Of a DNA stretch of 64,000 nucleotides, positions 1 through 64,000 are shown piece after piece. The notes under the pieces are model-generated. The model saw only the letters and a program-made list of their open reading frames with translations, was not told the origin of the DNA and ran no database searches. The stretch is from an uncultured Acidobacteriota bacterium (GTDB lineage: Bacteria; Acidobacteriota; Thermoanaerobaculia; UBA5066; Gp7-AA6). How positions within the stretch are numbered: position 1 is the first letter of the stretch; every line of letters starts with the position of its first letter. The stretch covers positions 215,113 through 279,112 of the forward strand of contig CAWGKP010000006.1 in the NCBI GenBank assembly GCA_963823185.1. Direction: 5' to 3'. Made by a program: the position numbers and the translations under genes.

Positions 1-668
1 AAGAGCTGGCCCGGCGCCTGCACGCCGACGATGCGGAACGGCGAGCCCTCGACGACGATGTCGCGGCCGACCGGGTCGGTGCCGCCGAAGAGCTTGGAGG
101 CGAGCGTCGCGCCGACGACGGCGACCAGCAGGCGGCGCCGGCCGTCGTCCTCCGTCAGCCCGCGTCCGAGGCCGATCGGGCGGTTCATCCAGAACGAATA
201 ATCGCTGCCCACGCCGACGACGAACGTGCGCTCCGTGCCGCCGGCGATGCGGACGGCCGTCTGCTTCTGGGCCCGGGGGATGAACGCGAGGACCTTCGGG
301 TGCGGTGCGGTCAGACGCGGGAGATCCTCGTAGCGCAATCCCGGGCTCATCGCGAATCGCTTCTGCTCTTCCGTCGTCGTCGGGCTCTTGGGGGCGAGGC
401 GGACGGTGCCGTCCCAGCTCATTCCGGCGAAACCGGTCGAGATCTTGTCCATGACGCCGTCGAGGACGGAGGTCATGACGACGAGCGCGAAGACGCCGAG
501 CGCGAGCAGCGTCAGCGTGAGGATCGAGCGCAGCTTGTGCGCCCACAGCTCGATGAAGCCGCCGCGCACGACCTCGAGGTAGAGCGCCAGGTGGCTGCGC
601 AGGGACAGGCGGCGGGGCCGGGCGGGCGTCGCCGCGACGAGGGGAAGAACGGCGCTCTCGCTACTCAT
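1..668 (-). CDS. ABC transporter permease, MacB/FtsX family (N-terminal part; gene runs off the window)
   Basis: Own reverse-strand translation from ATG 668 gives MSSESAVLPLVAATPARPRRLSLRSHLALYLEVVRGGFIELWAHKLRSILTLTLLALGVFALVV...VGATLASKLFGGTDPVGRDIVVEGSPFRIVGV. That is a TM1 helix followed by a MacB-type periplasmic domain. ATGAGTAG overlaps the stop of 661..1908. The ORF track lacks it because it is truncated. Confidence 0.75.
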   Translation of the reverse strand, partial: MSSESAVLPLVAATPARPRRLSLRSHLALYLEVVRGGFIELWAHKLRSILTLTLLALGVFALVVMTSVLDGVMDKISTGFAGMSWDGTVRLAPKSPTTTEEQKRFAMSPGLRYEDLPRLTAPHPKVLAFIPRAQKQTAVRIAGGTERTFVVGVGSDYSFWMNRPIGLGRGLTEDDGRRRLLVAVVGATLASKLFGGTDPVGRDIVVEGSPFRIVGVQAPGQL

Positions 669-1908
669 AGTGCAGCGCCTCCATCGGCGACAGGCGGCTC
701 GCCTTGAAGGCCGGGTAGAGCGCGAACAGGAAACCGAACACCGCCGCGAGCACGCATGCCCAGACGAAACTCTTCGGATCCATGAAGAGCGGGACGCCGA
801 GCGCCGTCGTGATGATCTTGGAGAACCCGACGCCGATCACGAGCCCGGCGAGACTTCCGAGGCCGGTCAGGAGCATCGCCTCCGTCATGAACTCCCGGAA
901 GATCTCGCGGCCGGGCGCGCCGATCGCCATCTTGACCCCGACCTCGCGCACGCGCTCTTTCAGCGTCGCCATCTGGATGTTCACGTTGACGATGCCGCCG
1001 CCGAGCAGCGACAGCGCTCCCGAGAGCAGGAAGATCAGATCGTAGACGTCGCCCTGGCTGCGCTCCTTCTTGATGCGCGCGGCGACGTCGTCGAGCCGGA
1101 AATCGTCCTGCTGTCTGTGGTTCGCCTTGAGCATGCCCGAGAGCTGCTTCGAGAAGACGGCCATCGCGTCGAGATTCCGGATCCGGAACGTCACGCGGTC
1201 GAGCCGGTGGTAGGCGTCGCCATCGAAGCGCTGGGCGACGAGCGTGGCCGGCAGCGCCACGATGCGGTTGCGGCGCCGGAAGATGTTGCGGCCGCTCTTG
1301 CGGAAGCGGAAGACGCGCTCCCGGAAGACGCCGACGACCGTCACCGGCGTCTCGCCCACGCGGATCACCTGGCCGACGGCGTTGCCGGCGGGGAAGAACG
1401 TGCTCGCGGCCTCGCTCCCGAGCAAAGCCACGGGCGCGGCGGTGTCGAGATCCCGCGCCGAGAAGGCGCGCCCCTCGTCGATCTCGTAGCCGTCGAGCGC
1501 GAGGAAGTCGCCGCCGATGCCGCGGATGTCGCGCTCCTGGTCGGCCCACGCCGAGCGGACCCGCGCCTGCGCGAACTTCTGCTCCGAGACGCCGCCGACC
1601 GTCTTGTCGTCCAGGTCCTGTCCCTCGCTCGCGTCGTCGCGCCGCAGGCCGAGGTTCGCCATCTGCAGCGCGGTCGGGCTGCCGTCGCGCACGACGGCGG
1701 AGGGCTGGACGTTCAGCTTGTCGAGGCCGCCGAGGCGAATGAAGAGCTCGTCGGCTCGGCGCCGCTGGCTGTCGGAGATCGAGAAGCCGCCGAGGACCGA
1801 CGCGACGCCGAGCACGACGCCGAGCGACTGCAGGACGGCGCGCCCGAGGTTCTCCCGGATCTCGACCCAGGCGTTTCGGACCCTCTCGGCGAAGGCGCCG
1901 GTGCGCAC
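661..1908 (-). CDS. ABC transporter permease, MacB/FtsX family
   Basis: This is the C-terminal part of track ORF 661..2376(-). It has TM1 (LQSLGVVLGVASVLGG), a periplasmic domain and an FtsX-type C-terminal bundle (LKERVREVGVKMAIGA...YPAFKASRLSPMEALHYE). The Arg/Ser-rich first ~155 codons overlap the ATPase gene out of frame, so I start at GTG 1908. Confidence 0.85.
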   Translation of the reverse strand: MRTGAFAERVRNAWVEIRENLGRAVLQSLGVVLGVASVLGGFSISDSQRRRADELFIRLGGLDKLNVQPSAVVRDGSPTALQMANLGLRRDDASEGQDLDDKTVGGVSEQKFAQARVRSAWADQERDIRGIGGDFLALDGYEIDEGRAFSARDLDTAAPVALLGSEAASTFFPAGNAVGQVIRVGETPVTVVGVFRERVFRFRKSGRNIFRRRNRIVALPATLVAQRFDGDAYHRLDRVTFRIRNLDAMAVFSKQLSGMLKANHRQQDDFRLDDVAARIKKERSQGDVYDLIFLLSGALSLLGGGIVNVNIQMATLKERVREVGVKMAIGAPGREIFREFMTEAMLLTGLGSLAGLVIGVGFSKIITTALGVPLFMDPKSFVWACVLAAVFGFLFALYPAFKASRLSPMEALHYE

Positions 1909-1921
1909 GGCGACCGCTCCC

Positions 1922-2602
1922 TCAGGCCGCTTCCGCGCGGCGGATGAGCCCGTCGTGCAGCTCGACCTGTCGCTGGGCGAGGGCCGCGATCGAAAGGTCG
2001 TGCGTGACGATGAGGACCGTGTTGCCCTGGCGGTGGAGCTCCTGGAAGAGCTCGAGGATCTCGTGCCCGGTGTGGGAGTCGAGCGCGCCGGTCGGCTCGT
2101 CGGCGAGCAGGACCGATGGCCGGTTCGCGAGGGCGCGCGCGATCGCGACGCGCTGGCGCTGGCCGCCCGAGAGCGCCGCGGGAAGAACGTTCGCCTTCTC
2201 GGCGATGTCGACCTTCTCGAGCAGCTCCAGCGCCCGCGCGCGGCGCTCCTTCTTGCCGACGCCCGCGTAGAGCATCGGCAGCTCCACGTTGCGCCGCACC
2301 GAGGCCTTGGGCAGCAGGTTGTACTGCTGGAAGACGAATCCGATCTTCTCGTTGCGAATCCGCGCGAGCTCCGCACCCGTCAGGTGCTCGACGGACTCGC
2401 CGTCCAGCCGATACGTGCCCGTGGTCGGCGAGTCGAGGCAGCCGAGGATCGCCATCAGGGTCGACTTGCCCGAGCCCGACGGCCCGATGAGCGCCACGAA
2501 CTCGCCGCGCGCGATCGCGAGATCGATGCCGCGCAGCGCGTGGACGGCGACGCCGTTGGTGCCGAAGGTCTTGGTGAGGTCCGATGTTTCGATGATGTTC
2601 AT
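1922..2602 (-). CDS. ABC transporter ATP-binding protein (MacB/LolD type)
   Basis: Walker A GPSGSGKST, Q-loop FQQYNLLP, signature LSGGQRQRVAIARAL, Walker B LLADEPTGALD, H-loop VTHD. Confidence 0.95.
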   Translation of the reverse strand: MNIIETSDLTKTFGTNGVAVHALRGIDLAIARGEFVALIGPSGSGKSTLMAILGCLDSPTTGTYRLDGESVEHLTGAELARIRNEKIGFVFQQYNLLPKASVRRNVELPMLYAGVGKKERRARALELLEKVDIAEKANVLPAALSGGQRQRVAIARALANRPSVLLADEPTGALDSHTGHEILELFQELHRQGNTVLIVTHDLSIAALAQRQVELHDGLIRRAEAA

Positions 2603-2638
2603 GGTTCGTAGCTGTCAGCGATCCGCTGACGGCTGTTC

Positions 2639-3856
2639 TCAATCGGTATCGTCGTCCTTCTCGACCTTCTTGCGCGACGGATCTTCGAGCGCGACCTGCT
2701 GGCCGGGCTTCAAGCCCGAGAGGATCTCGACGCGCTCGAGCGTCGCGATTCCCGCGGAGACCGGGACGACGTCGAAGTAGTCCTTCCAGTGCTCGGAGAG
2801 CCAGATGAACTTGTTGCGGCCCGTCAGGCCGTCCTTGGCCGTGGCGATCTGCTGCGGCTTGAGGCTCGGCTTGAGGCGGTAGGCGACGGTCTTGCCGTCG
2901 CGCTTCTGGAGCGCCTCGAGAGGAATCGAGATCGCTTTGGCGCGCTTGTCGCCGAGGATCTCGACGTTGGCGCTCATCCCCGTGCGGAACGTGTCGGAGA
3001 GCTCGTCGAGCTTCACCTCGATCCTGAAGACCTTGATCTTCTCGACGAGCTCCGCCGCCGGCGCGACGAAGCTGACCTTGCCGGTGAAGACCTTCTGAGG
3101 ATACGCGTCGAGCGTGATGCGCACCGGCTGTCCGACCTGCACCTTGGCGATGTCCACCTCGTTCAGGTTGACCCGGATGATGAGCGACTTGAGGTCCGCG
3201 ACCGTGAAGAGCACGGTCCCGGCGTTGAAGGAGGAGACGCCGGAGGTGACCATGTCCCCGAGCTCCACGCCGCGCTTGATCACGACGCCGGCCATCGGCG
3301 AGGTGACGCGAGCCTTCTGCGATGCGGCGTTGCCGGAGATCGGGATGCCGCGGTCTTCGACGATCTGGTACCGCATCTGAGCCGCCCGAAGGCTCTCCGC
3401 GGCCTGGTCGCGCTTGATCTGCGAGGAACGGAAGGCGTCGTGGCCGACCAGTCCCTGCTCGAAGAGTGCCTTCTGCATCGTGAAGTCGCGCTCGGCGTCC
3501 TGAAGCTTCAGCTCCATGTCCTTGACGCTCGCCTGGACGTCGGAGAGCGACTGCGCCTGATTCACGTCGGGCTCGATCTCGGCGAGCATCGCGCCCGCGG
3601 CGACGACGGCGCCCTCGCGCACGCTCAGAGAGGTGACCTGTCCGGAGACCGCCGACTTGACGTCCACCTTGGTCACCGGGTCGACGACGCCCACTTCGCG
3701 GACCGAGACCTGAAGGTCCTCGGCCTGGACCTTGCCGAGCCGGAAGGGGCTGGAATCGGCCTTCGGATCGGTCTTGTCCTTGCCGCGCGTGGCGGCCAGG
3801 GCCCCGCCGGCCACGACGGCGATGGCAACGATCCAGACCCAGCGCTTCTTTCGCAT
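2639..3856 (-). CDS. efflux transporter periplasmic adaptor subunit (HlyD/MFP family)
   Basis: Track ORF 2639..4318(-) is Arg-rich nonsense until MRKKRWVWIVAIAVVAGGALAA (signal anchor) at ATG 3856. The rest has the MFP layout with a coiled-coil hairpin (QSLSDVQASVKDMELKLQDAERDF...). ATG 3919 is an alternative start. Confidence 0.85.
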   Translation of the reverse strand: MRKKRWVWIVAIAVVAGGALAATRGKDKTDPKADSSPFRLGKVQAEDLQVSVREVGVVDPVTKVDVKSAVSGQVTSLSVREGAVVAAGAMLAEIEPDVNQAQSLSDVQASVKDMELKLQDAERDFTMQKALFEQGLVGHDAFRSSQIKRDQAAESLRAAQMRYQIVEDRGIPISGNAASQKARVTSPMAGVVIKRGVELGDMVTSGVSSFNAGTVLFTVADLKSLIIRVNLNEVDIAKVQVGQPVRITLDAYPQKVFTGKVSFVAPAAELVEKIKVFRIEVKLDELSDTFRTGMSANVEILGDKRAKAISIPLEALQKRDGKTVAYRLKPSLKPQQIATAKDGLTGRNKFIWLSEHWKDYFDVVPVSAGIATLERVEILSGLKPGQQVALEDPSRKKVEKDDDTD

Positions 3857-4005
3857 GAAAAACCCCACAAATCTCCGGAAAGCCCCCGGCGAGCCCGTTT
3901 TCGGCCCAATTTTGGTCATTTCGGCCCGGCCTATCCGTCCGACACTAGTCTGTACGCTTCCCGGGCCGGAAATGTTCGGGACCGCTCCGCAAGATAATCC
4001 CCGCC

Positions 4006-6129
4006 GTGACGAGCGACGGGAGGACCGGCAGCTGGTCGAGCGCCCCGACGGGGCGATTCGCGGTTCGCCGCGTGCGCTCGGCTTTCGCCTCCTGGCGCGC
4101 CTCGATCCGGCCGTCGGACATCCTCCTCGCGAGCATCCTCGTCCTGCTCTCGGCCGGCCTCGGCGCGTTCCTGCTGGCGCGCGCCCACGCGGCCGCGAGC
4201 CTCGAGTTCGCCCAGCGGGCGCAGCGGCTCCACGCCGCGGTGATCGAGCGGCTCTCGAACCCCCTGGAGGACCTCGCGACGCTTTCGAGCTTCTTCGAGG
4301 CATCGGGCCGCGTGACACGCCGTCAGTTCCACATGCTGACGGACCCGATGCTCTCGCGCCACCGTCTCGTCTACGCGCTCGAGTGGCTGCCGTTCGTCCG
4401 CGACCGCGAGCGGATGTTCCAGGAGGCCGAGGCGCGCGCCGCCGGGCTCTCGACGTTCCGCATCTGGGAGACCGGGCCGGACGGCAAGCCCGTCGCGGCC
4501 GCGCGGCGGGAGTTCTACGTCCCGATCCAGTACATGGAGCCGCCCAACGTCCTCGCGCTCGGCCTCGACATCGCGTCCGACCAGGTTCGGTGGAGCTACG
4601 CCGAGAAGGCGCGCGACTCGGGCATGATGGTCGCCTCGCAGCCGTTCGTCCTCATCGAGGATCAAGGCCGGCCCGACCCGTCGCCGTCCATCGCGCTCTA
4701 CGGGCCGGTCTACGACGACGGCGACCCCGGCTCCGAGACCGCGCGCAGGGCCTCTCTCTCGGGCTTCGCCATGGCGGTCATTCGAGTCGCTCCGCTCGTG
4801 GACGCCGCCGCCGCCGCGGTGGACGCGACGGGCATCGCCTTCGTCCTGAGGGACGGCGACGTGCAGAATTCGGCGATCCTCGTCGAGCGCCCGCGCGGCG
4901 CGAAAGGCGTGACGCGCCGGTCGGACTTCGAGGCCGGGTTCCCGGTTCCCGTCGCGGACCGGCGCTGGACGCTCGACATCTTTGCGCTCCCGAAGGGATT
5001 CCTGCCGGCGAGCCGCGGTCCCATCGGCGTGGTAGTCGCCGGCGCGCTCACGGCGCTCCTCGGCTTCGTGACGCTGACTTCGCTGCGCACGATCTCGCGC
5101 CTGCGCCGCCAGGCGGAGAAGGTCGGGCCCTACCGCCTCGTCGCGCGCCTCGGGCACGGCGCCATGGGCGTCGTCTGGGAAGCGCGCCACGCGCTCCTGC
5201 GCCGGCCAACGGCCGTGAAGCTGCTCGCACCAGGGACGGAAGGGGAGCGCGCGCTGGCGCGCTTCGAGCGCGAGGTGCAGCTGACGGCGGGACTGACGCA
5301 CCCGAGCACGATCGCGATCTACGACTACGGACGCACGGCGGACGGGATCTTCTATTACGCGATGGAGCTGCTGCGCGGCATCAACCTGCTCCAGCTCGTC
5401 AACTTCGACGGGCCGCTGCCGCCGGCACGCGTCGTCCATCTGCTGCGCCAGGCCTGCGGCGCGCTCGCCGAGGCCCACGCCGCGGGCCTCATTCACCGCG
5501 ACATCAAGCCCGCCAACCTCATGATCTGCGTGTACGGCGGCATCCCCGACTTCCTGAAGATCCTCGATTTCGGTCTCGTCAAAGACATCGGCGCGGTCGA
5601 GCACTCGGCGGGAGGCGACGGCGCCGGGGCCGGAGCTCCCGCCCCGGACGACGCGTCTCTCTCCCACGACGGCTCGCTGCTCGGGACGCCGCTCTACATG
5701 GCGCCGGAGGGGATGAGCGACTCGTCCAAGGTGGACGCGCGCGCCGACATCTTCGCGCTCGGCGCGGTCGGGTACTTCCTCCTGACGGGGGGCTCTCCGT
5801 TTCCGGGGCGGACGGCGATCGAGGTCTTCCGCATGGAGCGGCGCGGCCCGCCGCCTCCGTTCGCGACCGCCGCACGGCACCCGGTGCCGCCGCGCCTCGA
5901 GGAGATCCTCTTTCGCTGCCTGGCCTTCGACCGCGAAGTGCGACCGGTTTCGGCCGAGGAGCTCGACGCGCTCCTCTCGGATTGCGGCGCGCCGCCGTGG
6001 AAGCTCGAGGAGAGCCGCGCCTGGTGGCGCGACCGGGGGCCCAAGGCCCTCGACACGGCGCGCGGAGAGCGGGAGGAGGAGGGGCGGATCATGTTCCTCT
6101 CGGCCGGAGACCGGGCCCGGACCGTCTAG
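4006..6129 (+). CDS. transmembrane receptor Ser/Thr protein kinase with extracytoplasmic CHASE-like sensor domain
   Basis: 707 aa. Two TM helices flank a CHASE-like block (LVYALEWLPFVRDRERMF...FYVPIQYMEPPNVLALGLDIASDQVR...). The C-terminal Hanks kinase has all motifs: GHGAMGVVW, AVKLL, HRDIKPANL, DFG, GTPLYMAPE. The exact start is uncertain. Confidence 0.85.
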   Translation: MTSDGRTGSWSSAPTGRFAVRRVRSAFASWRASIRPSDILLASILVLLSAGLGAFLLARAHAAASLEFAQRAQRLHAAVIERLSNPLEDLATLSSFFEASGRVTRRQFHMLTDPMLSRHRLVYALEWLPFVRDRERMFQEAEARAAGLSTFRIWETGPDGKPVAAARREFYVPIQYMEPPNVLALGLDIASDQVRWSYAEKARDSGMMVASQPFVLIEDQGRPDPSPSIALYGPVYDDGDPGSETARRASLSGFAMAVIRVAPLVDAAAAAVDATGIAFVLRDGDVQNSAILVERPRGAKGVTRRSDFEAGFPVPVADRRWTLDIFALPKGFLPASRGPIGVVVAGALTALLGFVTLTSLRTISRLRRQAEKVGPYRLVARLGHGAMGVVWEARHALLRRPTAVKLLAPGTEGERALARFEREVQLTAGLTHPSTIAIYDYGRTADGIFYYAMELLRGINLLQLVNFDGPLPPARVVHLLRQACGALAEAHAAGLIHRDIKPANLMICVYGGIPDFLKILDFGLVKDIGAVEHSAGGDGAGAGAPAPDDASLSHDGSLLGTPLYMAPEGMSDSSKVDARADIFALGAVGYFLLTGGSPFPGRTAIEVFRMERRGPPPPFATAARHPVPPRLEEILFRCLAFDREVRPVSAEELDALLSDCGAPPWKLEESRAWWRDRGPKALDTARGEREEEGRIMFLSAGDRARTV

Positions 6130-6201
6130 TTTCGGGGCCCTTGCGGCGGCGGCCACCGCCATAGAATACGCAGCAACCGTAAACCGAAGCGAGGCTCCGA
6201 C

Positions 6202-6516
6202 ATGTTGAGCGTAGACGCCGCTTTCGACCGCATCGGGTCCGCCCTCAAGCAGCGAGGCTACTCGCTCGCGAAAGAGGATCGTCCGCGCGAGGCGCCGGGC
6301 GACCGCTACGCCGTCTTCTCCTCGCAGGACATGTCCGTCCGCGTCTCCTGGAAGGAGAAGGCCCGCATTCTCGCGCTCGAGGTGGAGGCCGACGGCGCCT
6401 GGACCGAGTTCGCGCGGCGGGGCTTCGGGCCGACGGGGCTCGAGGAAACGGCCGTCGAGGTCCTCGTGCGCGCCGTGCGAAACGAGGTCGCCGAGACGTC
6501 GACGGACGCGGATTAA
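6202..6516 (+). CDS. hypothetical protein (104 aa)
   Basis: Balanced, non-Arg-biased composition. GAGG lies 7 nt upstream of the ATG. No family recognised. Confidence 0.55.
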   Translation: MLSVDAAFDRIGSALKQRGYSLAKEDRPREAPGDRYAVFSSQDMSVRVSWKEKARILALEVEADGAWTEFARRGFGPTGLEETAVEVLVRAVRNEVAETSTDAD

Positions 6517-6517
6517 G

Positions 6518-6733
6518 CCGTCGCCGGAGCTTGCTCGGGGATCTGGCTGCCGCCTCGAGCGAAGCGGTTGCTCTGCTCCCGGATCGGCGCCGCTGCCGGC
6601 GCTCGGCTCGGCCAAAGGCCTCGACCGCGCGCCTGATCGCCTCGCTTCGCTCCGGCTCCCGCGGCGCGCGCCTCCTCCCTCGCTTCCGCTCGGGAGACTT
6701 CGCGCGCCGCGAGCGCATGGATCTGCTCGACGG
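6518..6733 (+). repeat. 216-bp intergenic repeat with CCGTCG...CGACGG termini (MITE-like), copy C
   Basis: Aligns by eye along its length with reverse-complemented 49348..49570 and 60368..60586. Shared core: CGGCTCG[G/C]CCAAAGG(G)[C/G]CTCGA[C/T]CG..GCCTGAT. Starts 1 nt after the TAA of 6202..6516. Confidence 0.7.
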
Positions 6734-6752
6734 AATCTTCAATCACGTGCCC

Positions 6753-6777
6753 GTAGGGGCAGGGCTTGTCCCTGCCC
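6753..6777. repeat. REP-like GC-rich hairpin (GTAGGGGC-AGGG-CTTGT-CCCT-GCCC)
   Basis: Perfect stem-loop. Same family as the copies at 22745..22811, 39165..39224 and 49317..49341. Confidence 0.8.
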
Positions 6778-6869
6778 GATGTAGCCGCGTGGCATCTCCC
6801 TGGGAAGGAGAGCCGCGCTAGTCTTCGGAACCGGTCTGCGCGGCTTGCGTTTCTAGTCGAGGAGGTCTG

Positions 6870-7754
6870 ATGCTGGAAATCCGCTCGATCGGCAAGCGCT
6901 ATCCCGACGGGACGGTCGGGCTCGAGGAGTTCTCGCTCGCGGTCGGCGAGGGCGTGCTGGGGCTGCTCGGCGGAAACGGAGCGGGGAAGACCACGCTGAT
7001 GTCGCTGCTCGCGACGGTGACGCGCCCGACGTCGGGCACGTTTCTCTGGGAAGGGCGCGACGGCGTGGCCGACCCGCTCGCCGTGCGCCGCGTCCTCGGC
7101 TACCTGCCGCAGGACTTCGGCGTCTACGAGAAGCTGACCGCGCGCGAGTTCCTCGCCTACCTCGGCCGACTCAAGGGCCTCTCGGGCGCCGATCTCTCGC
7201 GCCGCGTGCAGCAGCTGCTCGAGCTGACGAACCTCCACGGCGCCGCGGACCGGAGGCTCGCGGGATTCTCCGGCGGAATGCGGCAGCGCGTCGGAATCGC
7301 CCAGGCGCTCCTCGGCGATCCGAAGCTCGTCATCGTGGATGAGCCGACCGTGGGTCTCGATCCGGAGGAGCGCGTCCGCTTCCGCAATCTCCTCTCGGAG
7401 ATCGCGCAGGGCCGCGTCGTGATCCTCTCGACGCACATCGTGTCGGACGTCGAGGCGGTGGCGTCCTCGATCGCCGTGATCCGGAAGGGCCGTCTCGTGC
7501 GGCACGCCACCCCGGAGGACCTCCTGCGCGACGCGGTCGGGCGCGTCTTCTCGGCCGTCGTGACGTCGGAGAAGCTGCCCGAGGCGCAGCGGAGCGTGCA
7601 CGTCTCGAACCTCATCCGGCGGGCCGACGGCGTGCACGTGCGCTTCGTCGGGCGCGGCGCGTCGCTCCCGGGCGCTCGCGAGGTCGAGCCGAACCTCGAG
7701 GACGCCTACCTCCTGACGAACCTCGAGGCGGACGCTCGGCGGCCCGCGGCGTGA
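6870..7754 (+). CDS. ABC transporter ATP-binding protein (ABC-2 type)
   Basis: Walker A GGNGAGKTT, signature FSGGMRQRVGIAQAL, Walker B VIVDEPTVGLD, H-loop STHI. Confidence 0.9.
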   Translation: MLEIRSIGKRYPDGTVGLEEFSLAVGEGVLGLLGGNGAGKTTLMSLLATVTRPTSGTFLWEGRDGVADPLAVRRVLGYLPQDFGVYEKLTAREFLAYLGRLKGLSGADLSRRVQQLLELTNLHGAADRRLAGFSGGMRQRVGIAQALLGDPKLVIVDEPTVGLDPEERVRFRNLLSEIAQGRVVILSTHIVSDVEAVASSIAVIRKGRLVRHATPEDLLRDAVGRVFSAVVTSEKLPEAQRSVHVSNLIRRADGVHVRFVGRGASLPGAREVEPNLEDAYLLTNLEADARRPAA

Positions 7755-9352
7755 GCGCGTCCTCGGGCGCCCTCGCCGCGCAGGTCGGGACGGAAGTCCG
7801 CATGCGGATGCGTTCGGTCGGGACGCTCGTCGCGCTGCTGGCCGCGTTCGCGGCCGCGATCCTCTGGATCCCCGACCCCGCCGGCCGCGCGAGCTCGCTG
7901 TCGTGGCGCCTTCCCGACGGCCGCGTCCAGGCGCCGATCTACGACACGGCTTACATCGGCTTCGCGGCGTCGGCGCTCATCGCGATCCTCGTCGCGCTCG
8001 GCGGCTTCTATCTCGTCGCGGGCTCCGTGCGCCGCGACCGCGAGCGCGGGGTCGGCGCGATCCTCGCCGCGACGCCGCTGTCGAACGGTCGGTATCTCCT
8101 GGGCAAGTTCGCGGCGAGCGCGGCCTACCTCTCGGTCATCACCGCACTCGCGCTGACGGCGGGACTCACCGCGTGGCTGCGCTTCGGGAAGGGGCCGTTC
8201 GATCCTTTCGCGTTCTTCGTGCCGTTCCTCCTGCTGAGCCTGCCGGCCGTCGCGATCACCGCGGCGTTCGCGCTCCTCTTCGACGTGACGCCGGGGCTCT
8301 CCGGCCGGTGGGGCTACGTCGCGTGGTTCTTCGTCTTCTCGCTTCTCCTCGTCGGCGTGCCGATGGGACTCGCGGGCGCCGCCGAGGGGCAGGGCAAGCT
8401 GCGGCGCTCGCCGGCGATCGATCCGGTGGGCGCCGCGACGCAGGCCTACCTCGCGCGCCAGACGGTGCCCGGCGCCACCGGGTTCTCGACGGGGCTCGAG
8501 ATCCGCGACGAGCCGTTCGAGCGAGTGCCGTGGGCGGGGATCCGCGTGACGCCCGGGCTCGTGGCGCTGCGCGCGGCGAACCTGCTCGTGGCGTTCGTTC
8601 CGCTCGGAGCGGCATTGCTCCTCTTCGACCGGTTCGATCCGGCCCGCCGCGGACGGCGCGCGCTCCGGGGGACGAAATCCCGCAACCGCGGCCAGGCCGC
8701 CGAGAGCCCGGCGCCCGGGGACTCGCTCGCGGCAGCGGCGCCGATCGCGCTGGTACCCGCCGCCGTGCGTCCGTCCGCGCTGGCGGCCGTGCTCGCCGAG
8801 ACGCGTCTCATCTGGGAGAGCGCGGGGCTGCTCCGGTGGCCGCTTCTCGCGGCGGCGATTCTCGCGGGCTTCATTCCGGGAAAAGGAGCGGCGGCGGCGT
8901 TCCTGCTCCTCCTCGTGCCCGCGGTCGCCGAGGTCGCGGCCCGCGAGGATCTCTCCGGCACGCGCGCGCTCGTCTTCTCGCAGCCGGGCGTCCCGACCTC
9001 GGCCGTCCTCTGGAAGACCGCGGCGCTCGCGCTCTTCGTCGCGATTCTCGGCGCGCCGCTCGTGATCCGCAGCGCCGCCGCTTCGCCCGCGCGAGGGCTC
9101 GGCGCGCTGGCGGGTCTCCTCGCCGTCGCGGGAATCGCAACCGGTCTGGGCTTCCTGAGCTCGGGAGGCAAGCTCTTTTCCGGGCTCTATCTGCCGGTCT
9201 GGTACATGGCGGCGTCGAACGCGCCCGGCGCGGACTTCACCGGGACCCTCTCGCAAAGCCCGCGTCTCGCCGTGAGCCTCCTCTTCCTCGCGGGAGCGGC
9301 GGTTCTCGTGGCTGCCGCGGCGGGCCGCGAGCGCGCACGGCGAGCGGGGTAG
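7751..9352 (+). CDS. polytopic membrane protein, probable permease partner of the upstream ABC ATPase
   Basis: 533 aa with many hydrophobic helices and no soluble domain. The GTG start overlaps the ATPase stop (GTGA). The role is assigned by position only. Confidence 0.7.
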   Translation: MSASSGALAAQVGTEVRMRMRSVGTLVALLAAFAAAILWIPDPAGRASSLSWRLPDGRVQAPIYDTAYIGFAASALIAILVALGGFYLVAGSVRRDRERGVGAILAATPLSNGRYLLGKFAASAAYLSVITALALTAGLTAWLRFGKGPFDPFAFFVPFLLLSLPAVAITAAFALLFDVTPGLSGRWGYVAWFFVFSLLLVGVPMGLAGAAEGQGKLRRSPAIDPVGAATQAYLARQTVPGATGFSTGLEIRDEPFERVPWAGIRVTPGLVALRAANLLVAFVPLGAALLLFDRFDPARRGRRALRGTKSRNRGQAAESPAPGDSLAAAAPIALVPAAVRPSALAAVLAETRLIWESAGLLRWPLLAAAILAGFIPGKGAAAAFLLLLVPAVAEVAAREDLSGTRALVFSQPGVPTSAVLWKTAALALFVAILGAPLVIRSAAASPARGLGALAGLLAVAGIATGLGFLSSGGKLFSGLYLPVWYMAASNAPGADFTGTLSQSPRLAVSLLFLAGAAVLVAAAAGRERARRAG

Positions 9353-9403
9353 CGACCTCCGTTCTCCGGGCCGGCCTGTCCCGGCGGCGGCGACCCCTCC
9401 GCC

Positions 9404-9877
9404 TTAGGTCGGGATCCAGTCGGGCAGGGGATTGTCGGGCCGCGCGTTGTCCCAGGCGATCGAAACGATCGCCCAGCGCTTCCCGTCGTGGGCGAGCTGC
9501 AAACTGTTGATGCCGCGGAAGAGGATCTCGGGATCGTGGAGGCGGCGTCCCGCGGCGTACGCCGAGAGCACGTGCGCGACGTTTCCGAAGCGGAAGATGC
9601 GCCGCGCGATCTCCCACTCGTAGAAGTCGCCGGCGTCGAAGAAGGCGCGACGCGACTCGAGCCACTGATCGAAGGTGAGCGGAACGCGCGCGACGGCGGG
9701 CGCGTCGCCCGGCTTCGCCGTCGGGATCGGTCCCGTCGGCATGAGGACTGCGCCCGGCGCGAAGAGATTGCGGTCGCGCTCCCAGTCGCGCGGGCCGGCC
9801 GGTCCGGAGATGGATTCGTACAGCGCGTCGAGGAGCCCCTCGATCGTCGCGGTGTCGCGGTCGGAGGCGCCGGTCAT
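9404..9877 (-). CDS. NTF2-like / SnoaL-DUF4440-like small protein
   Basis: C-terminal part of track ORF 9404..13198(-): MTGASDRDTATIEGLLDALYESISGPAG...WAIVSIAWDNARPDNPLPDWIPT. ATGA overlaps the stop of the upstream BNR gene. The fold call is a soft guess from length and pattern. Confidence 0.65.
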   Translation of the reverse strand: MTGASDRDTATIEGLLDALYESISGPAGPRDWERDRNLFAPGAVLMPTGPIPTAKPGDAPAVARVPLTFDQWLESRRAFFDAGDFYEWEIARRIFRFGNVAHVLSAYAAGRRLHDPEILFRGINSLQLAHDGKRWAIVSIAWDNARPDNPLPDWIPT

Positions 9878-12800
9878 TCCGGCCTCCACGTCGGCACGCG
9901 GCCCGGCGTCCAGGGCGCGCCGGCCGCCTCCATGCGGGATTCCAGGCTCGCGAGGTCCTTGTCCGCCTGGCGCAGCTTCTCGAGCACGGGCGCGAACTCC
10001 TCGGCGGCGATGGTGTAACCGTCGCGGCTCGTCTGCGTCGGCGCCGACACCGAGCTCCACTGCGTCCCGATGATCGCGTCGATCCTGTCGGTGATGCCGG
10101 GCGCCGTCGGCTCCTGGCGAGCGGCCATCACCTTGTCGCCTTCGAGCGCGAGCAGAACGTCGCGCAGGCGCGCCTCGAGCGAGCGCGCGTCCTTTTCGAG
10201 CGCCGGGTCGGCCGCCGGCGTGTCGTGGAGCGCCTGCTTCATGTCCGCGAGGCGTTTCTGGTCTTCCTTCGCGGCCGAGACCGCGCCGAACGCGGCGCGC
10301 TGGAGCCGCGCGGTCTTGCGCTGGAACGCGAGGAGCTCGGCGCGGTCGGCAGGCGGCAGCGAGCCCGTTCCGAGCGCGGCCACCTCGAACGCGACCGGCC
10401 CGGCGAGCGGCGTCACGACGCCGTCCACGCGCTTCGCGAGCGAGACGCTGTACTTTCCGGGCACCGTCATCGGTCCGGTCGGCGGCTGCTGCCACGGAAT
10501 CGTCGGATCGGGCTTCGGCGTGTCGCTCGGGTTGGACGGCGGGAAGCGCAGGTCCCACGCGATGCGGTGGACGCCGGCCGTGCCGGGCGCGGTCAGGCGG
10601 CGCACGACGTTGCCGTCGGAGTCGGCGATCGTGAAGAGCAGGACCGGATCTTCTTCGGCCGCCTCGGCCCGCAGCTCCTCCGCCGTCGGATAGGGCGACG
10701 CGGCGCCGTCCTTGGCCGCCTTCTTCTCGGCCTCCTGGCGCATCTTCTTCTTCGTCTTGAGATCCGACTTCAGGTAGTACGTCACGACGGCGCCGAACGG
10801 CGGGTTCGGGGCGGCGTAGTACGCATCGCCGAGGAAGCCCTTGCCGGGGAATCCGAGCGGGCTCGTCGGGTGGTAGGCCCACGCGTTGCGCACCGGGAAG
10901 ATCGCCGCGTCCTGGTCGAGCGCCGCCGGGCTGGCCGCGCGCAGCGCCGTGTCGTCGTCGAGGATGTAGATGCCGCGCCCGAACGTGGCGACGACGAGAT
11001 CGTTCTCGCGCGTCTGGATCGCGAGGTCGCGCACGGCGATCGTCGGCAGGCCGCCCTTGAGCGGCACCCAGTGCGCGCCGCCGTCCTTGCTGAAGAAGAG
11101 CCCGAATTCCGTCCCGGCGAAGAGGAGGCCCGGATCGCCCGGGTCTTCCACGGCGACGTACACCGTCCCGCGCGCCGGCAGATCGCCGGCGATCGAGGTC
11201 CAGGTGCGCCCGCGGTCGGCGCTCTTCAGGAGGTACGGCTTGAAGTCGCCCATCTGGTGGTTGTCGAAGGCCGCGTAGACGGTCGAGGCGTCGCGCGGCG
11301 AGGGCTCGAGGCGCGCCACGTAGGTGTTGGCGCGGCACGCCGGGAAAGCTCTCGACGCGCCGCCACGTCGCGCCGCCGTCCTCCGTGACCTGCACCAGGC
11401 CGTCGTCCGTGCCGACGTAGAGGAGCCCTTCCTGCCTCGGCGACTCGGAGAGCGACACGATGTTCCCGTAGAACGACGTCGAGGCGTTCTTTGCGACGGC
11501 GTCCGCGTTCCAGACCTTCCCCATGACGGGCAGCTTGTTGCGATCGATCCGCCGCGTCAGGTCCGGGCTGATCGGCTTCCAGCTCTGGCCGCGGTCGTCG
11601 CTGCGGAAGACGCGCTGCGCAGCGAAGTAGAGCCGCGTGTGCGCGTGCGGCGAGATGAGGATCGGCGAGTCCCAGTTCCAGCGCAGCGGCTCCTCGCCCT
11701 TGCCGGGCTGCGGCTGGATGGCGAGGAGGTCGCCGCTCTTGCGGTCGAGGCGCTGGAGCCCGCCGTACTGCGCTTCCGAGTACACGACGTTCGGGTCCTT
11801 GGGATCGACGCGCGGCTGGAAGCCGTCGCCGGAGACGGTGACGAACCAGTCGGAGTTGGCGATGCCGTGCACGTTGCCGGTCCGCGACGGGCCGCCCAGG
11901 CTGTCGTTGTCCTGCGTGCCGCCGTAGACGTTGTAGAAGGGCGCGGCCTCGTCCGCGACGACGCGGTAGAACTGCGCGAGCGGCAGGTTCGCCTTGAACT
12001 CCCACGAGGCGCCGCGGTCGAAGCTCTCGTACACGCCGCCGTCGCACCCGACGCGGTAATGGCGCGTGTCGTCCGGATCGATCCAGATGACGTGGTTGTC
12101 CACGTGCTTGGAGCTCTCGCCGAGCTTGTGGAACGTCTTGCCGCCGTCGTCGGAGACCTGGAGGAAGACGTCCACCGAGTAGACGCGCTCGCTGTTCTTC
12201 GGATCGACGGCCAGGCGCGTGTAGTAGAGGCCGCTCGTGACGTGGTCGCCGCGCTTCTCCCAGGAGACGCCGCGGTCCGTCGAGCGAAAGACGCCGCCGG
12301 CCTTGTTCGCCGCCTCGACGATCGCGTACACGGTGTCGGGAGCCGACGGCGCGATGGCCAGGCCGATGCGCCCGAGCTCCTCCTTCGGAAGTCCCGCGTC
12401 GATCTTCTTCCAGGTCGCGCCGGCGTCGGTCGAGCGGTAGAGCGCCGACTCGGGACCGCCGTCGATCTGCGTCCAGACGTGCCGCCGCCGCTGATGCGCC
12501 GCCGCGAGGAGGACGTCGGGATTGCGCGGATCCATCGCGACGTCGGCGACGCCGGTGTTCTCCGAGATCGTGAGGACCGCCTTCCACGTCTTGCCGCCGT
12601 CGGTCGTCTTGTAGAGGCCGCGGTCGCCGCCCGCCGACCACAGCGGGCCCTGCGCCGCGACGTACACGACGCGCGAGTCGCGCGGGTCGATGCGGATGCG
12701 GCCGATGTGCTCGGAGCTCTTGAGCCCCATGTTCTGCCACGTCTTGCCGCCGTCCTCGGACTTGTAGATGCCGTCGCCGTACGAGACGCTCCGCTGGCTG

Positions 12801-13198
12801 TTGTATTCGCCGGTGCCGACCCAGATGACCGCGGGATCGTTCGGATCGAGCGCCAGGCAGCCGATCGAGTACGAGCCCTCGCCGTCGAAGATCGGCGTCC
12901 AGGTGACTCCGGAGTTCACGGTCTTCCAGACGCCTCCCGAGGCGGCGGCGACGTAGTACGTCGCGGGATTGCCCGGAACGACCGCGATGTCGTTGACGCG
13001 CCCCGACGTGACGGCCGGCCCGATCGACCGCAGCTCGAGGCCCTTCCAGGTGTCGGACGAAAGGAGCGGCGGCTTCTTGTCTTCTGCAGGCGCGGCCGGC
13101 GCCGCGGCTTTCTTGCCGGGCGGCTCGGCGGCCGTCCCGAGAGCGGCGGCGAGAGTGATCGACGCGAGGCCGAGCGCGATGCGGCGGTGCATTTTCAT
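9874..13198 (-). pseudogene. BNR/sortilin (VPS10)-like repeat exoprotein with one reading-frame break near 11329..11336
   Basis: The N-terminal 620 aa (frame of track ORF 9404..13198) carry a signal peptide and repeated S/T-x-D-x-G-x-T-W motifs (SEDGGKTW, TTDGGKTW, STDAGATW, VSDDGGKTF, VTEDGGATW). The protein continues seamlessly in the frame of track ORF 9874..11319 (...NTYVARLEPSPRDASTVYAAFDNH...SADRGRTW...). Paralogue of intact 31194..34253. Confidence 0.8.
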
Positions 13199-13254
13199 GG
13201 GCGCGGACTATAGCAACGGCCGCATGGCGCCCCGCGGCGGATAATCGCGGCCGC

Positions 13255-15534
13255 ATGGCCGCGGAAGCCGTCACGATCTTCCTCTCGGCGTTCCTGCTCT
13301 TCGAGGTCGAGCCGCTGATCGCCAAGGCCATCCTGCCGTGGTTCGGCGGGGCCTCGTCGGTGTGGACGACCTGCCTCCTCTTCTTCCAGGCGGCGCTCCT
13401 CGGCGGTTATCTCTACGCGCACGTCCTTTCGCGCCTCTCGCCCCGCGCCGCGCGCGCCACGCACGCAACGCTCGTCGGGCTGTCGGTCCTCCTCCTCGTC
13501 GCCGCGGCGATCGGCGGACGCCCGCCGGTCCTGCCGCCGCTCGCCCTGCGTCCGGCCGATTCCGGGACGCCCGTCCTCCGTGTGCTCGCGGCGCTCGCGG
13601 CCGGCGTCGGGCTGCCGTTCTTCGTCCTGTCGTCCACGGGACCGCTCCTCCAGTCGTGGATCGCGCGGCGGCGTCCGCAGGCGCGCGTCTTCCGCCTCTT
13701 CGCGCTGTCGAATCTCGCGTCGCTCGCGGCGCTCCTCGCGTACCCGTTCGTGATCGAGCCGGCGCTCGGGCTCGCGCGCCAGGCGTGGATCTGGTCGGCG
13801 CTCTACGCGGCCTGCGCCCTTCTGCTCGTGGTCTGCGCTCTCCGCTCCGTCCCGGCGGCCGCCTCCGTCGCGACTTCTCCGGAGGGCGAAGCTCCGGATC
13901 CCGCCATCCGGCCCGCGCGGCGGATCTTCTGGCTGGCGCTCGCGGCGTGCCCGTCCGCGCTGCTCCTCGCCGCGACGAACCAGATGTGCCAGGAGGTCGC
14001 CGCGATTCCGTTCCTCTGGGTCCTGCCGCTCGGCTTGTACCTGCTCTCCTTCGTCCTCTGCTTCCAGAGCGACCGGCTCGCGCCGCGCGCCGTCTTCGGC
14101 CCGCTGCTCGTCGGCGCGCTCGGCTACGCGGCGTGGATCCTCTACCGCGGATACGGCGTGCCGATCCGTCAGCAGGTCCTCGCGGACGCGCTCGCGGTCT
14201 TCGCCGTCTGCATGGTCTGCCACGGCGAGCTCGCACGCAGCCGGCCCGCGCCGCGGCAGGCGACGGCGTTCTACCTGATGGTCGCGGCGGGCGGCGCTCT
14301 CGGCGCCGTCTTCGTCGCGGTCGTCGCGCCGCTCCTCTTCCCGGCCTTCTGGGAATTCCACCTGCTGCTCTGGCTCTCGGCGGTCGCGGCGCTCTTCGCG
14401 CTCGTGCGCGACACGGACTCGTGGCTTCATCGCGGGCGCGTCTGGCCGGCGCTCCTCACGCTCCTCGCGGTCGCGGTCCTCGCGTGGCAGATCCGGGATC
14501 CGGATCTGCTCGCGTCGCTCGCCGCGCGCGCGAAACGCGCCGTCGCCTCCGGTCCGGGCGCCGTCGCGGCGCTCGCGGCCGCGGCGCTCGCCGCCTTCGT
14601 CGCGCCGCGCTTCCTCCGGATGCGCGCGCGCCCGTATTTCGTCGCGGCGTGTCTGGCCGGGGCGGCGGGCTTCCTGGGTTATGCGCTCGTGGCCGACGTC
14701 CGCGCGTATCTGCGCGGGGCGATCGCGCTGTCGCGCAACTTCTACGGGGTGTTGACGATCGAGGCGCTCGATTCGCCGGATCCTCTGCTCTCGCGCCTGT
14801 CTCTCCGCAACGGCCGTATCGTGCACGGCTCCCAGTACCAATCGTCCGGGAAACGGCGCGAGCCGACGACCTATTACGGGCGGGCGAGCGGCATCGGATT
14901 GCTCCTCGACCATCACCCGGGACGCGCGCAGGAACGGCCGCTCCGCGTCGGCGTCGTGGGCCTCGGGACGGGAACGCTCGCGGCGTACGGGCGGCCCGGC
15001 GACGTGTTCCGCTTCTACGACATCAATCCCGACGTCGTGCGTCTCTCGAGCGGCCCGGCGCCGCGCTTCACGTACCTCGCGGACAGCCGCGCCGGGATCG
15101 AGATCGCGGCGGGCGACGCGCGCCTCTCGCTCGAGCGCGAGCTGGCGTCGGGGGCGCCGCCGCTCGACGTGCTCGCGGTGGACGCGTTCACGAGCGACGC
15201 GATTCCGGTGCACCTGCTGACGCGCGAGGCGATCGCGCTGTACGTGGCGCGCCTGCGCCCCGACGGCGTGCTCGCACTGCACCTCTCGAACCGGCAGCTC
15301 GATCTGCTTCCGGTGGCGAAGGCGGCGGCCGACGCCCTCTCGCTCGAGGCGTCGCTCGTCGACACGAACGACGACGGCGAGGGTTGCTGGGGCGCGACGT
15401 GGGTGCTGCTCGCGCGCGAGTCGGCGCCGCTCGAGCCGCCGGAGATCGACGAGGCGTCCGCGGATCTGCCCGAATCGCCCCGCGTGCGCCTCTGGACGGA
15501 CGACTACAGCAACCTCTTTCAGGTGCTGAAGTGA
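13255..15534 (+). CDS. fused polytopic membrane domain / spermidine-synthase-like (class I methyltransferase fold) protein
   Basis: 759 aa. The N-terminal ~480 aa are multi-TM. The C-terminus carries VGVVGLGTGTLAAYG and DVLAVDAFTSDAIPVHLLT, as in spermine/spermidine synthase family proteins. Confidence 0.85.
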   Translation: MAAEAVTIFLSAFLLFEVEPLIAKAILPWFGGASSVWTTCLLFFQAALLGGYLYAHVLSRLSPRAARATHATLVGLSVLLLVAAAIGGRPPVLPPLALRPADSGTPVLRVLAALAAGVGLPFFVLSSTGPLLQSWIARRRPQARVFRLFALSNLASLAALLAYPFVIEPALGLARQAWIWSALYAACALLLVVCALRSVPAAASVATSPEGEAPDPAIRPARRIFWLALAACPSALLLAATNQMCQEVAAIPFLWVLPLGLYLLSFVLCFQSDRLAPRAVFGPLLVGALGYAAWILYRGYGVPIRQQVLADALAVFAVCMVCHGELARSRPAPRQATAFYLMVAAGGALGAVFVAVVAPLLFPAFWEFHLLLWLSAVAALFALVRDTDSWLHRGRVWPALLTLLAVAVLAWQIRDPDLLASLAARAKRAVASGPGAVAALAAAALAAFVAPRFLRMRARPYFVAACLAGAAGFLGYALVADVRAYLRGAIALSRNFYGVLTIEALDSPDPLLSRLSLRNGRIVHGSQYQSSGKRREPTTYYGRASGIGLLLDHHPGRAQERPLRVGVVGLGTGTLAAYGRPGDVFRFYDINPDVVRLSSGPAPRFTYLADSRAGIEIAAGDARLSLERELASGAPPLDVLAVDAFTSDAIPVHLLTREAIALYVARLRPDGVLALHLSNRQLDLLPVAKAAADALSLEASLVDTNDDGEGCWGATWVLLARESAPLEPPEIDEASADLPESPRVRLWTDDYSNLFQVLK

Positions 15535-16103
15535 TCGCGCGGGAAGATCTCGAGCGCTCGCTGTCGGCGTATCGCGCCGAGGACGCCTCGGAAGAGGAGT
15601 CGCTCGCGCGGATCCGCGCGCTCGTGCGGGACGCGCCGGACCCCTTCACGCGCGCCGTGCGCGATCACGTCACGGCGAGCGCGGTCGTGGCGCGGCCGGA
15701 CGGCGGCGCCTTCCTCCTCGTGTACCACCGGCGGCTCGAGCGCTGGCTGCAGCCCGGCGGCCACGTCGAGCCGGACGACGCATCGGTCTTCGAGGCCGCC
15801 CGCCGCGAGGCGCGCGAGGAGACGGGCGTCGAGGACCTCGCCGCGCCGGTCGGCGGCCGCGTGCTCGACGTGGACGTGCACCCGATCCCCGCGCGCCCCG
15901 ACCGGCCGGCGCACGTCCACTTCGACCTGCGCCACCTGCTCACGACGACGGCGACGCGCTTCTCCGTGGCGGCCGAGGAAGTTCGTCGCGCCGACTGGTT
16001 CACCTTCGAGGAGGCGCTCGCGGCGGGTGTCGATGCCTCGCTCTCGCGCGCGCTCCGAAAGGCCCGTGCCCTCCTCGGGGCGGAACCGCGCCGGCCCGGT
16101 TAG
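15531..16103 (+). CDS. NUDIX hydrolase
   Basis: C-terminal part of track ORF 13338..16103. Nudix box GGHVEPDDASVFEAARREAREETGV. The GTG start overlaps the upstream stop (GTGA). Confidence 0.85.
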   Translation: MIAREDLERSLSAYRAEDASEEESLARIRALVRDAPDPFTRAVRDHVTASAVVARPDGGAFLLVYHRRLERWLQPGGHVEPDDASVFEAARREAREETGVEDLAAPVGGRVLDVDVHPIPARPDRPAHVHFDLRHLLTTTATRFSVAAEEVRRADWFTFEEALAAGVDASLSRALRKARALLGAEPRRPG

Positions 16104-16801
16104 GGCGTCGCGGCAGCCGTCGGGACCGGAGTCCGTCCCTCGAGCGCCTGGATCGGGTGGCGCAGCATCTCCGGCGAAACCTTCGGCTCCTTGCGCAGGA
16201 AGAAGAGGTAGAGGATGCCGACGCCGATGACGAAGACGCCGGTCGCGCGGTTGATGGTGACGAGCGTCTCGTAGCGGAATCGCCCGCGAAAGAAGTTCGA
16301 CAGCCCGACGAGGAACGCGAACCAGGAGCTCGATCCGATCAGCACTCCCGCCACGAGCTCGGCCGTCAGGAACGAGTGGCCGTGGACGGCGCCGATGCCG
16401 AACGTCGCGAAGACCGCGACGAAGGCGATGAATGTCATGGGGTTGGTCAGCGTCAGAACGAGCGTCGAGAAGAAGTCCGCAGCGAGACCGCGGTCCATGT
16501 CCACTTCCTCGCGCTTGGGCGGCTTCAGAAAGAGCAGTCTCGCTCCGAGGACGAGCAGGACCGCGCCGCCGACGCGCTGGAAGATCAGGCGGTGATCCAT
16601 GAGGAAAGATGAGATGACCGTGACTCCGAAGGCCGCGAGCGTTCCGTAGAGCGCGTCGGCGACCGCGGCGCCGAGTCCGGAGACGAGCCCGGCGAGCTTG
16701 CCGTGCGAGATCGTCCGCTGGACGCAGAGGACAGCGATGGGACCGACGGGCGCCGCGAGGCAGAACCCGACGATCAGTCCCTTGACGAAGAGGTTCTCCA
16801 T
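16100..16801 (-). CDS. LysE/RhtB family amino-acid exporter
   Basis: 233 aa with 6 TM helices. N-terminal FVKGLIVGFCLAAPVGPIAVLCVQRT and central TNPMTFIAFVAVF are typical of the LysE family. Confidence 0.9.
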   Translation of the reverse strand: MENLFVKGLIVGFCLAAPVGPIAVLCVQRTISHGKLAGLVSGLGAAVADALYGTLAAFGVTVISSFLMDHRLIFQRVGGAVLLVLGARLLFLKPPKREEVDMDRGLAADFFSTLVLTLTNPMTFIAFVAVFATFGIGAVHGHSFLTAELVAGVLIGSSSWFAFLVGLSNFFRGRFRYETLVTINRATGVFVIGVGILYLFFLRKEPKVSPEMLRHPIQALEGRTPVPTAAATP

Positions 16802-16835
16802 CCGCGGCGGAGCCTATAACGGGGCAAGCAGCCGG

Positions 16836-17876
16836 CTAGCCGTACCACTCCGCTTCGCGCATCAGGCGGAGCCACTCGCCGAGATCCGTCGCGAGGACGT
16901 ACTCGCAGAGGCCGAGGTCGGAGAAGACGTCGTCGGGCGGCCCGTCGGGATCGAGCCGCTTGCGGATCGTCGCGAGCGACGATCCTTTGGCGAGCGAGCG
17001 GTTCTCGTTCCTTCCGAACTCGTTCGCGCTCCGGTAGGTCCGCGCGGCGGCCCACAGGGCCGGGATCCCGAACGAGACGGCGAGCGCGATGCTCTTCGCC
17101 TGGTTCCAATCCTCTCCCGCGTGCTCGGCGGCGACGTGGAAGACGGCGAACGCGACGCTCGTGAAGAACACGAGCGGGAGCCAGCCGGGCCGACGGATCC
17201 AGCGCTTCTCGATCCGCTCGGCGGCGCGCGCGAAGTAGTCGATCTGGACGTCGAGCCGCTTGCGCCGGTAGTACGCGACGATCACGAGCCGCCGGGCGCG
17301 GTCGAGGGCTTCGCAGGATGCGGCGGCCGGGCGCGGCGGGATGGCGTCCTCCGCGTGTGCGAGGGCGGGAAGGTCGTTCTCGCCGAGCGCCATGATCGCG
17401 TCGCGCGCCGTGACCAAGTCCGTCTCGCTCTTCGGCGTCGGGCCACCCGCGCACCAGAAGTCCGGCTCGACGAGCTTCTGGAACTTGAGAAGCCGCAGCC
17501 GCTCCGCCTTGTACCGCGCGATCAGCCAGGCCTTGTGGAACTCGAAGACGAGTCCGACGGCAACCAGCGCCGTCGCGACGAGCGAAAACGCCGCCTCCGC
17601 GAAGAGCCGCCACTCGTAAGGCGTCGCCGGCGGAAAGAGGGGCCCCAGCCGGACCTCCTCGGGGAAGGCGATGTTCACCGCCGCGAGCGCGAGCCCGAGC
17701 GCTCCGACGACACCCGCGCCGCCGGTGAAAAGCCGGTGGCGCCATTGATTGGCGTTCGCGGCGCCGTCGGCCTTTTCGTACGCGGGAACGAGCTCCCGTG
17801 CGCAGAAGGAGAGGTACTTGCCGAGCGGGCCCTCGTCGGTCAGGTCGCGCCCCTCGTCGTGGACGTCGTCCGTCAT
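16836..17876 (-). CDS. 4-TM membrane protein built from two SLATT/DUF4231-like repeats
   Basis: 346 aa. Each half has a basic lead-in helix, a 2-TM hairpin (LFTGGAGVVGALGLALAAVNIAF + FAEAAFSLVATALVAVGLVFEF; WLPLVFFTSVAFAVFHVAA + IALAVSFGIPALWAAARTY) and an amphipathic basic helix (HKAWLIARYKAERLRLLKF; RSANEFGRNENRSLAKG). ATGA overlaps the RyR gene. The CDS call is solid. The family call is pattern-based. Confidence 0.75.
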   Translation of the reverse strand: MTDDVHDEGRDLTDEGPLGKYLSFCARELVPAYEKADGAANANQWRHRLFTGGAGVVGALGLALAAVNIAFPEEVRLGPLFPPATPYEWRLFAEAAFSLVATALVAVGLVFEFHKAWLIARYKAERLRLLKFQKLVEPDFWCAGGPTPKSETDLVTARDAIMALGENDLPALAHAEDAIPPRPAAASCEALDRARRLVIVAYYRRKRLDVQIDYFARAAERIEKRWIRRPGWLPLVFFTSVAFAVFHVAAEHAGEDWNQAKSIALAVSFGIPALWAAARTYRSANEFGRNENRSLAKGSSLATIRKRLDPDGPPDDVFSDLGLCEYVLATDLGEWLRLMREAEWYG

Positions 17877-18169
17877 CGCGCGGGCGCCGCCTTCGCGATC
17901 CGGTAGCCGAGCACGACGATCGTCTTCAGGGTCTCGATCGCCGTGCGCCGGTCGTATTCCTTCTCGCTCTCCGAGAGCGACTCGTACGGCACGAGGCTCG
18001 GGTGCTCCTTCTTGGCGTCGTCGCGCCGCGGGCCGTAGCGCCAGCCGTCGGCGAGGCGCTGCCGCGCCCAGTTCTCGTGCGTGTTGCGGGCGAGCAGCTC
18101 GGTCAGCTCGACGACGTCCGGCGGGAGCCGGACGCCCGAGGTGTCTCTCGGCGCGGGGCGATAGTCCAC
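17873..18169 (-). CDS. stand-alone RyR (ryanodine-receptor repeat) domain protein, 98 aa
   Basis: The tail of track ORF 17873..19129(-) reads LLARNTHENWARQRLADGWRYGPRRDDAKKEHPSLVPYESLSESEKEYDRRTAIETLKTIVVLGY, which matches the RyR-domain consensus as I remember it. AGGAGG-N5-GTG start at 18169. Confidence 0.8.
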   Translation of the reverse strand: MDYRPAPRDTSGVRLPPDVVELTELLARNTHENWARQRLADGWRYGPRRDDAKKEHPSLVPYESLSESEKEYDRRTAIETLKTIVVLGYRIAKAAPAR

Positions 18170-18216
18170 GGCGGCCTCCTCTTTTCTTTCGGCAGCGCAG
18201 CCGGCGGCGTCCCCGG

Positions 18217-19188
18217 TCAGTTCACCTTGAATTTGAAGCCGTTGGGCGCCTGGATCTCGAAGGACTTCTTGTTGTTGCGCGGCGGAGGTTTCGGCGCGAC
18301 GGGCGCCGGGCGGATGTCGAACGCGAAGCGATAGGGCGCGCTCCTCTTCCCGTCGTTGTCCACGAGCGTGGCGTCGAGGACGACGTGCTCGGTGAGCGGC
18401 GAGGAGAGCCAGAAGGCGTAGCTGCCCGACGTGCGGCCGGTCATCCCCTCGAGCTCCATCGTCCACGGGCGGAAGGACGCGCCCTGCACCGGCTCGAATT
18501 TGACGAGCGCGGCGTCGCCCTTCTTGTCGGTGAAGTGGAGCACGAAGTTTCCGCGCTGGCCCTGAACGATCGGCGTCGGTGGAACCTCGATCGACTCGAT
18601 CTTGGGCGAGTGGCCGCGCGTGGCGAGAAAAGCGCCGCCGCCGACGAGGAGCGCCGCGACGGCCACGAGGCCGAGCGCGCGCGTCGAGACGCCGGAGGGC
18701 TTTGCCGCGGGAGCCGCGGGCGGGATCGCGGGAGCGGAGATCGACGGCCGGGATACCGCGACGCCCGTCTCGCTCGCGCGGCTCGGGCGGGCGAGCAGGA
18801 GTTTGACCGTCTCGGCGAGCCGATCGAGGTGCGCCTCCACCGAAGGCGTGTACGCGTCCAGCCAGTGCGAAGAGCTGATGAAGTACTCGAGCGTCTTGCC
18901 GAGCGGGACGTCCTCGATGCGCAGCGGGATGATCGCGACGCCCTTGTGCACGGCGCGCTCGACCTCCCGCTTGATCTGCGGCGACTTGTTCGCCGCGGCC
19001 GAGAAGACGAGCACCATGACCTTGCTCGCGCCGATGGCGTCCACGATCGCGGCGCCCCAGTCGAGACCGGGCAGGATGTCGCGCGGCGCGATCCAGCAGC
19101 GCACGCCATGGCGCTCGAGCGTGGCACACACGGCGTCCGCGACCGGCTTGTCGGCCGTCGAGTAGCTGACGAAGACCTCGTGCGCCAT
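18217..19188 (-). CDS. TIR-domain protein with single TM helix and C-terminal extracytoplasmic beta-rich domain
   Basis: From MAHEVFVSYSTADKPVADAVCATLERHGVRCWIAPRDILPGLDWGAAIVDAIGASKVMVLVFSAAANKSPQIKREVERA (TIR_2-type signature). This is followed by a Pro/Ala linker, a TM helix (ALGLVAVAALLVGGGAFLA) and a ~130-aa beta-rich C-terminal domain. I prefer ATG 19188 to the track start at 19230. Confidence 0.85.
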   Translation of the reverse strand: MAHEVFVSYSTADKPVADAVCATLERHGVRCWIAPRDILPGLDWGAAIVDAIGASKVMVLVFSAAANKSPQIKREVERAVHKGVAIIPLRIEDVPLGKTLEYFISSSHWLDAYTPSVEAHLDRLAETVKLLLARPSRASETGVAVSRPSISAPAIPPAAPAAKPSGVSTRALGLVAVAALLVGGGAFLATRGHSPKIESIEVPPTPIVQGQRGNFVLHFTDKKGDAALVKFEPVQGASFRPWTMELEGMTGRTSGSYAFWLSSPLTEHVVLDATLVDNDGKRSAPYRFAFDIRPAPVAPKPPPRNNKKSFEIQAPNGFKFKVN

Positions 19189-19265
19189 GGTCTGTCGAGT
19201 CGAGAGCGCGGGGATCTTATAACCGCGCACCCGGCACGAAGGGGCTACGGGGCGGTGCGGAGAGA

Positions 19266-19478
19266 CTACGGCGCCGCCCGGTGCATCACGTCCGGCTCGA
19301 AGACCTCCTCGATCAGCTTCCCGAAGACCTGGGCGATGCCGAACGCGAGCGGCAGGCTCGGGTCGTAGCGGCCGGTCTCGATCGCGTTGACGGTCTGGCG
19401 CGAGACGCCGAGCCGCTCCGCCAGATCCGCCTGCGACCAGTCGCGCTCGGCACGTAAAACCCGGAGGCGGTTCTTCAT
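19266..19478 (-). CDS. XRE-family helix-turn-helix transcriptional regulator (70 aa)
   Basis: MKNRLRVLRAERDWSQADLAERLGVSRQTVNAIETGRYDPSLPLAFGIAQVFGKLIEEVF. ATGA overlaps the upstream membrane-protein gene. Confidence 0.9.
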   Translation of the reverse strand: MKNRLRVLRAERDWSQADLAERLGVSRQTVNAIETGRYDPSLPLAFGIAQVFGKLIEEVFEPDVMHRAAP

Positions 19479-20062
19479 CGGTAGCGACGGTTCGCGAGAA
19501 CCATTCCGACGCCGCACGTGAGGACGAGGACTCCCGCCATCCAGACCCAGTTCAATCTCGGTAGACCAGCGGCTTCGAGCGCGGCGCCGGCCAGGGCGGC
19601 GAACAGCGAAACGACGAACCCGAATGCGAGCGCCTCCTGGGCGATGCGGCGCTGCAACTCGTCGGCGCGGCGCGCGATGCGGATCGTGCTCCAGGCGAAG
19701 AGAGCAGCGGGAGCGAGCGGCAGCAGCGCGGCGAAGAGCGCGAGAGGCGATCCCTTCGGCGCCTTCTCGTGGAGGCCGAGAAAGAAGATGAAGCTGAGCA
19801 TGCCGGCTTCCATCAGGGCCGCATCGTCCTGGCGCCTCCACATGCGGAGGATGGCCCACGCCGCCAGCGCGAGCCCGGCCACCGAAACGACACCGAACGA
19901 AAGCGCGTAGCTCGACCCCGGCACCCGCAATGCGCGCCCGGTGGCCACGAACGCGAGGATGAAGACGGCGGCGCCAATTCCCATCAGGATCAGGTCCGGT
20001 CCCGACTCCTTCATCGGCCTCACTCCGGAGGGACCGCAAATGCCCAATTCGACATGAGACAT
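19475..20062 (-). CDS. small polytopic membrane protein paired with the XRE regulator
   Basis: About 4 TM helices. Start chosen at ATG 20062 (AGGA 6 nt upstream). ATG 20014 and the track start 20110 are alternatives. Confidence 0.7.
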   Translation of the reverse strand: MSHVELGICGPSGVRPMKESGPDLILMGIGAAVFILAFVATGRALRVPGSSYALSFGVVSVAGLALAAWAILRMWRRQDDAALMEAGMLSFIFFLGLHEKAPKGSPLALFAALLPLAPAALFAWSTIRIARRADELQRRIAQEALAFGFVVSLFAALAGAALEAAGLPRLNWVWMAGVLVLTCGVGMVLANRRYR

Positions 20063-20162
20063 CGGTTTCCTCGCTTTCTGGATCATGGATAGGTCGTGCA
20101 TGCTTGGCAAAATGTAAAGTTATCTTGTCATACGTGGCCGACGAATCGTTGTTTTAGGATCA

Positions 20163-20191
20163 TTGACTTACGCCTTATTTACGCCTAACGT
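20163..20191 (+). promoter_or_regulatory. sigma70-like promoter with embedded direct-repeat operator upstream of imuA
   Basis: TTGACT-17 nt-TAACGT. The spacer carries AyTTACGCCT twice at 11-nt phasing. The first 25 nt match 38698..38722 (upstream of dnaE2) at 24/25 positions. Confidence 0.65.
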
Positions 20192-20217
20192 GGCCCTCCT
20201 TCGATTCGGAGGTCCGC

Positions 20218-21072
20218 ATGGGCGCATCACAGGCTCTCGCGATCGAGCGGTTGCTCGCGGAGAGCCTTGGCTCCGCGAAGAAGAAGGACGGCGTCCTGCT
20301 CGCCGGCCTCGGCGCCCGGCTCCGTCGCGCCTCGGAGCTCGCCGCCCCGCTCGAAACGCCGGGCGCGCTGCCGACGGCGCTCGCGCCGCTCGACCGCCTG
20401 CTTCTCGGAGGGCTCCCGAAGGGACGGCTCGTCGAGCTCTCGGGGCCGCGTTCGTGCGGGCGCTTCTCGCTCGGAATCGCGGCGCTCGCGGCGGCGACGT
20501 CGAGCGGCCTCGCCGCGGCGCTCGTGGATCTCGGCGATCACCTCGACCCGCAGGCGGCCGAGGGCGCGGGCGTGGACCTGCGATATCTCCTCTGGGCGCG
20601 GCCTCGGCGCGTCCGGGAAGCGCTCGCGGCGGCCGAGATGCTGCTCGCCGCGGGCTTCCCGCTCGTCGTCGCGGACCTGGGGCTCGCGGCGCGCACGCGC
20701 GGAACGCCCGACGCCGCGTGGGTGCGCCTGGCGCGCGCGGCCGCGGCGCAGGGGGCGGCGCTCCTTCTTTCGACGCCGTGGCGCGCGAGCGGCATCGCCG
20801 CCGACGCGGTCGTCTCGGCTTCCCGCGCGCATCCGGTCTGGCGGGGAAGCGGCCGCGCGCCGCGCCTTCTCGCCGGTCTCGCCTCGCGGCTGATGCTCGA
20901 GAAGCTCGGCCGCGCGACACCGGGAGCGGCCGTGCCGTCGGTTTTCCACGCCGCGGAGGCGCTCCCGGTGTTTCCGCCCCAGGCGTCTTTCGCCGCCTAC
21001 GAGGCGATTCGCGAAATTCCCGGGAACCCGTCGAATCCGGCATTGAAGCTCATGAGCCGGACGATCCCCTGA
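20218..21072 (+). CDS. imuA: ImuA-like RecA/SulA-fold protein of the imuA-imuB-dnaE2 mutagenesis system
   Basis: 284 aa. LDRLLLGGLPKGRLVELSGPRSCGRFSLGIAALAAA...ALVDLGDHLDPQAAEGAGVDLRYLLWARP is the typical ImuA core. It lies directly upstream of imuB, with GGAGG-N5-ATG. Confidence 0.75.
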   Translation: MGASQALAIERLLAESLGSAKKKDGVLLAGLGARLRRASELAAPLETPGALPTALAPLDRLLLGGLPKGRLVELSGPRSCGRFSLGIAALAAATSSGLAAALVDLGDHLDPQAAEGAGVDLRYLLWARPRRVREALAAAEMLLAAGFPLVVADLGLAARTRGTPDAAWVRLARAAAAQGAALLLSTPWRASGIAADAVVSASRAHPVWRGSGRAPRLLAGLASRLMLEKLGRATPGAAVPSVFHAAEALPVFPPQASFAAYEAIREIPGNPSNPALKLMSRTIP

Positions 21073-21094
21073 CCTCGACTCATTTAGAAGTCAA

Positions 21095-22738
21095 GTGACC
21101 CGAATGCGCCTCGCGTGCGTCCTCGTTCCGCTCTTCCCTCTTGCGGCCCGTCTGCGCAGCGAGCCGGACCTCAAAGGAGAGGCCGTCGTCCTCGTCGAAG
21201 GCAACGGTAACGCCGCGCGCGTGATCGCCGCGTCGCGTCCGGCGCGCCGCGCCGGCGTGGATGCGGGCATGACGCTGCCCCAGGCGCGGGCGCTCGTGCC
21301 GAAGCTGCTGGCGCGCGCGCGAGACCGCGAGAGCGAGCGCGCGGCGCAGGAGGCGATGCTCGAAGTCGCCGACGCGTTCTCGCCGCGCGTCGAGGACGGC
21401 GGCGAGGGCGTGATGTACCTCGACCTCGAGGGCATCCCGGCGCTGTCGGGCGACCACAAGCACAAGGGCCGCCCCGACGGTGATTCGGCGCTGAAGGTAG
21501 GGACGGGGGTGAGCGCCGGGCGAACCCGGCGCTTGTCGCGCTCTGCGAGCGCTCGGTGCGTCCCCGCCGGTGATCCGGAACCCGAGCGCGCGCTCGGCCG
21601 CGACCTCATCGCCGCCGTCGAGAAGACGGGCCTGCCCGCGCGCGCCGGCATCGCCTCCTCCAAGCTCGCCGCACGCGTCGCGGCGGGGCTGCCCGATTCG
21701 CCGGGAGTCGTGCCTCCGGGTGAAGAAGCGGAATTCCTCGCGCCGCTGCCGCTCGCGCGCCTGTCGCCGGAGATCGGGATCTCCGAGACGCTCGGGAGAT
21801 GGGGTCTGCGCTCGATCGGAGATTTCGCGAAGCTGCCTCCCGGCGAGATCGAGAGCCGGCTCGGGTCGCTCGGGCGGCGGCTGCACGCGTCCGCACGCGG
21901 GCGGGATCTCCGACCGCTCGAGCCGCGCCTGCCGGCGCTCTGTCTCTCCGAGGGCCTGGAGCTCGAGTGGCCGCTCGTCACGCTCGAGCCCTTTCTCTTC
22001 GTCGGCCACGCGGCGCTCGAACGGCTCACGGCGCGCCTCGACGGGCTGGGGCTCGCCTGCCGCCGGCTCGAGCTGACGATGACGCTCGATCCCGACGGCT
22101 GCGACGCGCGCGCGATCGCGCTGCCCGCGCCGACGCGCGACGTGAAGACGCTGCTGACGCTCGTGCGCCTGGAGCTCGAGGCGCGGCCTCCCGGGTCGCC
22201 CGTCGTCGGCTTCACTTTCGCCGCGCATCCCGACAAGCCGCGCCGCGCGCAACTTGCCCTCTTCGGGCCGCCGGCGCTGTCGCCCGACCGCCTCGCCACG
22301 ACGATCGCGCGTCTGGCCGCGCTGCTCGGCGCCGACCGCGTCGTCTCGCCCCGCGCCGCCGACGGCCACCGCCCCGAGCGCTTCGCCTCCTCCGGATACG
22401 AGCCGCCGCCTCCTCCCGAGATCGCGCGGCCGCCGCGCGCGGGACGCGGGCTCCTCGCCGTGCGCGTGCTGCGTCCGCCGGTGGAGCTCGAGGTCATGGA
22501 ATCTCCGGGAGATCCGGCCGGCCGGCCGGCCCGCGTCCGGTCCGCGCGCGACGCGACCCCCGAGATCGCGGGATCGGTGCGCGTGGCGGCGGGGCCCTGG
22601 TCCATGGAAGAAGGCTGGTGGTCCGACGCCCCTGCCGCGCGCGACTACTGGGACGTGGAGCTCGCCGAAGGCGGCCTCTACCGCCTCTACCGCGACCGCG
22701 CGTCGCGCGCGTGGTTCGCCGACGGCGTCTACGATTAG
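21095..22738 (+). CDS. imuB: ImuB, Y-family DNA-polymerase-like protein
   Basis: 547 aa. N-terminal [15 protein letters not shown]...VVLVEG...[17 protein letters not shown] and the C-terminal [19 protein letters not shown]...WFADGVYD tail are typical of ImuB. Confidence 0.85.
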
Positions 22739-22744
22739 GCGGAC

Positions 22745-22811
22745 GGGGGCGGGGACGAGCCCCGCCCCTACGCATGCAATCCGATCGTAGGGGCGGCCCT
22801 CGCGGCCGCCC
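22745..22811. repeat. pair of REP-like hairpins in opposite orientation
   Basis: GGGGGCGGGGACGAGCCCCGCCCCTAC (22745..22771), a 15-nt spacer, then GTAGGGGCGGCCCTCGCGGCCGCCC (22787..22811). Confidence 0.8.
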
Positions 22812-22862
22812 GATCGTTGTGGCGGAACTTTCGCATCTCCCGAGGACGGAAAGGAGACCGCC

Positions 22863-23012
22863 GTGATCCGAAAGCTTCCGTCGGGCCAGTACCGCCTCTA
22901 CTCGCGCAAGAAGGATCCGAAGACCGGCCGACGCCGTAATCTCGGGACTTTCAAGACGCGCGCCGCGGCCCAGCGCCACGAGAAGGCCGTCCAGTACTTC
23001 AAGCGACAATGA
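22863..23012 (+). CDS. small basic protein (49 aa), below the ORF-track size cut-off
   Basis: AAGGAG-N6-GTG, then [49 protein letters not shown]. It resembles a small conserved family I recall from other GC-rich bacteria. Not verified. Confidence 0.55.
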
Positions 23013-23065
23013 GAGTCACGCCGCGGCGGCTGATATCGTCGGACCGCGTTCGAGCGTAGCGCGCC

Positions 23066-23554
23066 ATGACATCGAGCGACGAATCGGATCGCCGGCTCCT
23101 GCGGCACGCGGTGGCGACACTCGCGTACCGCGGCGCCCGGGCCGCGCGCGGCGCGCCGCCGGAGTTCGCGTCCTTTCGCGCCGCCGCCTCGACGCGGACG
23201 CCGGCGGAGATCCTCGCGCACGTCGGCGACCTGCTCGATTGGGCCCTGAGCCTCTGCCGCGGCCAGGAGGTCTGGAAGGACTCGCCGCCGCTCCCGTGGA
23301 AGGATGGCGTCGCGCGCTTTCACGAGGGGCTCGCGCGGCTCGACGCGGCGCTCGCGGCCGGCGGCCCGCTCGGCTGTCCGGCCGAGAAGCTCTTTCAAGG
23401 TCCGATCGCCGACGCGCTGACGCACGTCGGACAGATCTCGATGCTGCGGCGGATGGCGGGCGCGCCCGTCCGAGGCGAGAACTTCTTCCGCGCGGAGATC
23501 GCCGCGGGCCGCGTCGGGCCCGATCAGGCGACGCCCAAGCGCGAGTTCGATTGA
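23066..23554 (+). CDS. DinB-family (four-helix-bundle) protein
   Basis: 162 aa. The size and the HVGDLLDW...THVGQISMLRR His-containing helices fit the DinB_2-like pattern. Confidence 0.75.
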   Translation: MTSSDESDRRLLRHAVATLAYRGARAARGAPPEFASFRAAASTRTPAEILAHVGDLLDWALSLCRGQEVWKDSPPLPWKDGVARFHEGLARLDAALAAGGPLGCPAEKLFQGPIADALTHVGQISMLRRMAGAPVRGENFFRAEIAAGRVGPDQATPKREFD

Positions 23555-25086
23555 AGCCGGCGCGCCGGACCCGGGCGGCGCCGGCCGCGCTTGCGCTTGC
23601 GTTTGCCCTGGCGCAGGCGGCGGCCTCCGTCTCCTGCGAGCGCCCGGCGGAAAGCGCCGCGAGGCGTCTCATCGGGCTCTGGATGCGGGAGACGGGGGCG
23701 CCGGCGGCGCAGATCACGGCCGCACGGCGCGGACAGGTTCTCTGGAGCGAGGCGTTCGGGCAGGCGAACGTCGAGCTGGGCGCCCCGGCCACGACGCACA
23801 CGCGGTTCCGCATCGGCAGCGTCTCGAAGTCGCTGACGTCGGCGGCGCTCGGCGCGCTCGTCGAGGAGGGCCGACTCGATCTCGACGCGCCGATCCAGAA
23901 GTACCTGCCGGACTATCCCGAGAAGCCGTGGCCGGTCACGTCGCGGCAGCTCGCGGGCCACCTCGCCGGTGTGCGCCACTACCAGGGCGACGAGTTCGAG
24001 AGCGCGCGCCACTTCGACTCGGTGCGCGCGAGCCTTGCCGTCTTCGAGAACGATCCCCTGCTCTTCGAGCCGGGCACGCGCTATTCGTACTCCTCGTACG
24101 GATGGAACCTGCTGTCGGCCGTCCTCGAGAAGGCGGCGGGCGAACCGTTTCTGGATCTCATGCGGCGGCGCGTCTTCGAGCCGGCGGGGCTCGCGGAGAC
24201 CGCGGCGGACGACCCGCTGACGATCGTCCCGCGGCGAGCGAGCTTCTACACGCTCGACGAGAAGACCGGCGCGCTCCGCAACGCGCGCGCCGTGGACAAC
24301 AGCGTGAAGTGGGCGAGCGGCGGCTTCGTCTCGACGACCGAAGATCTCGTCCGGTTCGCGGAAGCGCTGCGCGCAGGGCGGCTGCTCCGTCCCGAGACCG
24401 TGCGGCTCCTCTGGACGTCGCTCGCGACGCGCGACGGAAAAGAAACCGAGTACGGCTTCGGGTGGGGCGTGGGACGCGACCCGCGTGGCCGGCGAACCGT
24501 GAGTCACAGCGGCGGCGCGCAGGGCGGCACGGCGTACCTGATCCTGTATCCGGACGAGGACTTCGCGGTCGCGATGCTCGTCAACAGCGACGTCTCGTTC
24601 ACGCGCCGGACGCCGCGCCTCGCGCGGCTCCTGCTGGACGGCGTGGACTCCGAGCGACTCTGGGACGACGGCGCGGGCCTGTCGCTCATGCTGCCGGAGA
24701 GCTGGTGGACGCGCTACGAGGCGGACGTGAAGACGGGCGCCGCCGCCGAGGCGATCCGGCCGAAGGCCGCCGAGGTCGTGCGCTTCACCTATCTGCCGAC
24801 GCAGCGGGCGCGGGGCGATCGGACGCTCCTCACACTCGCGGTGTTCTCACGCGGCGATTGGGATGCGCTCGCGCGAGCGCTCGACAAAGCGCCGCCGGGC
24901 GACGTCGTCGGGGAATCCGGCGGCCGCATCGTCGTCGCGGAGGTTCCCTCGTCCGATCCCTATCCCGCCGGGAGCCCGGACGCCAGAGCCTTCGCCGCGA
25001 TGCGGCTCGACGCCGCGGCGGTGCGCCGGTCGCTGACGCTGCGCGCCGCGCCGGCGGGGACGGTCACGGCCGCTCGGATACAGTAG
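23551..25086 (+). CDS. beta-lactamase-related serine hydrolase (class C/PBP4*-like)
   Basis: C-terminal part of track ORF 23239..25086. Signal peptide, SxxK (SVSKS), YSSYGW and HSGG motifs. The TTG start overlaps the upstream stop (TTGA). Confidence 0.85.
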   Translation: MKPARRTRAAPAALALAFALAQAAASVSCERPAESAARRLIGLWMRETGAPAAQITAARRGQVLWSEAFGQANVELGAPATTHTRFRIGSVSKSLTSAALGALVEEGRLDLDAPIQKYLPDYPEKPWPVTSRQLAGHLAGVRHYQGDEFESARHFDSVRASLAVFENDPLLFEPGTRYSYSSYGWNLLSAVLEKAAGEPFLDLMRRRVFEPAGLAETAADDPLTIVPRRASFYTLDEKTGALRNARAVDNSVKWASGGFVSTTEDLVRFAEALRAGRLLRPETVRLLWTSLATRDGKETEYGFGWGVGRDPRGRRTVSHSGGAQGGTAYLILYPDEDFAVAMLVNSDVSFTRRTPRLARLLLDGVDSERLWDDGAGLSLMLPESWWTRYEADVKTGAAAEAIRPKAAEVVRFTYLPTQRARGDRTLLTLAVFSRGDWDALARALDKAPPGDVVGESGGRIVVAEVPSSDPYPAGSPDARAFAAMRLDAAAVRRSLTLRAAPAGTVTAARIQ

Positions 25087-25093
25087 GCGCACC

Positions 25094-26473
25094 GTGGGCC
25101 CGCTCGAAAGGGACTCGCTTCCTGTGCTCGCGGAGTCGCTCGATTGCCTGTCGGAAGGTTTCGCCGCGCTCCCGGAGGCCGGCGGCGCGCCGCCCGACGG
25201 CGCAGCCTGGCGCGCGGTGCTCACCGAGGTCGCGAGACGCCTCCGGGACAACTATCCCTACTTCCATCCGCTCTATGCGGGCCAGATGCTGAAGCCGCCG
25301 CATCCGGTCGCGCGCACGGCCTACGCGCTCGCGATGTGGATCAACCCGAACAATCACGCGCTCGACGGCGGCCGTGCGAGCTCGGCGATGGAGAAGGAGG
25401 CCGTGCGGGAGCTCGCGGGCCTCTTCGGCTGGAGCGACTTCCTCGGCCACCTCTGCGGCGGCGGCACGATGGCGAATCTCGAGGCGCTCTGGGCGGCGAG
25501 CCGTCTCTCTCCGGGCGCCGTCCTCGCCTCGGAGCAGGCGCACTACACGCACTCGCGCCTCTCCGGCGTGCTGGGTCTCGCGTTCGAGCCCGTCGCGTGC
25601 GATCGGCGCGGACGCCTCGACGCGCGCGCCCTCGAGGCCCGTCTCGCGCGCGGCGGCGTCGGCACCGTCGTCGCGACCATCGGCACGACGGCGACCGGTT
25701 CGGTCGATCCGCTGCCGGAGATCCTCGCGCTCCGCGCGCGTCACGGCTTCCGCGTCCACGCCGACGCGGCGTACGGCGGCTACTTCGGCCTCCTGGACGA
25801 AGGTAAGGACGGCCTCGCGCCGGAGACGCGCGCGGCGTACGACCGCCTCGGCGAGGCCGACTCGATCGTCATCGATCCGCACAAGCACGGGCTGCAGCCC
25901 TACGGATGCGGCTGCGTCCTGTTCCGCGATCCGTCGGTGGGGCGCCTGTACAAGCACGACTCGCCGTACACGTACTTCACCTCGACCGAGCTCCACCTCG
26001 GCGAGATCAGCCTCGAGTGCTCGCGTCCCGGCGCGAGCGCTGTGGCGCTATGGGCGACGATGCGGTTTCTGCCTCCGGTCCGCGGCGGCGCGTTCGCGCG
26101 GATGCTCGGCGCGGGGCGCGAGGCGGCGCTCGCGCTCCACCGGCGGCTCGGCGAGGGCAAGCGCTTCGTTCCGGCCTTCCGTCCGGAGCTCGACATCGTC
26201 GTCTGGGCGGCGCGGGCTCCGTCGGTGTCCGAATCGTCCGCGCGGGCGCGCGCGATCTTCGACGAAGCGGCGCGTCGCGGGCTGCACCTCGCGCTCGCGG
26301 AGCTGCCCGCGGCGTTCTTCGATTTCGAGGCGCACGGCGTCGCCCGCGACCGCGAGACCGTGACGTGCCTGCGCTCGGTGCTGATGAAGCCCGAGCACGC
26401 GGCCTGGGTGGAGCGGATCGCCGGCCTCCTCGAGGCGAGCGCGGACGCGGCGGGCGGGGGAGGCGGCGCTTGA
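25094..26473 (+). CDS. PLP-dependent group II amino-acid decarboxylase family protein
   Basis: 459 aa. GGGTMANLEALW, HADAAYGG and the PLP-lysine context SIVIDPHKHGLQPYGCG. Confidence 0.85.
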   Translation: MGPLERDSLPVLAESLDCLSEGFAALPEAGGAPPDGAAWRAVLTEVARRLRDNYPYFHPLYAGQMLKPPHPVARTAYALAMWINPNNHALDGGRASSAMEKEAVRELAGLFGWSDFLGHLCGGGTMANLEALWAASRLSPGAVLASEQAHYTHSRLSGVLGLAFEPVACDRRGRLDARALEARLARGGVGTVVATIGTTATGSVDPLPEILALRARHGFRVHADAAYGGYFGLLDEGKDGLAPETRAAYDRLGEADSIVIDPHKHGLQPYGCGCVLFRDPSVGRLYKHDSPYTYFTSTELHLGEISLECSRPGASAVALWATMRFLPPVRGGAFARMLGAGREAALALHRRLGEGKRFVPAFRPELDIVVWAARAPSVSESSARARAIFDEAARRGLHLALAELPAAFFDFEAHGVARDRETVTCLRSVLMKPEHAAWVERIAGLLEASADAAGGGGGA

Positions 26474-26853
26474 TCCGGTGGGGCTGGCGGCCGATTCCGC
26501 TGCTGCTCCTGCTCCTCCTCACCGTCGTCACGGGCGCGCTCGACGTCGTTCGCGAGTGGCCGGACGCGGGGAACACCGGCCAGAAGCTCGCGACGGTCGC
26601 GGAGGCGGGCTACGTCGTGGCGGCCGCCGCGGGCCTCGCGGGGATCGCGGCGCGGCGGACGTGGACGCGGCCCGTCCTCTGGGTCTGGGCGGGATTCACG
26701 ACGGTCACGGCGCTCCTCGCCGCCATGTCCTGGGGCGATGCGGGGCTGTTCGCGGGCCTCGCCGGCGCCGTCGCCTGTGCGGCGCTTTGCGTCGGAGTGA
26801 TCGCACTCGCATTCTCCCGGCCGCGGCGGGAGCGCGCGGGAGACGCCTCGTGA
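26470..26853 (+). CDS. small membrane protein (about 4 TM)
   Basis: C-terminal part of track ORF 25906..26853 (LIRWGWRPIPLLLLLLLTVVTGAL...). TTGA overlaps the decarboxylase stop. Confidence 0.5.
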   Translation: MIRWGWRPIPLLLLLLLTVVTGALDVVREWPDAGNTGQKLATVAEAGYVVAAAAGLAGIAARRTWTRPVLWVWAGFTTVTALLAAMSWGDAGLFAGLAGAVACAALCVGVIALAFSRPRRERAGDAS

Positions 26854-27338
26854 ATGCCGGCGCCGATTCCGTGCGGGTCCGGCCCGCGCGCGCCGGGGAC
26901 CGCGCCTTCGTCCTCGAGACCGCGCCGCGCCTCGCGGCGTTCGGTCCGCCCGAGTGGCGCACGCCCGACGAGGTCGTCGAGGGGGAGGCGCGGACGCTGC
27001 GCGCCTTCTTCGAGCACCCGCCGGACGGCGCCGCGCTCCTCGTCGCCGAGACGGGGGCTCTCGGACCCGCCGGGTTCGCGTACCTCGAGACGCTCCGCGA
27101 CTACTTCACCGGGGAGGCGCACGCGCACGTCGGGATCCTGGCTGTCTCGGAGCATGCCGAGGGCCGCGGCGTCGGAAGCGCGCTCCTCGCCGCCGCGGAG
27201 GACTGGGCGAGAGGGCGCGGCGCGCGCCGGCTGACGTTGAACGTCTTCGAAGGCAACCGCCGCGCCCGCGCGCTCTACGAACGCCGCGGCTTCCTTCCCG
27301 AGAGCCTGCGCTACGTGCGGCGGCTCGAGAGGTCATGA
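26850..27338 (+). CDS. GNAT family N-acetyltransferase
   Basis: HVGILAVSEHAEGRGVGSALLAAAEDWARGRGARRLTLNVFEGNRRARALYERRGF (acetyl-CoA binding motif A). GTGA overlap. Confidence 0.85.
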   Translation: MNAGADSVRVRPARAGDRAFVLETAPRLAAFGPPEWRTPDEVVEGEARTLRAFFEHPPDGAALLVAETGALGPAGFAYLETLRDYFTGEAHAHVGILAVSEHAEGRGVGSALLAAAEDWARGRGARRLTLNVFEGNRRARALYERRGFLPESLRYVRRLERS

Positions 27339-27874
27339 GCTCCGCCGCCGCGATTCCGCCGCCCGCGGAACGGCCCGTCGCCGTGACGGTGATCGGCTGG
27401 GTCTGGATCATCTACGGCATCCTGAAGCTCATCGGCGGCGTGTGGGCGCTCGCCGCCTGGAGATTCGGCGGCCTGCGCGACGTCTTCGCCGGTCCGGGAT
27501 TCCCGACGGCGTTGCCGACGCGGATCCTGCAGAACGCGTTCGGGCATCTCGCGCTGGGGCTCGCCGCGCAGGTCGTCTTCGCGGGCTCCGTCGTGATCGC
27601 CGCGGCGGCGCTCCTGCGGTTGCGGTCCTGGGCGCGGAGCGCGATCGAAGTCCTGTGCTGGTTCTCGCTCTGTTACGTCGTGACGTTCACGCTGGGATGG
27701 ATCTGGCTCTGGCGGCGCGCGTCGGTCGGGGCCGCGCGCCCGGCCTCTTTTCGATTCATCGGGCTCACCGTCGCCATCGGCGCGGCGATCGTGCTCGGCC
27801 TGGCGTTCGTTTCGATGATCCGCGCGCTGCGAAGCGACGAGGTGCGGCGCGCCTTTCGAGGAGGGTCCGCATGA
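27335..27874 (+). CDS. membrane protein (4 TM)
   Basis: C-terminal part of track ORF 26954..27874 (MSSAAAIPPPAERPVAVTVIGWVWIIYGILKLIGGVWALAAW...). ATGA overlap. Confidence 0.65.
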   Translation: MSSAAAIPPPAERPVAVTVIGWVWIIYGILKLIGGVWALAAWRFGGLRDVFAGPGFPTALPTRILQNAFGHLALGLAAQVVFAGSVVIAAAALLRLRSWARSAIEVLCWFSLCYVVTFTLGWIWLWRRASVGAARPASFRFIGLTVAIGAAIVLGLAFVSMIRALRSDEVRRAFRGGSA

Positions 27875-28260
27875 CGATGCTGCTCGGTTTTCTGGCTCTC
27901 GCCGCCGCGTCCGACGCGCAGATTCCCTGGAGTCCGCCGCGCGCGATCTTCGTGAACGTGGTCAACCGCGATCTCGCGCCGGTGCCGGGGGCGACCGTCT
28001 CCCTCCGTCGGCCGGAGAGCCCCGAGGGGGAGCCGGTGAAATCCATGGCCTCGAGCATCGGAGGTCGCGTCGAGTTCCGGGAATTGCCGGCCGGTTCCTA
28101 CCTCGTGAGGATCGAGCAGCCGGGATACGTCGTCATGACGCTCGGACCGGTGCCCATCGACGAGAAGACGCCTCCGAGCGTCCGGGTGGCCCAGATCCTC
28201 GCGGTATTGAACCCGATGATGCGGTTCGACGAGGGGTCCTCGGGAGCCAAACCGAACTAG
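27871..28260 (+). CDS. secreted carboxypeptidase-regulatory-like (CarboxypepD_reg) domain protein
   Basis: Signal peptide MTMLLGFLALAAASDAQ, then VVNRDLAPVPGATVSL...GGRVEFRELPAGSYLVRIEQPGY. ATGA overlap. Confidence 0.6.
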   Translation: MTMLLGFLALAAASDAQIPWSPPRAIFVNVVNRDLAPVPGATVSLRRPESPEGEPVKSMASSIGGRVEFRELPAGSYLVRIEQPGYVVMTLGPVPIDEKTPPSVRVAQILAVLNPMMRFDEGSSGAKPN

Positions 28261-28269
28261 GATCCGCCT

Positions 28270-29901
28270 ATTCGCAAGCCCTCCTACTCCCACGGCGCGA
28301 GCGCGGTTCCGCTGCTCGGCGAGACCATCGGGGAAAATCTGCGCCGCACGGTCGAGCGCTTCGGCTCGAGGGAGGCGCTCGTCGTGCGCTCCCAGGGCTA
28401 TCGCGCGACGTACCGGGAGCTGTGGGACCAGGTCGGCGCGGCGGCGAGGGGCCTGCTCGCGCACGGGGTCGCTCGCGGCGACCGCGTCGGGATCTGGGCG
28501 CCGAACCGCTTCGAGTGGGTCGTCCTCCAGTACGCCACGGCGCGCCTCGGCGCGATCCTCGTCAACATCAATCCCGCCTACAAGACGAACGAGCTCGAGT
28601 ACGCGCTCGTCCAGTCGGGCGTGTCGCTGGTCGTCCTCTCGAGCGGATTCCGCCAGTCGGACTACGTCGCGATGCTCTCGGAGGTGCGCGGGCGCTGCCC
28701 TAACCTGCGCGAGGCGCTCGTCCTCGAAGACGACTGGGACAGACTCCTCCACGACGGCCGCCCCGTGCCGGAGGAAGACCTGACGCGCCGCGAGACCGAG
28801 CTGCAGTTCGACGACGCCATCAACATCCAGTACACCTCGGGCACGACGGGACGACCCAAGGGCGCGACGCTCTCACACCACAACATCCTCAACAACGGAT
28901 TCTTCACGGGGGAGACGCTCCTCCTGACGGAGCGCGATCGGATCTGCATCCCCGTGCCCTTCTACCACTGCTTCGGAATGGTGCTCGGCAATCTGGCCTG
29001 CACGACGCACGGCGCGTGCATGGTGATTTCGGGCGAAGCGTTCGATGCGCTCGCGGTGCTCGAGACGGTCGCCGCGGAGCGCTGCACGGCGCTCTACGGC
29101 GTGCCGACGATGTTCATCGCGGAGCTCGATCATCCGCGATTCGCGGAGTTCGATCTGTCGAGCCTGAGAACCGGGATCATGGCGGGCGCGCCCTGTCCCG
29201 TCGAGGTGATGAAGAAGGTCCAGGAACGCATGCACATGTCGCAGGTCACGATCGGCTGCGGCATGACCGAGACGTCGCCGCTCTCGACGCAGACGACGGT
29301 GGACGACCCGGTGGACAAGCGCGTCGAGACGGTCGGGCGGGTGCTCCCGCACGTCGAGGTGAAGGTCGTGGACCCGGCGTCGGGCGCGGTCGTTGCCCGC
29401 GGCGTCCCCGGCGAGCAGTGCACGCGTGGCTACGGGGTCATGCTCGGCTACTGGAACAACCCCGAGGCGACCGCGAAGGCGATCGACGCCGCGGGATGGA
29501 TGCACAGCGGCGATCTCGCGACGATGGACGACGAGGGATACGTCCGCATCGTGGGGCGCCTGAAGGACATGATCATCCGCGGCGGCGAGAACGTCTATCC
29601 GCGCGAGATCGAGGAGTTCCTCTATTCCGTGCCGGGTGTTTCGGACGCCCAGGTCATCGGCGTGCCCGACGAAAAGTACGGCGAAGAGGTCATGGCGTGG
29701 ATCCGCGCGAAGGAGGGCGTCGCCCTGACCGAAGAGACTCTCGCCGCCGCCTGCCGCGGAAGGATCGCGACGTTCAAGATCCCGCGGTACTGGAAGTTCG
29801 TCGACGCCTTTCCGATGACGGTCACGGGGAAGATCCAGAAGTTCCGGATGCGCGAGATCGCCGTCGAGGAGCTTCGCCTCGCGCCCGCCGGCAAGAAGTA
29901 G
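28270..29901 (+). CDS. AMP-dependent acyl-CoA synthetase/ligase
   Basis: [15 protein letters not shown] motif plus the conserved N-terminus [29 protein letters not shown]. No canonical start precedes that N-terminus (in-frame TAG at 28258), so 28270 is an ATT codon. The track start, GTG 28384, would delete about 40 conserved residues. Confidence 0.8.
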
Positions 29902-29917
29902 GCGCTCCGAGCGCGCG

Positions 29918-30700
29918 GTGCCGTTTCTCGATCTCGGGGACCATCGCGTCGAGTACGCCTGGCACGGGCCACGGCCCGGCGACGCGCCGACGCTCGTCTT
30001 CCTCCACGAGGGCCTGGGCTCGATCGCCGCGTGGCGCGACTTCCCGGCACGGCTGGCGGAGGCGTCGGGCTGCGGCGCGCTCGTCTGGAGCCGGCGCGGG
30101 TACGGCGGCTCCGATCCGGCGCCGCGGCCGTGGCCGATCGAGTTCATGCACCGCGAGGCGCGCGCCGCGCTTCCGGCGGTCCTCGACCGGCTGGAGGTGC
30201 GCGCGGCCGTCCTCGTCGGGCACAGCGACGGCGCCTCGATCGCCTTGATCCACGCCGGCGACGCGGGCGCGACGCCGCGCGTCCGGGGGCTGCTCCTCGA
30301 AGCGCCGCACGTCTTCGTGGAGGACGTCTGCATCCGTCAGATCGAGCGCGCCGTCGCGGACTACGAGTCGGGCGACCTGCGGCGGTCGCTCTCCCGCGTC
30401 CACGCGGACGCCGATGCGACCTTCGGGGCCTGGAGCGGCGTCTGGCTCGATCCCGCCTTCCGCGCCTGGAACATCGCGGAGAGCCTGCCGCGCGTGGCGG
30501 TCCCCGTCCTCGCCATCCAGGGGAACGACGACCCGTACGGAACGCTGCGACAGGTCGAAACGGCCGCGGCGTCCGGCGGCGGATTCGTCGAGGTCCTCGT
30601 GCTGTCGGGCTGCGGGCACGCGCCGCACCGGGAGCGGCCGGAGCGCACGCTCGCTTCCATGGCGTCCTTTCTGCGAAACGAGATTCTCGGGAGGTCGTGA
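29918..30700 (+). CDS. alpha/beta hydrolase
   Basis: 260 aa. Nucleophile elbow VGHSDGAS, HEGLGS oxyanion region, C-terminal GCGHAPH. Confidence 0.85.
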   Translation: MPFLDLGDHRVEYAWHGPRPGDAPTLVFLHEGLGSIAAWRDFPARLAEASGCGALVWSRRGYGGSDPAPRPWPIEFMHREARAALPAVLDRLEVRAAVLVGHSDGASIALIHAGDAGATPRVRGLLLEAPHVFVEDVCIRQIERAVADYESGDLRRSLSRVHADADATFGAWSGVWLDPAFRAWNIAESLPRVAVPVLAIQGNDDPYGTLRQVETAAASGGGFVEVLVLSGCGHAPHRERPERTLASMASFLRNEILGRS

Positions 30701-31119
30701 TGGCGAAGCTCACCCCGGAGGAGATCCAGCGGTTCTTCGAGCGCGAAGGCCTGGACGGCGGCGGATCGATGCGGGTCGAGGAGGTCGGGAACCTCACGGC
30801 GCGGCTGCGGTTGAAGGCCATGCCGCGCGACCTGCGGCCGGGCGGCACCGTCTCCGGCGCGTCGATGATGGCGCTCGCGGATCTCGCGATCTACGCGGCG
30901 TTGCTCGGCGAGATCGGGCTCGTACCGCTCGCCGTCACGACGAGCCTGACGATCAACTTCCTGCGAAAGCCGCCGCTCGCCGACGTGCTCGCGGAGGCGC
31001 GGCTGCTGAAAGTCGGCAAGGCGCTCGCCTTCGGCGAGATCCTGCTCCGCTCGGAGGGGGAGCCGAAGCTCGTCGCTCACTGCACGAGCACGTACTCGAT
31101 TCCGCCCGGTGAACGGTAG
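30700..31119 (+). CDS. PaaI-family hotdog thioesterase
   Basis: MAKLTPEEIQRFF...GGTVSGASMMALADLAIYAAL...GKALAFGE. TGATG junction with the upstream gene. Confidence 0.8.
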   Translation: MAKLTPEEIQRFFEREGLDGGGSMRVEEVGNLTARLRLKAMPRDLRPGGTVSGASMMALADLAIYAALLGEIGLVPLAVTTSLTINFLRKPPLADVLAEARLLKVGKALAFGEILLRSEGEPKLVAHCTSTYSIPPGER

Positions 31120-31193
31120 TCCGGTAGTCCGGTGACCGCCGCCGTGTGCTTCGGCCCGGGTGTATGTTCGCCGCCGCTGCTGGAGGTGATTCC

Positions 31194-34100
31194 GTGAGAC
31201 GAAGGATCCTTCTCGCGTCGTCCGTGGCTCTGGCCGCCCTTTGCGCCTCCGCCTCCGCCGCCCCGGACGATCCGTACCCGTACTTCGCGGGGATGCACTG
31301 GCGGATGATCGGACCCTTCCGCGGAGGCCGCACGGTCGCCGCCGCCGGCGTGCGCGGCAAGCCCAATCTCTTCTACGTCGGTGTCAACAACGGCGGCGTC
31401 TGGAAGACCGACGACGCCGGCCGCACCTGGACGCCGATCTTCGACGGCCAGCCGACGCAGTCGATCGGCGCGCTCGCGGTCGCGCCGTCGGACCCGAACG
31501 TCCTCTACGTCGGCAGCGGCGAGGGATTACAGCGGCCGGACCTCTCGGTCGGTGACGGCATGTACAAGTCGACCGACGGCGGGAAGACGTGGAAGCACCT
31601 CGGCCTCACCGATGGCCGCCAGATCGGCGCGATCCTCGTCGATCCCGGCGACGCGAACCGTCTCTTCGTCGCCGTGCTCGGGCACCCGTACGGCCCGAAC
31701 GCGGAGCGCGGCGTGTACCGCTCGACGGACGGCGGCACGACGTTCGAGAAGGTCCTCTATCGCGACGCGGACACGGGCGCGATCGACCTCGCGTTCGATC
31801 CCGCGAACTCCCGCACGGTCTATGCGGTGCTCTGGGCCGCGCGCCAGGGGCCGTGGGAGTACGACAACTCGTACAGCGGGCCGGGCAGCGGGCTCTTCCG
31901 CTCGACCGACGGCGGGACGACGTGGCAGCCGATCGGCCAGGGGCTTCCGACCGCGGCGGAAGGGCTCGCGCGCATGGGCATCGGCGTCGCGCCCTCCGAC
32001 GGGCGGCGCATCTACGCGCTCGTCGAGGCGCCGGCGGGCCGCGGCGGGCTCTACCGTTCCGACGACGCGGGAGTCACCTTCACACGCGTCAACCCCGACC
32101 AGCGCATCTGGGGGCGCGGCGACGACTTCGCCTGCGTGCGCGTCCACCCGAAGAATCCCGACGTGCTCTATGTCGCGAACATCGCCGCCTACCGCTCGAA
32201 TGACGGCGGCCGCACGTTCACGGCGTTCAAGGGCGCGCCGGGCGGCGACGACTACCACACGATCTGGCTGAACCCCGACGACCCGGACGTGATCCTCATG
32301 GCCGTCGATCAGGGCGCCACGGTGTCGGTCAACGGCGGCCGCACCTGGAGCTCCTGGTACAACCAGCCGACCGGCCAGATGTTCCACGTCGCCGCCGACA
32401 ACCGCTTTCCGTACTGGGTGTACGGCGGGCAGCAGGAGTCGGGCTCGGCCGGCGTCGCGTCGCGCGGCAACGACGGACAGATCACGTTCCGCGAGTGGCA
32501 TCCGGTCGGCGTCGAGGAGTACGGGTATGCGGCGCCCGATCCGCTCCACCCCGGAATCATCTACGGCGGCAAGGTCACGCGGTACGACGAGAAGACGGGG
32601 ATGACGCAGGAAGTCGGGCCGGTCGTGCTGCGCACCGGCAAGTATCGGTTCGTGCGCACCGCGCCGATCCTCTTCTCGCCGACGGACCCGCGCGTCCTCT
32701 ACTTCGGGCTGAACGTCCTCTTCAAGACGGCGAACGGGGGGCAGAGCTGGGACGTCATCAGCCCCGACCTCACGCGCGAGGCCCCGGGCGTGCCGGCCAA
32801 TCTCGGCATCTACGCGGACAGGGCGAAGGCGCCGCGCGGCGTCATCTACGCGATCGGGCCGTCGCCGAAGGACGGCGACACGATCTGGGCCGGCACCGAC
32901 GACGGCCTCGTGCAGGTCACGCGCGACGGCGGGCGGAGCTGGAAGAACGTCACGCCGCCCGAGATGACCGCGTGGAGCAAGGTGACGCAGATCGACGCGT
33001 CGCACTTCGACGCGGGGACGGCGTACGTCTCCGTGTCGCGCTTCCGCCTGGACGACCTGACGCCGTACGTCTACCGGACGAAGGACGGCGGTGCTTCCTG
33101 GAAGCGGATCACCGCCGGCCTTCCCGGCGACGCGCCCGTCAACGTCGTGCGGGAGGATCCCGAGCGTCCGGGACTCCTGTTCGCCGGGACGGAGAAAGGC
33201 GTTTCGGTCTCTTTCGACGACGGCGAGGCGTGGCAGTCGCTCCGCGGCAATCTGCCGGCGTCGTCGGTGCGCGACCTCATCGTCAAGGACGGCGACCTCG
33301 TCGTCGCGACGCACGGGCGCTCGTTCTGGATCCTCGACGACATCTCGCGGCTGCGGCAGTGGACGGGGGAGGCCGCGCCGGGCGGCGTCCGGCTCTTCCG
33401 CCCGCGGCGCGCGTATCGTCTGCGGCGCAACCTGAACACCGACACGCCGCTCCCGCCCGAGGAGCCGGCGGGCGAGAACCCGCCGGACGGCGCGATCCTC
33501 GACTACCGCCTCGCGGCGGCCTCCGTTTCGCCCGTGACGCTCGAGGTCAAGGACGCCGCGGGACACGTCGTGCGCCGCTTCTCGAGCGCCGACGCTCCGA
33601 AACCGCCCGACGCGAACGCCTATCCCGTTCCGGCGTACTGGTTCGAGACGCCGGCGACGCTCTCGGCGGCGGCCGGCGCGCACCGCTTCGCCTGGGACCT
33701 GCGCGAGGAGAGCCCCGCGGCGCTGCGCCGTTCCTTCCCGATCTCCGCCATCGCCGGCGACACGCCGCTCGTGCCCGAGGGCCCGCTCGTTCCGCCGGGC
33801 GCGTACACGGTGACGCTGACGGCGGGCGGCGTTTCCTCGACGCAGACGCTCGCGGTCGAGATGGACCCGCGCGTCGCCGCGACGGCCTCGGATCTCGCGA
33901 AGCAGTCCGAGGCGGCGCGCGCCGTCACGGCGGCGCTCGCTCAGGATGCCCCGGCGCTCGACGCGGTGCGCGTCGCGCGCGCGAAGCTCGCGAAGGCGAG
34001 GCCGTCCGAGAAGACGGCGGCCCTCGACGCGGCGCTCAAGGATCTGGAGGACGGCAAGGAAGCGGCCGGCGGCGATCTCTCGAGCGAGGGATTCCGCCGC

Positions 34101-34253
34101 CTGAACGGGCGGCTCGTGACGCTCCTCGAGGTGATCGAGAGCGCCGACGCCGCGCCGACCGACCAGGCTTCGGCCGCGCTCGCCGAGACGCAGCGCGTGC
34201 TCGCGGACAAGCTCGCGCGCTGGAAGTCGCTGCAGGCGAGCCTGCGCGGTTGA
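31194..34253 (+). CDS. BNR/sortilin (VPS10)-like repeat exoprotein (intact paralogue)
   Basis: GGAGG-N7-GTG, signal peptide RRRILLASSVALAALCASASA, and repeated TDDAGRTW, STDGGKTW, STDGGTTF, STDGGTTW, SNDGGRTF, VNGGRTW, ANGGQSW, TRDGGRSW, TKDGGASW motifs. Collinear with 9874..13198. Confidence 0.88.
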   Translation: MRRRILLASSVALAALCASASAAPDDPYPYFAGMHWRMIGPFRGGRTVAAAGVRGKPNLFYVGVNNGGVWKTDDAGRTWTPIFDGQPTQSIGALAVAPSDPNVLYVGSGEGLQRPDLSVGDGMYKSTDGGKTWKHLGLTDGRQIGAILVDPGDANRLFVAVLGHPYGPNAERGVYRSTDGGTTFEKVLYRDADTGAIDLAFDPANSRTVYAVLWAARQGPWEYDNSYSGPGSGLFRSTDGGTTWQPIGQGLPTAAEGLARMGIGVAPSDGRRIYALVEAPAGRGGLYRSDDAGVTFTRVNPDQRIWGRGDDFACVRVHPKNPDVLYVANIAAYRSNDGGRTFTAFKGAPGGDDYHTIWLNPDDPDVILMAVDQGATVSVNGGRTWSSWYNQPTGQMFHVAADNRFPYWVYGGQQESGSAGVASRGNDGQITFREWHPVGVEEYGYAAPDPLHPGIIYGGKVTRYDEKTGMTQEVGPVVLRTGKYRFVRTAPILFSPTDPRVLYFGLNVLFKTANGGQSWDVISPDLTREAPGVPANLGIYADRAKAPRGVIYAIGPSPKDGDTIWAGTDDGLVQVTRDGGRSWKNVTPPEMTAWSKVTQIDASHFDAGTAYVSVSRFRLDDLTPYVYRTKDGGASWKRITAGLPGDAPVNVVREDPERPGLLFAGTEKGVSVSFDDGEAWQSLRGNLPASSVRDLIVKDGDLVVATHGRSFWILDDISRLRQWTGEAAPGGVRLFRPRRAYRLRRNLNTDTPLPPEEPAGENPPDGAILDYRLAAASVSPVTLEVKDAAGHVVRRFSSADAPKPPDANAYPVPAYWFETPATLSAAAGAHRFAWDLREESPAALRRSFPISAIAGDTPLVPEGPLVPPGAYTVTLTAGGVSSTQTLAVEMDPRVAATASDLAKQSEAARAVTAALAQDAPALDAVRVARAKLAKARPSEKTAALDAALKDLEDGKEAAGGDLSSEGFRRLNGRLVTLLEVIESADAAPTDQASAALAETQRVLADKLARWKSLQASLRG

Positions 34254-35236
34254 TCGCGGCGGCCCTCCTCGCAGCGGCCGCGGCCGCCGCGCGCCCGTTG
34301 CCGGACGAGATCGCGAAGATCGCGGCGTCGGCGGGCGGCACCGTCGGCGTCGCCGCCGTCGCAGTCGAGACGGGCGAGCGGTTCGCGCTCCGCGGCGGCG
34401 AGCGCTTCCCGATGATGAGCGTCTACAAGCTTCCGATCGCGCTGACGCTCCTTCATGAAGTCGAGACGGGCCGGCTGTCGCTCGAAAAGCCGGTCGTGAT
34501 CCGGCCGTCGGACCTGCGACTCGGCAACAGCCCGCTCGCCGAGCGATATCCCGAGGGCGAGGTGACGCAGACGCTCGCCGAGCTCCTCGAGGAGACGCTC
34601 GTGGACAGCGACAACACCGCCTCCGATCTCCTGCTGCGCGAGGCCGGCGGCGCGGCGGCGGTGACCGCGCGGCTGCGCGCGCTCGGCGTCGAAGGCATTC
34701 GCGTGGATCGCCCCGAAGCCTGGCTCGCGCTCGACGGCGCCGGGATCCGCAACGCGCCGCCCGAGGCGGAGTGGACGCTGCCCGCGCTGCGCCGTCTCTT
34801 CGACGCGCAGGCGCCGGCCGAGCGGGTGAAGGCGATGCATGCCTTCGTCGAGGACCCGCGCGACACGGCGACTCCCGACGCCATGGCGGATCTGCTCGTG
34901 CTCGTGGCCCGCGGAAAGGCGGTCGACGCCTCGAACACGGCGCGGATCATCAATCTCATGGCGCGGACGAAGCCCGGCGGCGCCCGGATCAAGAGGAGGT
35001 TGCCCGACGGGACGCCCGTCGTGCACCGGACGGGCCTCTCGATGGCGGTCGAAGGATTCACGGGCGCGGTCAACGACGTCGGCCTCGTCACGCCCGTGGA
35101 CGGCGGCCGCTTCGCGATTGCCGTCCTCGTCAAAGGCTGCCGCCGTCCCGTGCCCGATGTGGAGGACGCGATCGCCCGGATCGCCCGCGCCGCGTACGAC
35201 TTCTTCGCGGCGCCGCAAACGGCCTCGCCGCGCTGA
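34250..35236 (+). CDS. class A beta-lactamase-like serine hydrolase
   Basis: C-terminal part of track ORF 32495..35236. Motifs S-V-Y-K, S-D-N (VDSDNTASD) and H-R-T-G in place of KTG. TTGA overlap. Confidence 0.75.
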   Translation: MIAAALLAAAAAAARPLPDEIAKIAASAGGTVGVAAVAVETGERFALRGGERFPMMSVYKLPIALTLLHEVETGRLSLEKPVVIRPSDLRLGNSPLAERYPEGEVTQTLAELLEETLVDSDNTASDLLLREAGGAAAVTARLRALGVEGIRVDRPEAWLALDGAGIRNAPPEAEWTLPALRRLFDAQAPAERVKAMHAFVEDPRDTATPDAMADLLVLVARGKAVDASNTARIINLMARTKPGGARIKRRLPDGTPVVHRTGLSMAVEGFTGAVNDVGLVTPVDGGRFAIAVLVKGCRRPVPDVEDAIARIARAAYDFFAAPQTASPR

Positions 35237-35240
35237 CGCC

Positions 35241-35783
35241 GTGGCCTCGGTCGTCTCGCATCCGGCGATCGTCCTCGCGCTGGCGCCCTGGCGGAGCGAC
35301 ATGCCGTCCCGGAGGCTCGTGCTCTGGGGCGTCGCGCTGTCGGTCGCGCCGGATCTGGATGTGATCGGATTCTGGCTGGGCGTTCCGTACGACTCGCCGT
35401 TCGGGCATCGGGGCCTGACGCACTCGCTTTTCTTCGCGCTCGTCCTCGCCGCGATCGTGACCGCCGCCGTCTTTCGCCGTTCGCCGTCGCCGATCGGCGT
35501 GCTCGCATTCCTCTTTCTCTGCGCGGCATCCCACGGCCTCTTCGACGCGATGACCGACGGCGGCCGGGGCATCGCGCTCCTCGCGCCGTTCGACGGGAAC
35601 CGGTACTTCCTACCCTGGCGCCCGATCCGCGTGTCGCCGATCGGGATCGGCCGCTTTCTCGGACCTCGCGGGCTCGCGATCCTCGAGAGCGAGCTCGTCG
35701 CGATGTGGATTCCCTGCGCGGCCGTTGGCGCGCTCGGCCTGCTCGTGAGAGGCTCGCGGCGGAGGCCCCACGGAAATGCTTGA
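35241..35783 (+). CDS. YdjM-like membrane-bound metal-dependent hydrolase (DUF457)
   Basis: HRGLTHSLFFALVLAAIV...AASHGLFDAMTDGGRGIALLAPF, which is typical of YdjM. GTG start chosen. Confidence 0.7.
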   Translation: MASVVSHPAIVLALAPWRSDMPSRRLVLWGVALSVAPDLDVIGFWLGVPYDSPFGHRGLTHSLFFALVLAAIVTAAVFRRSPSPIGVLAFLFLCAASHGLFDAMTDGGRGIALLAPFDGNRYFLPWRPIRVSPIGIGRFLGPRGLAILESELVAMWIPCAAVGALGLLVRGSRRRPHGNA

Positions 35784-36237
35784 GCGGCTGCGCCGGCTGT
35801 TCGCCTACGACGCGTGGGCCAATCGCGAGACGCTGCGCTCGCTCGCCGCCGCGGCGTCGCCTCCCGACGAGGCCGTCGCGCGCATGGCGCACGTCGTCGC
35901 GGCCGAGTGGCTCTGGCGCTCGCGGATCGCGGGACAGTCGCCTCCGGTCGCCGTGTGGCCGAAGCTCTCGCCCGCCGACTGCGAGCGCGAGCTCGGGCGC
36001 CTCGAAGGCGAGTGGCGCGGCCTGCTCGACGGGCTGTCGGAGGAGGGGCTCGCCCGCCCGGTCTCCTACGTCAACAGCAAGGGCGAGCCGTGGCGGAGCA
36101 GCGTCGAGGACATCCTGATGCACACCGCGATGCATTCGGCCTACCATCGCGGCCAGATCGCCTCGGACCTGCGCGGCGCGGGCTTCGAGCCGGCCTATAC
36201 CGACTACATCCACGCCGTCCGGCAGCATCTCGTCTGA
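35776..36237 (+). CDS. DinB-family protein
   Basis: 153 aa. LFAYDAWANRETL...ILMHTAMHSAYHRGQI is a classic DinB pattern. Confidence 0.8.
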   Translation: MLERLRRLFAYDAWANRETLRSLAAAASPPDEAVARMAHVVAAEWLWRSRIAGQSPPVAVWPKLSPADCERELGRLEGEWRGLLDGLSEEGLARPVSYVNSKGEPWRSSVEDILMHTAMHSAYHRGQIASDLRGAGFEPAYTDYIHAVRQHLV

Positions 36238-36251
36238 GGAGGAGCCCCCCG

Positions 36252-38180
36252 ATGTGCGGAATCGTCGGCATGTTCTCGCCCCGCGGCCGGGTCTCGCGGG
36301 AGACGCTTTCGCGCGCGACGGAGCGTCTGCACCACCGCGGTCCGGACGGGCGGCGTCTGTGGATCGCCGACCATGGACGGGTCGGCCTCGGGCACGCGCG
36401 ACTCTCGATCATCGACCTGACGACGGGCGACCAGCCGATCGCGAGCGAGGACGAGCGCCTCCACATCGTCGTCAACGGCGAGTTCTACGACTACGAGCGG
36501 ATTCAGAGGGAGCTCGAAGGCCTCGGTCACCGTCTGCGAACGCGCTCGGACAGCGAGATCGCGCTGCACCTCTACGAGGACTTCGGCACCGCGTGCCTCG
36601 CGCGGCTGCGCGGCGAGTTCGCGATGCTCCTCTGGGACGAGGGAAACCAGGTGCTCTTCGCCGCGCGCGATCGGTTCGGCATCAAGCCGCTCTTCTACGC
36701 GGAGCACCAGGGGACGCTCTATCTCGCCTCCGAGGTGAAGGCGCTCTTCGCGGCCGGAGTTCCGGCGCGCTGGAATCGCGAGGCGATCGCCCGCGGCGCG
36801 AGCGGCGCGGGGCACCCGGCGCAGACCCTGTACGAGGGCGTCTCGCAGCTCCTGCCGGGCCACTACCTGCTCGCGACGGCCGCCGGCACGTACGTCCACC
36901 GCTACTGGGACTTCGACTACGTGCGCGCCGCGGACGAGTCGCGCTCGCATTCGGACGCCGAGAATGCCGAGCGGCTCCGGGAGGCCCTGGAGGAGGCGGT
37001 GCGGCTCCGGCTGCGGGCCGACGTGCCGGTCGGCTGCTATCTGAGCGGCGGCCTCGACTCCTGCTCGGTCATCGGGCTCGCGTCGCGGCATCTCTCGACG
37101 CCGATCCGCGCGTTCACGCTGACCTTCGACCAGCCCGACTACGACGAGAGCGCGATCGCGAAGGAGATGTCCGCGAAGGCGGGAGCCGAGTACTACCCGG
37201 TGCCGATCCGACAGGATGATCTGGCCGACCATTTCTCCGACGCGACGTTCCACGCGGAAACGCTTTGCTTCAACGCGCACGGCGTCGCGAAGTTCGTTCT
37301 CTCCCGCGCGGTGCGCGACGCCGGATACAAGGTCGTGCTGACGGGGGAAGGATCCGACGAGATCTTCGGCGGATATCCGCACTTCCGGCGCGACATGCTG
37401 CTCTACGACAACGGCGGCCAGGATCCGCAGACGGTGAAGGAACTGCTCGCGCAGCTCGAGCGGAACAACCCGGTCTCGCGCGGCCTGCTCCTGCCGGACG
37501 GCGAGACCATCTCGACCGCCGGCGTGCAACGCGCGCTCGGTTTCACGCCCTCGTGGATCGAGGCGGCTTCCGGCGCGCTCTTCAAGATGCGCGGCATGCA
37601 GGCGAGCGCCTTCGCGGCGGAATTCTCCGGGCGCGACGGCTATCGGGCCCTGCTCGACAGCCTGGACGTGCCGGGACGGCTCGCCGGACGTGCGCCCGTT
37701 CACCAGTCGCTCTATCTCTGGAGCAAGACGATCCTCGCGGGCTACATCCTCGTCGTGCTCGGCGACCGCATGGAGATGGCGCACTCGGTCGAAGGGCGCG
37801 TCCCGTTCCTCGATCACCACGTCGTCGAGCTCGTGGTGTCGTTGCCGGTGTCGGCGAAGATCCGCGGCATGACGGAGAAATTCGTCCTCCGCGAGGCGGC
37901 GCGCCCCGTCCTGACCGACACGGTGTACAAGCGGCAGAAGCACCCGTTCCTGAGCCCGCCGGCGACGCTCGACGACAAGGGGAAGCTCCATCAGCTCATG
38001 CAGGACACGCTGCGCGGGCCGGTCCTGCGCTCGATGGGCTTCTTCGATCCGGCGAAGGTGGCGCGCCTGCTCGACGATCTGCCGCGCATGGACGCCGGCG
38101 CGCGAACCGTGGTGGATCAGGGTCTGATGCTCATCCTGTCCGCGTGCGTCCTCCACGAGCGGTTCGGCCTCGCGGCCTGA
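36252..38180 (+). CDS. asnB: asparagine synthase (glutamine-hydrolysing)
   Basis: MCGIVG Ntn-amidotransferase start after a GGAGGAG RBS, and PP-loop YLSGGLDSCSV. 642 aa. Confidence 0.9.
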   Translation: MCGIVGMFSPRGRVSRETLSRATERLHHRGPDGRRLWIADHGRVGLGHARLSIIDLTTGDQPIASEDERLHIVVNGEFYDYERIQRELEGLGHRLRTRSDSEIALHLYEDFGTACLARLRGEFAMLLWDEGNQVLFAARDRFGIKPLFYAEHQGTLYLASEVKALFAAGVPARWNREAIARGASGAGHPAQTLYEGVSQLLPGHYLLATAAGTYVHRYWDFDYVRAADESRSHSDAENAERLREALEEAVRLRLRADVPVGCYLSGGLDSCSVIGLASRHLSTPIRAFTLTFDQPDYDESAIAKEMSAKAGAEYYPVPIRQDDLADHFSDATFHAETLCFNAHGVAKFVLSRAVRDAGYKVVLTGEGSDEIFGGYPHFRRDMLLYDNGGQDPQTVKELLAQLERNNPVSRGLLLPDGETISTAGVQRALGFTPSWIEAASGALFKMRGMQASAFAAEFSGRDGYRALLDSLDVPGRLAGRAPVHQSLYLWSKTILAGYILVVLGDRMEMAHSVEGRVPFLDHHVVELVVSLPVSAKIRGMTEKFVLREAARPVLTDTVYKRQKHPFLSPPATLDDKGKLHQLMQDTLRGPVLRSMGFFDPAKVARLLDDLPRMDAGARTVVDQGLMLILSACVLHERFGLAA

Positions 38181-38284
38181 TCGCGATCGTCGCGTCGCTT
38201 CACACGCCCTTCACAATCTTCTCGCAAGATTCGCGGGCTCCGCGCCGCGTGCCGCGCGCCGCGAGCCGGGGCAGGGAGGACGCG

Positions 38285-38653
38285 ATGCCTTCGACGCATC
38301 TCTTCGAGCACAACACCGATGCCCGGAGCGTTCCCGCCGGGACCGTGATCTTCGAGGCGGGAGACAAGCGCGACTACATGTACGCCGTCGTCGGCGGCGA
38401 GGTGGAGCTCTTCGTCAACGGCCAGCACGTCGAGACCGTCGGCCCCGGAGGGATCTTCGGGGAGATGGCGCTGATCGACAAGGAAGCGCGGACCGGCCGC
38501 GCCGTCGCGAAGACCGACGCGAAGGTCGTCGAGGTGGACGAGCGCCGCTTCCTCTTCCTCGTGCAGCAGACGCCCAACTTCGCGATCCATCTGATGCGCG
38601 TGCTGTCGGACCGCCTGCGCCGGATGGATCGCCGGATCGCGCAGCAGGCGTAG
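38285..38653 (+). CDS. stand-alone cyclic-nucleotide-binding domain protein
   Basis: GGGAGGA RBS. GGIFGEMALIDKEARTGRAVAKTD phosphate-binding cassette. 122 aa. Confidence 0.8.
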   Translation: MPSTHLFEHNTDARSVPAGTVIFEAGDKRDYMYAVVGGEVELFVNGQHVETVGPGGIFGEMALIDKEARTGRAVAKTDAKVVEVDERRFLFLVQQTPNFAIHLMRVLSDRLRRMDRRIAQQA

Positions 38654-38697
38654 AGATCGCCGTTTCATCGCGGTTTTCGCGGGGTCGGATTCTCGAA

Positions 38698-38726
38698 TTG
38701 ACTTACGCCTGATTTACGCCTAGATT
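38698..38726 (+). promoter_or_regulatory. sigma70-like promoter with embedded direct-repeat operator upstream of dnaE2
   Basis: TTGACT-17 nt-TAGATT. The spacer is nearly identical to that of the imuA promoter at 20163..20191. The -10 hexamer ends 6 nt before the only canonical start (GTG 38733). Confidence 0.65.
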
Positions 38727-38732
38727 CCGGGC

Positions 38733-41700
38733 GTGTCCGAGAAGCGAAGCCGCGCCTCGGAGAACGATCCCGGGACGCCTCCCGCGCGCAACCTGGGAGC
38801 CGGCAACGCGAGCTGCGGGGCGCACGATCGCGACGGCGATCCGCTCGCGCGGATCGTCGCCGCCGGCGCGCGCAAGGAGAAGCTCCGCCAGCGCTCCTGG
38901 AAGCCGCACGCCTCCCACGCGAGCCCGCGTTCGTACGCCGAGCTGCGCGCCGCCTCGGCCTTCTCGTTTCTCGACGGCTCGTCGCTGCCCGAGGACCTCG
39001 TCGAGCAGGCGGCTCGCCTCGATCTGCCGGCCGTCGCGCTCGTGGATCGCAACGGCGTCTACGGCGCTCCGCGCTTCTACAAGGCGGCAAGAGAGGCGGG
39101 AGTGAAGGCGCTGGTGGGAGCGGAGGTGACTTTGCGAACGCTGGGTCATCCCGAGGAGCACAGCGTAGGGGCCGGGCTTGTCCCGGCCCGCGGAGAGACG
39201 GGCGGCCGCAAGGGCCGCCCCTACGATTCTCGCGCGGGTGGCAAAGCCGCCACGCGGCTCACGCTCCTCGTCGAAAACCGCGCCGGCTACAGGAATCTCT
39301 GCCGTCTGATCACGGCCGGCGCGCTCGGGAAACCCAAGGGCGAGACGGCGGTGTCGTGGGACGAGGTCGCGGCGCACGCGGAGGGACTGCACTGTCTGAC
39401 CGGCGGCGCGGAAGGGCCGGCCGCGCTCGCGCTCGCGTCGTCCGGTCTCGAAGCAGCCGATGGAACTCTCGCGCGGCTCGCCGCGCTGTTCCCGGGCCGC
39501 CTGCACGTCGAGCTCCAGAGGCACCGCCTTCGCGGGGAGGAGCATCGCAACCAGGCGCTCGTCGATCTCGCGCGGCGCAAACGCCTGCCGCTTCTCGCCA
39601 CCAACGGCGTGCGCTACGCGCGCGCGCGCGACAAGGAGCTCCACGACGTCCTGACCGCGATCCGCGAGCACACGACGCTCGACGCCGCGGGAAGTCTCCT
39701 CGCCGCCGAGCGCGAGCGGCACTTCAAGGACGCGCGCGAGATGGCCGCGCTCTTCGCCGATCTTCCCGAGGCGATCGACGGCGCCGCCGATCTCGCGAAG
39801 CGCCTCGACTTCACGCTCGCGGACCTCGGCTACCGGTTCCCCGACTACCCGCTGCCGCCGGGCGAGACGCCGGCCTCGTACCTGCGGCAGATCGCGTGGA
39901 ACGGCGCGCGCACGCGCTTCCGTCCGCTCACGGCGAAGGCGCAGGCGCAGATCGAGAAAGAGCTCGCGATGATCGAGAAGCTCGATCTGCCCGGCTACTT
40001 CCTGATCGTCTGGGACATCGTGCGCTTCTGCCGCGAGCAGAAGATCCTCGTGCAGGGACGCGGATCGGCCGCCAACAGCGCCGTCTGCTACGCGCTCTCG
40101 ATCACGGCGGTCGACCCCGTGAAGATGGAGCTGCTCTTCGAGCGGTTTCTCTCGGAGGAGCGCGGCGAGTGGCCCGACATCGACCTCGATCTGCCTTCCG
40201 GCGACCAGCGCGAAAAGGTCATCCAGCACGTCTACGCGAAGTACGGCCCGCACGGCGCGGGCATGACGGCCAACGTCATCACCTATCGCGACCGCTCGTC
40301 GGCGCGCGAGGTCGGCAAGGCGCTCGGCTACGCGCCGGAGCAGGTGGACCGGCTCTCGAAGCACCTCGCGGGCTGGAACTTCGGCGAGATCCGCGAGCCG
40401 ATCGAAGAGCTCGGCCGGGAGATCGCCGCCGCGGGCCTCGATCCCGAGGACGTCCGCACGCGCCACTTCCTGCGCCTCTTCCTCGCGATCCAGAACCTGC
40501 CGCGGCACCTCGGGCAGCACTCGGGCGGGATCGTCGTCGCGGCCGGCCGCCTCGACGAGGTCGTGCCGCTCGAGCCGGCGGCGATGCCGGGCCGCGTCGT
40601 CGTGCAGTGGGACAAGGACGACTGCGCCGATCTCGGGATCGTCAAGGTGGACCTGCTCGGCCTCGGCATGCTCGCGGCGCTCGAGGAGGCGATTCCCATG
40701 ATCCGCGCGCACGAGAAGGTCGAGGTGGATCTCGCGCACCTGCCGGCCGACGACCCGAAGGTCTACGCGATGCTGAACGAGGCGGACACGGTCGGCTGCT
40801 TCCAGGTCGAGAGCCGCGCGCAGATGGCCTCGCTGCCGCGCAACGCCCCCCGCCGCTTCTACGATCTCGTCATCCAGGTGGCGATCATCCGGCCGGGACC
40901 GATCGTGGGCGGCATGGTGCACCCCTTCTTCGACCGGCGGCAGGGGAGGGCGCCCGTCGAGTATCCCGATCCCTGCCTCGAGCCGATCCTCGCGCGCACG
41001 CTCGGCGTCCCGCTCTTCCAGGAGCAGCTCCTGCGCATCGCGATGGTCGCGGCGGGATTCACGGGCGGCGAGGCGGAGGAGCTGCGGCGCGCCATGGGGT
41101 TCAAGCGCTCCATGGAGCGGATGGAAGCGATCGAGACGCGGCTGCGCGCGGGCATGGAGGCGCGCGGGATCGGGCCGGCGGCGCGGGACCAGATCGTGAA
41201 GTCCATCACGTCGTTCGCTCTGTACGGCTTCCCGGAATCGCACGCGGCGAGCTTCGCGCTCATCGCGTACGCGAGCTGCTATCTCAAGGCGCACCACCCG
41301 GCGGCCTTCCTCGCCGCGCTGCTCAACTGCTGGCCGATGGGCTTCTACCACCCGGCCACGCTCGTCAAGGACGCGCAGCGGCACGGCGTGGCCGTGCGCC
41401 CGGTGGACGTCCTGCGCTCGGGCTGGAAGTGCCGCTGGGAAGAGGGCGCGGTGCGCCTCGGCCTGCGCTTCGTCGCAGGCCTGCGCGAGGCAACAGGCCG
41501 GCGCGTCGAGGAGGAGAGCGGGCGGACCGCCTTCGCCGGCGTCGAGGACCTCGCGCGGCGCTGCACGCTGCGCGCCGACGAGTTGACGCTGCTCGCCGAC
41601 GCCGGAGCGCTCGCGGGATTCGGGCGAACGCGCCGCGAGGCGCTCTGGCAGGCGGCGAAGGTCGCGCGGCCCGCGGGTCCGCTCTACGAAAGCCTGCCGG

Positions 41701-42146
41701 CCGGCGACGCGTCGCCGTCGCCGCTGCCCGAGATGACGCCGCAGGAGGAGACGATCGCCGACTATCGGACGACCCAGATGACGGCCGGCCCGCATCTGAT
41801 GGAACACTGGCGCGCGCGACTCCGCCGCCGCGGAATTCTCGCGGCGGGAGATCTCGCGAAGATCCCCGACGGCCGCCGCGTCCAGACGGCGGGCGCCGTC
41901 ATCGTTCGGCAGCGTCCGGGCACGGCGAAGGGATTCGTGTTCCTGACGCTCGAGGACGAGAGCGGCCTCTGCCAGGCGATCGTACGCCCCGATCTCTTCC
42001 GGCGAGAGCGCGCCGTCATCGTGGGTTCGGGGTCGCTCATCGTCGAGGGGAGGCTGCAGAAGCAGGACGGATCGCTCTCCGTGAGGGCCGAGAGGTTCTG
42101 GACGCTGGACGAGCTCGAGGCCGTCCCGAGCCACGACTTTCGCTAG
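38733..42146 (+). CDS. dnaE2: error-prone DNA polymerase III alpha-subunit paralogue DnaE2
   Basis: 1137 aa. PHP N-terminus YAELRAASAFSFLDGSSLPEDLVEQAARLDLPAVALVDRNGVYGAPRF, core ...GRGSAANSAVCYALSITAVDP...LPDIDLD...FQVESRAQM..., and C-terminal OB region. About 67 aa of non-conserved N-terminal extension. Confidence 0.9.
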   Translation: MSEKRSRASENDPGTPPARNLGAGNASCGAHDRDGDPLARIVAAGARKEKLRQRSWKPHASHASPRSYAELRAASAFSFLDGSSLPEDLVEQAARLDLPAVALVDRNGVYGAPRFYKAAREAGVKALVGAEVTLRTLGHPEEHSVGAGLVPARGETGGRKGRPYDSRAGGKAATRLTLLVENRAGYRNLCRLITAGALGKPKGETAVSWDEVAAHAEGLHCLTGGAEGPAALALASSGLEAADGTLARLAALFPGRLHVELQRHRLRGEEHRNQALVDLARRKRLPLLATNGVRYARARDKELHDVLTAIREHTTLDAAGSLLAAERERHFKDAREMAALFADLPEAIDGAADLAKRLDFTLADLGYRFPDYPLPPGETPASYLRQIAWNGARTRFRPLTAKAQAQIEKELAMIEKLDLPGYFLIVWDIVRFCREQKILVQGRGSAANSAVCYALSITAVDPVKMELLFERFLSEERGEWPDIDLDLPSGDQREKVIQHVYAKYGPHGAGMTANVITYRDRSSAREVGKALGYAPEQVDRLSKHLAGWNFGEIREPIEELGREIAAAGLDPEDVRTRHFLRLFLAIQNLPRHLGQHSGGIVVAAGRLDEVVPLEPAAMPGRVVVQWDKDDCADLGIVKVDLLGLGMLAALEEAIPMIRAHEKVEVDLAHLPADDPKVYAMLNEADTVGCFQVESRAQMASLPRNAPRRFYDLVIQVAIIRPGPIVGGMVHPFFDRRQGRAPVEYPDPCLEPILARTLGVPLFQEQLLRIAMVAAGFTGGEAEELRRAMGFKRSMERMEAIETRLRAGMEARGIGPAARDQIVKSITSFALYGFPESHAASFALIAYASCYLKAHHPAAFLAALLNCWPMGFYHPATLVKDAQRHGVAVRPVDVLRSGWKCRWEEGAVRLGLRFVAGLREATGRRVEEESGRTAFAGVEDLARRCTLRADELTLLADAGALAGFGRTRREALWQAAKVARPAGPLYESLPAGDASPSPLPEMTPQEETIADYRTTQMTAGPHLMEHWRARLRRRGILAAGDLAKIPDGRRVQTAGAVIVRQRPGTAKGFVFLTLEDESGLCQAIVRPDLFRRERAVIVGSGSLIVEGRLQKQDGSLSVRAERFWTLDELEAVPSHDFR
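39165..39224. repeat. two REP-like hairpins lying in frame inside dnaE2
   Basis: GTAGGGGCCGGGCTTGTCCCGGCCC (39165..39189) and GGGCGGCCGCAAGGGCCGCCCCTAC (39200..39224). The second is identical to 49317..49341. Confidence 0.85.
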
Positions 42147-42187
42147 ACTTTCCGGATCTTGCCGGCCAAATCCTCGTAGGAACGGAC

Positions 42188-44416
42188 GTGAAGATCCCTC
42201 TTCTCGTTGTCGTGGTCGCTCTCTGCGCGCGCGGCCTCGCGGGCGAGGAAGCGGGCGAGTTCCGGATGAAGCTTCCGCGGATCGCGGAGCCGATCCGCGT
42301 GGACGGCGACCTCTCGGACCCGGGCTGGCGCGAGGCGGCGGTCGTCGACACCTTCTATGAGATCGCGCCCGGCGACAACGTCCCTCCGCCCGTGAAGACC
42401 GTCGCGCGCATCGGCTACGACGACCGCTTCCTCTACGTGTCCTTCTGGTGCCAGGACCCGGACATTCGGAAGCTGCGCGCGCCGTATGTCGACCGCGACG
42501 GCATCACGGACGACCAGGACTACGTCGGGGTCCTGCTCGACGTGGAGAACCAGCACCGCGCGGCGATCGATTTCTGGATCGGACCACGCGGCATCCAGGC
42601 CGACTCGGTCTTCAACGAGGGGACGTTCACCGAGGACTTCGGGCCGGACTACTTCTGGCAGTCGGCGGCGGCAATCGGGCCGGACGGCTGGACGGCGGAG
42701 GTCGCGATCCCGCTCTCCTCGCTGCGATACGCGGAGAAGGACCCGCAGGACTGGGCACTGATGCTTTACCGCGTCTATCCGCGCGACTTCAACTACCAGT
42801 TCTACAACGTCAAGGTCCCGCGCGGCGCGGCCTGCTTTCTCTGCCAGTCCGCGACGGTCGAGAACATCTCGGGGCTCCCGCGGAGCGCGCACCTCGTGGT
42901 CGCGCCGTATGCCGCCGGGTCGAGCACGAAGACGTACCCCGGAGCCGACGGATACTCCGGCGACGGTCTCGTCACGAAAGGAAAGGTCGGCGTGGACGCC
43001 AAGTGGCTGCCCGACGCGGACACGATCGTGGACGGGACGCTGAACCCCGACTTCTCGCAGATCGAGTCGGACGTGGCGCAGATCGCGGTCAACGAGCGTT
43101 TCGCCCTCTTCTATCCCGAGAAGCGTCCCTTCTTCCTCGAGCAGGTCAACCTCCTGCAGACGCCGATCCAGGCGGTCTACACGCGCACGATCACCGATCC
43201 GCTGTGGGGCGCGCGCGTCACGGGCCGCGGCGGAAGCACGTCCTACACGGCGCTCGTGACGGAGGACCGCGGCGGGGGCACCGTCATCCTGCCCGGCCCG
43301 GTCTTCTCGGACGTCGCGCCTCAGGACTACACGTCCTTCGTCGGCATCGGGCGGCTGCGCCAGGACCTGGGCAGCTCCTTCGCGGGACTCCTCGGAACCG
43401 CTCGCGTCATCGACGGCGGCGGCCACAACTACGTCTTCGGCGGCGATTTCCAGTGGCGGCCCAACGGCGCCGACGTCGTCACCGGGCAGTACCTCTACAG
43501 CCTCACGCGCGAGCCCGACCGGCCCGATCTCTCGCCCTCCTTCGCCGGACAGGCGTTTTCGGGCTTCGGCTGGACGGCGGCGTACAGCCACTCGTCCGAC
43601 CATTGGAGCTGGAACTACACGCACAACGACTTCGCGGACGGCTTCCGCGCGGACGAGGGGTTCGTGCCCCAGGTCGGCTATCGCGAGGACAACGCCGGAC
43701 TGTCGTACACCTTCTATCCGACGGGATTCTTCTCGCGACTGCGGCCGCTCGGCAGCGCGGACGTCGCCGTGGACCGCGACGGTGAGCTGATCTCGCGCAA
43801 GCTCTACCCGGGCGTCGCCTTCCGGGCGTGGGGCGGCCTGCGCGGCGAGCTCGACTACGACTTCGAGGCCGTGCGGATCGACGGGACGCGGCTCGAGTAC
43901 GACCGGTTCGTCTTCAACGTCGCGGCGTCCCCGTCGCGGCTCTTTCCGACGATCGGCATCCAGGGCAACTATGGAGAGCAGGCCGACGTCACGAACGTCC
44001 GCGTCGGCACGGGCGGGACGGTCACTCTGACCGCCCTCGTGCGGCCGGCCGAACATCTGGGGCTGGATCTGCTCGCCGAGCGCCAGTGGCTCGACGAAAC
44101 CGTGGACGGCCGCCACGGCCGCCTCTTCACCGCCGACGTCGCGCGGGTCAAGGCGACCTGGGTCTTCAGCGCGCGCACGCTCGTCCGCCTGATCGGCCAG
44201 TACGTGGACGTGCGGCGCGATCCGTCGCTCTGGAACAATGTCGTGACAGCCCGCGAGGGCTCGTTCGCCGGATCGGCGCTCTTCGCCTACAAGCTGAACT
44301 GGCAGACGGTCGTCTTCGTCGGATACGGAGACAACCGCACCCTTCAGGAGTCGGGCGACCTGACGCGTGCGGATCGCCAGTTCTTCCTGAAGCTCTCCTA
44401 TGCCTTCCAGCGTTAG
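42188..44416 (+). CDS. CBM9-like / DUF5916-type outer-membrane beta-barrel protein
   Basis: C-terminal part of track ORF 39356..44416, from GTG 42188. Signal peptide, IRVDGDLSDPGWREAAVVDTFYEI (CBM9-like), NPDFSQIESD, and terminal FFLKLSYAFQR. Confidence 0.8.
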   Translation: MKIPLLVVVVALCARGLAGEEAGEFRMKLPRIAEPIRVDGDLSDPGWREAAVVDTFYEIAPGDNVPPPVKTVARIGYDDRFLYVSFWCQDPDIRKLRAPYVDRDGITDDQDYVGVLLDVENQHRAAIDFWIGPRGIQADSVFNEGTFTEDFGPDYFWQSAAAIGPDGWTAEVAIPLSSLRYAEKDPQDWALMLYRVYPRDFNYQFYNVKVPRGAACFLCQSATVENISGLPRSAHLVVAPYAAGSSTKTYPGADGYSGDGLVTKGKVGVDAKWLPDADTIVDGTLNPDFSQIESDVAQIAVNERFALFYPEKRPFFLEQVNLLQTPIQAVYTRTITDPLWGARVTGRGGSTSYTALVTEDRGGGTVILPGPVFSDVAPQDYTSFVGIGRLRQDLGSSFAGLLGTARVIDGGGHNYVFGGDFQWRPNGADVVTGQYLYSLTREPDRPDLSPSFAGQAFSGFGWTAAYSHSSDHWSWNYTHNDFADGFRADEGFVPQVGYREDNAGLSYTFYPTGFFSRLRPLGSADVAVDRDGELISRKLYPGVAFRAWGGLRGELDYDFEAVRIDGTRLEYDRFVFNVAASPSRLFPTIGIQGNYGEQADVTNVRVGTGGTVTLTALVRPAEHLGLDLLAERQWLDETVDGRHGRLFTADVARVKATWVFSARTLVRLIGQYVDVRRDPSLWNNVVTAREGSFAGSALFAYKLNWQTVVFVGYGDNRTLQESGDLTRADRQFFLKLSYAFQR

Positions 44417-44476
44417 CGCTCGACGTCGGCCGGGACGACCGAGAACCCGCGGGGGCGAGCGGCGTAACACTCTGCA

Positions 44477-46757
44477 GTGAGACGACTCGCCGCGGCGCTC
44501 TCCGCCGTCCTGTCCGCGGGCGCCGCCGCGGCGCAGCCGCAGCCGTCAGTCCCGCCGCCCCTGCGCGTGCCCGTCGCCTCGGGACCGATCACGATCGATG
44601 GCCGCCTCTCGGAGGACGCGTGGAAGAGCGCCGCCGTGATCGACGAGTTCTGGGAGACCAATCCCGGCGACAACACGCCGCCGAAGGTCAAGACCGTGGC
44701 CTACCTGGCCTACGACGACCGTTTCCTCTACATCGGCCTGCGCTGCGACGATCCCGAGCCCGACAAGATCCGCGCGCCGTTCGTCGAGCGCGACCAGGTG
44801 CTCGGGACCGACGACAACGTCGCGGTCTTCATCGACACGCGCAACGACCGCCGCTCGGCGATGGAGTTCCGGGTCAACCCGCGCGGCATCCAGGGCGACG
44901 CGATGTTCAACGACGCGAACGGCAACGAAAACCTCTCGCCCGATTTCTTCTACGACACGGCGGCGGAGATCGGGCCGCAGGGCTGGACGGCCGAGATGCG
45001 CATTCCGCTCTCGACGCTGCGGTACAAGAAGACGGATTCGCAGAAGATGGGGATCATCATCTGGCGCAACTATCCCCGCGACTATCGGTACGCCATCTAC
45101 TCCAGCCCGCAGCCGCGCGGATCCAACTGTCTGATCTGCTTCTCGCGCGAGCTGACGGGGTTCGAGAACCTCCCGTCGGGACAGCACTTCGTGATCGCGC
45201 CGTACGTCTCGGCGAAGGAGGATGGCGCGCCGCGTGATCCGGCGGATCCCGACTCCGCCTTCTTCAACCAGCCGGTCGAGCCCAATGGCGGCGGCGACAT
45301 CAAGTGGATCCCGAATCCCGACACGGCCGTGGACGCGACGATCAACCCGGACTTCTCGCAGGTCGAGTCGGACACGGCGCAGATCGCCGTGAACCAGCGG
45401 TTCGCGCTCCTCTTTCCCGAGAAACGTCCGTTCTTCCTCGAGGGCGTCGACCTGTTCGACACGCCGATCTCGGCCGTGTACACCCGCACGATCACGGACC
45501 CGAGCTGGGGGCTGCGCGGCACCGGCAAGATCGACTCCTCGAGCTACACGGTCCTCGTCGCGGAGGACCGCGGCGGCGGCACGGTGGTCCTGCCCGGGCC
45601 GGAGTTCTCGACCTCCGCGCCGCAGGACTTCCATTCGTTCGTCGCGATCGGCCGGCTGCGGCACGACTTCGGGACTTCGTTCGGCGGGCTCCTGCTGACC
45701 GACCGCGAGATTTCGGGCGGCGGGCACAATCGCCTGTTCGGTCCCGACTTTCAGTGGGCGATCGGGACCGACGACCGCATCACGGCGCAGTACCTCTACA
45801 CCGACTCCCAGGAGCCGAACCGGCCCGATCTCTCGCCGGCTTTCAACGGAGAGCATCTCTCGGGCCACGGCCTCTTCGCTCGACTGGACGCACACGAACC
45901 TCACGACTTTCTTCGAGGCGACTTACAAGGACTTCTCCGACGGCTTCCGCGCGGACGACGGCTTCGTGCCCCAGGTGGGATATCGGGAGGGGATACTGAG
46001 CCTGGGCCGGCCGTTCTATCCGACGACCGGGCTCTTCAGCTACCTGCGGCCCCACGTGGGAGTGGACTACCAGGAGGACCGCGAGGACCAGATGATCTTC
46101 CGGAGGATCTCTTCCGGGCTCGACTTCCTCGGGAAGAAGAACCTGGCGGGCTACGTCCACGCGAACCTCGACACGGTCCGCGTGTCCGGAAAGCTTCTGT
46201 CCGCGGACTACGCCACTTTCCAGATCCAGGTCGATCCCTCGCGGCGTTTCACGCGGATCACCCTGACCGGCTCGGCCGGCCAGCAGATCGACTTCGACAA
46301 CGCGCGGGAGGGGCACGGCGCCGACGTCGCGCTGACCCTGACGCTCCATCCGACGGACCATCTCGAGGTGATCGCGCTCGGCGAGCGCAGCTGGCTCGAC
46401 GTGCCGCCGACACCCGGCGCCGACGCGCAGCGCCTCTTCACGGCGTGGATCGGCCGGCTCAAGGCCACGTACGTCTTCGATGCGCGCCTGTCGCTGCGCT
46501 TGATCGGACAGTGGGTCGAGACGCAGCGCGATCCCTCGCTCTACACGTTCCCCGTGCCGGCGCGTGACGGCCGGTTCGACGGCTCGGTGCTCTTCTCCTA
46601 CAAGGTCAACTGGCAGACCGTGGCATACCTCGGCTACGGCGACAGTCACGCGCTCTTTCCCGAGGGCGACATCGTGCCGGTGCCCCCGACTTCGTTCCGT
46701 CTCGCGCCACTCTCGCGGCAGTTCTTCCTCAAGATCTCGTACGCGTTCCAGCGTTAG
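44477..46757 (+). pseudogene. tandem paralogue of the CBM9/DUF5916 outer-membrane protein with one frame break near 45865..45885
   Basis: Track ORF 44477..46567 is collinear with 42188..44416 up to ...DLSPAFNGEHLSGHG, then turns into Arg-rich nonsense. The sequence resumes in another frame (SSLDWTHTNLTTFFEATYKDFSDGFRADDGFVPQVGYREG..., track ORF 45966..46757) and ends FFLKISYAFQR. Confidence 0.75.
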
Positions 46758-46761
46758 TATT

Positions 46762-46780
46762 TCCTCCGATTTCGGGAGGA
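46762..46780 (+). promoter_or_regulatory. hairpin that pairs the Shine-Dalgarno of the M1 peptidase gene
   Basis: TCCTCC-GATTTCG-GGAGGA. The 3' arm GGAGGA lies 3 nt upstream of ATG 46784. Confidence 0.4.
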
Positions 46781-46783
46781 CAC

Positions 46784-49291
46784 ATGCGACGCGTCATTCT
46801 CGGGGCGCTCCTCGTCTGCGCGGGCCTCGCGCCGTGTCTGTCGGCGCAGGTCCTGCCCGGCCACCGGGTTCCGGACGGGCCGGAGCGCGCCGTGCGCGAG
46901 CGCGACTTCCGCGTCGAGAGCTACAAGGCGGAGCTCGCCTTCGACATGGAGCACGAGAAGATCTCGGGAACCGTCACCCTCGGCGTCGACTCGCTGCGGT
47001 CGCCGCTGACGACGCTCTCGCTCGACGCGGCGGATCTCGTCGTCTCCCGCGCGGAGCGGGACGGCAAACCGGCGAAGTTCACGACGGATTCGAAGGCCTG
47101 GAAGCTCGACGTCGCGTTGGATCCGCCGCTGTCCGCGGGAGCGAAGGCCAGCGTCGCGATCACGTATACCGTGTCGCCGCGCGTCGGCATGTACTTCTTC
47201 CCGCCGGCCGGCGGACGCCCGGCGCAGGCCTGGAACTACGGGGAAGGAGGCCTGCACAACGGCTGGCTGCCGCTCTACAACGGCGAAAACGAGCGCTTTC
47301 CCGTCGAGTGGCTCGTCACGGTCCCGAAGGGCTTCTCCGCCGTCGCCAACGGCAAGCTCGAGTCGGTGCGCGAGAACGCCGGCGGCACGCGCACCTTTCA
47401 CTGGATCCAGGAGAAGCCGATCCCGGCGTATCTGCTGACCGTGGACGTCGGCGACTTCGTCGCGGTGCCGCTCGATTCCGCCCGCGTGGGGACGGCGACC
47501 GTGCCGCTCTCCGCCTGGACGCCGCCCGGTACCGAAAACGCGGCGCGCCACTCCTTCGGCAATACGGCGCGGATGATCGAGTTCTTCTCCGAGACGATGC
47601 GCTACCCGTATCCGTGGGTGAAGTACGACTCCGTCGCGCTGCGCGAGTTCGCCGTGGGCGCCATGGAGACGACGACGGCGACCGGCTTCGGCGAATCGCA
47701 CCTGCACGTTGACGGGGACCCGCCCGACTCGGCGCCGGACTACGAGAAGCCCTACCCGATCTGGACGTACGAGGACACGATCGCGCACGAGCTCGCGCAC
47801 CACTGGTTCGGCGATCTCGTGACTTGCCGCTCGCTCTCTTCGATCTGGCTGAACGAGTCCTTCGCGTCCTACTGGCACACCGTGTGGAACGGCCACGCGC
47901 ACGGCCAGGACGACTTGACGTACCAGCGGTGGCGGTATCTGAACGACTACCTCGACTACGTGCGGCAGACCGGCGAGGTCCGGCCGATGGAGTCGTACCG
48001 GTGGAAGGAGCCCGCGCAGATGTACCAGTCGCAGTTGACGTACATCAAGGGCTCGCTCGTGCTCCACATGCTGCGCCACTTCGTGGGAGACGACACGTTC
48101 TATGGCGCGCTCGCCTGGTATCTCCGGCACAACGAGCTGTCCAGCGTCGATTCGAACGACCTGCGCGAGGCGTTCGAGCGCGCCGGAGGGCGCAACGTCT
48201 CCTGGTTCTTCCAGGACTGGATCCAGAAGGGCGGCGGCCACCCGCGCTTCGACGTGTCCTATGTCTGGTCCGCCGACCGCAAGCAGGTCGATCTGACGGT
48301 GCGTCAGATCCAGGCAGACCTGCCCTTCGAGAACGATTTCCGGCTGCCGGTCGAGATCGAGATCGCGGACGAATCGGGCGCGAAGGTCCATCGCGTCGAG
48401 CTCTCGGGCTGGGAGACGAAGGTCGCGCTTCCGGCGCCGTCGCGTCCGCGCCGCGTGACGTTCGACAAGGGCGGCTGGCTCGTCAGCGAGGTGAAGTACG
48501 ACCGCCCCATCGACGAGGTCCTGGACGAGCTGCGCGGCGGCGACCTCGCGGCCCGCCTGCGCGCGGCGCGGCAGCTCGCGGACGACTTCCCGCGGGATCC
48601 GCGGGCGCAATCGGCTCTGGCGTCGGTCCTCGCGGACGCGGGCGCATTCTGGGGACTGCGCCAGGAGGCCGCGATGGATCTCGGCGCGGCGGGCGGCGAG
48701 TCCGCGGCGCGGGCGCTGGAGAAGGCGATCGGAGATTCCGACCGGCGCGTGCGGCGCGCGGCGGCGCTGGCGCTCGGCGCGTGCGGGTCCGCGTCGTCGG
48801 CGGCGGTGCTGCGCCGGACGGTCGAGACGGACGCCGCCGAGGACGTGGTCGCGGCGGCGGAGATCTCGCTCGGGAGGCTGCGCGCCTCGGGGGCGAAGGA
48901 GTTTCTGACGAAGCAGCTGTCCCGCGACTCGCGCTACTGGGACTCGATCCGGGTCGGCGCGTTAATCGGCCTCGGGAAACTGCAGGACGCCTCGCTCGCC
49001 GCGACGTTCGATTCCTGGACCGACCCGAAGCACCGCCAGGACGTGCGCGCCGCCGCGCTCGAGGCCTGGGAGGCGTCGTCGCCCGGGGATCCACGCCTCG
49101 CCGAACGGTTGCGACAGTTCACGTCGGACCGGAACCGCCAGATCCGCGAGGACGCCATCAAGAAGCTCGCGACCCTCCACAGCGAGAGCGATCTCGGGCT
49201 CCTCAAGAAGCTGTCGGAGGATCCGGATCCTTCCGTGTCCGAGTTCGCGAAGGAGGGGATCGAAGAGATCGAGGCGTTCGTCAAGCGGTAG
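46784..49291 (+). CDS. M1-family aminopeptidase with C-terminal HEAT-repeat region
   Basis: 835 aa. Signal peptide, GAMET exopeptidase motif, HELAHHWFGD...WLNESFASY (HEXXH-18-E), and C-terminal repeats (DSDRRVRRAAALALG..., DRNRQIREDAIKKLA..., DPDPSVSEFAKEGI). Confidence 0.9.
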   Translation: MRRVILGALLVCAGLAPCLSAQVLPGHRVPDGPERAVRERDFRVESYKAELAFDMEHEKISGTVTLGVDSLRSPLTTLSLDAADLVVSRAERDGKPAKFTTDSKAWKLDVALDPPLSAGAKASVAITYTVSPRVGMYFFPPAGGRPAQAWNYGEGGLHNGWLPLYNGENERFPVEWLVTVPKGFSAVANGKLESVRENAGGTRTFHWIQEKPIPAYLLTVDVGDFVAVPLDSARVGTATVPLSAWTPPGTENAARHSFGNTARMIEFFSETMRYPYPWVKYDSVALREFAVGAMETTTATGFGESHLHVDGDPPDSAPDYEKPYPIWTYEDTIAHELAHHWFGDLVTCRSLSSIWLNESFASYWHTVWNGHAHGQDDLTYQRWRYLNDYLDYVRQTGEVRPMESYRWKEPAQMYQSQLTYIKGSLVLHMLRHFVGDDTFYGALAWYLRHNELSSVDSNDLREAFERAGGRNVSWFFQDWIQKGGGHPRFDVSYVWSADRKQVDLTVRQIQADLPFENDFRLPVEIEIADESGAKVHRVELSGWETKVALPAPSRPRRVTFDKGGWLVSEVKYDRPIDEVLDELRGGDLAARLRAARQLADDFPRDPRAQSALASVLADAGAFWGLRQEAAMDLGAAGGESAARALEKAIGDSDRRVRRAAALALGACGSASSAAVLRRTVETDAAEDVVAAAEISLGRLRASGAKEFLTKQLSRDSRYWDSIRVGALIGLGKLQDASLAATFDSWTDPKHRQDVRAAALEAWEASSPGDPRLAERLRQFTSDRNRQIREDAIKKLATLHSESDLGLLKKLSEDPDPSVSEFAKEGIEEIEAFVKR

Positions 49292-49316
49292 CGGCGGGGT
49301 TCGTCCTCTCGCATGC

Positions 49317-49341
49317 GGGCGGCCGCAAGGGCCGCCCCTAC
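49317..49341. repeat. REP-like hairpin GGGCGGCC-GCAAG-GGCCGCCC-CTAC
   Basis: Identical 25-mer to 39200..39224. Lies 6 nt from the end of repeat copy A. Confidence 0.85.
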
Positions 49342-49347
49342 GCGACT

Positions 49348-49570
49348 CCGTCGCCTTCGCTTCGTCGCGTTGCGATCGGAATGAACTCCCGAGGCCGGAT
49401 CCATCCTCGCTCGCGGCGCGAGGAGTCTCCGCGAAGTAACCGAGCGGAGGAGCCTCGCGCCGCGGGAGTGAGCGCCGAGAGAGGAATCAGGCGGACGGTC
49501 GAGCCCCTTTGGGCGAGCCGGTCGCCGGTGCGCCGCAGGAGCAGATTCCGAACGAGAGCGCGAGCGACGG
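49348..49570 (-). repeat. 223-bp intergenic repeat with CCGTCG...CGACGG termini (MITE-like), copy A
   Basis: Abuts the stop codon (49571..49573) of the minus-strand ABC ATPase gene with 0-nt gap. Arms CCGTCGCTCGCGCTCTCGTTCGGAAT and CCGTCGCCTTCGCTTCGTCGCGTTGCGATCGGAAT are inverted. Core 49484..49520 is nearly identical to 60459..60495. Confidence 0.75.
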
Positions 49571-50290
49571 CTACGCTGCGACTTCCCCGTCCTTGATGAT
49601 CCGGCCGTCGCGCACCTCGACGACGCGCCCGGCGCGCCGCGCCAGGGTCATGTCGTGCGTGATCACGACGAGGGTGCGTCCCTGCTGCCAGAGCTCGGTG
49701 AAGAGCCCCATGACGTCGCCGCCCGAGGAGGTGTCCAGGTTTCCCGTCGGCTCGTCGGCGAGCAGGATGTCCGGGTTCATCGCCAGCGCCCGGGCGATCG
49801 CGACGCGCTGCATCTGTCCGCCGGAGAGCTCCGTCGGCTTGTGGTCCATGCGGTCCGCCAGCCCGACCTTGGTCAGCAGCTCCTCGACGCGCTCCTTGCG
49901 CTTCTTCGGCGGCACGCCGCCGAAGAGGAGCGGCATCTCGACGTTCTCGTACGCCGAGATCTGCGGCAGCAGATTGAAGTTCTGAAACACGAATCCGACG
50001 CGCCGATTCCGGATGTCCGCGAGGTCGTCGCGCGAGAGGCCGGAGACGTCCTCGCCGGCGAGATGGTAGGTGCCGTCGCTCGGCGTGTCGAGACAGCCGA
50101 TCAGGTTCATCAGCGTCGACTTGCCGGAGCCCGAGGGTCCGACGATCGCCAAGAACTCGCCGGCCGCGACGGAGAGGTCGATGCCCTTCAGCGCCTCGAC
50201 CCGGACCTTCCCGGTGTCGTAGATCTTCCGGATCCGGTCCATGGCGATGACGGGGCCGTCGGCCGCAGGCATGGCTCTCTCCTTACTCAT
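49571..50290 (-). CDS. ABC transporter ATP-binding protein (MacB/LolD type)
   Basis: GPSGSGKST, FQNFNLLP, LSGGQMQRVAIARAL, LLADEPTGNLD, ITHD. ATG 50272 is an alternative start. Confidence 0.9.
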   Translation of the reverse strand: MSKERAMPAADGPVIAMDRIRKIYDTGKVRVEALKGIDLSVAAGEFLAIVGPSGSGKSTLMNLIGCLDTPSDGTYHLAGEDVSGLSRDDLADIRNRRVGFVFQNFNLLPQISAYENVEMPLLFGGVPPKKRKERVEELLTKVGLADRMDHKPTELSGGQMQRVAIARALAMNPDILLADEPTGNLDTSSGGDVMGLFTELWQQGRTLVVITHDMTLARRAGRVVEVRDGRIIKDGEVAA

Positions 50291-51542
50291 AACGCAGGGT
50301 GGACGCCGGGTCGATCGACGCGGCGCGGCGCGCGGGGAAGTACCCGGCGAGCAGTCCCGCCGTGCCGAGGATCGCGACGGTGGCGGCGCCGATCGGCCAC
50401 GACAGGGTCGGCTTGCCGAGGAACTCGAGCACGTCGTTGCCTTCCGACGGGATCAGCCCCAGCAGCGTCACGATGACGATCGAGATGAGGGCTCCGAAAA
50501 GGCCGCCCACGAGCGTGTAGACGAGGCCCTCCAGGATGAAGGGCCCGGTGATCCAGCGGCGTCGCGCGCCCATGGCCATCTTGACGCCGATCTCCTTCGT
50601 GCGCTCCTTGACGACGGCGTACATGATGTTGGCCACGCCGACGCCGCCGATGATGAGGGTCAGCGCTCCAATGATGCCGAAGAAGAGCTCGAGGCCGAGG
50701 AGGATCTTCGCGCCCATCTTCTGCCCCTCGACCGTGTTCCAGACTCCGAACACGCGCGTGTCCTCCGGGTCGTAGCCGAGGCGCGGCCCGAGCACCTGGT
50801 TGAGCCGCACGAGCGCGTCGTCCATCTCGTCGGGCTTCTTGACGCGGATCACGAGCACGTTCAACTGGTCTTTTCCGAAGATGGCCTTGAAGGTCGTTTC
50901 CGGAATGATCGCGTGCTGGGCGTCGGGCCCGCCGTAGGTCGAAGACTGCCGCTTGCGCTGCATGACGCCAATGACCGTGAACGGCGAGTTGTTGATCGCG
51001 ACGGTCTTGCCGACCGGGTCTTCCTCGCCGAAGAGCTGCTTGGCGAGCTCGTTGCCGAGGAAGACGACGCGGCGCTTGTCCTCCTCGTCGTTGGGATCGA
51101 GGAAACGGCCCCCGGGCTTGGGAAAGTGCTTGCGCGGCTCGCCGTAGACCGGGTTCGTTCCGATGACGCGCCCGTTGACCGTCTTGCGGCCGTAGGCTAG
51201 CGCCGTGCGCCAGGAGGTCAGCTCGCCCCAGGCCGCGTCGAGGTCGGGCATGCGTGCGCGGACATAGTCCACGTCGTCGAGGTGCGGGCGGATCGGCCGG
51301 CCCTCCGCGAGGCCCTTGTACGGCTTCGACGTCTCGCCGGGCCAGAGGATCGCGAGATTCGATCCCATGGCCTGCTCGTTCGACTGCATCTGCCGCTTCA
51401 GGCCTTCGCCGAACGCGAGCAGCAGGAGGATCGTGACCGTGCCCCAGGCGAGCGAAGCGATCGTCAGCGTCGCGCGCTTCTTCTGCAGCCGCGCGGAGAG
51501 GAAGAAGAGCTGCAGGACGAGCTTGACGTCGTGGCGGCTCAT
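50283..51542 (-). CDS. ABC transporter permease, MacB/FtsX family
   Basis: C-terminal part of track ORF 50283..52739(-), from MSRHDVKLVLQLFFLSARLQKKRATLTIASLAWG..., ending ...YFPARRAASIDPASTLRYE. ATGA overlaps the upstream permease. Confidence 0.85.
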   Translation of the reverse strand: MSRHDVKLVLQLFFLSARLQKKRATLTIASLAWGTVTILLLLAFGEGLKRQMQSNEQAMGSNLAILWPGETSKPYKGLAEGRPIRPHLDDVDYVRARMPDLDAAWGELTSWRTALAYGRKTVNGRVIGTNPVYGEPRKHFPKPGGRFLDPNDEEDKRRVVFLGNELAKQLFGEEDPVGKTVAINNSPFTVIGVMQRKRQSSTYGGPDAQHAIIPETTFKAIFGKDQLNVLVIRVKKPDEMDDALVRLNQVLGPRLGYDPEDTRVFGVWNTVEGQKMGAKILLGLELFFGIIGALTLIIGGVGVANIMYAVVKERTKEIGVKMAMGARRRWITGPFILEGLVYTLVGGLFGALISIVIVTLLGLIPSEGNDVLEFLGKPTLSWPIGAATVAILGTAGLLAGYFPARRAASIDPASTLRYE

Positions 51543-52771
51543 AGCTTCATCGCCACCACGGGATCGAGGCGCGAGGCTTCCTTCGCCGGGAAGTAGCCGG
51601 CGGTCAGGCCCGTCAGGCCCAGAATTGCCGCCGTGACCGCGGCGACGGCGAGCGAGACGTTCGGATCGCCGACGTACTCGGTCACGCCGAACTTGGGGAA
51701 GACCCAGCAAACGGAGAGCGAGATCGCGAAGCCGATCGCGCCGCCGACGCCGGTGATGAGCATCGTCTCCATCAGGAACTGGCGCAGGATCGCCTTCGCG
51801 CGCGCGCCGAGCGCCATCTTGATGCCGACCTCGCGGGTCCGCTCCTCGACGACGACGTTCATGATGTTCGAGACGCCGATGCCTCCGACGATGAGCGTGA
51901 ACGAGCCGATGATCCCGAGGAAGAGCCGGAACGACAGGAAGAAGATCTCGAAGAAGGCGAACTCCTCCGTCGTATCCCAGACGGACAGCGCTTCTTTGTC
52001 GTCGGGGTCGAACCGCTGGCGCCGGCTCAGGATCTCGCGCAGGCTCGCGGTGACCTGCTTGCTCTCGTGCGGAATCGTCGGCTGATAGATGAAATTGTCG
52101 ACCCACTTCTCGCCCGTCAGCGCCCGGAAGGTCGAGCCCGGGATGAAGATCTTCCCGTTGTCGCGGCCGCTGTAGCTCGACTGCTGGATCTTCTTCTCCA
52201 TCACGCCGACGATCAGAAACGGCGACCCGCCGAGCAGCACGGTCTTGCCCACGGGGTCCGTCTTTCCGAAGACGTCGTCGGCGAGCTTGTTGCCGATGAA
52301 GAGCACCCGACGCTCGAGTGCCACGTCGTTGGGGTTGAGGAAACGTCCGCCCGGGTGGGGGTTGATGTTGCGCATCGCGCCGAACTCGGGCGAAACGCCG
52401 GAGACGTCCACGGCGACCGTCTTGGTGCCGTAGTTCAGCTTCAGCGTCTTCGAGTATTCGCTCGAGATCGCGTTGAGGCCGCGCGCCTGCTCGCGGATCG
52501 CCTGGATGTCTTCCTCGTTCAACCGGATCTTGCGCCCCTTGCCGAGCCCGTCGAACGGGATCGAGGTCAGTCCGGGCCAGGCGATGCAGATCTGGTCGCC
52601 GATGCCCGCGGTGTTGATCGTCATCTGCCGCTGCAGGCCGCGCCCGAATGCGAGGAGCAGCGTGACGGCGACCGTTCCCCAGACGATGCCGAAGATCGTC
52701 AGGAACGTGCGCAGCTTCTGGCCGCGCATGTCCCGCCACATCTGCCGCAGAGCGTCCTGAAACGTCGCCAT
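51539..52771 (-). CDS. ABC transporter permease, MacB/FtsX family
   Basis: 410 aa, from MATFQDALRQMWRDMRGQKLRTFLTIFGIVWG... to ...VVEERTREVGIKMALGA...YFPAKEASRLDPVVAMKL. Confidence 0.9.
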   Translation of the reverse strand: MATFQDALRQMWRDMRGQKLRTFLTIFGIVWGTVAVTLLLAFGRGLQRQMTINTAGIGDQICIAWPGLTSIPFDGLGKGRKIRLNEEDIQAIREQARGLNAISSEYSKTLKLNYGTKTVAVDVSGVSPEFGAMRNINPHPGGRFLNPNDVALERRVLFIGNKLADDVFGKTDPVGKTVLLGGSPFLIVGVMEKKIQQSSYSGRDNGKIFIPGSTFRALTGEKWVDNFIYQPTIPHESKQVTASLREILSRRQRFDPDDKEALSVWDTTEEFAFFEIFFLSFRLFLGIIGSFTLIVGGIGVSNIMNVVVEERTREVGIKMALGARAKAILRQFLMETMLITGVGGAIGFAISLSVCWVFPKFGVTEYVGDPNVSLAVAAVTAAILGLTGLTAGYFPAKEASRLDPVVAMKL

Positions 52772-52787
52772 CGGAGGTCGGCTCGGC

Positions 52788-53906
52788 TCAGTCGACGGCG
52801 GAGGTGATCTTCTTGGGGGGTCGCTCGAGCACTTTGGCGCCCGGCTCGAGCCCGGCGACGACCTCGGCGTTCAGGCCGTCGGAGATGCCGAGCTTGATCT
52901 CGGTCTTCTTGGGCGGCTCCTTGGGCTTCGCAGGCGGGAGCTCGACGAACGTCTTCTTTCCGCCGTCCTCGAAGATCACGACGCGCTCGGGCACCGTGAG
53001 CACGTCCTTCTTCTCGCGGATGATGAGGTCCGCGTTGGCCGAGTAGCCGGCCCTCAGCGTGAGCCGGTTCGACGGATCGAGCTCGATCTCGACGTCGAAG
53101 AGCGTCGCGCCGTCCTTCTGCTGGGCCTGCGGTGCGATCCGCGAAACGCGGCCCGTCACGACGTCCGAGGGCATCGCGCCGACCTTGATGCGGGCGGGCA
53201 GATCCACCTTGAGCTTGCCGACGTCGATCTCGTCCACCGTGCCTTTGAAGATCAGGTCGGTCATGTCGGCGATCGTTGCGAGCTCGGTGCCGGGCTGGTA
53301 GGAAGTCAGCGGGGTGATGGGATCTCCCGGGTTGACCGCGCGGGTCAGGATCGTTCCGGCGGCCGGGGACTTGATGTTGGACTCGATCGTGATGTCGGCC
53401 GTGTCGATTCGCCCCTTGCGCGTCAGGTCCCGGTCCTGTTCGGCCCGCGCGACCGCGATCTTCGCGAGCTCGAAGGCCTCGCGTTTGGAGTCGAGGTCGG
53501 AAGTCGGGAGGACGCCCGTCTTCGAAAGTTCCACGGCGCGCTCGTAATCCGCCTTGGCGCGCTGGAAGGAGGCGTGCGCGGAGTCGAGCTGTCGATCGAC
53601 ATCCGTCAGCTCCTGCGGCGTCGGGTCGGGGGCGATCTCGAAGAGCGTCTGTCCGGGCTGGACCCGATCTCCCACCTGGACGAGGCAGCGGTGCACGATG
53701 CCGGAGATCTTCGACTTGACCGAGAACTTCTGCCGGGGCTGGATCTGGCCGACGGCAATCGCCTTCTCGGTCACGGCGCCCTTCTCGACGGTCACCATCT
53801 TGGGGCCGTCCTTGTCGCCCTTGCCGGCCCGCGCCCAGGCGTAGAGCCCCGCGGCCGCGGCCACGAGAATCAGCAGCAGAAACAGGGTTTTGAAGAGCTT
53901 GCGCAT
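52788..53906 (-). CDS. efflux transporter periplasmic adaptor subunit (HlyD/MacA family)
   Basis: 372 aa. Signal anchor, lipoyl-like region (GIVHRCLVQVGDRVQPGQTLFEI), coiled coil, beta-barrel. Confidence 0.9.
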   Translation of the reverse strand: MRKLFKTLFLLLILVAAAAGLYAWARAGKGDKDGPKMVTVEKGAVTEKAIAVGQIQPRQKFSVKSKISGIVHRCLVQVGDRVQPGQTLFEIAPDPTPQELTDVDRQLDSAHASFQRAKADYERAVELSKTGVLPTSDLDSKREAFELAKIAVARAEQDRDLTRKGRIDTADITIESNIKSPAAGTILTRAVNPGDPITPLTSYQPGTELATIADMTDLIFKGTVDEIDVGKLKVDLPARIKVGAMPSDVVTGRVSRIAPQAQQKDGATLFDVEIELDPSNRLTLRAGYSANADLIIREKKDVLTVPERVVIFEDGGKKTFVELPPAKPKEPPKKTEIKLGISDGLNAEVVAGLEPGAKVLERPPKKITSAVD

Positions 53907-54073
53907 GGAGCCGACCCCTTCCCCTTCGACCTTCCTCGATGCGGTGGCGGACGACGATGAGACGTACCGCCTGCCTATGAGTTACGCACGTGCTCCGTGG
54001 AAGTTCCGCGCGATCGGAGGCCCGCCGCGACGGGTCCGAGCGGCCGTCGGGGTAAGCTTTCCAGGCACTTGCG

Positions 54074-54715
54074 GTGGAGGCGATGGGGATCCACGACTAT
54101 CGTTTCGTGACGCGCTGGCTGGTCGCGGGGACGCCCCGAGAGGTCCGCGACGTGCTCCGCGACCCCATGGACCTGCCGCGCTGGTGGCCGGCGGTCTATC
54201 GGCGCGCGGAGCAGATCCAGGCCGGCGACGCGGACGGGATCGGCCGGACGGTGCGCCTCCGCACGCGGGGATGGCTTCCCTACCGGCTCGACTGGATGCT
54301 CCGATTGACCGAGCAGCGCGGCGAGCAGGGGTTCGCGTTCGAGGCGGACGGCGACTTCCGCGGGCGTGGCGAATGGACCTTCGAGCCCGAGGGCGCCTTC
54401 GTCGAAGCGACGTTCGACTGGCGGATCGAGGCGCGGAAGCCTCTGCTGCGGTTTCTCGCGCCGGTCTTCCGCCCCGCGCTCGAGGCGAACCACCGCTGGG
54501 CGATGCGGCGCGGCGAGGAGAGTCTGCGGCTCGAGCTCGAGCGGCGGCGCGCCGCGTCCGAGTGGGAGCGCGAGCAGATCCCCGCGCCGCCCGGTCCCGC
54601 GATGGGGTCGGGTTGGGTGCTCGCCGGCGCCGGCGCGGCGGCCCTGGTCCTCGCCGCAGCGGGAGAGACGGCGCGCCGCCGGCGCGTTCGCCGCCGCTTC
54701 CGGCTCTGGAGATGA
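54074..54715 (+). CDS. SRPBCC (START/polyketide-cyclase-like) family protein with C-terminal hydrophobic tail
   Basis: YRFVTRWLVAGTPREVRDVLRDPMDLPRWWPAV...FEADGDFRGRGEWTFEP. ATG 54083 is an alternative start. Confidence 0.65.
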   Translation: MEAMGIHDYRFVTRWLVAGTPREVRDVLRDPMDLPRWWPAVYRRAEQIQAGDADGIGRTVRLRTRGWLPYRLDWMLRLTEQRGEQGFAFEADGDFRGRGEWTFEPEGAFVEATFDWRIEARKPLLRFLAPVFRPALEANHRWAMRRGEESLRLELERRRAASEWEREQIPAPPGPAMGSGWVLAGAGAAALVLAAAGETARRRRVRRRFRLWR

Positions 54716-54719
54716 CCGC

Positions 54720-55199
54720 TTGAGCCTCGACGTCCAGCTCCGAATGCTCGTCGACGTCGCGCTCGCGATGTTCTTCGGCGCCTTCATCGGGCTCGAGCGC
54801 GAGCTGCGCCGCAAGGCCGCGGGACTCCGCACGCACATGCTCGTCGCCGGCGCTGCGGCGATGCTCGTCGAGGGCGCCCGCGCCCTGGAGCATCAGTTTC
54901 TCGGGTCCTCCGCTCCGTCGCTCGTGCGCTTCGACCCGGTGCCGGTGATCACGGCCGTCGTCACGGCCGTCGGCTTCCTCGGCGCCGGCACGATCATCCG
55001 GCAGCACGACGAGGAGCACATCGAGGGCCTGACGACCGCGGCCTCGATGCTCTTCGCGGCGACGGTCGGCGCGTCGACGGCGCTTCGTCAGTATCCCTTC
55101 GCGGCGGGAGCGACTCTCCTCGCGCTCGCGACGCTGCACGTCGTCGGCGGGCTCGAGCGGCGCTTCGCCGCCCGGCACGGCGCGCCCCCGCGGTCCTGA
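54720..55199 (+). CDS. MgtC/SapB family membrane protein
   Basis: LVDVALAMFFGAFIGLERELRRKAAGLRTHMLVAGAAA...GFLGAGTIIR...GLTTAASMLFAATVG. TTG 54720 or ATG 54744 as start. Confidence 0.8.
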   Translation: MSLDVQLRMLVDVALAMFFGAFIGLERELRRKAAGLRTHMLVAGAAAMLVEGARALEHQFLGSSAPSLVRFDPVPVITAVVTAVGFLGAGTIIRQHDEEHIEGLTTAASMLFAATVGASTALRQYPFAAGATLLALATLHVVGGLERRFAARHGAPPRS

Positions 55200-55207
55200 G
55201 CCTCTCG

Positions 55208-56614
55208 ATGGATCCCGCGGCGAAGCTCTCCCGTGGGATCGGCCTCTTCGACGCGACGGCCCTCGTCGTCGGCTCGATGATCGGCTCCGGCATCTTCATC
55301 GTCTCGGCGGAGAGCGCGCGGCAGGTCGGATCCGCCGGCTGGCTGCTCGCGGCGTGGACGGTGGCCGGCCTCTCGACGATGGTCGCTTCGCTCTGCTGCG
55401 CGGAGCTCGCGGCGATGTTGCCTCGCGCCGGCGGACAGTACGTCTTCTTTCGCGAGGCCTACGGTCCGCTCGCCGGCTTTCTCTTCGGGTGGACCCTGAT
55501 GCTGGTCGTGCAGACGGGCACGATCGCCGCCGTCGCGGTCGCGTTCGGAAAGTTCCTGGGCGTCCTCGTGCCGGCGATCTCGTCGCGGCCGCTCTTCACC
55601 GCCGGGCCGGTCTCCGTGTCGGCGATACAGGTCGTCGCCATCGCCGTCATCCTCGTGCTGACGGCGTCGAACGCCACGGGAGTGAAGACCGGCACGCGGA
55701 CGCAGAACGTCTTCACGGTCGCGAAGTTCGCCGCGCTCCTCGGCCTGACGGCCGCGGGCCTCCTCCTGGGAGGCGGGCCGGTGGCGGCGCTTCGCGGGGA
55801 GAACCTGTGGCATGCCGCGTCTTCGTCGGGATCGGCGCTCGCGGGCGCGCCGCTCGCCCTGGCGTTCGGCACCGCGATGGCCGGTCCGCTCTTCGCGCAG
55901 TCGGCGTGGAACAACGTCACGTTCGCGGGCGAGGAGATCCGCGATCCGGGCCGCACGCTGCCGCGGGCGCTGCTCGCGGGATGCGCGATCGTCACGGTGC
56001 TCTACGTCGCGGCGAACGTCGCCTACCTGAACGTGCTCCCGTTGTCGGGAGTGGCCCGCGCTCCCGAGGACCGCGTGGCGACCGCGGTCGCCACCGCCCT
56101 CTTCGGTCCGCCCGCGGCCGCGGCCGTGGCGGCGGCGATCATGGTCTCGACCTTCGGGTGCGTCAACGGCCTCATCCTGTCGGGCGCGCGCGTCGGGTTC
56201 GCGATGGCGCGCGACGGGCTCTTCTTCCGCGGCCTCGACCGGATCAATCGGGCCGGCGTGCCCGGGAACGCGCTCCGGGCGCAGGCGGCGTGGGCCTCAC
56301 TGCTCGTCCTCTCGGGCAGCTACAGCGACCTCCTGAAATACGTCATCTCGGCGGACCTGCTCTTCTTCGTTCTGCTGGTGCTCGCGGTCGTCGTGCTGAG
56401 GCGCCGGCGGCCCGAGTGGCCGCGGCCGTTCCGGCTGCCGGGCGGCGCGCTGTTCCCGCTCCTCTACGCGGCGGGCGCCGGCGCGCTGATCCTGCTCCTG
56501 CTCTCCGCCAACCCGCGCACGACCTGGCCGGGCTACCTGATCGTCGGAGCCGGCGTTCCGGTCTACGCGCTCTGGAGGCGTCGCGGCGCCGACGCGGGCG
56601 CGACCCGCGCATGA
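55208..56614 (+). CDS. APC-superfamily amino-acid permease
   Basis: 468 aa, 12 TM. N-terminal GLFDATALVVGSMIGSGIFIV and AELAAMLPRAGGQYVF. Confidence 0.9.
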   Translation: MDPAAKLSRGIGLFDATALVVGSMIGSGIFIVSAESARQVGSAGWLLAAWTVAGLSTMVASLCCAELAAMLPRAGGQYVFFREAYGPLAGFLFGWTLMLVVQTGTIAAVAVAFGKFLGVLVPAISSRPLFTAGPVSVSAIQVVAIAVILVLTASNATGVKTGTRTQNVFTVAKFAALLGLTAAGLLLGGGPVAALRGENLWHAASSSGSALAGAPLALAFGTAMAGPLFAQSAWNNVTFAGEEIRDPGRTLPRALLAGCAIVTVLYVAANVAYLNVLPLSGVARAPEDRVATAVATALFGPPAAAAVAAAIMVSTFGCVNGLILSGARVGFAMARDGLFFRGLDRINRAGVPGNALRAQAAWASLLVLSGSYSDLLKYVISADLLFFVLLVLAVVVLRRRRPEWPRPFRLPGGALFPLLYAAGAGALILLLLSANPRTTWPGYLIVGAGVPVYALWRRRGADAGATRA

Positions 56615-58230
56615 GCGAGATCGCGCCGGAGATCCACGACCTCGCCGACGGCGCGGCCGTCGTCGAATACCGCGATGCGCCGGAGGACGAAGCCAACCGC
56701 GCCGCCGTCGCGCTCGGAGAGGCGCTGCTCGCGGAGCGGTTGCCGGGGCTGCGCGACGCCGTCCCCGGCGCGCGCACGCTCTTCCTCGCGTTCGATCCGC
56801 GGAGCCTTCCCCACGAGGCCCTCCGCCGCGAGATCCGGACACGCTCGGGCCTTTCTTCGGCGCCGCGGCCGCCGCGCCGGCACGAGATTCCCGTCCTCTA
56901 CGGCGTCGAGACGGGGGCGGACCTCGCGGAGCTCGCGGCGCACGCGGGGATGTCGCCCGAGGAGCTCTGCCGTCGCCACGCGGAAGGGGAGTACACGGTC
57001 GCGTTCCTCGGGTTCGCGCCGGGCTGGGCGTATCTCTCGGGGCTCGACCCGGCGCTCCACGCGCCGCGCCTGCCGACGCCGCGGCCGCGCGTGCCCGCGG
57101 GCTCCGTCGCGATCGGCGGCCCGTACACCGGCGTCTATCCCTCGGCGACGCCGGGAGGCTGGCGTCTCATCGGCCGGGCCGCGGTCCGTCTCTTCGACGA
57201 GGAGGCCGAGCCGCCCGCGCTCTTCGCGCCGGGAGACCTCGTCCGCTTCGCGGCGGTCGCGCCGGGGCGCTTCGCGGCGATGGAGGCGGAGATCGCCGCC
57301 GCGTCGTCGCGCGTCGCGACCTCTCCCGGCGGGCGTCCCGCGTTCCGCGTCGTGAAGTCGGGCGTCTTCGCGTCGGTTCAGGGCGCGCCGCGGCCGGGCG
57401 GGGGCGGCTCGGGACTGCCGCCCGGAGGCGCGATGGACGAGGGCGCGCTCGCGCATGGCAACGCGCTCCTCGGCAACCCGTCGGACGCGGCCGCGGTCGA
57501 GATGACGCTGCTCGGCCCGGAGCTCGAGGCGCTGTCGTCCTTCTTCGTCTGCGTCTCCGGCGCCGCGATGGCGCTCGAGCGCAACGGCGTGACGGCGTCC
57601 GCGTCCGCGCCGCTGCGGGTCGAGGCGGGAGATCGCCTCCGCTTCGGGCCGTCGCGCGACGCGATGCGCGCGTACCTTTGCGTCGAGGGCGGGCTCCGCG
57701 CGCCGGGACGGCTCGCACTGACGAAACGCCTCGAGCCCGGTGAGATCCTGATGGTTCCGCCGGGCGCGGCGCGCGACGCCCGCGCGGCCGCTCGCGCGTC
57801 GGAGTCCTCGAACCCCTCCGTGAAGGGCGGCGCCGAGCTCTTGCTGCGCGTCGTCCTCGACCCGCGCCGCGAGCGCTTCTTCGAGCGCCGCTCGATCGAG
57901 ACGTTCTTGTCGCAATCGTTCCGCGTCTCCTCGACGAGCGACCGCCGCGGAATCCGGCTGGAGGGATCGCCCCTCGCGGCGGCCGGGTCGTCCGAAATGC
58001 CGCCGGAGGGAACGGCCCGCGGCACGATCCAGGTGCCGCTCGACGGGCAGCCGATCCTCCTCGGGCCCGACCGCCCGATCACGGGGGGCTATGCGCGCAT
58101 CGGCGCCGTCATCGCCGCCGACTGGCCGCTCGCGGCGCAGGCGCCCCCGGGGCGCGCCGTGCGGTTCGAGGCGGTGACCCTGGCCGAGGCCCTGGCCGCT
58201 CGGGCGGGGATACAATTTTCGAGCGCATGA
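56611..58230 (+). CDS. pxpBC: fused 5-oxoprolinase subunits PxpB-PxpC (KipI-KipA / allophanate hydrolase subunit 1+2 homologues)
   Basis: C-terminal part of track ORF 55354..58230. B-part: YTVAFLGFAPGWAYLSGLDPALHAPRLPTPRPRVPAGSVAIGGPYTGVYPSATPGGWRLIG. C-part: PPGGAMDEGALAHGNALLGNP...GIRLEG...GTIQVPLDGQPILLGPDRPITGGYARIGAV. ATGA overlaps the permease stop. Confidence 0.85.
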   Translation: MSEIAPEIHDLADGAAVVEYRDAPEDEANRAAVALGEALLAERLPGLRDAVPGARTLFLAFDPRSLPHEALRREIRTRSGLSSAPRPPRRHEIPVLYGVETGADLAELAAHAGMSPEELCRRHAEGEYTVAFLGFAPGWAYLSGLDPALHAPRLPTPRPRVPAGSVAIGGPYTGVYPSATPGGWRLIGRAAVRLFDEEAEPPALFAPGDLVRFAAVAPGRFAAMEAEIAAASSRVATSPGGRPAFRVVKSGVFASVQGAPRPGGGGSGLPPGGAMDEGALAHGNALLGNPSDAAAVEMTLLGPELEALSSFFVCVSGAAMALERNGVTASASAPLRVEAGDRLRFGPSRDAMRAYLCVEGGLRAPGRLALTKRLEPGEILMVPPGAARDARAAARASESSNPSVKGGAELLLRVVLDPRRERFFERRSIETFLSQSFRVSSTSDRRGIRLEGSPLAAAGSSEMPPEGTARGTIQVPLDGQPILLGPDRPITGGYARIGAVIAADWPLAAQAPPGRAVRFEAVTLAEALAARAGIQFSSA

Positions 58231-59015
58231 CCACGATCGACCTGAACGCCGACGTCGGCGAGGGGATGCCGGACGAGGAGCTGCTGCCGTACCTCACGTC
58301 GGCCAACGTGGCGTGCGGCTTCCACGCCGGCGATCCCTCGACGATGGACCGCACCGTGGCGGCGGCGCTGGCGCGCGGCATTCGGGTCGGCGCGCACCCG
58401 GGATTCGCGGATCGCGAGAATTTCGGGCGCGCGGCGGTCGACATGCCGGCGGACCAGATCGAGAAGCTCGTCCTCTACCAGATCGGCGCCCTCGACGGAT
58501 TCGTGCGGGCGCGCGGCGGAACGCTCGCGCACGTGAAGCCGCACGGCGGGCTCTACCACATGGCGGGACAGTTCCCCGACGTGGCGCGCGCGATCGCCGA
58601 AGGCGTGCGGCGGTTCCACCCCGCGTTGATCCTCGTCGGCGCGGTCGGCTCGATGCTCCTCGAAGCGGGCCGCGAGGCCGGGCTCTCCGTGGCGGGAGAG
58701 GCGTTTGCCGACCGCCGCTATCTTCCGGACGGAAATCTCGTGCCGCGCTCGCGGCCCGACGCGCTCCTGACCGATCCGGACGCGGCGGCGGCTCAGGCCG
58801 TGTCGCTCGTGTGCGAGGGGTCCGCGGTGGCGACCGACGGGACGCGGCTGCATCTCCAACCCGACACGATCTGCCTGCACGGCGACACGCCCGGCGCACC
58901 GGCGATCGCGCGCCGCGTCGGTGAACGACTGCGCGACTGCGGCGTCCGCGTCGCTCCGATGGAGGCGCTGCCGCCCGGAGCGCACGCGGCCGCCTCTCTG
59001 GAGGCCCGACCATGA
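58227..59015 (+). CDS. pxpA: 5-oxoprolinase subunit PxpA (LamB/YcsF family)
   Basis: IDLNADVGEG...NVACGFHAGDPSTM...GAHPGFADRENFGR...VKPHGGLY. Confidence 0.9.
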   Translation: MTTIDLNADVGEGMPDEELLPYLTSANVACGFHAGDPSTMDRTVAAALARGIRVGAHPGFADRENFGRAAVDMPADQIEKLVLYQIGALDGFVRARGGTLAHVKPHGGLYHMAGQFPDVARAIAEGVRRFHPALILVGAVGSMLLEAGREAGLSVAGEAFADRRYLPDGNLVPRSRPDALLTDPDAAAAQAVSLVCEGSAVATDGTRLHLQPDTICLHGDTPGAPAIARRVGERLRDCGVRVAPMEALPPGAHAAASLEARP

Positions 59016-59542
59016 GCGAGATGGAAGAGCTCGAGCCGGACGTCTCGACTCCGCCGCCGGGCTGGCGCGAGAAGCTCTGGGCGGTCGGCGCGACCGCGGG
59101 GCGCGTGCTCGAGACGCGCGCGGCGATGTTCCAGGAGGAGCTCGCGGAGAAGGGAACGCTCTTCGGCAAGGCGCTCGCGTCGCTCTTCGTGGCGATCCTC
59201 TTCGGGACGCTCGCGGGCCTGCTGCTGACGGCGCTCCTCGCCGCCGTGTTCGCGCGTCTCTTCGGAAGCCCGATCCTCGGCATCCTCGCGACGCTCGTTC
59301 TCTACGCCGGCGTGGCGGCGGCCGCCGGCGTCTTCGGCGTCCGCCAGATGACCCGCGTCCGCCCGCTCGATTTCCCGGCGACGCGGCGGGAGATCGACCG
59401 CGATCTCGAGGCCGTCAAGCGCGCCGCGGGCGTGGGCGAGAAATCGGACGCCGAGAAGGGACCCGATGACCACCCGGTTCCGGCCCGCGCCGGCGAGACG
59501 CCGGAGGAGATCGAGGCCCGCCTGCGGGAGAGCGCCGGATGA
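59012..59542 (+). CDS. YqjE/DUF1469-like membrane protein (family often labelled 'phage holin family')
   Basis: 176 aa. LETRAAMFQEELAEKG lead-in followed by two TM helices. ATGA overlaps on both sides. Confidence 0.55.
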   Translation: MSEMEELEPDVSTPPPGWREKLWAVGATAGRVLETRAAMFQEELAEKGTLFGKALASLFVAILFGTLAGLLLTALLAAVFARLFGSPILGILATLVLYAGVAAAAGVFGVRQMTRVRPLDFPATRREIDRDLEAVKRAAGVGEKSDAEKGPDDHPVPARAGETPEEIEARLRESAG

Positions 59543-59817
59543 GCACGCGCGAAGAACGGCTGGTGAACCTCTCGATCCGCGCCGAGGCCGAGCGCCGCGA
59601 TCTCGCCGCCGCGATCGGCGAGGTGCGCTCCGGCGTCGAGGAGAAGCGCGCCCGCTACACGTCGATCGGGTTCTGGACCGGCACGCTCGCGGCGGGCGTC
59701 GTCGGCGCCTACCGGCTGTTTGGCCGCAACTCGTTTTCGTCCCGCGTCAATCGCTGGAGCATGGCGGGCTCGCTCGCCCTCGCGGTGGCGCGCTTCCTCT
59801 TCCGGCTCTTCCGCTGA
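59539..59817 (+). CDS. YqjK-like small membrane protein
   Basis: 92 aa. REERLVNLSIRAEAERRDLAAAIGEV, then hydrophobic segments. It sits after a YqjE-like gene, as in enterobacterial yqjE-yqjK. Soft call. Confidence 0.5.
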   Translation: MSTREERLVNLSIRAEAERRDLAAAIGEVRSGVEEKRARYTSIGFWTGTLAAGVVGAYRLFGRNSFSSRVNRWSMAGSLALAVARFLFRLFR

Positions 59818-59963
59818 GGCGGCCGGCCGCTGACCTCTCCGGGCGTCGGACTGACTCTCGCCGGGGACGGCCGTAGCGGTGCCCGGCATCGGCAAGTGCT
59901 TTGGACCGAGCGCTTTCGATCTGGCATCGCCGTTGCGATGGAATCCGGCCGGAGGTATTGGAG

Positions 59964-60362
59964 ATGAAGTCCCTGCGTGCGATTGCGATCCCGGCCGTCC
60001 TGGCCGTCGCGGCTTTCTTCGCGTCACCCGGCACGGCCTCCGCCGGGGGACATTTCCACGGAGGCGGACACTTCCACGGAGGCTTTCATTCGGCGCACGT
60101 CCGCGTCGCCGTTGGAGTTCCATTCTTCGCGCCTTCCGTCGTCGTCGCGGCGCCCTATGCCGCGTACTCCTCCTGTCCGTCGCCCTACGCGTACGGGTAC
60201 GGGGCGCCTTACGCGTACCCCTACGGATACGGCTACGCGGGCTACGGAGCGCCGGTCGCCTACTTCTCGGTCCGCGCGCGCGGCTTCCCGGTCGCGCACT
60301 TCCACGGTGGCGGGCACGGCCACGGTGGATTCCACGGCCACGTCGCCGTCCACCACCACTGA
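59964..60362 (+). CDS. secreted His/Gly/Tyr-rich low-complexity protein
   Basis: GGAGGTATTGGAG then ATG. Signal peptide MKSLRAIAIPAVLAVAAFFASPGTASA. Mature part GGHFHGGGHFHGGFHSAH...YAYGYGAPYAYPYGYGYAGYG...HFHGGGHGHGGFHGHVAVHHH. Confidence 0.65.
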   Translation: MKSLRAIAIPAVLAVAAFFASPGTASAGGHFHGGGHFHGGFHSAHVRVAVGVPFFAPSVVVAAPYAAYSSCPSPYAYGYGAPYAYPYGYGYAGYGAPVAYFSVRARGFPVAHFHGGGHGHGGFHGHVAVHHH

Positions 60363-60367
60363 CCCGG

Positions 60368-60586
60368 CCGTCGGGTTCTCCCGTTCGCAACGCGACCAAG
60401 GTTTGCGAAGTTCACCGAGCAAACCGACTCGCGTTGCGGGAGCCGGAGCGCAGCGAGCGAATCAGGCGAGCGATCGAGCCCCTTTGGGCGAGCCGCGAGC
60501 AGGTGGCGCGCCCCGAATCCGTGACAGACCCGCGATGGCCGACGGCATGAGGGCGCGTCAGATTCGCGAGCAAGCGAAGGCGACGG
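60368..60586 (-). repeat. 219-bp intergenic repeat with CCGTCG...CGACGG termini (MITE-like), copy B
   Basis: Fills the whole gap between convergent genes. It begins 5 nt after the stop of 59964..60362 and ends 1 nt before the stop (60588..60590) of the SGNH hydrolase gene. Same orientation relative to the abutted gene as copies A and C. Confidence 0.75.
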
Positions 60587-60587
60587 T

Positions 60588-61394
60588 CTACTCCAGAACC
60601 TGCAGGAAACGCGTCGCGATGAGGCCGTAGCCCTCGCGGTTCGGGTGGAAGTGGTCGATCGCGAGGCGATCCTCGCGGCCCTCGAAGAGATCGAAGGTCG
60701 GCACGACGACCACGTTCGGAAATGAGAACGCCGTCTCCTGCGCAACGGTGTTCCAGTTCAGGATCACGGACTTTCCGAGACGCGTCGAGCCGGTGACGCT
60801 CTCGAACGGATCGTAGAGCGCGAGCAGGCGGATCGGCGCCTCGGGATTGGCCTCCCGCAGTCCCGCCAGGATCGCGCGCAGATTCCCGGCGTAAGCGTCG
60901 CGGGCGCGGGCGACATCCTCGAGCGGAGACGGCGCCCGGGCATCGGCGCGCGGCACCGCGTGCGACAGGTCGTTGCCGCCGACCGAGACGAGGATCCAGG
61001 CGGCGTTGGCCGCGAGCGAGCGGACGTTCGGCTTCTCCGACAGGTCCCGCACTTCGTCCGACTCGGCGCCGTTGATGCCGAGGTTCGCGATCTCGACGGG
61101 GCCGCGCTTGCGGAGCCCGTCGAGGACGTCCGCGGCGAACCCGCGGCCCGACTCGTCTCCGGTGCCGCGGGCGAGCGAGTCGCCGAGCACGAGGAGCAGC
61201 CGGCCGTTGACGCGCGGCGGCGGCAACGACGCGGCGCGGGCCTCGGGTGGCGGCGCGCCGAGCGGCCGGCCGGCCGCACCCCGGAGCGCGAGGACGAACC
61301 CGGCGGCGAAGAGAAGCGTCGCGGCGACGCCGACCGCCGCCGGCAGTCTCCAGAGCCAGAACCGCGAGGATCCGGTCGCCACGGCGAGGATCAT
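60588..61394 (-). CDS. SGNH/GDSL-family hydrolase
   Basis: Signal anchor. Block I LVLGDSLARGTGD, block II NLGINGAES, block III VSVGGND, block V DHFHPN. Confidence 0.85.
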   Translation of the reverse strand: MILAVATGSSRFWLWRLPAAVGVAATLLFAAGFVLALRGAAGRPLGAPPPEARAASLPPPRVNGRLLLVLGDSLARGTGDESGRGFAADVLDGLRKRGPVEIANLGINGAESDEVRDLSEKPNVRSLAANAAWILVSVGGNDLSHAVPRADARAPSPLEDVARARDAYAGNLRAILAGLREANPEAPIRLLALYDPFESVTGSTRLGKSVILNWNTVAQETAFSFPNVVVVPTFDLFEGREDRLAIDHFHPNREGYGLIATRFLQVLE

Positions 61395-61435
61395 ATGCAG
61401 GGCCCGAACGGCCGGCTTGTGAGAGATTCTCCGGC

Positions 61436-62353
61436 GTGGGCGAGCCCGTCCTCGCGGCCGAGCATCTGACCAAGCGGTTCGGCGATCGCACGGCGGTCTC
61501 CGACGTCTCCTTCGAAGTGCCGGCCGGCGAGGTCTTCGGGTTTCTCGGCCCGAACGGCGCCGGCAAGACGACGACGATCCGCATGCTCGTCGGGCTCGCG
61601 CGGCCCGACCGGGGGACCGTCCGGATCCGGGGCCTGGACGTGGCCGCCGAGTTTTCGCGCGCGATGGCGCACGTCGGATGCATCGTCGAGTCGCCCGACC
61701 TCTATCCGTACCTGACCGGCCGCGAGAACCTGCTGCACTTCGCGCGCATGCTTCCGGACGGCGCGGCCGCGCGGATTCCCGAACTCGCGTCGCTCGTGGC
61801 GCTCGGCGAGCGGCTGGACGACAAGGTCTCGACCTACTCGCTCGGGATGCGTCAGCGGCTCGGCATCGCGCAGGCTCTGCTCGGCGCGCCGGACGTCCTG
61901 ATCCTCGACGAGCCCGCGAACGGCCTCGATCCGGCCGGCATCCGCGAGATCCGCCGCCTCGTGCGCTCGCTCGCCGAGGAGCGCGGGATCTCCGTCTTCG
62001 TGTCGAGCCACCTGCTCTCGGAGGTCGAGCAGATGTGCGACCGCGTGGCGATCATCCACCGCGGCAAGACGCTCTCGACCGGCCCCGTCGCGGAGCTCCT
62101 CTCGCGCACGGCCTCCGGACATCGCGTCGTCGCGCGGCCGGGCGAGCGAGCGGTCGAAGTGCTCGAGCGCGTCTTCCCGGGGCGCGTCGAGCGGGAAGGG
62201 CCCGAGACGTTCCTCGTGGCCGCGGGCGGCGCCGACATGCCGGCGGCCGTGCGCGCGCTCGTCGAGGCCGGCGTCGAGGTGGCGGCCGTGGAGCGCCGCG
62301 CTTCCACCCTCGAGGACGTGTTTCTGGAGATCACGGGAGGGGAGACGGTATGA
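61436..62353 (+). CDS. ABC transporter ATP-binding protein (ABC-2 type)
   Basis: GPNGAGKTT, YSLGMRQRLGIAQAL, LILDEPANGLD, SSHLL. GTG 61436 chosen within track ORF 61247..62353. Confidence 0.85.
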   Translation: MGEPVLAAEHLTKRFGDRTAVSDVSFEVPAGEVFGFLGPNGAGKTTTIRMLVGLARPDRGTVRIRGLDVAAEFSRAMAHVGCIVESPDLYPYLTGRENLLHFARMLPDGAAARIPELASLVALGERLDDKVSTYSLGMRQRLGIAQALLGAPDVLILDEPANGLDPAGIREIRRLVRSLAEERGISVFVSSHLLSEVEQMCDRVAIIHRGKTLSTGPVAELLSRTASGHRVVARPGERAVEVLERVFPGRVEREGPETFLVAAGGADMPAAVRALVEAGVEVAAVERRASTLEDVFLEITGGETV

Positions 62354-63330
62354 GGTTCCTGCCGCTCGTCGAGAACGAGGTCCTGAAGCTGTGGAAGCGG
62401 CGGCGGTTCCGGCTCGTGCTCGCGATCCTCATCGCGTTGATCGGCATCATCGTGTTCGCGCAGGTCGAGGGGCGTCGCCGGTTTCACACGAAGGACTGGC
62501 GCATCGACACGCAGGAGCAGGTCTCGCGCATGCGCAACTGGCTGCGGCAGGGCCGGCTCCCGGACACGCAGCGCCGCTGGGTGCAGTTCGAGATCGCGCG
62601 CCTGCAGTACTACCTCGACCGCAACATGAATCCCGAGGACACGTCGGGGCCGCTCTTCTCGCGCGGATTCGCGAGCGCGTCGAGCTACCTCCTGCTTCCG
62701 CTGCTCGCGATCGTCTTCGCGGCGGACATCGTTTCGTCGGAGTTCTCCGAGGGGACGGTCAAGCTCCTGCTGACGCGGCCGATCGGCCGCCGCCGCGTGC
62801 TCGCGTCGAAGCTCGTGGCGCTCCTGCTCGCCGTCGGGCTCACGGTGCTCGTGGGCGGGATCGTGGCGTATCTCTTCGGCGGCCTCGCATACGGATATCG
62901 GGGATGGGGAGCGCCGTTCCTGACGGGATTCCGTCTGACGTCCGCCGAGGCGCTCGACTCTTCCGCCGTGCGCGCGGTGCCGCTCTGGCAGGACGCCATT
63001 CTGTCCTTCGGCCTCGCGTGGTTCGCCGCCGCCGCGGTCGCGGTGATCGGATTCATGACGTCCGTCCTCCTGCGCTCGACGGCCGCCTCGATGGGGACGA
63101 TGTTCGCCGCGTTGATTCTCGGAACGATCCTGCCGCGGCTCGCGTCCACCTGGGAGTTCCAGAAATACCTCTTCGTCACGAACCTGCCGCTGCCCGATTA
63201 CGCCACGGGCACGCCGCCTCCCATTCCCGGAATGACGGTCCCGTTCTCGGTCGCGGTGCTCGCGGTGTGGGCGGCCGGCGCCCTCGCGGTCTCCTTCGAG
63301 GTCTTCGCCCGGCGCGACGTTCTCGCGTGA
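62350..63330 (+). CDS. ABC-2 family transporter permease
   Basis: C-terminal part of track ORF 61678..63330. 6 TM, SEFSEGTVKLLLTRPIGRRRVLASK motif. ATGA overlap. Confidence 0.8.
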   Translation: MRFLPLVENEVLKLWKRRRFRLVLAILIALIGIIVFAQVEGRRRFHTKDWRIDTQEQVSRMRNWLRQGRLPDTQRRWVQFEIARLQYYLDRNMNPEDTSGPLFSRGFASASSYLLLPLLAIVFAADIVSSEFSEGTVKLLLTRPIGRRRVLASKLVALLLAVGLTVLVGGIVAYLFGGLAYGYRGWGAPFLTGFRLTSAEALDSSAVRAVPLWQDAILSFGLAWFAAAAVAVIGFMTSVLLRSTAASMGTMFAALILGTILPRLASTWEFQKYLFVTNLPLPDYATGTPPPIPGMTVPFSVAVLAVWAAGALAVSFEVFARRDVLA

Positions 63331-63367
63331 CCGTCGGACCGGGCTGATAGAATCCCGCCGAAGTTTG

Positions 63368-63387
63368 CGGCGCCCCCCGCGGCGCCG
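63368..63387 (+). terminator. possible intrinsic terminator hairpin after the ABC-2 operon
   Basis: CGGCGCC-CCCCGC-GGCGCCG (7-bp GC stem) followed by GTTTCGATT. The T-tract is weak. Confidence 0.3.
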
Positions 63388-63408
63388 GTTTCGATTGCAG
63401 GGGGAGAT

Positions 63409-63768
63409 ATGAATCTGAAGTCCCATGAGGCGCAGTACGTTCTCGCGGCTCTCGTGAAGCAGAAGAAGCTGCGGGTCTCACAGGTGCGCGCCACGCTCCG
63501 GGCGCGGGAGCACGAGATCCGCGAGCTGCGGGAGCGGTTGGCCGCGCTCGAAGCGGGCGCCGCGGCGTCCGTCGCGCGCGGGCGGCGGGTCGTGCGGCGC
63601 CGGGCGACGACGGCGAAGGTCCTCGCCCTCCGCAAGCTCCAGGGGCGCTACATGGGCTTCGTGCGGCGCCTGAAGGCGGCGGAAAAAGCGAAGGTGCGCG
63701 CGATCCGCGAGAAGCAGGGCCTGCCGGCGGCGATCCGCGCCGCGGTGTCGCTCGCGAAAAAGAAGTAA
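63409..63768 (+). CDS. hypothetical basic coiled-coil protein (119 aa)
   Basis: GGGGGAG RBS 2 nt upstream of the ATG. Lys/Arg-rich with a heptad-like segment REHEIRELRERLAALE. No family recognised. Confidence 0.55.
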   Translation: MNLKSHEAQYVLAALVKQKKLRVSQVRATLRAREHEIRELRERLAALEAGAAASVARGRRVVRRRATTAKVLALRKLQGRYMGFVRRLKAAEKAKVRAIREKQGLPAAIRAAVSLAKKK

Positions 63769-63790
63769 CGGAGGCAACCCCGGATTCCCG

Positions 63791-64000
63791 ATGGCTGGAC
63801 GAACGAGCGACCCCGAGAAGCCCAAGCGGCCAACCGGAACCCAGTCCCGGAAGCGTCCGACCCCGGACCAGTACGAGCTGAAGATCCGGTGGGACAAGGC
63901 GCGCGGCGTGATCGACGTGTCGCCGACCGGCGTTCAGTTCGATTTCGACAACCCGTTGAAGGTCGGCACGAAGTACCCGGTGACCCTGACGGCTCCGGGC
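63791..64000 (+). CDS. PilZ-like domain protein (N-terminal fragment; runs off the window)
   Basis: Own translation: MAGRTSDPEKPKRPTGTQSRKRPTPDQYELKIRWDKARGVIDVSPTGVQFDFDNPLKVGTKYPVTLTAPG. The basic RxxxR-like stretch and D-x-S-x-x-G (DVSPTG) resemble the PilZ c-di-GMP motifs. Tentative. Confidence 0.45.
   Translation, partial: MAGRTSDPEKPKRPTGTQSRKRPTPDQYELKIRWDKARGVIDVSPTGVQFDFDNPLKVGTKYPVTLTAPG

Follow-up and report, generated by a model that had tools for sequence, protein, structure and literature searches.

A TIR, RyR-domain and tandem SLATT-like gene module of an uncultured Acidobacteriota bacterium resembling an undescribed Thoeris-like system

The locus described here raises the question of whether three co-directional genes, coding for a TIR protein, a small protein made of a single ryanodine receptor (RyR) domain and a protein with four transmembrane (TM) helices (4TM from here on), act together, and whether the RyR protein connects the product of the TIR protein with a membrane effector of the SLATT type, as the first-pass annotation had suggested. 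The genes belong to an uncultured Acidobacteriota bacterium and lie within a window of 64,000 nucleotides, the whole stretch of DNA that was analysed.

Gene structure and products of the unit

The TIR, RyR and 4TM genes form a real three-gene unit on the minus strand, in the order TIR (19188..18217), RyR (18169..17873) and 4TM (17876..16836), tightly coupled to one another. The TIR gene (18217..19188) starts with an ATG at 19188, ends with a TGA at 18219..18217 and codes for 323 aa. In the 47-nt spacer that follows (18170..18216) a Shine-Dalgarno sequence AGGAGG (18180..18175) precedes by 5 nt the GTG (18169) of the RyR gene (17873..18169, 98 aa), which overlaps the 4TM gene (16836..17876, 346 aa) by a stop/start ATGA (17873..17876). 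These coordinates and junctions, read from the sequence, were as first annotated, including the 77 nt between the stop of the upstream XRE gene (19266) and the TIR ATG. In three other loci (L081, L083 and L086) the RyR and 4TM genes likewise overlap by ATGA or lie a few nt apart. Since GC3 is 0.92-0.95 in the three frames (0.93 in TIR, 0.92 in 4TM) versus 0.50-0.73 in the long alternative ORFs of both strands, the annotated frames are the coding ones. Each of the three families, TIR, RyR and 4TM, has a single member in the whole window, the one encoded at 16836..19188.

The region preceding the TIR gene (19189..19258, minus strand) is likely the operon promoter, judging from its conservation. 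The ~70 nt before the ATG, including TATAAGAT, are kept in the 88-89% relatives (L001-L003) despite a different upstream neighbour, and contain a -10-like TATAAG (19221..19216); GTTATARG occurs twice in the window with 0.09 occurrences expected. The GCGCGG...CCGCGC hairpin noted previously is present at the locus, but the same relatives have not kept its arms. The XRE gene and its accompanying membrane-protein gene, earlier mentioned together with the unit, are uncoupled from it, and in one close relative two opposite-strand genes intervene between XRE and TIR. By these comparisons both the XRE pair and the hairpin fall outside the three-gene unit.

The TIR protein is built of an N-terminal TIR domain (aa 5-124, 18817..19176, minus strand; Pfam TIR_2, E=2e-23), a linker, a predicted single TM helix (aa 171-189, 18622..18678, minus strand; Kyte-Doolittle 19-residue window score of 2.29) and a C-terminal, presumably extracytoplasmic domain (aa ~191-323, 18220..18618, minus strand) with a conserved tail, FEIQAPNGFKFKV, for which Pfam gave no match at E<=1. 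The product is thus predicted to cross the membrane once and to end in an ectodomain, a property overlooked in the earlier reading. The same architecture was found in the orthologues of L001-L008, L011 and L071, and compared with distant syntenic orthologues the ectodomain has evolved faster (28-38% identity) than the TIR domain (71-76%). The glutamate of KREVERA that had been proposed as catalytic, Glu75 within SPQIKREVERA, proved invariant both in the alignment of TIR orthologues and in 38 partner TIR domains from homologous loci, where E75, S69 and W32 are kept in 97-100%. Most partner TIR proteins elsewhere also have a TM helix after the TIR domain, nearby TIRs being nearly always membrane-anchored, and in other loci PsbP or TPR domains take the place of the ectodomain. 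A low-score resemblance of the TIR_2 domain to the TIRs of SAVED-TIR and Ago-associated effectors was seen with PADLOC.

The 98-aa protein is a single RyR repeat (PF02026; 119 bits, E=1e-34, aa 3-92) and a putative sensor of an ADPR-type signal. It is similar to the Bacteroides "putative ryanodine receptor" 3NRT (E=3.5e-30) and to repeat 1 of animal RyR2 (residues 862-950, i-E=3.7e-20). RyR-domain proteins bind 2'/3'cADPR with nanomolar affinity or hydrolyse it, as homodimers, and in RyDEP, the founding RyR-domain enzyme, the ligand residues are H75, W78, H100 and D117 and a His/Asp dyad cleaves 2'/3'cADPR (2026 preprint, PMC13232231). The window protein has this His, Trp, His and Asp set at H31, W34, H56 and D73, with the same spacing when compared by residue numbers, and the four positions are conserved in 100, 98, 87 and 95%, respectively, of 66 module RyR domains. 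Published work has shown that the R12 pocket of ryanodine receptors binds adenine nucleotides and dantrolene through equivalent residues. RyR domains were also found fused to a PrsW protease and to RelA_SpoT-TPR-SLOG proteins, i.e. to other membrane and signalling modules, the genes of the latter adjoining 4TM homologues; such varied fusions would fit a portable sensor domain.

The third product, a putative membrane effector, had been called SLATT-like, and the claim stands for the family and not for the window protein taken by itself. Its N-terminal 2TM module (aa 33-133, 17478..17780, minus strand) is DUF4231/SLATT_3-like (Pfam DUF4231, 2e-4; NCBIfam SLATT_1, 9.4e-5 for aa 37-138) and its C-terminal 2TM module (aa 203-283, 17028..17270, minus strand) SLATT_1-like (Pfam SLATT_1, 0.011), with scores below the Pfam cut-offs (DUF4231, 22.1 bits vs 24.7; SLATT_1, 16.1 vs 26.3) and likewise below the NCBIfam SLATT cut-offs. 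Among 26 homologues 15 matched DUF4231, 12 SLATT_1 and eight SLATT_3, the N half always corresponding to DUF4231/SLATT_3 and the C half to SLATT_1. Several exceeded the gathering score, the best being P0027 (SLATT_1, 43.6 bits, E=3.6e-11, cut-off 26.3), with P0025, P0069 and P0071 at 29-30 bits and DUF4231 scores of 27.7-28.4. Through these clear homologues the family, with 427 cluster representatives at E<=1e-30 over the full length, can be assigned to the SLATT superfamily (Pfam SLATT_1-6 / DUF4231) as a tandem SLATT. The AF2 model (pLDDT 88.9, pTM 0.85) is all-alpha with four long hydrophobic helices and had no significant match among solved or viral structures, no solved SLATT structure being available for comparison. 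No mutual similarity was detectable between the two halves of the protein.

Conservation, fusions and genomic setting

We compared 80 homologous 4TM loci from ~10 phyla, among them Acidobacteriota, Planctomycetota, Gemmatimonadota, Nitrospirota, Verrucomicrobiota and Lentisphaerota, plus two from Euryarchaeota. RyR is adjacent or fused to 4TM in 59 of the 80 (and not adjacent in 21), a TIR gene lies within 3.6 kb of 4TM in 49 (no nearby TIR in 31), and both accompany 4TM in 39, so that the synteny expected for the trio does exist in many phyla and some archaea. The gene order varies among loci (TIR-RyR-4TM, RyR-4TM-TIR, divergent TIR, 4TM-RyR), and besides RyR the only neighbour of 4TM conserved across lineages is TIR.

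RyR and 4TM also occur as a single polypeptide, for instance in L032, L036, L058, L060, L062 and L063. Such fusions were also found as protein clusters of 429-491 aa, at least 30 in number, with RyR at the N-terminus of the effector and the four ligand-residue positions conserved. A TIR-1TM gene directly adjoins the fusion in the three contexts inspected (3/3), the classic arrangement of Thoeris in two genes, a TIR and a sensor-effector. When one natural fusion was modelled with AF2 (pTM 0.71), the linker came out disordered, so no fixed interface between RyR and SLATT is predicted in the monomer.

The trio occupies a stable core-genome position beside imuA-imuB, kept while 4TM diverged down to 33% identity; this placement, too, had been overlooked earlier. 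Its neighbours in Terriglobia-like genomes are housekeeping genes, and other stable settings, kept over deep divergence, involve nuo/DUF1501/DUF1800 genes. The GC content of the locus equals that of its flanks. No known defence genes were found as neighbours in eight contexts inspected (housekeeping neighbours and the position beside imuA-imuB); the enrichment in defence genes used for Thoeris discovery is thus lacking in this small sample. PADLOC detected no system. Overall the genomic context argues neither for nor against a defence role.

A reading that this setting would fit is that the same chain works as a resident, outside-in pathway (envelope stress, cell-cell or developmental signalling, regulated ion flux), the TIR ectodomain sensing an extracellular cue and SLATT being a gated channel and not a suicide pore. 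The vertically inherited chromosomal positions, the uniform GC, the lack of defence genes nearby and of a PADLOC match, the absence of 4TM relatives from 2.9 M viral contigs (IMG/VR) and the receptor-like build of nearly all TIR partners (TIR, TM helix and a PsbP, TPR or unassigned ectodomain) point that way. However, all characterised bacterial pairs of a TIR and a membrane effector are anti-phage systems, and phage RyR-domain proteins serve specifically to defeat such signalling. A patchy spread over ~10 phyla and archaea and a gene order that changes among loci are what conflict systems typically show, and the much faster evolution of the ectodomain also speaks against a resident function, which we regard as quite unlikely.

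Comparison with known systems

No description of an RyR-containing TIR/SLATT architecture was found in the literature or in PADLOC. As in Thoeris systems in general, the TIR has a conserved, putatively catalytic glutamate and the adjacent effector has a signal-binding partner domain, ligand binding by the window RyR being suggested by its fold. The closest verified system is type VII Thoeris, formed by the TIR protein ThsB and the SLATT effector ThsH, with canonical cADPR as signal and experimentally verified defence; the proposed binding site of cADPR lies between the SLATT protomers of ThsH, with no extra sensor (bioRxiv 10.64898/2025.12.03.692087). Both have a TIR gene adjoining a SLATT-superfamily membrane protein and a predicted logic in which an ADPR-type signal made by TIR activates a membrane-breaching effector. 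The module departs from type VII in its effector, a tandem SLATT-like protein with four TM helices from a distinct family, in the RyR protein that stands between TIR and effector or is fused to the latter, in its TIR, which is of the membrane-anchored TIR_2 type with an ectodomain, and in its setting outside defence islands. BLASTP found no similarity between the window TIR and one type VII TIR domain (Table S1), the single example compared. A two-gene type VII operon of TIR and single SLATT was rejected as an assignment, the window having three genes and its relatives TIR plus RyR::4TM.

In the same work an effector class named "SLOG and 4TM" is listed beside TIR as an unvalidated candidate Thoeris class (bioRxiv 10.64898/2025.12.03.692087, Tables S1/S2). 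Compared by description, it shares with our module a TIR beside a four-TM protein with a cytoplasmic nucleotide-sensor domain, although the sensor there is SLOG and here RyR. Type II Thoeris (TIR plus Macro-TM effector, His-ADPR) likewise has a small cytoplasmic sensor of an ADPR-derived signal and a membrane-disrupting effector; the sensor fold there is Macro, the TM modules differ and the sensor in the window is a separate polypeptide. CBASS and Pycsar were discarded, as no CD-NTase or pyrimidine cyclase gene was present in the window locus or annotated relatives. No SIR2, SLOG, Macro, nuclease or cyclase genes were found near the window locus, in line with the earlier remark that ThsA/CBASS-type partners were missing, and the layout is supported as neither canonical Thoeris nor CBASS. 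A three-gene TM/TM/TIR system, Rst_2TM_1TM_TIR, was reportedly described by Rousset et al. in 2022; none of the three proteins matched it in PADLOC-DB 2.0.0, which may or may not include its models.

With RyDEP the window protein shares the Pfam domain, the His-x2-Trp-x21-His-x16-Asp residues and the single-repeat build, for which a homodimer is expected. RyDEP is a phage protein, whereas the RyR gene here belongs to the chromosomes of cellular MAGs, has a TIR gene alongside and is coupled or fused to the gene of a membrane effector whose family is absent from IMG/VR. It is therefore most likely a host-side sensor or regulator and not an immune-evasion protein. The similarity to animal Repeat12 (R12) is strong (RyR2 862-950, i-E=3.7e-20), but that is a tandem repeat in a Ca2+ channel of 5000 aa whose pore is built in an unrelated way, and here a single repeat is found with a SLATT partner.

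Proposed signalling chain and its significance

On balance we lean towards the module being a Thoeris-like three-component system of NAD-derived signalling. The TIR protein would be anchored in the inner membrane, the TIR domain facing the cytoplasm and the variable domain the outside, and an envelope cue (phage attack or another insult) would make the TIR domains associate and convert NAD+ into a cyclic-ADPR-type signal, with Glu75 as the catalytic residue. A homodimer of the 98-aa RyR protein, resembling an R12 module, would bind this signal in the His31/Trp34/His56/Asp73 pocket. Translation of RyR is coupled to that of the four-TM tandem-SLATT protein, which the dimer probably binds, both being one polypeptide in many relatives, and ligand binding would bring SLATT to an oligomeric or open state, so that the membrane is breached or depolarised and growth arrest or cell death follows. 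The idea that RyR links the TIR product to a SLATT-type effector is supported, at the level of sequence comparison, by the frequent adjacency and fusion of RyR and 4TM, the conserved TIR and the ligand residues, and what emerges looks like a prokaryotic chain from a cADPR-type signal through an RyR domain to a membrane effector. We infer the nature of the signal, the sensing by RyR and the pore formation by SLATT; an anti-phage or abortive infection role is our leading guess.

The RyR protein retains the RyDEP-type His/Asp dyad (H31 in 100% and D73 in 95% of module RyR domains) and so could break down the signal instead of passing it on. It might be a negative regulator, a host glycosidase or sponge that removes or buffers the basal TIR product, thereby setting the activation threshold or switching the system off, while SLATT senses the signal directly. 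Ring nucleases have such a signal-removing role in type III CRISPR. The cleavage by RyDEP, the sensor-free binding proposed for ThsH and the 21 4TM loci with no adjacent RyR are consistent with this damping role. Yet binding without cleavage was seen for most assayed phage homologues that carry the same residues (PMC13232231), the N-terminal placement of RyR in the fusions is typical of sensor domains, and the pairing of RyR with 4TM is more conserved than that of TIR with 4TM, which would be odd for an accessory damper. We consider a damper rather unlikely. That there is no relay at all, TIR being an NAD+-depleting effector or toxin and RyR and 4TM separate neighbours (e.g. an immunity or antitoxin pair), is very improbable: many bacterial TIR domains are NADase effectors, and the low-score PADLOC likeness noted above is of that kind, but TIR occurs in several orientations with RyR and 4TM at 39 of the 80 loci, its genes adjoin the fusions and RyR is a demonstrated cADPR-isomer-binding fold.

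The sensor-relay chain, if it works as proposed, would make RyR/R12 a new sensor fold for host-side TIR signalling and the 4TM family a new family of effectors. It would also explain the origin of the phage RyDEP anti-Thoeris proteins and provide a minimal test system, of three genes or two if fused, for cADPR-type ligands acting on RyR repeats. The membrane-anchored TIRs with variable ectodomains would then suggest triggering from outside the cytoplasm, of which, to our knowledge, no description exists for Thoeris. The module looks like a so far undescribed system of Thoeris type, and it may have been overlooked because it lies outside defence islands and in phyla such as Acidobacteriota, Planctomycetota and Gemmatimonadota that are poorly sampled by defence-island screens.

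More tentatively, the module may represent a receptor-like prokaryotic pathway, in which a TIR protein with the topology of a Toll-like receptor makes a cADPR-type messenger for an R12-type RyR domain bound or fused to a channel or pore. It would then correspond in bacteria to the animal axis from cADPR to RyR and might even be the origin of that axis in evolution, with phage RyDEP as a captured host sensor and maybe a resident role in envelope or cell-state signalling. The direct action of cADPR on animal ryanodine receptors has long been debated, and such a pathway would offer a simple system in which to ask whether and how cADPR isomers bind R12 to gate membrane conductance.

Layout and surroundings of the three genes

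The three minus-strand genes described in the first-pass annotation between 16836 and 19188 match the sequence exactly. The TIR gene runs from the ATG at 19188 to a TGA at 18217 and is followed by a 47-nt spacer carrying AGGAGG-N5-GTG, by the RyR gene (18169..17873) and by the gene of a 346-aa membrane protein, here 4TM (17876..16836), the RyR stop and the 4TM start codon overlapping as ATGA. GC at the third codon position was 0.92-0.95 in these frames; the long alternative ORFs that overlap them reached only 0.50-0.73 and are high-GC artefacts. The first two proteins matched the Pfam families TIR_2 (2e-23) and RyR (1e-34). The GC content of the trio is that of its flanks, no other TIR, RyR or 4TM homologues were found elsewhere within the 64-kb window and an Rfam scan of 15500-21000 gave no match to RNA families.

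The stretch of about 70 nt preceding the TIR ATG, TATAAGAT included, is conserved even where the upstream neighbour is different, and looks like a promoter rather than a structured element. The hairpin around TATAAG previously pointed out here was rejected as a conserved element of the unit, its arms not being conserved among relatives. The motif GTTATARG is present in two copies in the 64-kb window against 0.09 expected, both on the minus strand, one ~30 nt before the TIR start (19216-19223) and the other ~12 nt before the start of the downstream LysE gene (16813-16820). It may act as a -10 element common to both genes or as a site for a regulator. LysE itself was discarded as a part of the module, being a neighbour in the closest relatives only. 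The XRE/HTH_3 regulator (66 aa) preceded by a 211-aa multi-TM protein (19266..20110, minus strand), noted earlier immediately upstream on the same strand, is also a separate unit, since in a relative with an 89%-identical 4TM two opposite-strand genes split XRE from TIR. This pair was found as well in the homologous loci L002, L004 and L011, separable from the TIR operon. Further upstream, an imuA-like (RecA_N) and imuB-like (IMS) mutagenesis cassette (20218..22738, plus strand) is conserved next to the trio in Thermoanaerobaculia-like genomes. The direct repeat TTACGCC-N5-TTACGCC in the intergenic region before imuA (~20166-20184), with a comparable repeat upstream of imuA in locus L081 (~8440-8462), may be an operator. 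In addition, a BNR/sortilin-like gene (minus strand, starting at 13198) changes frame at ~11,325-11,335, where '...WRRVESFPGVP' gives way to 'NTYVARLEPSPRDASTVYAAFDNH...' in the +1 frame, so that the long ORF 9404..13198 is a chimera of frames. The apparent cause is an indel of one base, pointing to an assembly error or a pseudogene; in L002 and L003 the orthologue seems to be intact.

Distribution of the module and its membrane proteins

A genome scan with the 4TM family alignment provided 80 loci, the six-frame ORFs of which were searched with the window proteins and iterated profiles. Thirty-nine of them came from Acidobacteriota sensu lato, 20 from Planctomycetota, five from Gemmatimonadota, three from Verrucomicrobiota, two each from Nitrospirota, Lentisphaerota and Euryarchaeota, and seven from other groups. 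The RyR gene directly preceded the 4TM gene in 50/80 loci, lay downstream of it in 3/80 and was fused to it in frame in 6/80, while a TIR gene was found at 3.6 kb or less in 49/80, all orders and orientations occurring. Both partners were present in 39/80 loci. All-against-all clustering of the neighbouring ORFs of the 80 loci revealed no further partner conserved across lineages.

In the window 4TM protein, Pfam detected DUF4231 at residues 33-133 and SLATT_1 at 203-283, both sub-threshold, and the NCBIfam SLATT_1 model also matched the N half. Among 26 homologues DUF4231 was found in 15, SLATT_1 in 12 (best 3.6e-11) and SLATT_3 in eight (Pfam), the N half always matching DUF4231/SLATT_3 and the C half SLATT_1. 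Several family members surpassed the gathering scores, and the SLATT-like identity suggested earlier holds at the family level, the window protein by itself falling under the curated cut-offs. An internal duplication was considered and rejected, the two halves being dissimilar in profile-profile comparison (hhalign probability 0.4); with no detectable internal repeat, the term tandem SLATT rests on the separate Pfam matches of each half. The AF2 model (pLDDT 88.9, pTM 0.85) is all-helical, with four long hydrophobic helices predicted to form two hairpins and ~230 residues of conserved charge-rich helices all on one side of the membrane. Foldseek gave no significant match to this model either in the PDB (best E=0.06, ABC-transporter helices) or in BFVD (a viral SLATT protein appeared at rank 17, E=1.7). 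The family is large: a profile search across 1.84 billion cluster representatives yielded 427 full-length matches at E<=1e-30, rising to 963 at E<=1e-10.

The TIR protein is a membrane protein, not a soluble one, a point overlooked in the first-pass annotation. It consists of the TIR domain (aa 5-124), a Pro/Ala-rich linker, a strongly hydrophobic helix (aa 171-189) and a ~130-aa C-terminal domain with no Pfam match. As the TIR domain needs NAD+ it must face the cytoplasm, and the C-terminal domain is, by inference from this, presumably extracytoplasmic. A search with this ectodomain as query returned no homologues, and its identity across orthologues was 28-38% versus 71-76% for the TIR domain, the Glu75 of which is invariant in the alignment of orthologues and partner TIR domains. 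Nearly all partner TIR proteins have at least one TM helix C-terminal to the TIR domain, and their C-terminal domains are PsbP (archaea), TPR or of no assigned family. The archaeal version of the module, in loci L034 and L037 (Euryarchaeota/Methanomicrobia MAGs), has a RyR-containing ORF, a 4TM homologue and a TIR-1TM protein with a PsbP-like C-terminal domain. In locus L046 (6500-12441) three tandem TIR-1TM-TPR paralogues (~840-860 aa) are found directly downstream of the 4TM homologue, and no RyR gene was detected at this locus.

The RyR domain and its fusions

In phages, proteins with the RyR domain (PF02026) form homodimers and either bind 2'/3'cADPR, with nanomolar affinity, or cleave it; H75 and D117 make up the catalytic dyad, W78 sits at the adenine and H100 at the phosphates (Lopez Rivera et al., PMC13232231, a study covering viral proteins and animal RyR only). 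The window RyR has H31, W34, H56 and D73 with spacing identical to H75/W78/H100/D117. These residues are conserved in 100, 98, 87 and 95%, respectively, of 66 module RyR domains, and show little or no variation in the RyR::4TM fusions. The window protein also aligns to repeat 1 of animal RyR2 (i-E=3.7e-20).

The fusions are true single polypeptides made of the RyR domain, a ~30-aa linker and the 4TM module, and comprise at least 30 clusters (429-491 aa). A TIR-1TM gene was the immediate neighbour in the three fusion contexts examined (3/3), and these loci amount to a two-gene layout, TIR plus sensor-effector. The AF2 model of one natural fusion (P0031) had high pLDDT, a disordered or flexible linker and a pTM of 0.71, and is uninformative on the interface. 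Such a linker would allow RyR domains of different protomers to pair, without being evidence that they do.

Larger RyR proteins (~850-900 aa) with the order RelA_SpoT - TPR - LSDAT_prok (SLOG of TRPM) - RyR are common at loci without a small RyR gene, where the 4TM homologues adjoin them (L016 7006-9552 and L024 3176-5869; also L014, L025, L035 and L079). They combine a nucleotide pyrophosphokinase with two ligand sensors, both of them domains otherwise known in Ca2+ channels of eukaryotes. Another RyR-fused membrane module is found in proteins of ~382 aa with the membrane protease PrsW (PF13367), present in many clusters (P0078-P0095).

Putative relay and biological role

Type VII Thoeris was verified as a TIR plus the SLATT effector ThsH with canonical cADPR (Yirmiya et al., bioRxiv 10.64898/2025.12.03.692087). 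That preprint lists ~29 effector classes, one of which, 'SLOG and 4TM', is unvalidated, and RyR was not found in the parts of it that were searched. The TIR / RyR / tandem-SLATT module is real and widely conserved, and in the papers covered we found no earlier description of it or of any cellular RyR-SLATT-TIR, RyR-SLATT or RyR-TIR association, though an earlier mention may exist. The best-supported reading of its putative function and signal is a Thoeris-like relay in which the membrane-anchored TIR would make the signal, a RyR dimer would sense an ADPR-type ligand and the tandem-SLATT protein would act as membrane effector. That RyR links a TIR product to a SLATT-type effector, the central proposal of the first-pass annotation, is supported by comparative genomics together with independent 2025-2026 biochemistry of the component families. 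A sensor role of RyR is argued for most strongly by its repeated fusion to the N-terminus of the effector and by RyR-4TM being the best-conserved core. In the main rival reading, RyR could be a built-in signal hydrolase or buffer; the sequence fits sensor and hydrolase alike, because binding-only phage homologues retain identical residues.

A putative role of the module in defence is inferred by analogy, and the genomic context gives no help on it. In Thermoanaerobaculia-like genomes the trio lies beside imuA-imuB throughout, with 4TM identity falling from 89% to 33%, and in Terriglobia-like genomes it is flanked by a GH3 gene, DUF1501/DUF1800 and the nuo operon. PADLOC found no system with the three proteins and both family alignments, only weak matches to reverse-transcriptase-associated SLATT models, and no 4TM relatives were found in viral contigs in an IMG/VR scan. 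A resident, non-immune role in outside-in signalling is a serious rival, kept because this stable position and the lack of a known system pull against the patchy cross-domain distribution, the shuffled gene order and the fast-evolving ectodomain, features typical of conflict systems. With its function putative, the module is best filed under Thoeris-like TIR signalling as a new form, set apart by its RyR-domain sensor, its split or fused 4-TM SLATT effector and its membrane-anchored TIR.

Follow-up and report, generated by a model that had tools for sequence, protein, structure and literature searches.

Type VII Thoeris is a validated defence system that pairs the TIR protein ThsB with the SLATT effector ThsH and uses canonical cADPR as its signal; ThsH is proposed to bind cADPR itself, and RyR goes unmentioned in the paper and its tables (10.64898/2025.12.03.692087). 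Phage proteins with an RyR domain bind or cleave 2'/3'cADPR (PMC13232231; 10.64898/2026.06.04.730250). Among them, RyDEP is a glycosidase (PMC13232231) and RyR Tad gp68 is a sponge that binds gcADPR (10.64898/2026.06.04.730250). The first-pass annotation of the locus described here had called the function of the RyR repeat outside animal channels unknown; this statement is out of date, since two 2026 preprints describe phage RyR proteins that act on Thoeris signals of the cADPR type by binding or hydrolysis (PMC13232231; 10.64898/2026.06.04.730250). In animal ryanodine receptors, the pocket of Repeat12 (R12) binds adenine nucleotides and dantrolene (as cited in PMC13232231).

Searching the literature for RyR plus SLATT returned unrelated papers only, and no paper on a host-encoded RyR in such an operon was found. 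Here we describe a bacterial RyR gene that lies between a TIR gene and the gene of a SLATT-type membrane protein. We give roughly even chances to the reading that its product, P0001, serves as the subunit that reads the nucleotide signal in a TIR–RyR–SLATT module of three genes, a relative of type VII Thoeris.

Results

Gene arrangement

The window analysed is the whole stretch of 64,000 nucleotides from an uncultured Acidobacteriota bacterium. The TIR, RyR and SLATT-type genes lie adjacent in this order, one copy each, with the following features:

18217..19188, minus strand: TIR gene (P0003), TIR_2 match with E 2e-23 at residues 19-138
18170..18216, minus strand: 47-nt TIR–RyR intergenic spacer, read from the sequence, which holds the RyR ribosome-binding site
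17873..18169, minus strand: RyR gene (P0001), 98 aa, one stand-alone RyR domain (R12-type) with a full-length PF02026 match
17873..17876, minus strand: ATGA overlap, RyR stop TGA (17875-17873) over the membrane-protein start ATG (17876-17874)
16836..17876, minus strand: gene of the candidate membrane effector (P0002), 346 aa, all-helical, four TM helices

The RyR gene starts with the GTG at 18169-18167, 47 nt past the TIR stop codon (TGA, 18219-18217). The AGGAGG at 18180-18175 precedes it with a spacer of 5 nt, and this AGGAGG-N5-GTG arrangement bears out the strong ribosome-binding site that the first-pass annotation had given the gene. The reading frame is open upstream as far as 19129; despite this, the 98-aa start is taken as correct because homologues start at the same M/V-D-Y. 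The overlap of the RyR stop with the start of a 4-TM gene, also claimed earlier, can be read directly in the sequence, and the 346-aa ORF does contain four hydrophobic helices. A promoter and terminator scan of 16000-20300 gave nothing informative. The RyR, TIR_2 and SLATT-like genes are each single-copy in the 4.7-Mb genome, which is compact and GC-rich and in which overlapping stops and starts are common.

The RyR protein P0001

The profile search agreed with the proposal that the 98-aa product is essentially one RyR repeat. Pfam RyR (PF02026) matched P0001 at E 1e-34 and 119 bits (cut-off 27.4) over profile positions 1-90 of 91. In the PDB, P0001 matched all four repeats of mammalian RyR1-3, as well as the bacterial entries 3NRT, 4N05 and 6UAG (100-aa chains) at E 1e-29 to 1e-30 over residues 1-93. 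It shares 72-96% identity with hundreds of bacterial homologues and 35-38% with gp68 over the domain. RyR is the slowest-evolving part of the module, at 61-96% identity vs. 31-50% for the membrane partner. PADLOC gave only a marginal match for P0001 (PDC-M03B, E 0.019).

Residues H31, W34, R49, H56, and D73 are invariant in an alignment of 22 homologues and constitute, by comparison with the phage proteins, a putative ligand pocket. H31/W34/H56/D73 correspond with identical spacing to the ligand/catalytic residues H75/W78/H100/D117 of RyDEP. In direct alignment with gp68, H31/W34/R49/H56/D73 correspond to H129/W132/K147/H154/D171, and five of the six gcADPR-binding residues of this sponge are kept in P0001. 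As an RyR domain of this type, P0001 would be predicted to bind or cleave cADPR-type nucleotides and to form homodimers via helices 1 and 4. NAD-derived nucleotides, suggested earlier as compounds for ligand screens, are the ligand candidates to which the later evidence points.

The membrane partner P0002

The hydrophobic helices of P0002 lie at about residues 48-70, 86-108, 232-253 and 257-279 and are predicted to form two hairpins in an all-helical model (AF2, pLDDT 89.7, pTM 0.88). The C-terminal motif EWLRLMxEAEWYG is conserved. Profile comparisons suggest that P0002 belongs to the SLATT superfamily as a divergent member, with a DUF4231-like N half and a SLATT_1-like C half. Both Pfam matches are below cut-off: DUF4231 at E 2e-4 and 22.1 bits (cut-off 24.7), and SLATT_1 at E 0.011 and 16.1 bits (cut-off 26.3); the NCBIfam SLATT_1 model matched at 9e-5. 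Among 37 members of the P0002 family, which comprises 469 representatives at E<=1e-30, SLATT_1 matched 16 (best 1.6e-12), DUF4231 13 and SLATT_3 9. At one related locus (L077), RyR is paired with a canonical SLATT_3+SLATT_1 protein.

An internal duplication of P0002 was considered and rejected: hhalign found no similarity between the N and C halves (probability 1.4%), and a description as two SLATT units is thus supported by the separate sub-threshold Pfam matches only. In a fold search against the PDB, no structure matched the P0002 model significantly (best E 0.15, TM <=0.25), so that solved structures give no clue to the mechanism. Neither a defence-system model nor a curated Thoeris effector model from PADLOC and NCBIfam matched P0002. 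The cytoplasmic arginines R121, R128, R279, and R289 are invariant and could form a ligand pocket of P0002's own.

The TIR protein P0003

P0003 carries its TIR_2 domain at the cytoplasmic N terminus, followed by a Pro/Ala-rich linker, a single TM helix and, at the C terminus, an extracytoplasmic domain of ∼130 aa; with this outer domain its topology resembles that of a receptor. Its start is likely the ATG at 19188 (MAHEVF...), the alternative being the GTG at 19230 in the same frame. All 27 module TIRs (27/27) share the invariant catalytic-type Glu89 and the F20/S22/G55 motifs. The tails of the module TIRs vary and include TM plus beta-rich domain, FGE-sulfatase, TPR, NACHT, WD40, and kinase types.

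Conservation of the module and natural fusions

A P0002-type protein is encoded directly downstream of RyR in 32 of 79 related RyR loci. Where the RyR and membrane-protein genes are adjacent and unfused, 22 of 30 loci have a 4-nt ATGA or GTGA overlap, which argues that the coupling of RyR and P0002 is not chance in one genome. Twenty-six of the 32 RyR–P0002-type loci have an adjacent TIR gene, on either side. At 11 loci a P0003 orthologue is encoded upstream of RyR, and at 15 the TIR gene follows the membrane-protein gene and is of a different TIR_2 class; RyR and membrane protein stay adjacent in both arrangements. At three loci (L004, L011, L012) the RyR–SLATT pair occurs with the TIR reduced to a remnant or absent. 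It should be noted that 25 of 33 SLATT-linked RyRs fall in one Acidobacteriota clade, and the counts therefore overstate independent events.

RyR is fused N-terminally to a SLATT part in at least eight divergent proteins (P0124/P0125 from a Methanoperedens plasmid, P0127/P0128, P0129, P0196, P0250, P0256, P0309, and P0312). The fusion genes still adjoin TIR_2 genes, one of them with a 4-nt overlap, and the predicted model of a RyR–SLATT fusion folds confidently. A fusion gene plus its TIR gene makes a two-gene, Thoeris-like layout of TIR and putative sensor-effector. In other signalling effectors, the N-terminal place is that of sensor domains. The association of RyR with the membrane protein proposed in the first-pass annotation thus extends across phyla and is strengthened by the fusions, and gene coupling and fusions together suggest that the two proteins probably form a physical complex. 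Its coupled pair stands, but as part of a larger unit, to which the TIR gene at 18217..19188 also belongs.

RyR is also fused to other outputs, namely a K+ channel with RCK, TPR-S with cyclase, and STAND NTPases; prokaryotic Ion_trans_2–TrkA_N–RyR proteins were found as well. TIR-STING and STAND neighbours occur at other RyR loci, and a clade of orphan RyR genes (L024, L026, L027, L030) has neither SLATT nor TIR.

Genomic setting

The module is patchily distributed: 32 of the 105 genomes of the family carry it, as do 5 of the 12 genomes of the genus. Its site in the genus is a variable slot between a LysE-type gene and an XRE gene, and congeners (G050, G051, G056) carry peroxiredoxin-like, beta-lactamase-fold, GGDEF, and methyltransferase genes in the same slot. 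In a test for a defence island, this alternative cargo of the congeners was not defence-related. Phage genes were sought in the slot and none was found; the P0001 gene is chromosomal. One module copy is located on a Methanoperedens plasmid. The same D-serine-dehydratase-like gene adjoins the module in many Thermoanaerobaculia. The upstream XRE and membrane-protein genes (19266-20110) were considered as module parts and rejected, as they are kept in congeners without the module.

Discussion

Proposed mechanism

The domain identities, the conserved pocket residues and coupling, the natural fusions and the constant TIR neighbour suggest that in bacteria the RyR domain serves as a reader of cyclic ADP-ribose signals produced by TIR enzymes, in a relative of Thoeris immunity that has not been described before. 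The nucleotide made, its binding by RyR, the activation rather than restraint of P0002, and the anti-phage role are what we infer in the following scheme. Phage infection, or an envelope cue at the outer domain, would trigger the membrane-anchored TIR (18217..19188), which would turn NAD+ into a cyclic ADP-ribose-type signal. The signal would be bound in the H31/W34/R49/H56/D73 pocket by RyR, probably a homodimer like its phage and Bacteroides homologues. RyR and the 4-TM SLATT-type protein (16836..17876) would be produced in fixed proportion, and the two probably bind each other. Liganded RyR would then switch the SLATT-type protein to an oligomeric, membrane-breaching state, and the breach would lead to growth arrest or death of the infected cell. 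Against a role as activator stands the fact that all characterised stand-alone RyR-domain proteins are phage sponges or a glycosidase that shut signalling off, and none is an activator. The sub-cut-off SLATT matches of P0002, the lack of a defence island, the orphan RyR clade, and the invariant arginines of P0002 are further points against this scheme. So are the proposed direct binding of cADPR by the type VII SLATT effector, the dissimilarity of P0003 to the one validated type VII TIR domain compared (E 1.5), and the concentration of 25 of 33 SLATT-linked RyRs in one clade.

Alternative explanations

The main rival to a sensor is a built-in buffer or off-switch, which we consider somewhat unlikely: the host RyR would sequester or hydrolyse the TIR-made cADPR-type signal, setting the activation threshold and ending signalling in the manner of the ring nucleases of type III CRISPR, while sensing would fall to the SLATT protein. 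Sponges and a glycosidase are the only stand-alone RyR-domain proteins characterised, the H/D catalytic dyad of RyDEP is kept as H31/D73, ThsH-type SLATT effectors have been proposed to bind cADPR directly, and P0002 has its invariant arginines. The slow evolution of RyR (61-96% vs. 31-50% identity) also fits a protein constrained mainly by an invariant small ligand. However, it is the effector and not the TIR with which RyR is coupled and has repeatedly been fused. A sponge covalently attached to each effector would be an odd design, though self-limiting effectors exist. RyR fusions to channels, cyclases, and STAND NTPases are read more simply as input domains, and the RyR–SLATT pairs of L004, L011, and L012 persist with a TIR remnant or no TIR. 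A reversed sign of control, in which RyR would keep the SLATT protein inactive like an antitoxin until the TIR product frees it, is in our view quite unlikely. The layout is that of classic antitoxin-toxin pairs, with the small soluble protein encoded first and its stop codon overlapping the start codon of a membrane protein that is potentially toxic, and the fusions are equally compatible with auto-inhibition; the sequence data do not separate restraint from activation. Pairs without an intact TIR would be permanently silenced under such restraint, but this is compatible with decay, and it is uninformative.

The module could also act in physiological, non-immune signalling, with the receptor-like TIR sensing an envelope or environmental cue and RyR/SLATT adjusting ion flux or membrane state. 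The topology of P0003 with its outer domain would suit such a role, as would the absence of a defence island, the metabolic or stress-related cargo that replaces the module in congeners, the recurrent D-serine-dehydratase-like neighbour in Thermoanaerobaculia, and the PADLOC results (no match for P0002 and the marginal one at E 0.019 for P0001). We nevertheless regard it as very unlikely in view of the patchy distribution (32/105 in the family, 5/12 in the genus), the copy on a Methanoperedens plasmid, TIR tails of the kind seen in conflict systems (NACHT, TPR, WD40, kinase), the TIR-STING and STAND neighbours at other RyR loci, and the experimental finding that TIR plus SLATT is a defence system. 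That RyR lies between the TIR and membrane-protein genes by chance has a negligible probability. Overlaps of stops and starts are indeed commonplace in such a genome, but adjacency and overlap are conserved across phyla, RyR and SLATT are fused in at least eight divergent proteins, and three singleton genes stand side by side; these comparative data refute a reading as unrelated neighbours.

Significance

A direct action of cADPR on ryanodine receptors has been a matter of dispute for decades. We raise, as a tentative possibility, that RyR (R12) is an ancient receptor of TIR-made cyclic ADP-ribose. A prokaryotic pathway would run from TIR via a cADPR-type signal to RyR and on to a membrane pore or K+ channel; phages would have stolen the domain as a sponge, and animal ryanodine receptors would have inherited it; R12 would then be the direct site of cADPR that has long been sought. 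The lock of host RyR with TIR and effector would be the missing physiological context, RyR would be a cellular signal receptor and not only a viral decoy, and the carriage of its fold by phages would be explained. It would also be a new sensor class of the Thoeris type beside SLOG, Macro, STING, and SAVED. P0001, being small, soluble and highly conserved, offers a direct model for ligand specificity and pore coupling.

Comparison with known systems

P0001 shares with phage RyDEP and gp68 the PF02026 domain, a (near) stand-alone format, the H/W/H/D pocket residues, and the link to TIR/Thoeris. The phage proteins belong to anti-defence loci and turn host signalling off, whereas P0001 is chromosomal and in an operon with a TIR and an effector gene. 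The Bacteroides thetaiotaomicron 'putative ryanodine receptor' (3NRT, 4N05, 6UAG) is also a single bacterial RyR domain of ∼100 aa; it was a structural-genomics target, and its PDB entries carry no functional assignment. The best sequence match of P0001 is animal R12 (75 bits, RyR2 residues 862-950), which is attached to an ion channel, as is RyR in the prokaryotic Ion_trans_2–TrkA_N–RyR proteins. Animal R12 is part of a tandem repeat pair in a 5000-aa Ca2+ channel, whereas P0001 is a single repeat and a protein of its own with a 4-TM SLATT-type partner.

Thoeris types were discovered by their siting among other defence genes. This trait is absent here; a TIR_2 domain with intact catalytic Glu89, an adjoining effector gene and conserved adjacency are present. 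Type VII Thoeris has two genes and no RyR, whereas RyR is always present in the module described here, either separate or fused N-terminally. P0003 is TIR_2-class and membrane-anchored; no pairwise similarity (E 1.5) was found to one validated type VII ThsB TIR domain, the single TIR compared. Any likeness of P0002 to ThsH would be at the level of the SLATT superfamily, with P0002 itself below the SLATT Pfam cut-offs. In both systems a TIR enzyme adjoins a SLATT-type membrane effector, and where RyR and SLATT are fused beside a TIR gene, the two-gene layout of type VII Thoeris is reproduced. The presumed logic is shared as well: a NAD-derived signal would open a membrane-breaching assembly.

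RyR gene, its product and its neighbours

The genes discussed here are as follows.

16100-16801: LysE-type gene, one flank of the module slot
16836..17876, minus strand: membrane-protein gene (P0002), 346-aa ORF, ATG at 17876-17874
17873..18169, minus strand: RyR gene (P0001), GTG start at 18169, 98 codons, TGA at 17875-17873
18217..19188, minus strand: TIR gene (P0003), TIR_2 domain (E 2e-23), then a TM helix and an outer domain
19266-19478: XRE gene, the other flank of the module slot

P0001 is a single complete RyR domain. Its Pfam PF02026 match (E 1e-34) covers positions 1 to 90 of a 91-position profile and scores 119 bits (threshold 27.4), in agreement with the first-pass annotation of the 98-aa product as one RyR repeat. 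P0001 also matched mammalian RyR1-3, in all four of their repeats, as well as solved bacterial chains of ~100 aa labelled "putative ryanodine receptor" (3NRT, 4N05 and 6UAG; E 1e-29 to 1e-30). Some 540 homologues, roughly 94 aa long, share 72-96% identity with it. The RyR reading frame is open further upstream, as far as 19129; since all homologues in the alignment begin at an equivalent M/V-D-Y, the short 98-aa product is the real one. The gene does have its own RBS, as had been claimed (AGGAGG at 18180-18175, 5 nt before the GTG), and the stop codon of the upstream TIR gene (18219-18217) lies 47 nt ahead of the GTG. The 4.68-Mb genome encodes exactly one RyR, one TIR_2 and one SLATT-like gene, which are these three adjoining genes.

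The RyR stop codon TGA (17875-17873) overlaps the P0002 start codon ATG (17876-17874), and P0002 has four hydrophobic helices, which confirms the earlier description of a stop codon overlapping the start of a 4-TM protein gene. Its Pfam matches are sub-threshold (N half to DUF4231, E 2e-4; C half to SLATT_1, E 0.011), and NCBIfam SLATT_1 gave 9e-5. Among 37 family members, SLATT_1 matched 16 (best 1.6e-12), DUF4231 13 and SLATT_3 9, which places the family within the SLATT superfamily, probably as a divergent branch. At E<=1e-30, a library clustered at 50% contains 469 representatives of this family. The AlphaFold2 model of P0002 is all-helical and confident (pLDDT 89.7, pTM 0.88). A PDB fold search with this model gave no significant counterpart, and comparison of the N and C halves detected no mutual similarity.

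P0003 is laid out like a receptor: its cytoplasmic TIR is joined through a single TM helix to an outer domain of ~130 aa (C-terminal half, within 18217-18700) that had no Pfam match.

Conservation of the module

A survey using one genome per species returned 79 RyR loci from Acidobacteriota, Planctomycetota, Verrucomicrobiota, Armatimonadota, Cyanobacteriota, Bacillota and an archaeon. The RyR domain stands alone in 60 of the 79 and is part of a longer fused protein in 19. A P0002-type protein directly follows RyR in 32 loci. Where the two genes are separate and adjacent (30 loci), 22 have the same 4-nt junction as here, an ATGA or GTGA overlap. In Candidatus Methanoperedens a single polypeptide combines both (P0124 at locus L051, which is annotated as plasmid-borne); other RyR–SLATT fusions, with <50% mutual identity, are P0127/P0128, P0129, P0196, P0250, P0256, P0309 and P0312. 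The proposed genomic association of RyR and membrane protein is borne out by the 32 loci, the overlaps and the natural fusions.

The first-pass annotation had treated the unit as this pair; the pair stands, and the TIR gene also belongs to it. Of the 32 loci, 26 have a TIR_2 gene as a direct neighbour: 11 carry it upstream of RyR, like the window, and 15 carry it downstream of the membrane-protein gene. TIR remnants occur in two more. Fused RyR–SLATT genes likewise adjoin TIR_2 genes, one with a 4-nt overlap and one divergently transcribed. The catalytic-type Glu is invariant in 27/27 TIRs, and TIR tails vary across loci (TM plus beta-rich domain, ~200-aa tail, FGE-sulfatase, TPR, NACHT, kinase-TPR). 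The ~200-aa tail of the downstream-type TIRs differs from that of P0003. Identity to the window proteins was 61-96% for RyR, 31-50% for the membrane partner and 25-36% for the downstream-type TIR; RyR is by far the slowest-evolving part of the module.

The locus counts overstate the number of independent events, because one Acidobacteriota clade holds 25 of the 33 SLATT-linked RyRs and well-supported branches imply a minimum of only two changes in partner label. Evidence of independence comes from variants in gene order, from the fusions and from scattered outliers (Terriglobia, Gemmataceae, Acidobacteriaceae, the archaeon).

Some loci look like decaying copies of the module. L004 (7335-7478) and L011 (7360-7533) retain only 47-57-aa TIR remnants after the membrane gene, L012 has the RyR–membrane pair without a TIR, and in L046 (6390-7552) the membrane gene is broken into two ORFs; the pair outlives the TIR in such copies. 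Orphan RyR genes in L024, L026, L027 and L030 (at about 6001-6285) form a clade nested inside the SLATT-linked Acidobacteriota clade. A 510-aa PMT-like protein of ~10 TM comes next after RyR, and SLATT and TIR are absent from these 12-kb loci.

RyR in other settings

Fusions of an N-terminal RyR, a TPR-S sensor repeat and a class III nucleotide cyclase (~760 aa) account for 18 of the 79 loci (L028:6001-8283, L075:6001-8238, L062:5893-8109 and 15 more), in cyanobacteria, Verrucomicrobiota and Pyrinomonadaceae. Elsewhere among the 79, RyR is found at the C-terminus of Ion_trans_2–TrkA_N potassium-channel-like proteins, within STAND/AAA proteins, and beside TIR-WD40, TIR-NACHT-TPR, TIR-FGE-sulfatase and TIR-STING genes. 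Such a distribution is that of a domain which reads a ligand as the input of nucleotide-signalling conflict systems.

TIR-WD40 genes adjoin several of the cyclase fusions (L065, L071, L078). The Armatimonadota locus L042 (2476-8216) encodes, in this order, a TIR_2-WD40 protein, a stand-alone RyR and a K+-channel-like protein (Ion_trans_2, TrkA_N and C-terminal RyR) that recurs at L035:6340-8079 and L045:2924-4747; type X Thoeris pairs a TIR with an ion channel (10.64898/2025.12.03.692087), and L042 may be related to it. In Pelotomaculum (L052:1015-4372), a stand-alone RyR is followed by TIR-STING (CAP12-PCTIR_TIR and prok_STING) and a 587-aa protein with a SLATT-like part at its C-terminus.

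Putative ligand pocket and possible roles of RyR

The first-pass annotation held that the function of the repeat outside animals is unknown, a statement outdated by phage work. The phage protein RyDEP, with an RyR/R12-type domain, hydrolyses 2'cADPR and 3'cADPR through key residues H75, W78, H100 and D117, and further phage homologues are nanomolar sponges (PMC13232231, May 2026). Another phage protein, gp68 ("RyR Tad"), acts as a sponge for 3'cADPR, 2'cADPR and cADPR (10.64898/2026.06.04.730250, June 2026). The RyDEP spacing is reproduced exactly in P0001 by H31, W34, H56 and D73, which are invariant within its family, and direct alignment places gp68 H129/W132/K147/H154/D171 on P0001 H31/W34/R49/H56/D73.

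In the best-supported reading, the TIR would make a cADPR-type signal, the RyR protein would read it, and RyR would then control the SLATT-type membrane protein, its co-translated and probably complexed partner. In the fusions, RyR occupies the place held in other effectors by SLOG, Macro, STING or SAVED sensors. In the main rival reading, the SLATT protein would sense the signal directly, and the host RyR, like its phage counterparts, would serve as an internal buffer or off-switch; the H/D dyad conserved in P0001 and the invariant arginines on the cytoplasmic side of P0002 speak for this rival. A third variant has the same parts, with RyR holding the pore back until the ligand comes. Sequence data cannot tell activation, buffering and restraint apart.

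Genomic slot and relation to Thoeris

The slot (16801-19266) is variable within the genus (compared with G050:C16:18376-21083, G051:C122:16210-17685, G056:C1:2226305-2235894 and G046:C127:5791-6704, in related genomes). The congeners carry 0.9 to 9.6 kb of unrelated cargo between the LysE-type and XRE genes, with AhpC/TSA-like (peroxiredoxin-like), beta-lactamase-fold, MliC/META, GGDEF and methyltransferase genes and no defence genes. The XRE and membrane-protein genes upstream were rejected as module parts, being conserved flank. The wider flanks hold a gene for a spermidine-synthase-like large membrane protein and a NUDIX gene (13255-16103), with imuA-imuB on the other side (20218-22738); flanking genes were identified from ORF translations and DNA matches to congeners only.

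A defence role is favoured by the patchy distribution (32/105 family genomes, 5/12 genus genomes), the one plasmid copy, the variable TIR sensor tails and the type VII Thoeris precedent. Against it stand the non-defence cargo of the slot, the failure of any curated defence model to match P0002, and the lack of pairwise similarity between the P0003 TIR and the one validated type VII TIR compared.

Thoeris types V-XI were defined in December 2025 (10.64898/2025.12.03.692087); type VII consists of a TIR and a SLATT effector (ThsH), with canonical cADPR as the signal. RyR is not mentioned in the text of that paper or in those of its tables that were searched, and none of the papers covered by our literature search describes a TIR operon with an RyR protein encoded by the host. 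The overall reading of the first-pass annotation is supported, updated as to the function of RyR outside animals and the inclusion of the TIR gene. We read the module as Thoeris-like TIR–SLATT signalling, which shares the TIR–SLATT pairing with type VII Thoeris and differs from it in that a host RyR domain is always present as a new third part.

Follow-up and report, generated by a model that had tools for sequence, protein, structure and literature searches.

The LexA binding motif has changed repeatedly in evolution, which is unusual among global regulators. In Deinococcus, the DdrO/IrrE system consists of an XRE-family repressor and the IrrE protease, and the operator, called RDRM, is palindromic and 17 bp long. 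PafBC, a WYL-domain activator, acts through the RecA-NDp motif, which replaces the -35 element at DNA-damage genes including imuA'-imuB and dnaE2. The LexA box of Acidobacterium capsulatum is reportedly GTTC-N7-GTTC. A direct-repeat LexA box of this form is known in Alphaproteobacteria (PMC3323433), and the study of A. capsulatum LexA by Mazon et al. 2006 (Microbiology 152:1109) is cited by its title in PMC7739468 and PMC3323433. In Balneolaeota, the LexA motif is the direct repeat TTACACATATTTTWTACATA, which was found by comparative genomics and validated by EMSA; the regulon includes lexA, recA, translesion polymerases and a radical-SAM protein (PMC7739468). The LexA box of Bdellovibrio bacteriovorus is given as TTAC-N3-GTAA in the passages of PMC3323433 and PMC8565304 that cite it, and the PafBC/RecA-NDp promoter motif was described in Actinobacteria (PMC8151990).

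The stretch of DNA analysed here (the window; 64,000 nt, G+C approximately 71%) contained two nearly identical promoter regions. The window had two copies of the sequence TTGACTTACGCCT[T/G]ATTTACGCCTA, one at 20163-20187 upstream of imuA-imuB and the other at 38698-38722 upstream of dnaE2. The region upstream of imuA (20163-20191) read TTGACTTACGCCTTATTTACGCCTAACGT and that upstream of dnaE2 (38698-38726) read TTGACTTACGCCTGATTTACGCCTAGATT; the first 25 nt were identical at 24 positions, with a T/G difference at position 14, which bore out the positions and the 24/25 match given in a preliminary description of this DNA. When up to three mismatches were allowed, TTACGCCTNATTTACGCC had 2 matches in the window compared with 0.01 expected. 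The 8-mer TTACGCCT occurred four times in the 64 kb, always at the imuA and dnaE2 sites; the expected number was 0.45, and none of 100 shuffled sequences reached four copies. On the forward strand upstream of imuA, the -35 hexamer TTGACT (20163-20168) was followed after 17 nt by the -10 hexamer TAACGT (20186-20191), and the start codon was 27 nt further on, at 20218. The candidate LexA box between them (20168-20185) consisted of TTACGCC at 20168-20174 and again at 20179-20185. Upstream of dnaE2, also on the forward strand, the -35 hexamer TTGACT was at 38698-38703, the second copy of the candidate box at 38703-38720 (TTACGCC at 38703-38709 and 38714-38720) and the -10 hexamer TAGATT at 38721-38726. 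The repeats started 11 nt apart at both sites and had the form TTACGCC-N4-TTACGCC, in agreement with the tandem direct repeat with 11-nt phasing proposed earlier. The TTGACT, 17-nt spacer and TAnnnT claimed for both promoters were likewise read at both, and the promoter-consensus scan called only that of dnaE2 (TTGACT-17-TAGATT, 9/12). The imuA -10 hexamer was weak by consensus, with 3/6 matches and a score below the scan threshold; it fits the TAnnnT of the 159-site position matrix described below. Nothing relevant was found in the window by Rfam, tRNA and tandem-repeat scans.

The first site preceded imuA (20218-21072, forward strand), identified by domain search as encoding a RecA-fold ImuA-type protein; the gene had a Shine-Dalgarno sequence GGAGG at 20208-20212, and the N-terminus of its product, MGASQALAIERLL, was kept in homologs. 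It formed an operon with imuB (21095-22738, forward strand), in which the domain search found a Y-family IMS domain. ImuA and ImuB, encoded together, scored 52.3 bits against PF00154 and 75.7 bits against PF00817, respectively. Against the NCBIfam ImuA model, ImuA scored 40.8 bits, far under the cut-off of 150, indicating that it is of a divergent ImuA type. The error-prone DNA polymerase gene dnaE2 (38733-42146, forward strand, GTG start) was assigned with NF004225 (1256 bits, cut-off 939). The imuA-imuB-dnaE2 cassette was not one contiguous operon, dnaE2 lying 16 kb from imuB with its own copy of the promoter-operator. The separation of 16 kb given earlier is correct for the gap between the end of imuB and the start of dnaE2, but not for the sites themselves, which are 18.5 kb apart. 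Neither lexA nor recA was found in the window by tblastn, and the earlier statement that it contains no lexA gene was confirmed. The GTG codon of dnaE2 is 6 nt after the -10 hexamer, so the mRNA is probably leaderless; the gap was 6-9 nt in the window and in orthologs. In the imuA leaders of the window (20193-20220) and of orthologs (L001-L062), the -10 hexamer was closely followed by a run of pyrimidines (CTCCC/TTCCCC) that was complementary to GGAGG in 28/28 cases. All 28 folded with this tract paired to GGAGG, in a putative hairpin that would mask the Shine-Dalgarno sequence. The mean z-score was only -1 and the predicted start site fell in the 5' arm; leaderless genes also had this TCTCCC tract, between their -10 hexamer and start codon. 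The gene at 37265-38653, which ends 45 nt before the dnaE2 promoter, encoded a protein of 462 aa whose C-terminal part carries a cyclic-nucleotide-binding domain (PF00027); no DNA-binding domain was found in this protein and no link to the shared operator was seen.

Scanning metagenomes with an ImuA alignment gave 80 loci. Of these, 77 had the motif at a distance of 25-110 nt before the imuA start codon, with ImuA identities as low as 52%; the three loci without it were cut off upstream. The ImuA homologs came from Acidobacteriota and were mostly labelled Thermoanaerobaculia in the records. The sequence on both sides of the 25-nt core was not conserved, indicating that the core is under selection of its own. 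A position matrix built from 159 distinct site contexts gave the consensus cTTGAC-TTACGCC-TtwT-TTACGCC-TAnnnT, in which both TTACGCC 7-mers were almost invariant (1.6-2.0 bits per position). TTGAC abutted the first repeat in approximately 90% of the contexts and TAnnnT followed the second in approximately 87% (A at position 2 of the -10 hexamer in 139/159, T at position 6 in 138/159), showing that the operator fills the 17-bp spacer exactly. Approximately 10% of the sites had no hexamers and were inverted, lying immediately downstream of the -10 hexamer of another recognisable promoter or across its start site; these inverted sites were found at lexA (L207), radical-SAM genes, a DinB-family gene and the genes for a 180-aa protein. 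Because the site is independent of orientation and overlaps the promoter core, it reads as a repressor operator and not as an activator site or sigma-factor element. A third repeat 11 nt downstream seemed present in some imuA loci (e.g., L023 and L062). However, positions +22 to +28 of the 159-site matrix carried little information except for the T of the -10 hexamer, and this weak repeat was therefore left out of the operator.

The exact pattern TTACGCCTNNTTTACGCCT was searched for in 185,579 species genomes, one per species, and the genes downstream were classed with BLASTX and with scans against Pfam and NCBIfam. Since the pattern came from the two window sites, the sample is biased toward perfect sites. 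At least 81 sites were in Acidobacteriota-type contigs, and 39 further matches listed were in unrelated taxa without promoter context, some of them simple 11-mer tandem arrays. Among the 81 sites listed, the gene downstream was imuA, with or without imuB, at 34 and dnaE2 at 18, so that the layout of the second window site recurred before dnaE2 in at least 18 genome loci. Next came a long XRE gene (7), a radical-SAM gene of the Rv2578c/PA0069 type (5), canonical lexA (3), the gene for the 180-aa protein (3), and a DinB-family gene, a gene for a 97-aa protein and dcm (one each); the other eight had no class. Several genomes had two different targets each, e.g., MFD02809.bin.2.209 (dnaE2 and lexA) and H1-B1 bin.190 (lexA and imuA). 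No recA gene was found by tblastn among the fetched loci of relatives. The protein of approximately 180 aa (L215, L262 and L319), whose promoter carried the inverted box just after its -10 hexamer, had no Pfam or NCBIfam match, and its gene is a candidate new SOS gene. The preliminary description had proposed a genome-wide search, in which the motif was expected before lexA, recA and other SOS genes; run on relatives, this search placed it before lexA, imuA, dnaE2, radical-SAM and DinB-family genes. Nor was the motif confined to the two window sites, as it was present at the genome sites counted above and at nearly all metagenomic imuA loci.

Other repeats were encountered in the same data. 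At least three tandem 11-mers TTACG(C/A)(C/T) were seen at approximately 270-300 of a Candidatus Angelobacter locus (L245; Acidobacteriota, not labelled Thermoanaerobaculia), and such arrays were also seen in other taxa (L238, L239, L249 and L288). Approximately 65 nt downstream of the Angelobacter array is an ORF that we take, by eye, to resemble an internal segment of UvrA. The repeats in viral contigs (IMG/VR, L081-L200) belonged to an unrelated family, ATTACGCCAAAATTACGCCAA, and were set apart from the acidobacterial motif. This direct repeat was often 130-260 nt from a contig end (e.g., L155 991-1008) and once approximately 150 nt from tRNA-Leu; in viral contigs it may represent integrase arm-type sites.

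Because lexA was rare in the strict-pattern sample, lexA loci were fetched independently. All 21 loci fetched after the scan had the repeat or its TTCCGCC variant inside the lexA promoter, and they encoded two LexA lineages that were 53% identical. In lineage 1, 13/13 loci (about nine distinct sequences) carried CTTGAC-TT[A/G]CGCC-N4-TTACGCC-TAnnnT at approximately 134 nt before the start codon ATG. One locus among them was on a 4.28-Mb contig that also encoded the ImuA homolog P0022 and had a dnaE2 site (L227). LexA homologs of the L216 type were 81-93% identical. In lineage 2, 8/8 loci carried CTTGAC-TTCCGCC-N4-T(T/G)(A/C)CGCC-TATATT at the same promoter position. Two extra TTACGC repeats were present upstream in L337-L339 and L341, giving four tandem repeats with the 11-bp register kept, and a perfect inverted copy also abutted the start codon of the lineage-2 lexA in L207. 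The LexA proteins of relatives scored 196 bits against TIGR00498 (cut-off 111) and contained the LexA_DNA_bind (PF01726) and Peptidase_S24 (PF00717) domains; both lineages passed TIGR00498 and kept both domains. LexA from L216 aligned over its full length with the Thermotoga and E. coli LexA structures, and the AAG, GDSM and LKR motifs in both lineages aligned with E. coli A84-G85, S119 and K156. Judged by these alignments, the LexA of relatives, as distinct from the window's own genome, is canonical, with the predicted Ala-Gly cleavage site and Ser/Lys dyad intact. The stretch SS(F/Y)GTVxKHL was common to both lineages and aligned with RSPNAAEEHL of E. coli, which differs there; it is taken to be the recognition helix. 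SSFGTVxKHL is presumably closer to the Gram-positive type SSSTVHGHL than to the alphaproteobacterial type. The 5' leader of lineage-1 lexA (approximately 115 nt) held a nearly invariant element of approximately 55 nt, AGGCCGAnGGGTCGTTC...GGCCACGGnGCGACCGCGgTGGtTCCnTCGGCCTA (e.g., L321 3900-3960 and L322 2625-2685), which had no Rfam match, a predicted hairpin with an unremarkable fold z of -1.4 and almost no covariation.

Since relatives carry the repeat before lexA and other DNA-damage genes, TTACGCC-N4-TTACGCC is most likely a LexA operator, and we predict that it is the SOS box of Thermoanaerobaculia. The preliminary description had suggested a repressor site, possibly a direct-repeat LexA box, and this suggestion was supported by the motif at 21/21 lexA promoters and by its occurrence in either orientation with respect to promoters. 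Autoregulation of lexA is likewise supported by the box in the lexA promoter. The near-fixed position in the promoter spacer is atypical compared with known SOS boxes and counts against the LexA reading. We infer that LexA binds the repeat, that it represses these genes and that DNA damage induces them. The shared 25-mer would be a sigma-70-type promoter with its spacer exactly filled by the 18-bp operator, in which two direct TTACGCC repeats are one helical turn apart. A LexA dimer would occupy these two half-sites, 11 bp apart on the same face, cover the DNA between the -35 and -10 hexamers and exclude RNA polymerase, and imuA-imuB and the separately encoded dnaE2 would be silent together despite the 16 kb of unrelated genes between them. 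Upon DNA damage, RecA would be activated and LexA would cleave itself; its loss would open both promoters together with those of lexA, the radical-SAM repair gene, the DinB-family gene and the HTH regulators.

The candidate box resembles GTTC-N7-GTTC in that it is a direct repeat and not a palindrome, keeps an 11-bp register and is found at lexA and at imuA-imuB-dnaE2; A. capsulatum, the reported acidobacterial host of GTTC-N7-GTTC, is of the same phylum as the window organism. However, the half-site here was the 7-mer TTACGCC, which is longer and nearly invariant in the 159 sites, and no GTTC repeat was found at these promoters in the 159-site matrix. The TTACGCC box also differed from GTTC-N7-GTTC in being placed almost invariantly inside the promoter spacer. 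With the Balneolaeota box it shares the direct repeat, a TTAC-type half-site, a poorly cultured host phylum and a regulon with lexA, translesion polymerases and a radical-SAM gene. The repeat sequence and spacing differ, and the Balneolaeota box is EMSA-validated with recA in its regulon, whereas the TTACGCC box is a candidate predicted from sequence. The Bdellovibrio box has the TTAC core in common with TTACGCC, but it is a short palindrome compared with the 18-bp direct repeat here.

HTH proteins of the XRE family were tied to the regulon in three ways, by a box of their own, by a place in the lexA operon and by divergence from imuA, and any of them could bind the repeat. The long XRE proteins (178-440 aa) had an HTH_3 domain in the N-terminal part and a conserved LxxMLEGFxNLLRYWH helix in the C-terminal part, separated by a region of low complexity. 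The box was in their own promoter at L233, L236, L252, L269, L287 (e.g., gene at 2068-2985), L297 and L313, and the gene was divergent from queE in six of these seven loci, the exception being L236. In lineage 2, lexA was followed after 20-50 nt by a gene for a 140-aa HTH_3/HTH_31 protein in 8/8 loci (L334-L341, e.g., L334 1240-1665), and such a gene was also present in L207 (5509-5928). We know of no described counterpart of this apparent lexA-xre operon. The main alternative to LexA, conceivable but unlikely, is that the repeat is the operator of the long or the 140-aa XRE regulator, with lexA as one target of a DdrO-like damage regulon. The motif in the long XRE promoter (7/81 scan sites listed) fits autoregulation as well as that in the lexA promoter does, the HTH_3 gene behind lexA was constant in lineage 2, and some XRE proteins, e.g., SinR, bind tandem repeats. 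However, the long and the 140-aa XRE proteins were alike only within the HTH (approximately 38% over 39 aa), indicating that no one XRE protein goes with the motif in the two lineages alike, whereas LexA does so with the recognition-helix residues kept. No IrrE/COG2856-type protease or sensor domain was seen beside the long XRE gene within a context of a few kb, where the neighbors were queE and a cupin gene, and the content of the regulon is that of a classical SOS response. The link between XRE proteins and a DNA-damage regulon is shared with DdrO/IrrE, but the site here is a direct repeat and not an RDRM-like palindrome, and a cleavable LexA is present together with the motif.

A site for an activator, or a specialised promoter element such as a PafBC-dependent RecA-NDp-like motif or a response-regulator direct repeat, is very improbable. 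In its favor, the motif had an almost constant place within the promoter in approximately 90% of sites, RecA-NDp is likewise part of the promoters of DNA-damage genes, and direct repeats of 10-11 bp are typical of OmpR/PhoB-type activators. However, a near-consensus -35 TTGAC and a TAnnnT at 17 bp were present here, so no activator is obviously needed, and the -35 element is not replaced as it is by RecA-NDp. A protein bound in the spacer, which this site fills, blocks polymerase, and the inverted copies after the -10 hexamer or over the start site suit a repressor and not an activator, nor a motif of fixed orientation upstream of the -10 such as RecA-NDp. The motif at lexA itself further separates this system from PafBC/RecA-NDp.

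The third HTH protein is encoded beside imuA in the window. A small XRE-family regulator of 70 aa (19266-19478, reverse strand; HTH_3, 7e-16) overlapped by ATGA with the gene for a 179-aa membrane protein without a family match (19475-20014, reverse strand), which was first in the divergent operon. A consensus scan found a divergent promoter-like site for this operon, TTGCCA-17-CATGAT (20082-20110, reverse strand). Between this site and the imuA promoter was a second conserved element, the palindrome TGTAAAGTTATCTTGTCA (TRTMAAG-N4-CTTKWCA; 20113-20130, 0.2 expected). The fetched loci (1.28 Mb) contained 94 matches to the palindrome, of which 84 were at most 120 nt upstream of an imuA box, often as paired copies 21 bp apart; the palindrome was absent at the dnaE2 site of the window. 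A role of the 70-aa protein as a repressor specific to the cassette, bound to the TTACGCC repeats, is highly improbable. Its gene was kept divergent from imuA in 41/80 metagenome loci (70-96% identity) and in 11/34 imuA loci among the genome matches listed. However, the gene tracked the palindrome, which is almost only upstream of imuA; no such gene was near the TTACGCC sites at dnaE2, lexA or radical-SAM genes, and many imuA loci had the box without the XRE gene or the palindrome. The palindrome is probably the operator of the small XRE regulator, as predicted from this co-occurrence, and suggests an extra control specific to imuA. That the repeat is a recently duplicated or mobile promoter cassette without a dedicated binding protein is scarcely credible, since the 24/25 match of the window copies includes the hexamers but the 159 distinct contexts share the 25-nt core only, with all flanks different, the conservation spans ImuA identities of 45-95% and different genes, and the inverted copies have no hexamers.

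Returning to LexA as the predicted binder, the elements could be combined in one module, in which an almost invariant promoter-operator is reused at every SOS gene and a second layer is formed by XRE-family proteins, namely the small XRE with its palindrome, the xre gene in the lexA operon and the box-controlled long XRE. We put this module forward tentatively, at slightly below even chances. If the LexA operator and the XRE layer are both true, the mutasome would be under dual control. In a more radical variant, one XRE protein and not LexA would read the repeat and control lexA itself.

A literature search returned no description of the TTACGCC motif or of SOS regulation in Thermoanaerobaculia (the 7-mer as a query alone mainly returned primers), and TTACGCC-N4-TTACGCC would be a LexA operator so far undescribed in the papers searched. 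Each new LexA motif helps to reconstruct the history of motif change. The present one would join the direct-repeat LexA boxes of Alphaproteobacteria, Acidobacterium and Balneolaeota, and would be of use in asking how a repressor that acts as a dimer can change from a palindrome to a direct repeat. For the split mutagenesis cassette, co-regulation would be explained by the shared operator. Both the XRE regulators linked to the regulon and the rigid geometry of the promoter-operator offer testable leads to further control of error-prone replication. Thermoanaerobaculia are abundant Acidobacteriota of soil and sediment and are almost entirely uncultured; the TTACGCC motif would let SOS regulons be predicted directly from the metagenome-assembled genomes of this class.

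Follow-up and report, generated by a model that had tools for sequence, protein, structure and literature searches.

A probably mobile, structured repeat family anchored at gene ends in a lineage of Thermoanaerobaculia

In the 64,000-nucleotide stretch of DNA from an uncultured Acidobacteriota bacterium that was analyzed here (the window), three similar repeats, designated copies A, B, and C, each adjoin the stop codon of a gene. What kind of element comes to lie in this position? An initial annotation had offered two answers, a MITE-like element with a preference for stop-codon contexts or a selected function in the 3' untranslated region (UTR). Our analysis favors, with a probability of roughly 0.55, a nonautonomous repeat whose mobility depends on its structure and is provided in trans, and whose copies are anchored at gene ends. 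It would be of the REP/REPIN or IS200/IS605-derived (PATE) kind and not a MITE bounded by terminal inverted repeats.

Anatomy and distribution of the repeat

A, B, and C had been described as related elements of 216 to 223 bp. The relationship was borne out, since the three align over ~200 columns with a conserved core and all are among the matches of the genome-wide search given below, while the lengths had to be corrected as follows.

49407-49570, minus strand: copy A, element proper, with head CCGTCGCTCGCG at 49570, three-way-junction domain, and long 3' hairpin reaching to ~49407
49571-49573, minus strand: TAG stop of the ABC-transporter ATPase gene (PF00005; 49571-50290), flush with the head of A (CGACGG/CTA junction at 49570/49571, 0 nt)
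49380-49406, no strand: nonconserved spacer between the full copy A and the stub, with no match to the family model
49348-49379, plus strand: inverted stub copy with its interior deleted, head CCGTCGCCTTCGCTT joined to hairpin end CGTCGCGTTGCGATCGG, as judged from comparison with the family consensus
49317-49341, minus strand: separate GTAG-tagged REP hairpin, GTAG GGGCGGCC CTTGC GGCCGCCC
60382-60586, minus strand: copy B, element proper, 205 nt, long form with extended variable hairpin
60368-60382, no strand: nonconserved tail of B, containing CCGTCG (chance or relic) and lying 5 nt past the TGA (60360-60362) of a convergent plus-strand ORF
60588-60590, minus strand: TAG stop of the GDSL/SGNH hydrolase gene (PF13472; 60588-61394), 1 nt from the head of B
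6518-6715, plus strand: copy C, element proper, 198 nt
6716-6733, no strand: nonconserved tail of C, CATGGATCTGCTCGACGG
6514-6516, plus strand: TAA stop of a 104-aa ORF (6202-6516), the head of C starting 1 nt later
6753-6777, plus strand: GTAG-tagged REP hairpin 3' of copy C, belonging to a different repeat family, GTAG GGGCAGGG CTTG TCCCTGCCC

As the initial annotation had it, the heads touch stop codons (at 0 nt for A and 1 nt for B and for C), and each copy has the same polarity as the gene touched, that is, the ABC ATPase, the hydrolase, and the 104-aa ORF, respectively. A GTAG-type REP is also found distal to many other copies of the repeat.

An iterated nhmmer model started from the three copies was run on the contigs of the window's own genome (G000; 4.68 Mb in 16 contigs, 69% G+C, 87% complete). 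This genome-wide search, which had been proposed at the outset, yielded 86 matches in 65 clusters, and 62 to 63 of the matches are nearly full length. All matches in G000 are at most 230 nt long or are clusters of such units. The unit occurs in a short form of 155 to 185 nt and a long form of 200 to 230 nt, the difference being one variable hairpin.

The 5' end of the unit is sharply defined and reads (C)CGTCGCC; CGTCG is kept in 67 of 68 heads, and the extra leading C is usual. An outer helix and a covarying 7-bp helix (GGGGATC/GATCCCC) close a three-way junction that contains the variable hairpin and a 9- to 11-bp stem with a CTCGGCCAAAGGGCCTCGA loop, the family's most conserved motif. After the junction comes a long 3' hairpin in two subfamily versions, CGCGGCGCGAG...CTCGCGCCGCG and CGCAACGCGA...TCGCGTTGCG. 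The base of this hairpin (..CGCGA[ACG]C) forms the 3' boundary, beyond which the sequence varies per copy in comparisons of filled and empty orthologous sites. Among 25 short-form copies, the fold comprises 41 pairs in seven helices with 95.6% of cells paired, and double changes occur in 26 of the 41 base pairs. Sliding the pairing gave 34 to 44%, and no shuffle reached the observed value. Copies A, B, and C each fold as single strands into the family architecture (z-scores of −2.3, −1.1, and −1.9), and none of the folded copies has a simple hairpin right after the CGTC tag.

No two copies in G000 are nearly identical, the identity to the nearest neighbor being 90% at the median and 96% at most; the family is old and shows no current burst. 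BLAST detected the repeat in 24 of 24 genomes of the same family and in 6 of 7 genomes of one sister family. A class-wide search found it in 14/14 genomes of the same family and 3/3 of the sister family and in none of 103 genomes from 13 other families. The core is 80 to 90% conserved between genera. In agreement with the noncoding nature ascribed to the element initially, the repeat thus presents itself at the sequence level as a lineage-specific, protein-free family. Literature searches for stop-codon-targeting bacterial repeats and for repeats of Thermoanaerobaculia returned no description of it, and it is apparently undescribed.

Placement behind genes and the question of an RNA function

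The proposed preference for stop-codon contexts was upheld, and further copies are not placed and oriented at random. Scored against conservatively called co-oriented genes, with a crude caller that misses genes, 25 of 67 heads in G000 lie 0 to 2 nt past a stop codon, compared with a random intergenic expectation of 0.6% (p about 1e-38). When missed genes are added by inspection, the count rises to about 37 of 67 (range, 37 to 55%), and among further heads from relatives 15 of 39 are likewise anchored at a stop. Other heads are found 0 to 4 nt past tRNA 3' ends, next to other repeat copies, or within gene 5' ends. Spacers bearing an element are enriched in convergent gene pairs and depleted in divergent ones (p=2e-4).

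The spacing between stop and head varies from 0 to 3 nt, and no conserved target tetranucleotide was recognized. TAA, TAG, or TGA stands at 0 to 2 nt in ~60% of heads, and ~40% have no stop-type trinucleotide there. The stops beside heads are TAG (11), TAA (8), and TGA (6) versus a genome usage of 40%, 7.8%, and 52%, which makes TAA 4-fold overrepresented (p=4e-4) and TGA underrepresented (p=4e-3). A bare stop-type trinucleotide in any frame, combined with purifying selection, was rejected as the target: in short spacers free of the element, 5,493 such trinucleotides stand against 1,748 that border true stops, and ~24% of heads after such a trinucleotide would be expected on true stops, while ~90% were observed. 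Nor is there support for a stop codon contributed by the element, because the stop changes in both directions between filled and empty orthologues (TGA to TAG/TAA at C11:216754, TAG to TGA at C1:84481) and is unchanged at copy B.

Such a placement could also be that of an RNA element, acting as a stabilizer, a noncanonical terminator, or a source of small RNA and kept for its effect on the upstream mRNA, with the flush site letting the terminating ribosome melt the outer helix. Copies are always sense to the gene touched, both genes of convergent pairs included, and like REPs they are concentrated where transcription units end (PMC3733652). The covariation within the conserved fold and the core conservation across genera would suit such an RNA as well. 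We nevertheless regard it as unlikely. Selection on the sense-strand RNA should tolerate G.U far above A.C, but the helices of 100 unique copies contain 96 A.C and 72 G.T mismatches. This parity looks like unselected decay of individual copies and not like an RNA-strand signature, and it would agree with an element that relies on its fold during propagation. No terminator-like site (GC-rich hairpin followed by a U tract) was detected at 49250-49650 or 6450-6900, no canonical promoter was found in A or C, and Rfam 15 at its gathering threshold gave no match across the 64-kb window. Orthologous genes in congeners do well without a copy, copies also sit within a tRNA gene and in coding 5' ends, and A, B, and C fold with z-scores of just −1.1 to −2.3. 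A selected terminator, stabilizer, or sRNA function, as suggested at first, thus gained no support from the analysis.

A single defined end and a record of insertions

The initial annotation had read CCGTCG...CGACGG termini and longer inverted arms as features shared by the copies. This did not survive comparison with the whole family, in which CGACGG occurs in 8 of 82 3' tails (9.8%) and in 9.7% of random 70-nt windows. The left "arm" of copy A (49348-49379) is a second, inverted copy that has lost its interior, and the apparent inverted terminus of A arises because this stub adjoins it; the CGACGG of B and of C belongs to the nonconserved tail past the true 3' end. Each unit thus has one defined end, not two. 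The same tail-to-tail layout of a full copy and a stub recurs at C11:112389, C13:103368, and C7:361258, and several convergent-gene spacers are filled by complete tail-to-tail pairs. Pairs of either kind make up ~10 of the 65 clusters, and most clusters are single units.

Nor were the other hallmarks of a MITE found. A target duplication of fixed length was not seen: four filled/empty pairs show none at all, and elsewhere duplications range from ~10 to 85 nt. A scan of the 30 nt before the head against the 120 nt past the hairpin singled out only the kinase and tRNA loci treated below. At copy A, AGTCGCGTAG at 49338-49347 repeats the end of the ABC gene, AGTCGCAGCGTAG (49571-49583), a candidate target duplication of 10 to 13 nt. 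The search for an autonomous partner, carried out in the 87% complete G000, revealed no element with matching ends. Lacking terminal inverted repeats, a fixed duplication, and a partner transposase, the repeat is not a classical MITE, and the MITE-like label was dropped.

A stricter version of that label would make the tail-to-tail dimer the real unit, a deletion derivative of a DDE-type insertion sequence that is bounded by the inverted heads CCGTCGCC...GGCGACGG and moves by cut and paste, with the single copies as halves left by palindrome deletion. Tail-to-tail pairs are indeed common, their outer ends are perfect inverted heads of 15 to 28 nt, and copy A has a partner stub of this sort. 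Several dimers share a similar central spacer (..CTGTTYCAGCCGG..), so that the dimer as such is repeated. Long variable duplications, of 8 to 514 bp, are possible for the DDE elements IS1549 and IS1634 (PMC2266710). This version is nonetheless quite improbable, as most clusters consist of one copy whose far end carries no inverted head, and young single insertions (C11:216754, C7:639844, C7:581044) are complete without a partner and end at the hairpin base. The missing fixed duplication weighs against it too, and no nhmmer match in G000 is a longer element with these ends around an ORF.

Comparison with relatives provided the evidence for mobility. Searches with joined flanks identified empty orthologous sites for C1:84481, C11:216754, copy B, C7:361258, C7:581044, and C7:639844. 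At five of these sites (all but C7:361258), insertion was flush and no target duplication is visible. At C7:581044 the element occupies the exact place of an 11-nt spacer, and as a result stop codons stand at both of its ends. In the congener G001 the site of copy B is empty, with 12 nt separating the two convergent stops; it is filled in G009, and that of copy C is filled in G009 and G008. Locus A is a convergent spacer of 45 to 60 nt that is empty in G010, G006, and G003. In G009 and G001 a single copy of opposite orientation occupies it and is joined to the M1-peptidase gene at that gene's end, so that the peptidase ORF continues for seven codons within the element until it meets a TAA in the head. 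The occupant in G000 is copy A, set against the ABC gene. In the empty state of C7:361258 and copy A, the stop codon is followed directly by a GTAG-type REP, and an analogous empty site in G001 has a TAG gene stop with such a REP straight after it. After insertion at these two loci, GTAG is present on both sides, together with up to ~10 more bases at A.

Orthologous sites that are empty, filled, or filled inversely against the other convergent gene support the view that the repeat behaves as mobile DNA, and the empty sites show that the insertions were flush from the start. Relatives with 92 to 97% flank identity have most insertions in common, and distant congeners mostly lack them. Some of the presence/absence differences could reflect homologous exchange between strains instead of transposition.

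Insertions in gene 5' ends yielded further information. In G000, two tandem copies lie within tRNA-Pro(TGG), after nucleotide 24, with an intact gene downstream, and each is preceded by a 45-nt repeat consisting of the −10 box and the first 24 nt of the tRNA. G001 has the layout of G000, G003 and G004 have insertions after nucleotides 28 and about 29, respectively, and the gene is free of the element in G002, G006, and G010. The independent insertions in the four congeners (after nucleotides 24, 28, and about 29) each repeat ~45 to 50 nt containing the −10 box and the 5' part of the tRNA. A retro origin of the duplicated segment from an RNA copy is unlikely, since the −10 box of the promoter is duplicated as well. 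Of the two tRNA-Pro copies in G003 and in G004, the left one, which is truncated, has the promoter spacer of the empty relatives, and the functional right one has a different, G000-like spacer. A resident-type left spacer and a foreign right one point to an element that arrived with its 3' flank, with homology in the tRNA as the anchor, and not to a plain staggered-cut duplication.

A similar arrangement was found in a family of ~41 Ser/Thr-kinase paralogues of G000 with the N terminus MTLxxGTxLGPYEI...LGAGGMGEVY, 15 of which have the element directly upstream. At 13 of these 15 loci, a second, truncated kinase N terminus precedes the element; the junction varies (after GPYD, GPYEI, GGMG[DE], or GEVY), the head is exact each time, and at one locus the duplication is identical (29/29 nt). 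The 3' half of the element and the first ~100 nt of the kinase are 90 to 95% identical between paralogous loci, versus ~50% beyond. At all 12 scorable loci, the truncated N terminus has its own start, the frame is open through the whole element (55 to 75 codons), and this upstream ORF ends at a TGA overlapping the kinase start (ATGA or GTGA). The CGT-CGC frame is open in 13/13 kinase copies versus 23/49 other copies (p=3e-4). One further upstream ORF of the same layout was found in the congener G002; 30 loci from other genera were mostly kinases without the element. It is thus likely, as far as can be inferred from reading frames, that kinase expression is kept by translation through the element followed by reinitiation at the overlapping start. 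Copies otherwise look like neutral passengers, with the exception of those in gene 5' ends, which seem to be kept open as a predicted coupled upstream ORF.

The weakest alternative denies the repeat any dedicated mobility. Its spread among existing copies, paralogous genes, and strains would then be due to recombination alone, whether homologous, by gene conversion, or illegitimate with help from homology. This reading can draw on the element plus kinase 5' end acting as a conversion block, on differing head subtypes at the same orthologous site in G000, G009, and G011, and on the imported look of the right-hand tRNA-Pro promoter copy in G003 and G004, but it is very unlikely because it cannot explain copies behind dozens of unrelated stops without shared homology, the exact 5' end at every junction, or the unrelated flanks at C11:216754, C1:84481, and C7:639844.

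Candidate mechanism and nearest known systems

G000 contains three Y1_Tnp (PF01797) ORFs of 170 to 355 aa, three IS110-type genes, and one reverse transcriptase; TnpB (PF07282) was not detected in this genome, and the Y2 transposase model (PF04986) had zero matches in G000 and zero in the control genomes too, which deprives the Y2 result of weight. None of the Y1, IS110, and reverse transcriptase genes of G000 is flanked by the element. The Y1 genes were rejected as partners: those of G000 are flanked by their own, unrelated inverted repeats, and a copy lies beside 0 of 3 Y1 genes in G000 and beside 1 of 20 Y1 loci in relatives. The IS110 genes and the reverse transcriptase are present but not near copies and were likewise set aside. 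A Y1 type of 320 aa occurs in 25 of 27 element-rich and 3 of 14 element-poor relatives, a significant association that is confounded by phylogeny. The GTAG REPs are the more obvious clients of the Y1 enzymes of G000.

CGTC-tagged REPs are single hairpins of 20 to 40 nt with 8- to 9-bp stems that open with A/T pairs, loops of 4 to 5 nt, and a CCA tail; the unpaired tag at one terminus is CGTC (or TGTC/CCTC), they occur mainly in Alphaproteobacteria, no dedicated transposase is known for them, and RPE-4 and RPE-6 are counted among them (Di Nocera, De Gregorio, and Rocco, 2013; PMC3733652). The repeat studied here resembles them in its unpaired CGTC terminal tag, in its extragenic position mostly <20 nt behind ORF 3' ends with enrichment in convergent and co-directional spacers, and in having frequent inverted dimers, copies that are sometimes intragenic, and no transposase known to serve it. 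It departs from them in that the unit is 155 to 230 nt long with seven helices and a three-way junction, does not follow the REP stem, loop, and tail rules, and forms mostly tail-to-tail dimers, while those of CGTC REPs are mostly head to head. On the strength of these analogies, the CGTC-tagged REP superfamily is the nearest described class.

REPINs, which together with their RAYT (Y1/HUH) transposases were reportedly treated by Bertels and Rainey in 2011, are nonautonomous, hairpin-forming inverted doublets with long vertical persistence in a lineage, and RAYT genes are normally flanked by them. The nonautonomous hairpins, vertical persistence, and population-like divergence of copies are similar here, and inverted doublets occur too, although most clusters are single units. 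However, the single Y1 gene in 20 with an adjacent copy contrasts with the usual flanking of RAYT genes, and the unit is far larger and asymmetric.

Members of the IS200/IS605 family, with IS608 as the model, have subterminal structures in place of terminal inverted repeats, make no target duplication, and insert in one orientation 3' of a short motif. Repeats derived from them (PATE) share with the present family the lack of terminal inverted repeats, the lack of duplication in simple insertions, the structured ends, and the oriented insertion, and their single-strand logic fits a conserved structure without an RNA signature. In its workings the present family is closest to these repeats and to REPINs. 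On the other hand, neither a fixed target tetra- or pentanucleotide nor a cognate TnpA or TnpB sharing its ends was recognized, and at some of its insertions the starts of flanking genes are duplicated over long stretches.

Correia and ERIC elements have terminal inverted repeats and TA duplications, and Rickettsia palindromic elements are in-frame inserts within proteins. All are small repeats that end up within transcription units, as here, and ribosomes can likewise translate across the Rickettsia elements with no loss of the gene, but in our case a separate upstream ORF has a stop that overlaps the start of the real gene. IS91/ISCR rolling-circle elements have one defined end and carry over the adjacent flank, in both of which they are alike. 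Long, variable duplications, such as those of 8 to 514 bp made at insertion by IS1549/IS1634 (PMC2266710), are a further likeness. Unlike our repeat, these elements are all autonomous and 1.5 to 2 kb long.

For the mobile repeat that we favor, the most economical guess, though a tentative one, is an HUH-type mechanism that acts on single strands and in which the 3' end is leaky. The lack of terminal inverted repeats and of a partner DDE element, together with the presence of Y1_Tnp genes in G000, is in keeping with such movement. The repeat would be moved in trans as single-stranded DNA by an HUH/Y1-type nuclease that would cut 5' of the CGTC tag and would normally stop at the 3' hairpin. As its insertions show, it enters DNA in a single orientation and lies flush (0 to 2 nt) with the end of a co-oriented gene, be this a stop codon or the 3' end of a tRNA, and tail-to-tail pairs often fill the spacers of convergent genes. 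Where termination is missed, the 3' flank would travel along and the event would be resolved by homology, and such carry-over may have produced the duplicated gene starts at the tRNA-Pro and kinase genes. Long duplications (29 to 85 nt) are atypical of Y1 transposition. We know of no HUH/Y1 element that recognizes gene ends, and for this reason the single-strand HUH-type reading does not yet explain the choice of gene ends.

It is tempting to go further, on what is admittedly a long shot, and to assume a one-ended single-strand replicator (HUH or rolling circle) whose target choice is coupled to expression. Such a replicator would integrate into the nontemplate strand exposed where ribosomes leave, at stops, or at tRNA ends. 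Its leaky 3' end would carry promoters and gene starts and would have remodeled tRNA-Pro and about one-third of the 41-member kinase family, where translation of the retained element as an upstream ORF would pass ribosomes on to the start codon of the kinase. If true, expression-coupled integration would explain both the flush site and the invariable sense orientation.

While REPs near gene ends are well known, how they are placed there and what moves CGTC-type repeats are long-standing questions. New here are the repeated landings within tRNA-Pro and Ser/Thr-kinase 5' ends with duplication of the gene start, and, at the kinase loci, an upstream ORF that is predicted to run through the element and has a stop overlapping the start of the kinase (ATGA). 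For the annotation of Thermoanaerobaculia genomes, the family matters because such repeats make spurious ORFs, shift stop codons, and break assemblies. Its conserved multihelix fold, its one exact end, and the natural before/after records in relatives (empty sites, fillings in opposite orientation, tRNA insertions, and kinases rescued by duplication and predicted translational coupling) make the family informative and may render it a tractable system for finding the enzyme and the rule of gene-end targeting.

Insertion sites at a tRNA gene and a peptidase gene

The tRNA-Pro(TGG) gene is a landing site that was hit repeatedly by the element: four congeners carry insertions that arose independently, at positions after nt 24, 28, and ~29, and at each of these insertions the −10 box and the 5′ part of the tRNA are duplicated. 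Of the promoter copies, the functional one looks imported in two genomes.

tRNA-Pro(TGG) insertions
G000:C12:82982-83362 (the window's own genome), locus L038
L041, L043, and L048, in relatives

The M1-peptidase/HEAT gene no longer has its own stop codon at two orthologues of window 49280-49300, L012 (genome G009) and L017 (G001). In both, the frame extends seven codons inside the repeat (..EAFVK PSPSLAR*) and the extended ORF terminates at a TAA within the head variant CTCGGTAATCTGG. At the spacer between convergent genes orthologous to element-bearing G000:C11:112389, another hairpin repeat, unlike the element and with units CAGCTGTCAGC / GCTGAYAGC, fills the spacer in L067 (G011) and L070 (G010).

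Neighboring repeat families

GTAG-tagged REP hairpins (consensus GTAG GGGCGGGG CTYG YCCCCGCCC) constitute a family distinct from the element, frequently immediately distal to it in the window and in many flanks elsewhere in G000. Where the site is empty in relatives, the stop codon of the gene is the TAG of the GTAG-tagged REP.

GTAG-tagged REP hairpins in the window
49317-49341, minus strand
6753-6777, plus strand

Beside an element copy on G000:C8, some 150-250 nt rightward from C8:421703, the heptamer GGACTGA occurs in at least seven tandem units (GGACTGAGGACTGAGG...). At 42983-46644 of the window, two adjoining segments (repeat families D1, D2, D5, D6, D8, and D16) recur at a spacing of 2301-2311 nt and 71-88% identity, a pattern in the sequence which suggests that these are tandem paralogous genes.

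Transposase genes

An element copy lies ~50 nt upstream of a Y1_Tnp (PF01797) start at L122 only, one of 20 such genes examined. On G000 contig C7, in a stretch with many kinase paralogues, two equally scoring IS110-type (PF01548) genes are separated by 4 kb and are possibly an active IS.

Transposase genes
G013:C16:48807-48929 (L122), Y1_Tnp gene with the adjoining element copy
G000:C7:219159-219599, IS110-type
G000:C7:223137-223577, IS110-type

Open frames through the repeat at kinase loci

At all 12 scorable kinase loci, a duplicated N-terminal fragment of the kinase leads into a frame that is open across the entire repeat (55-75 codons) and ends at a TGA overlapping the kinase start (ATGA/GTGA).

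Examples of kinase loci with a read-through repeat
C1:57261, C6:317504, C7:505252, and C8:937078, on G000 contigs outside the window
L143, in relative G002

Among kinase-locus copies, 13/13 have the translated frame open, compared with 23 of 49 other copies. The repeat-spanning frame is an upstream ORF, apparently coupled to the kinase.
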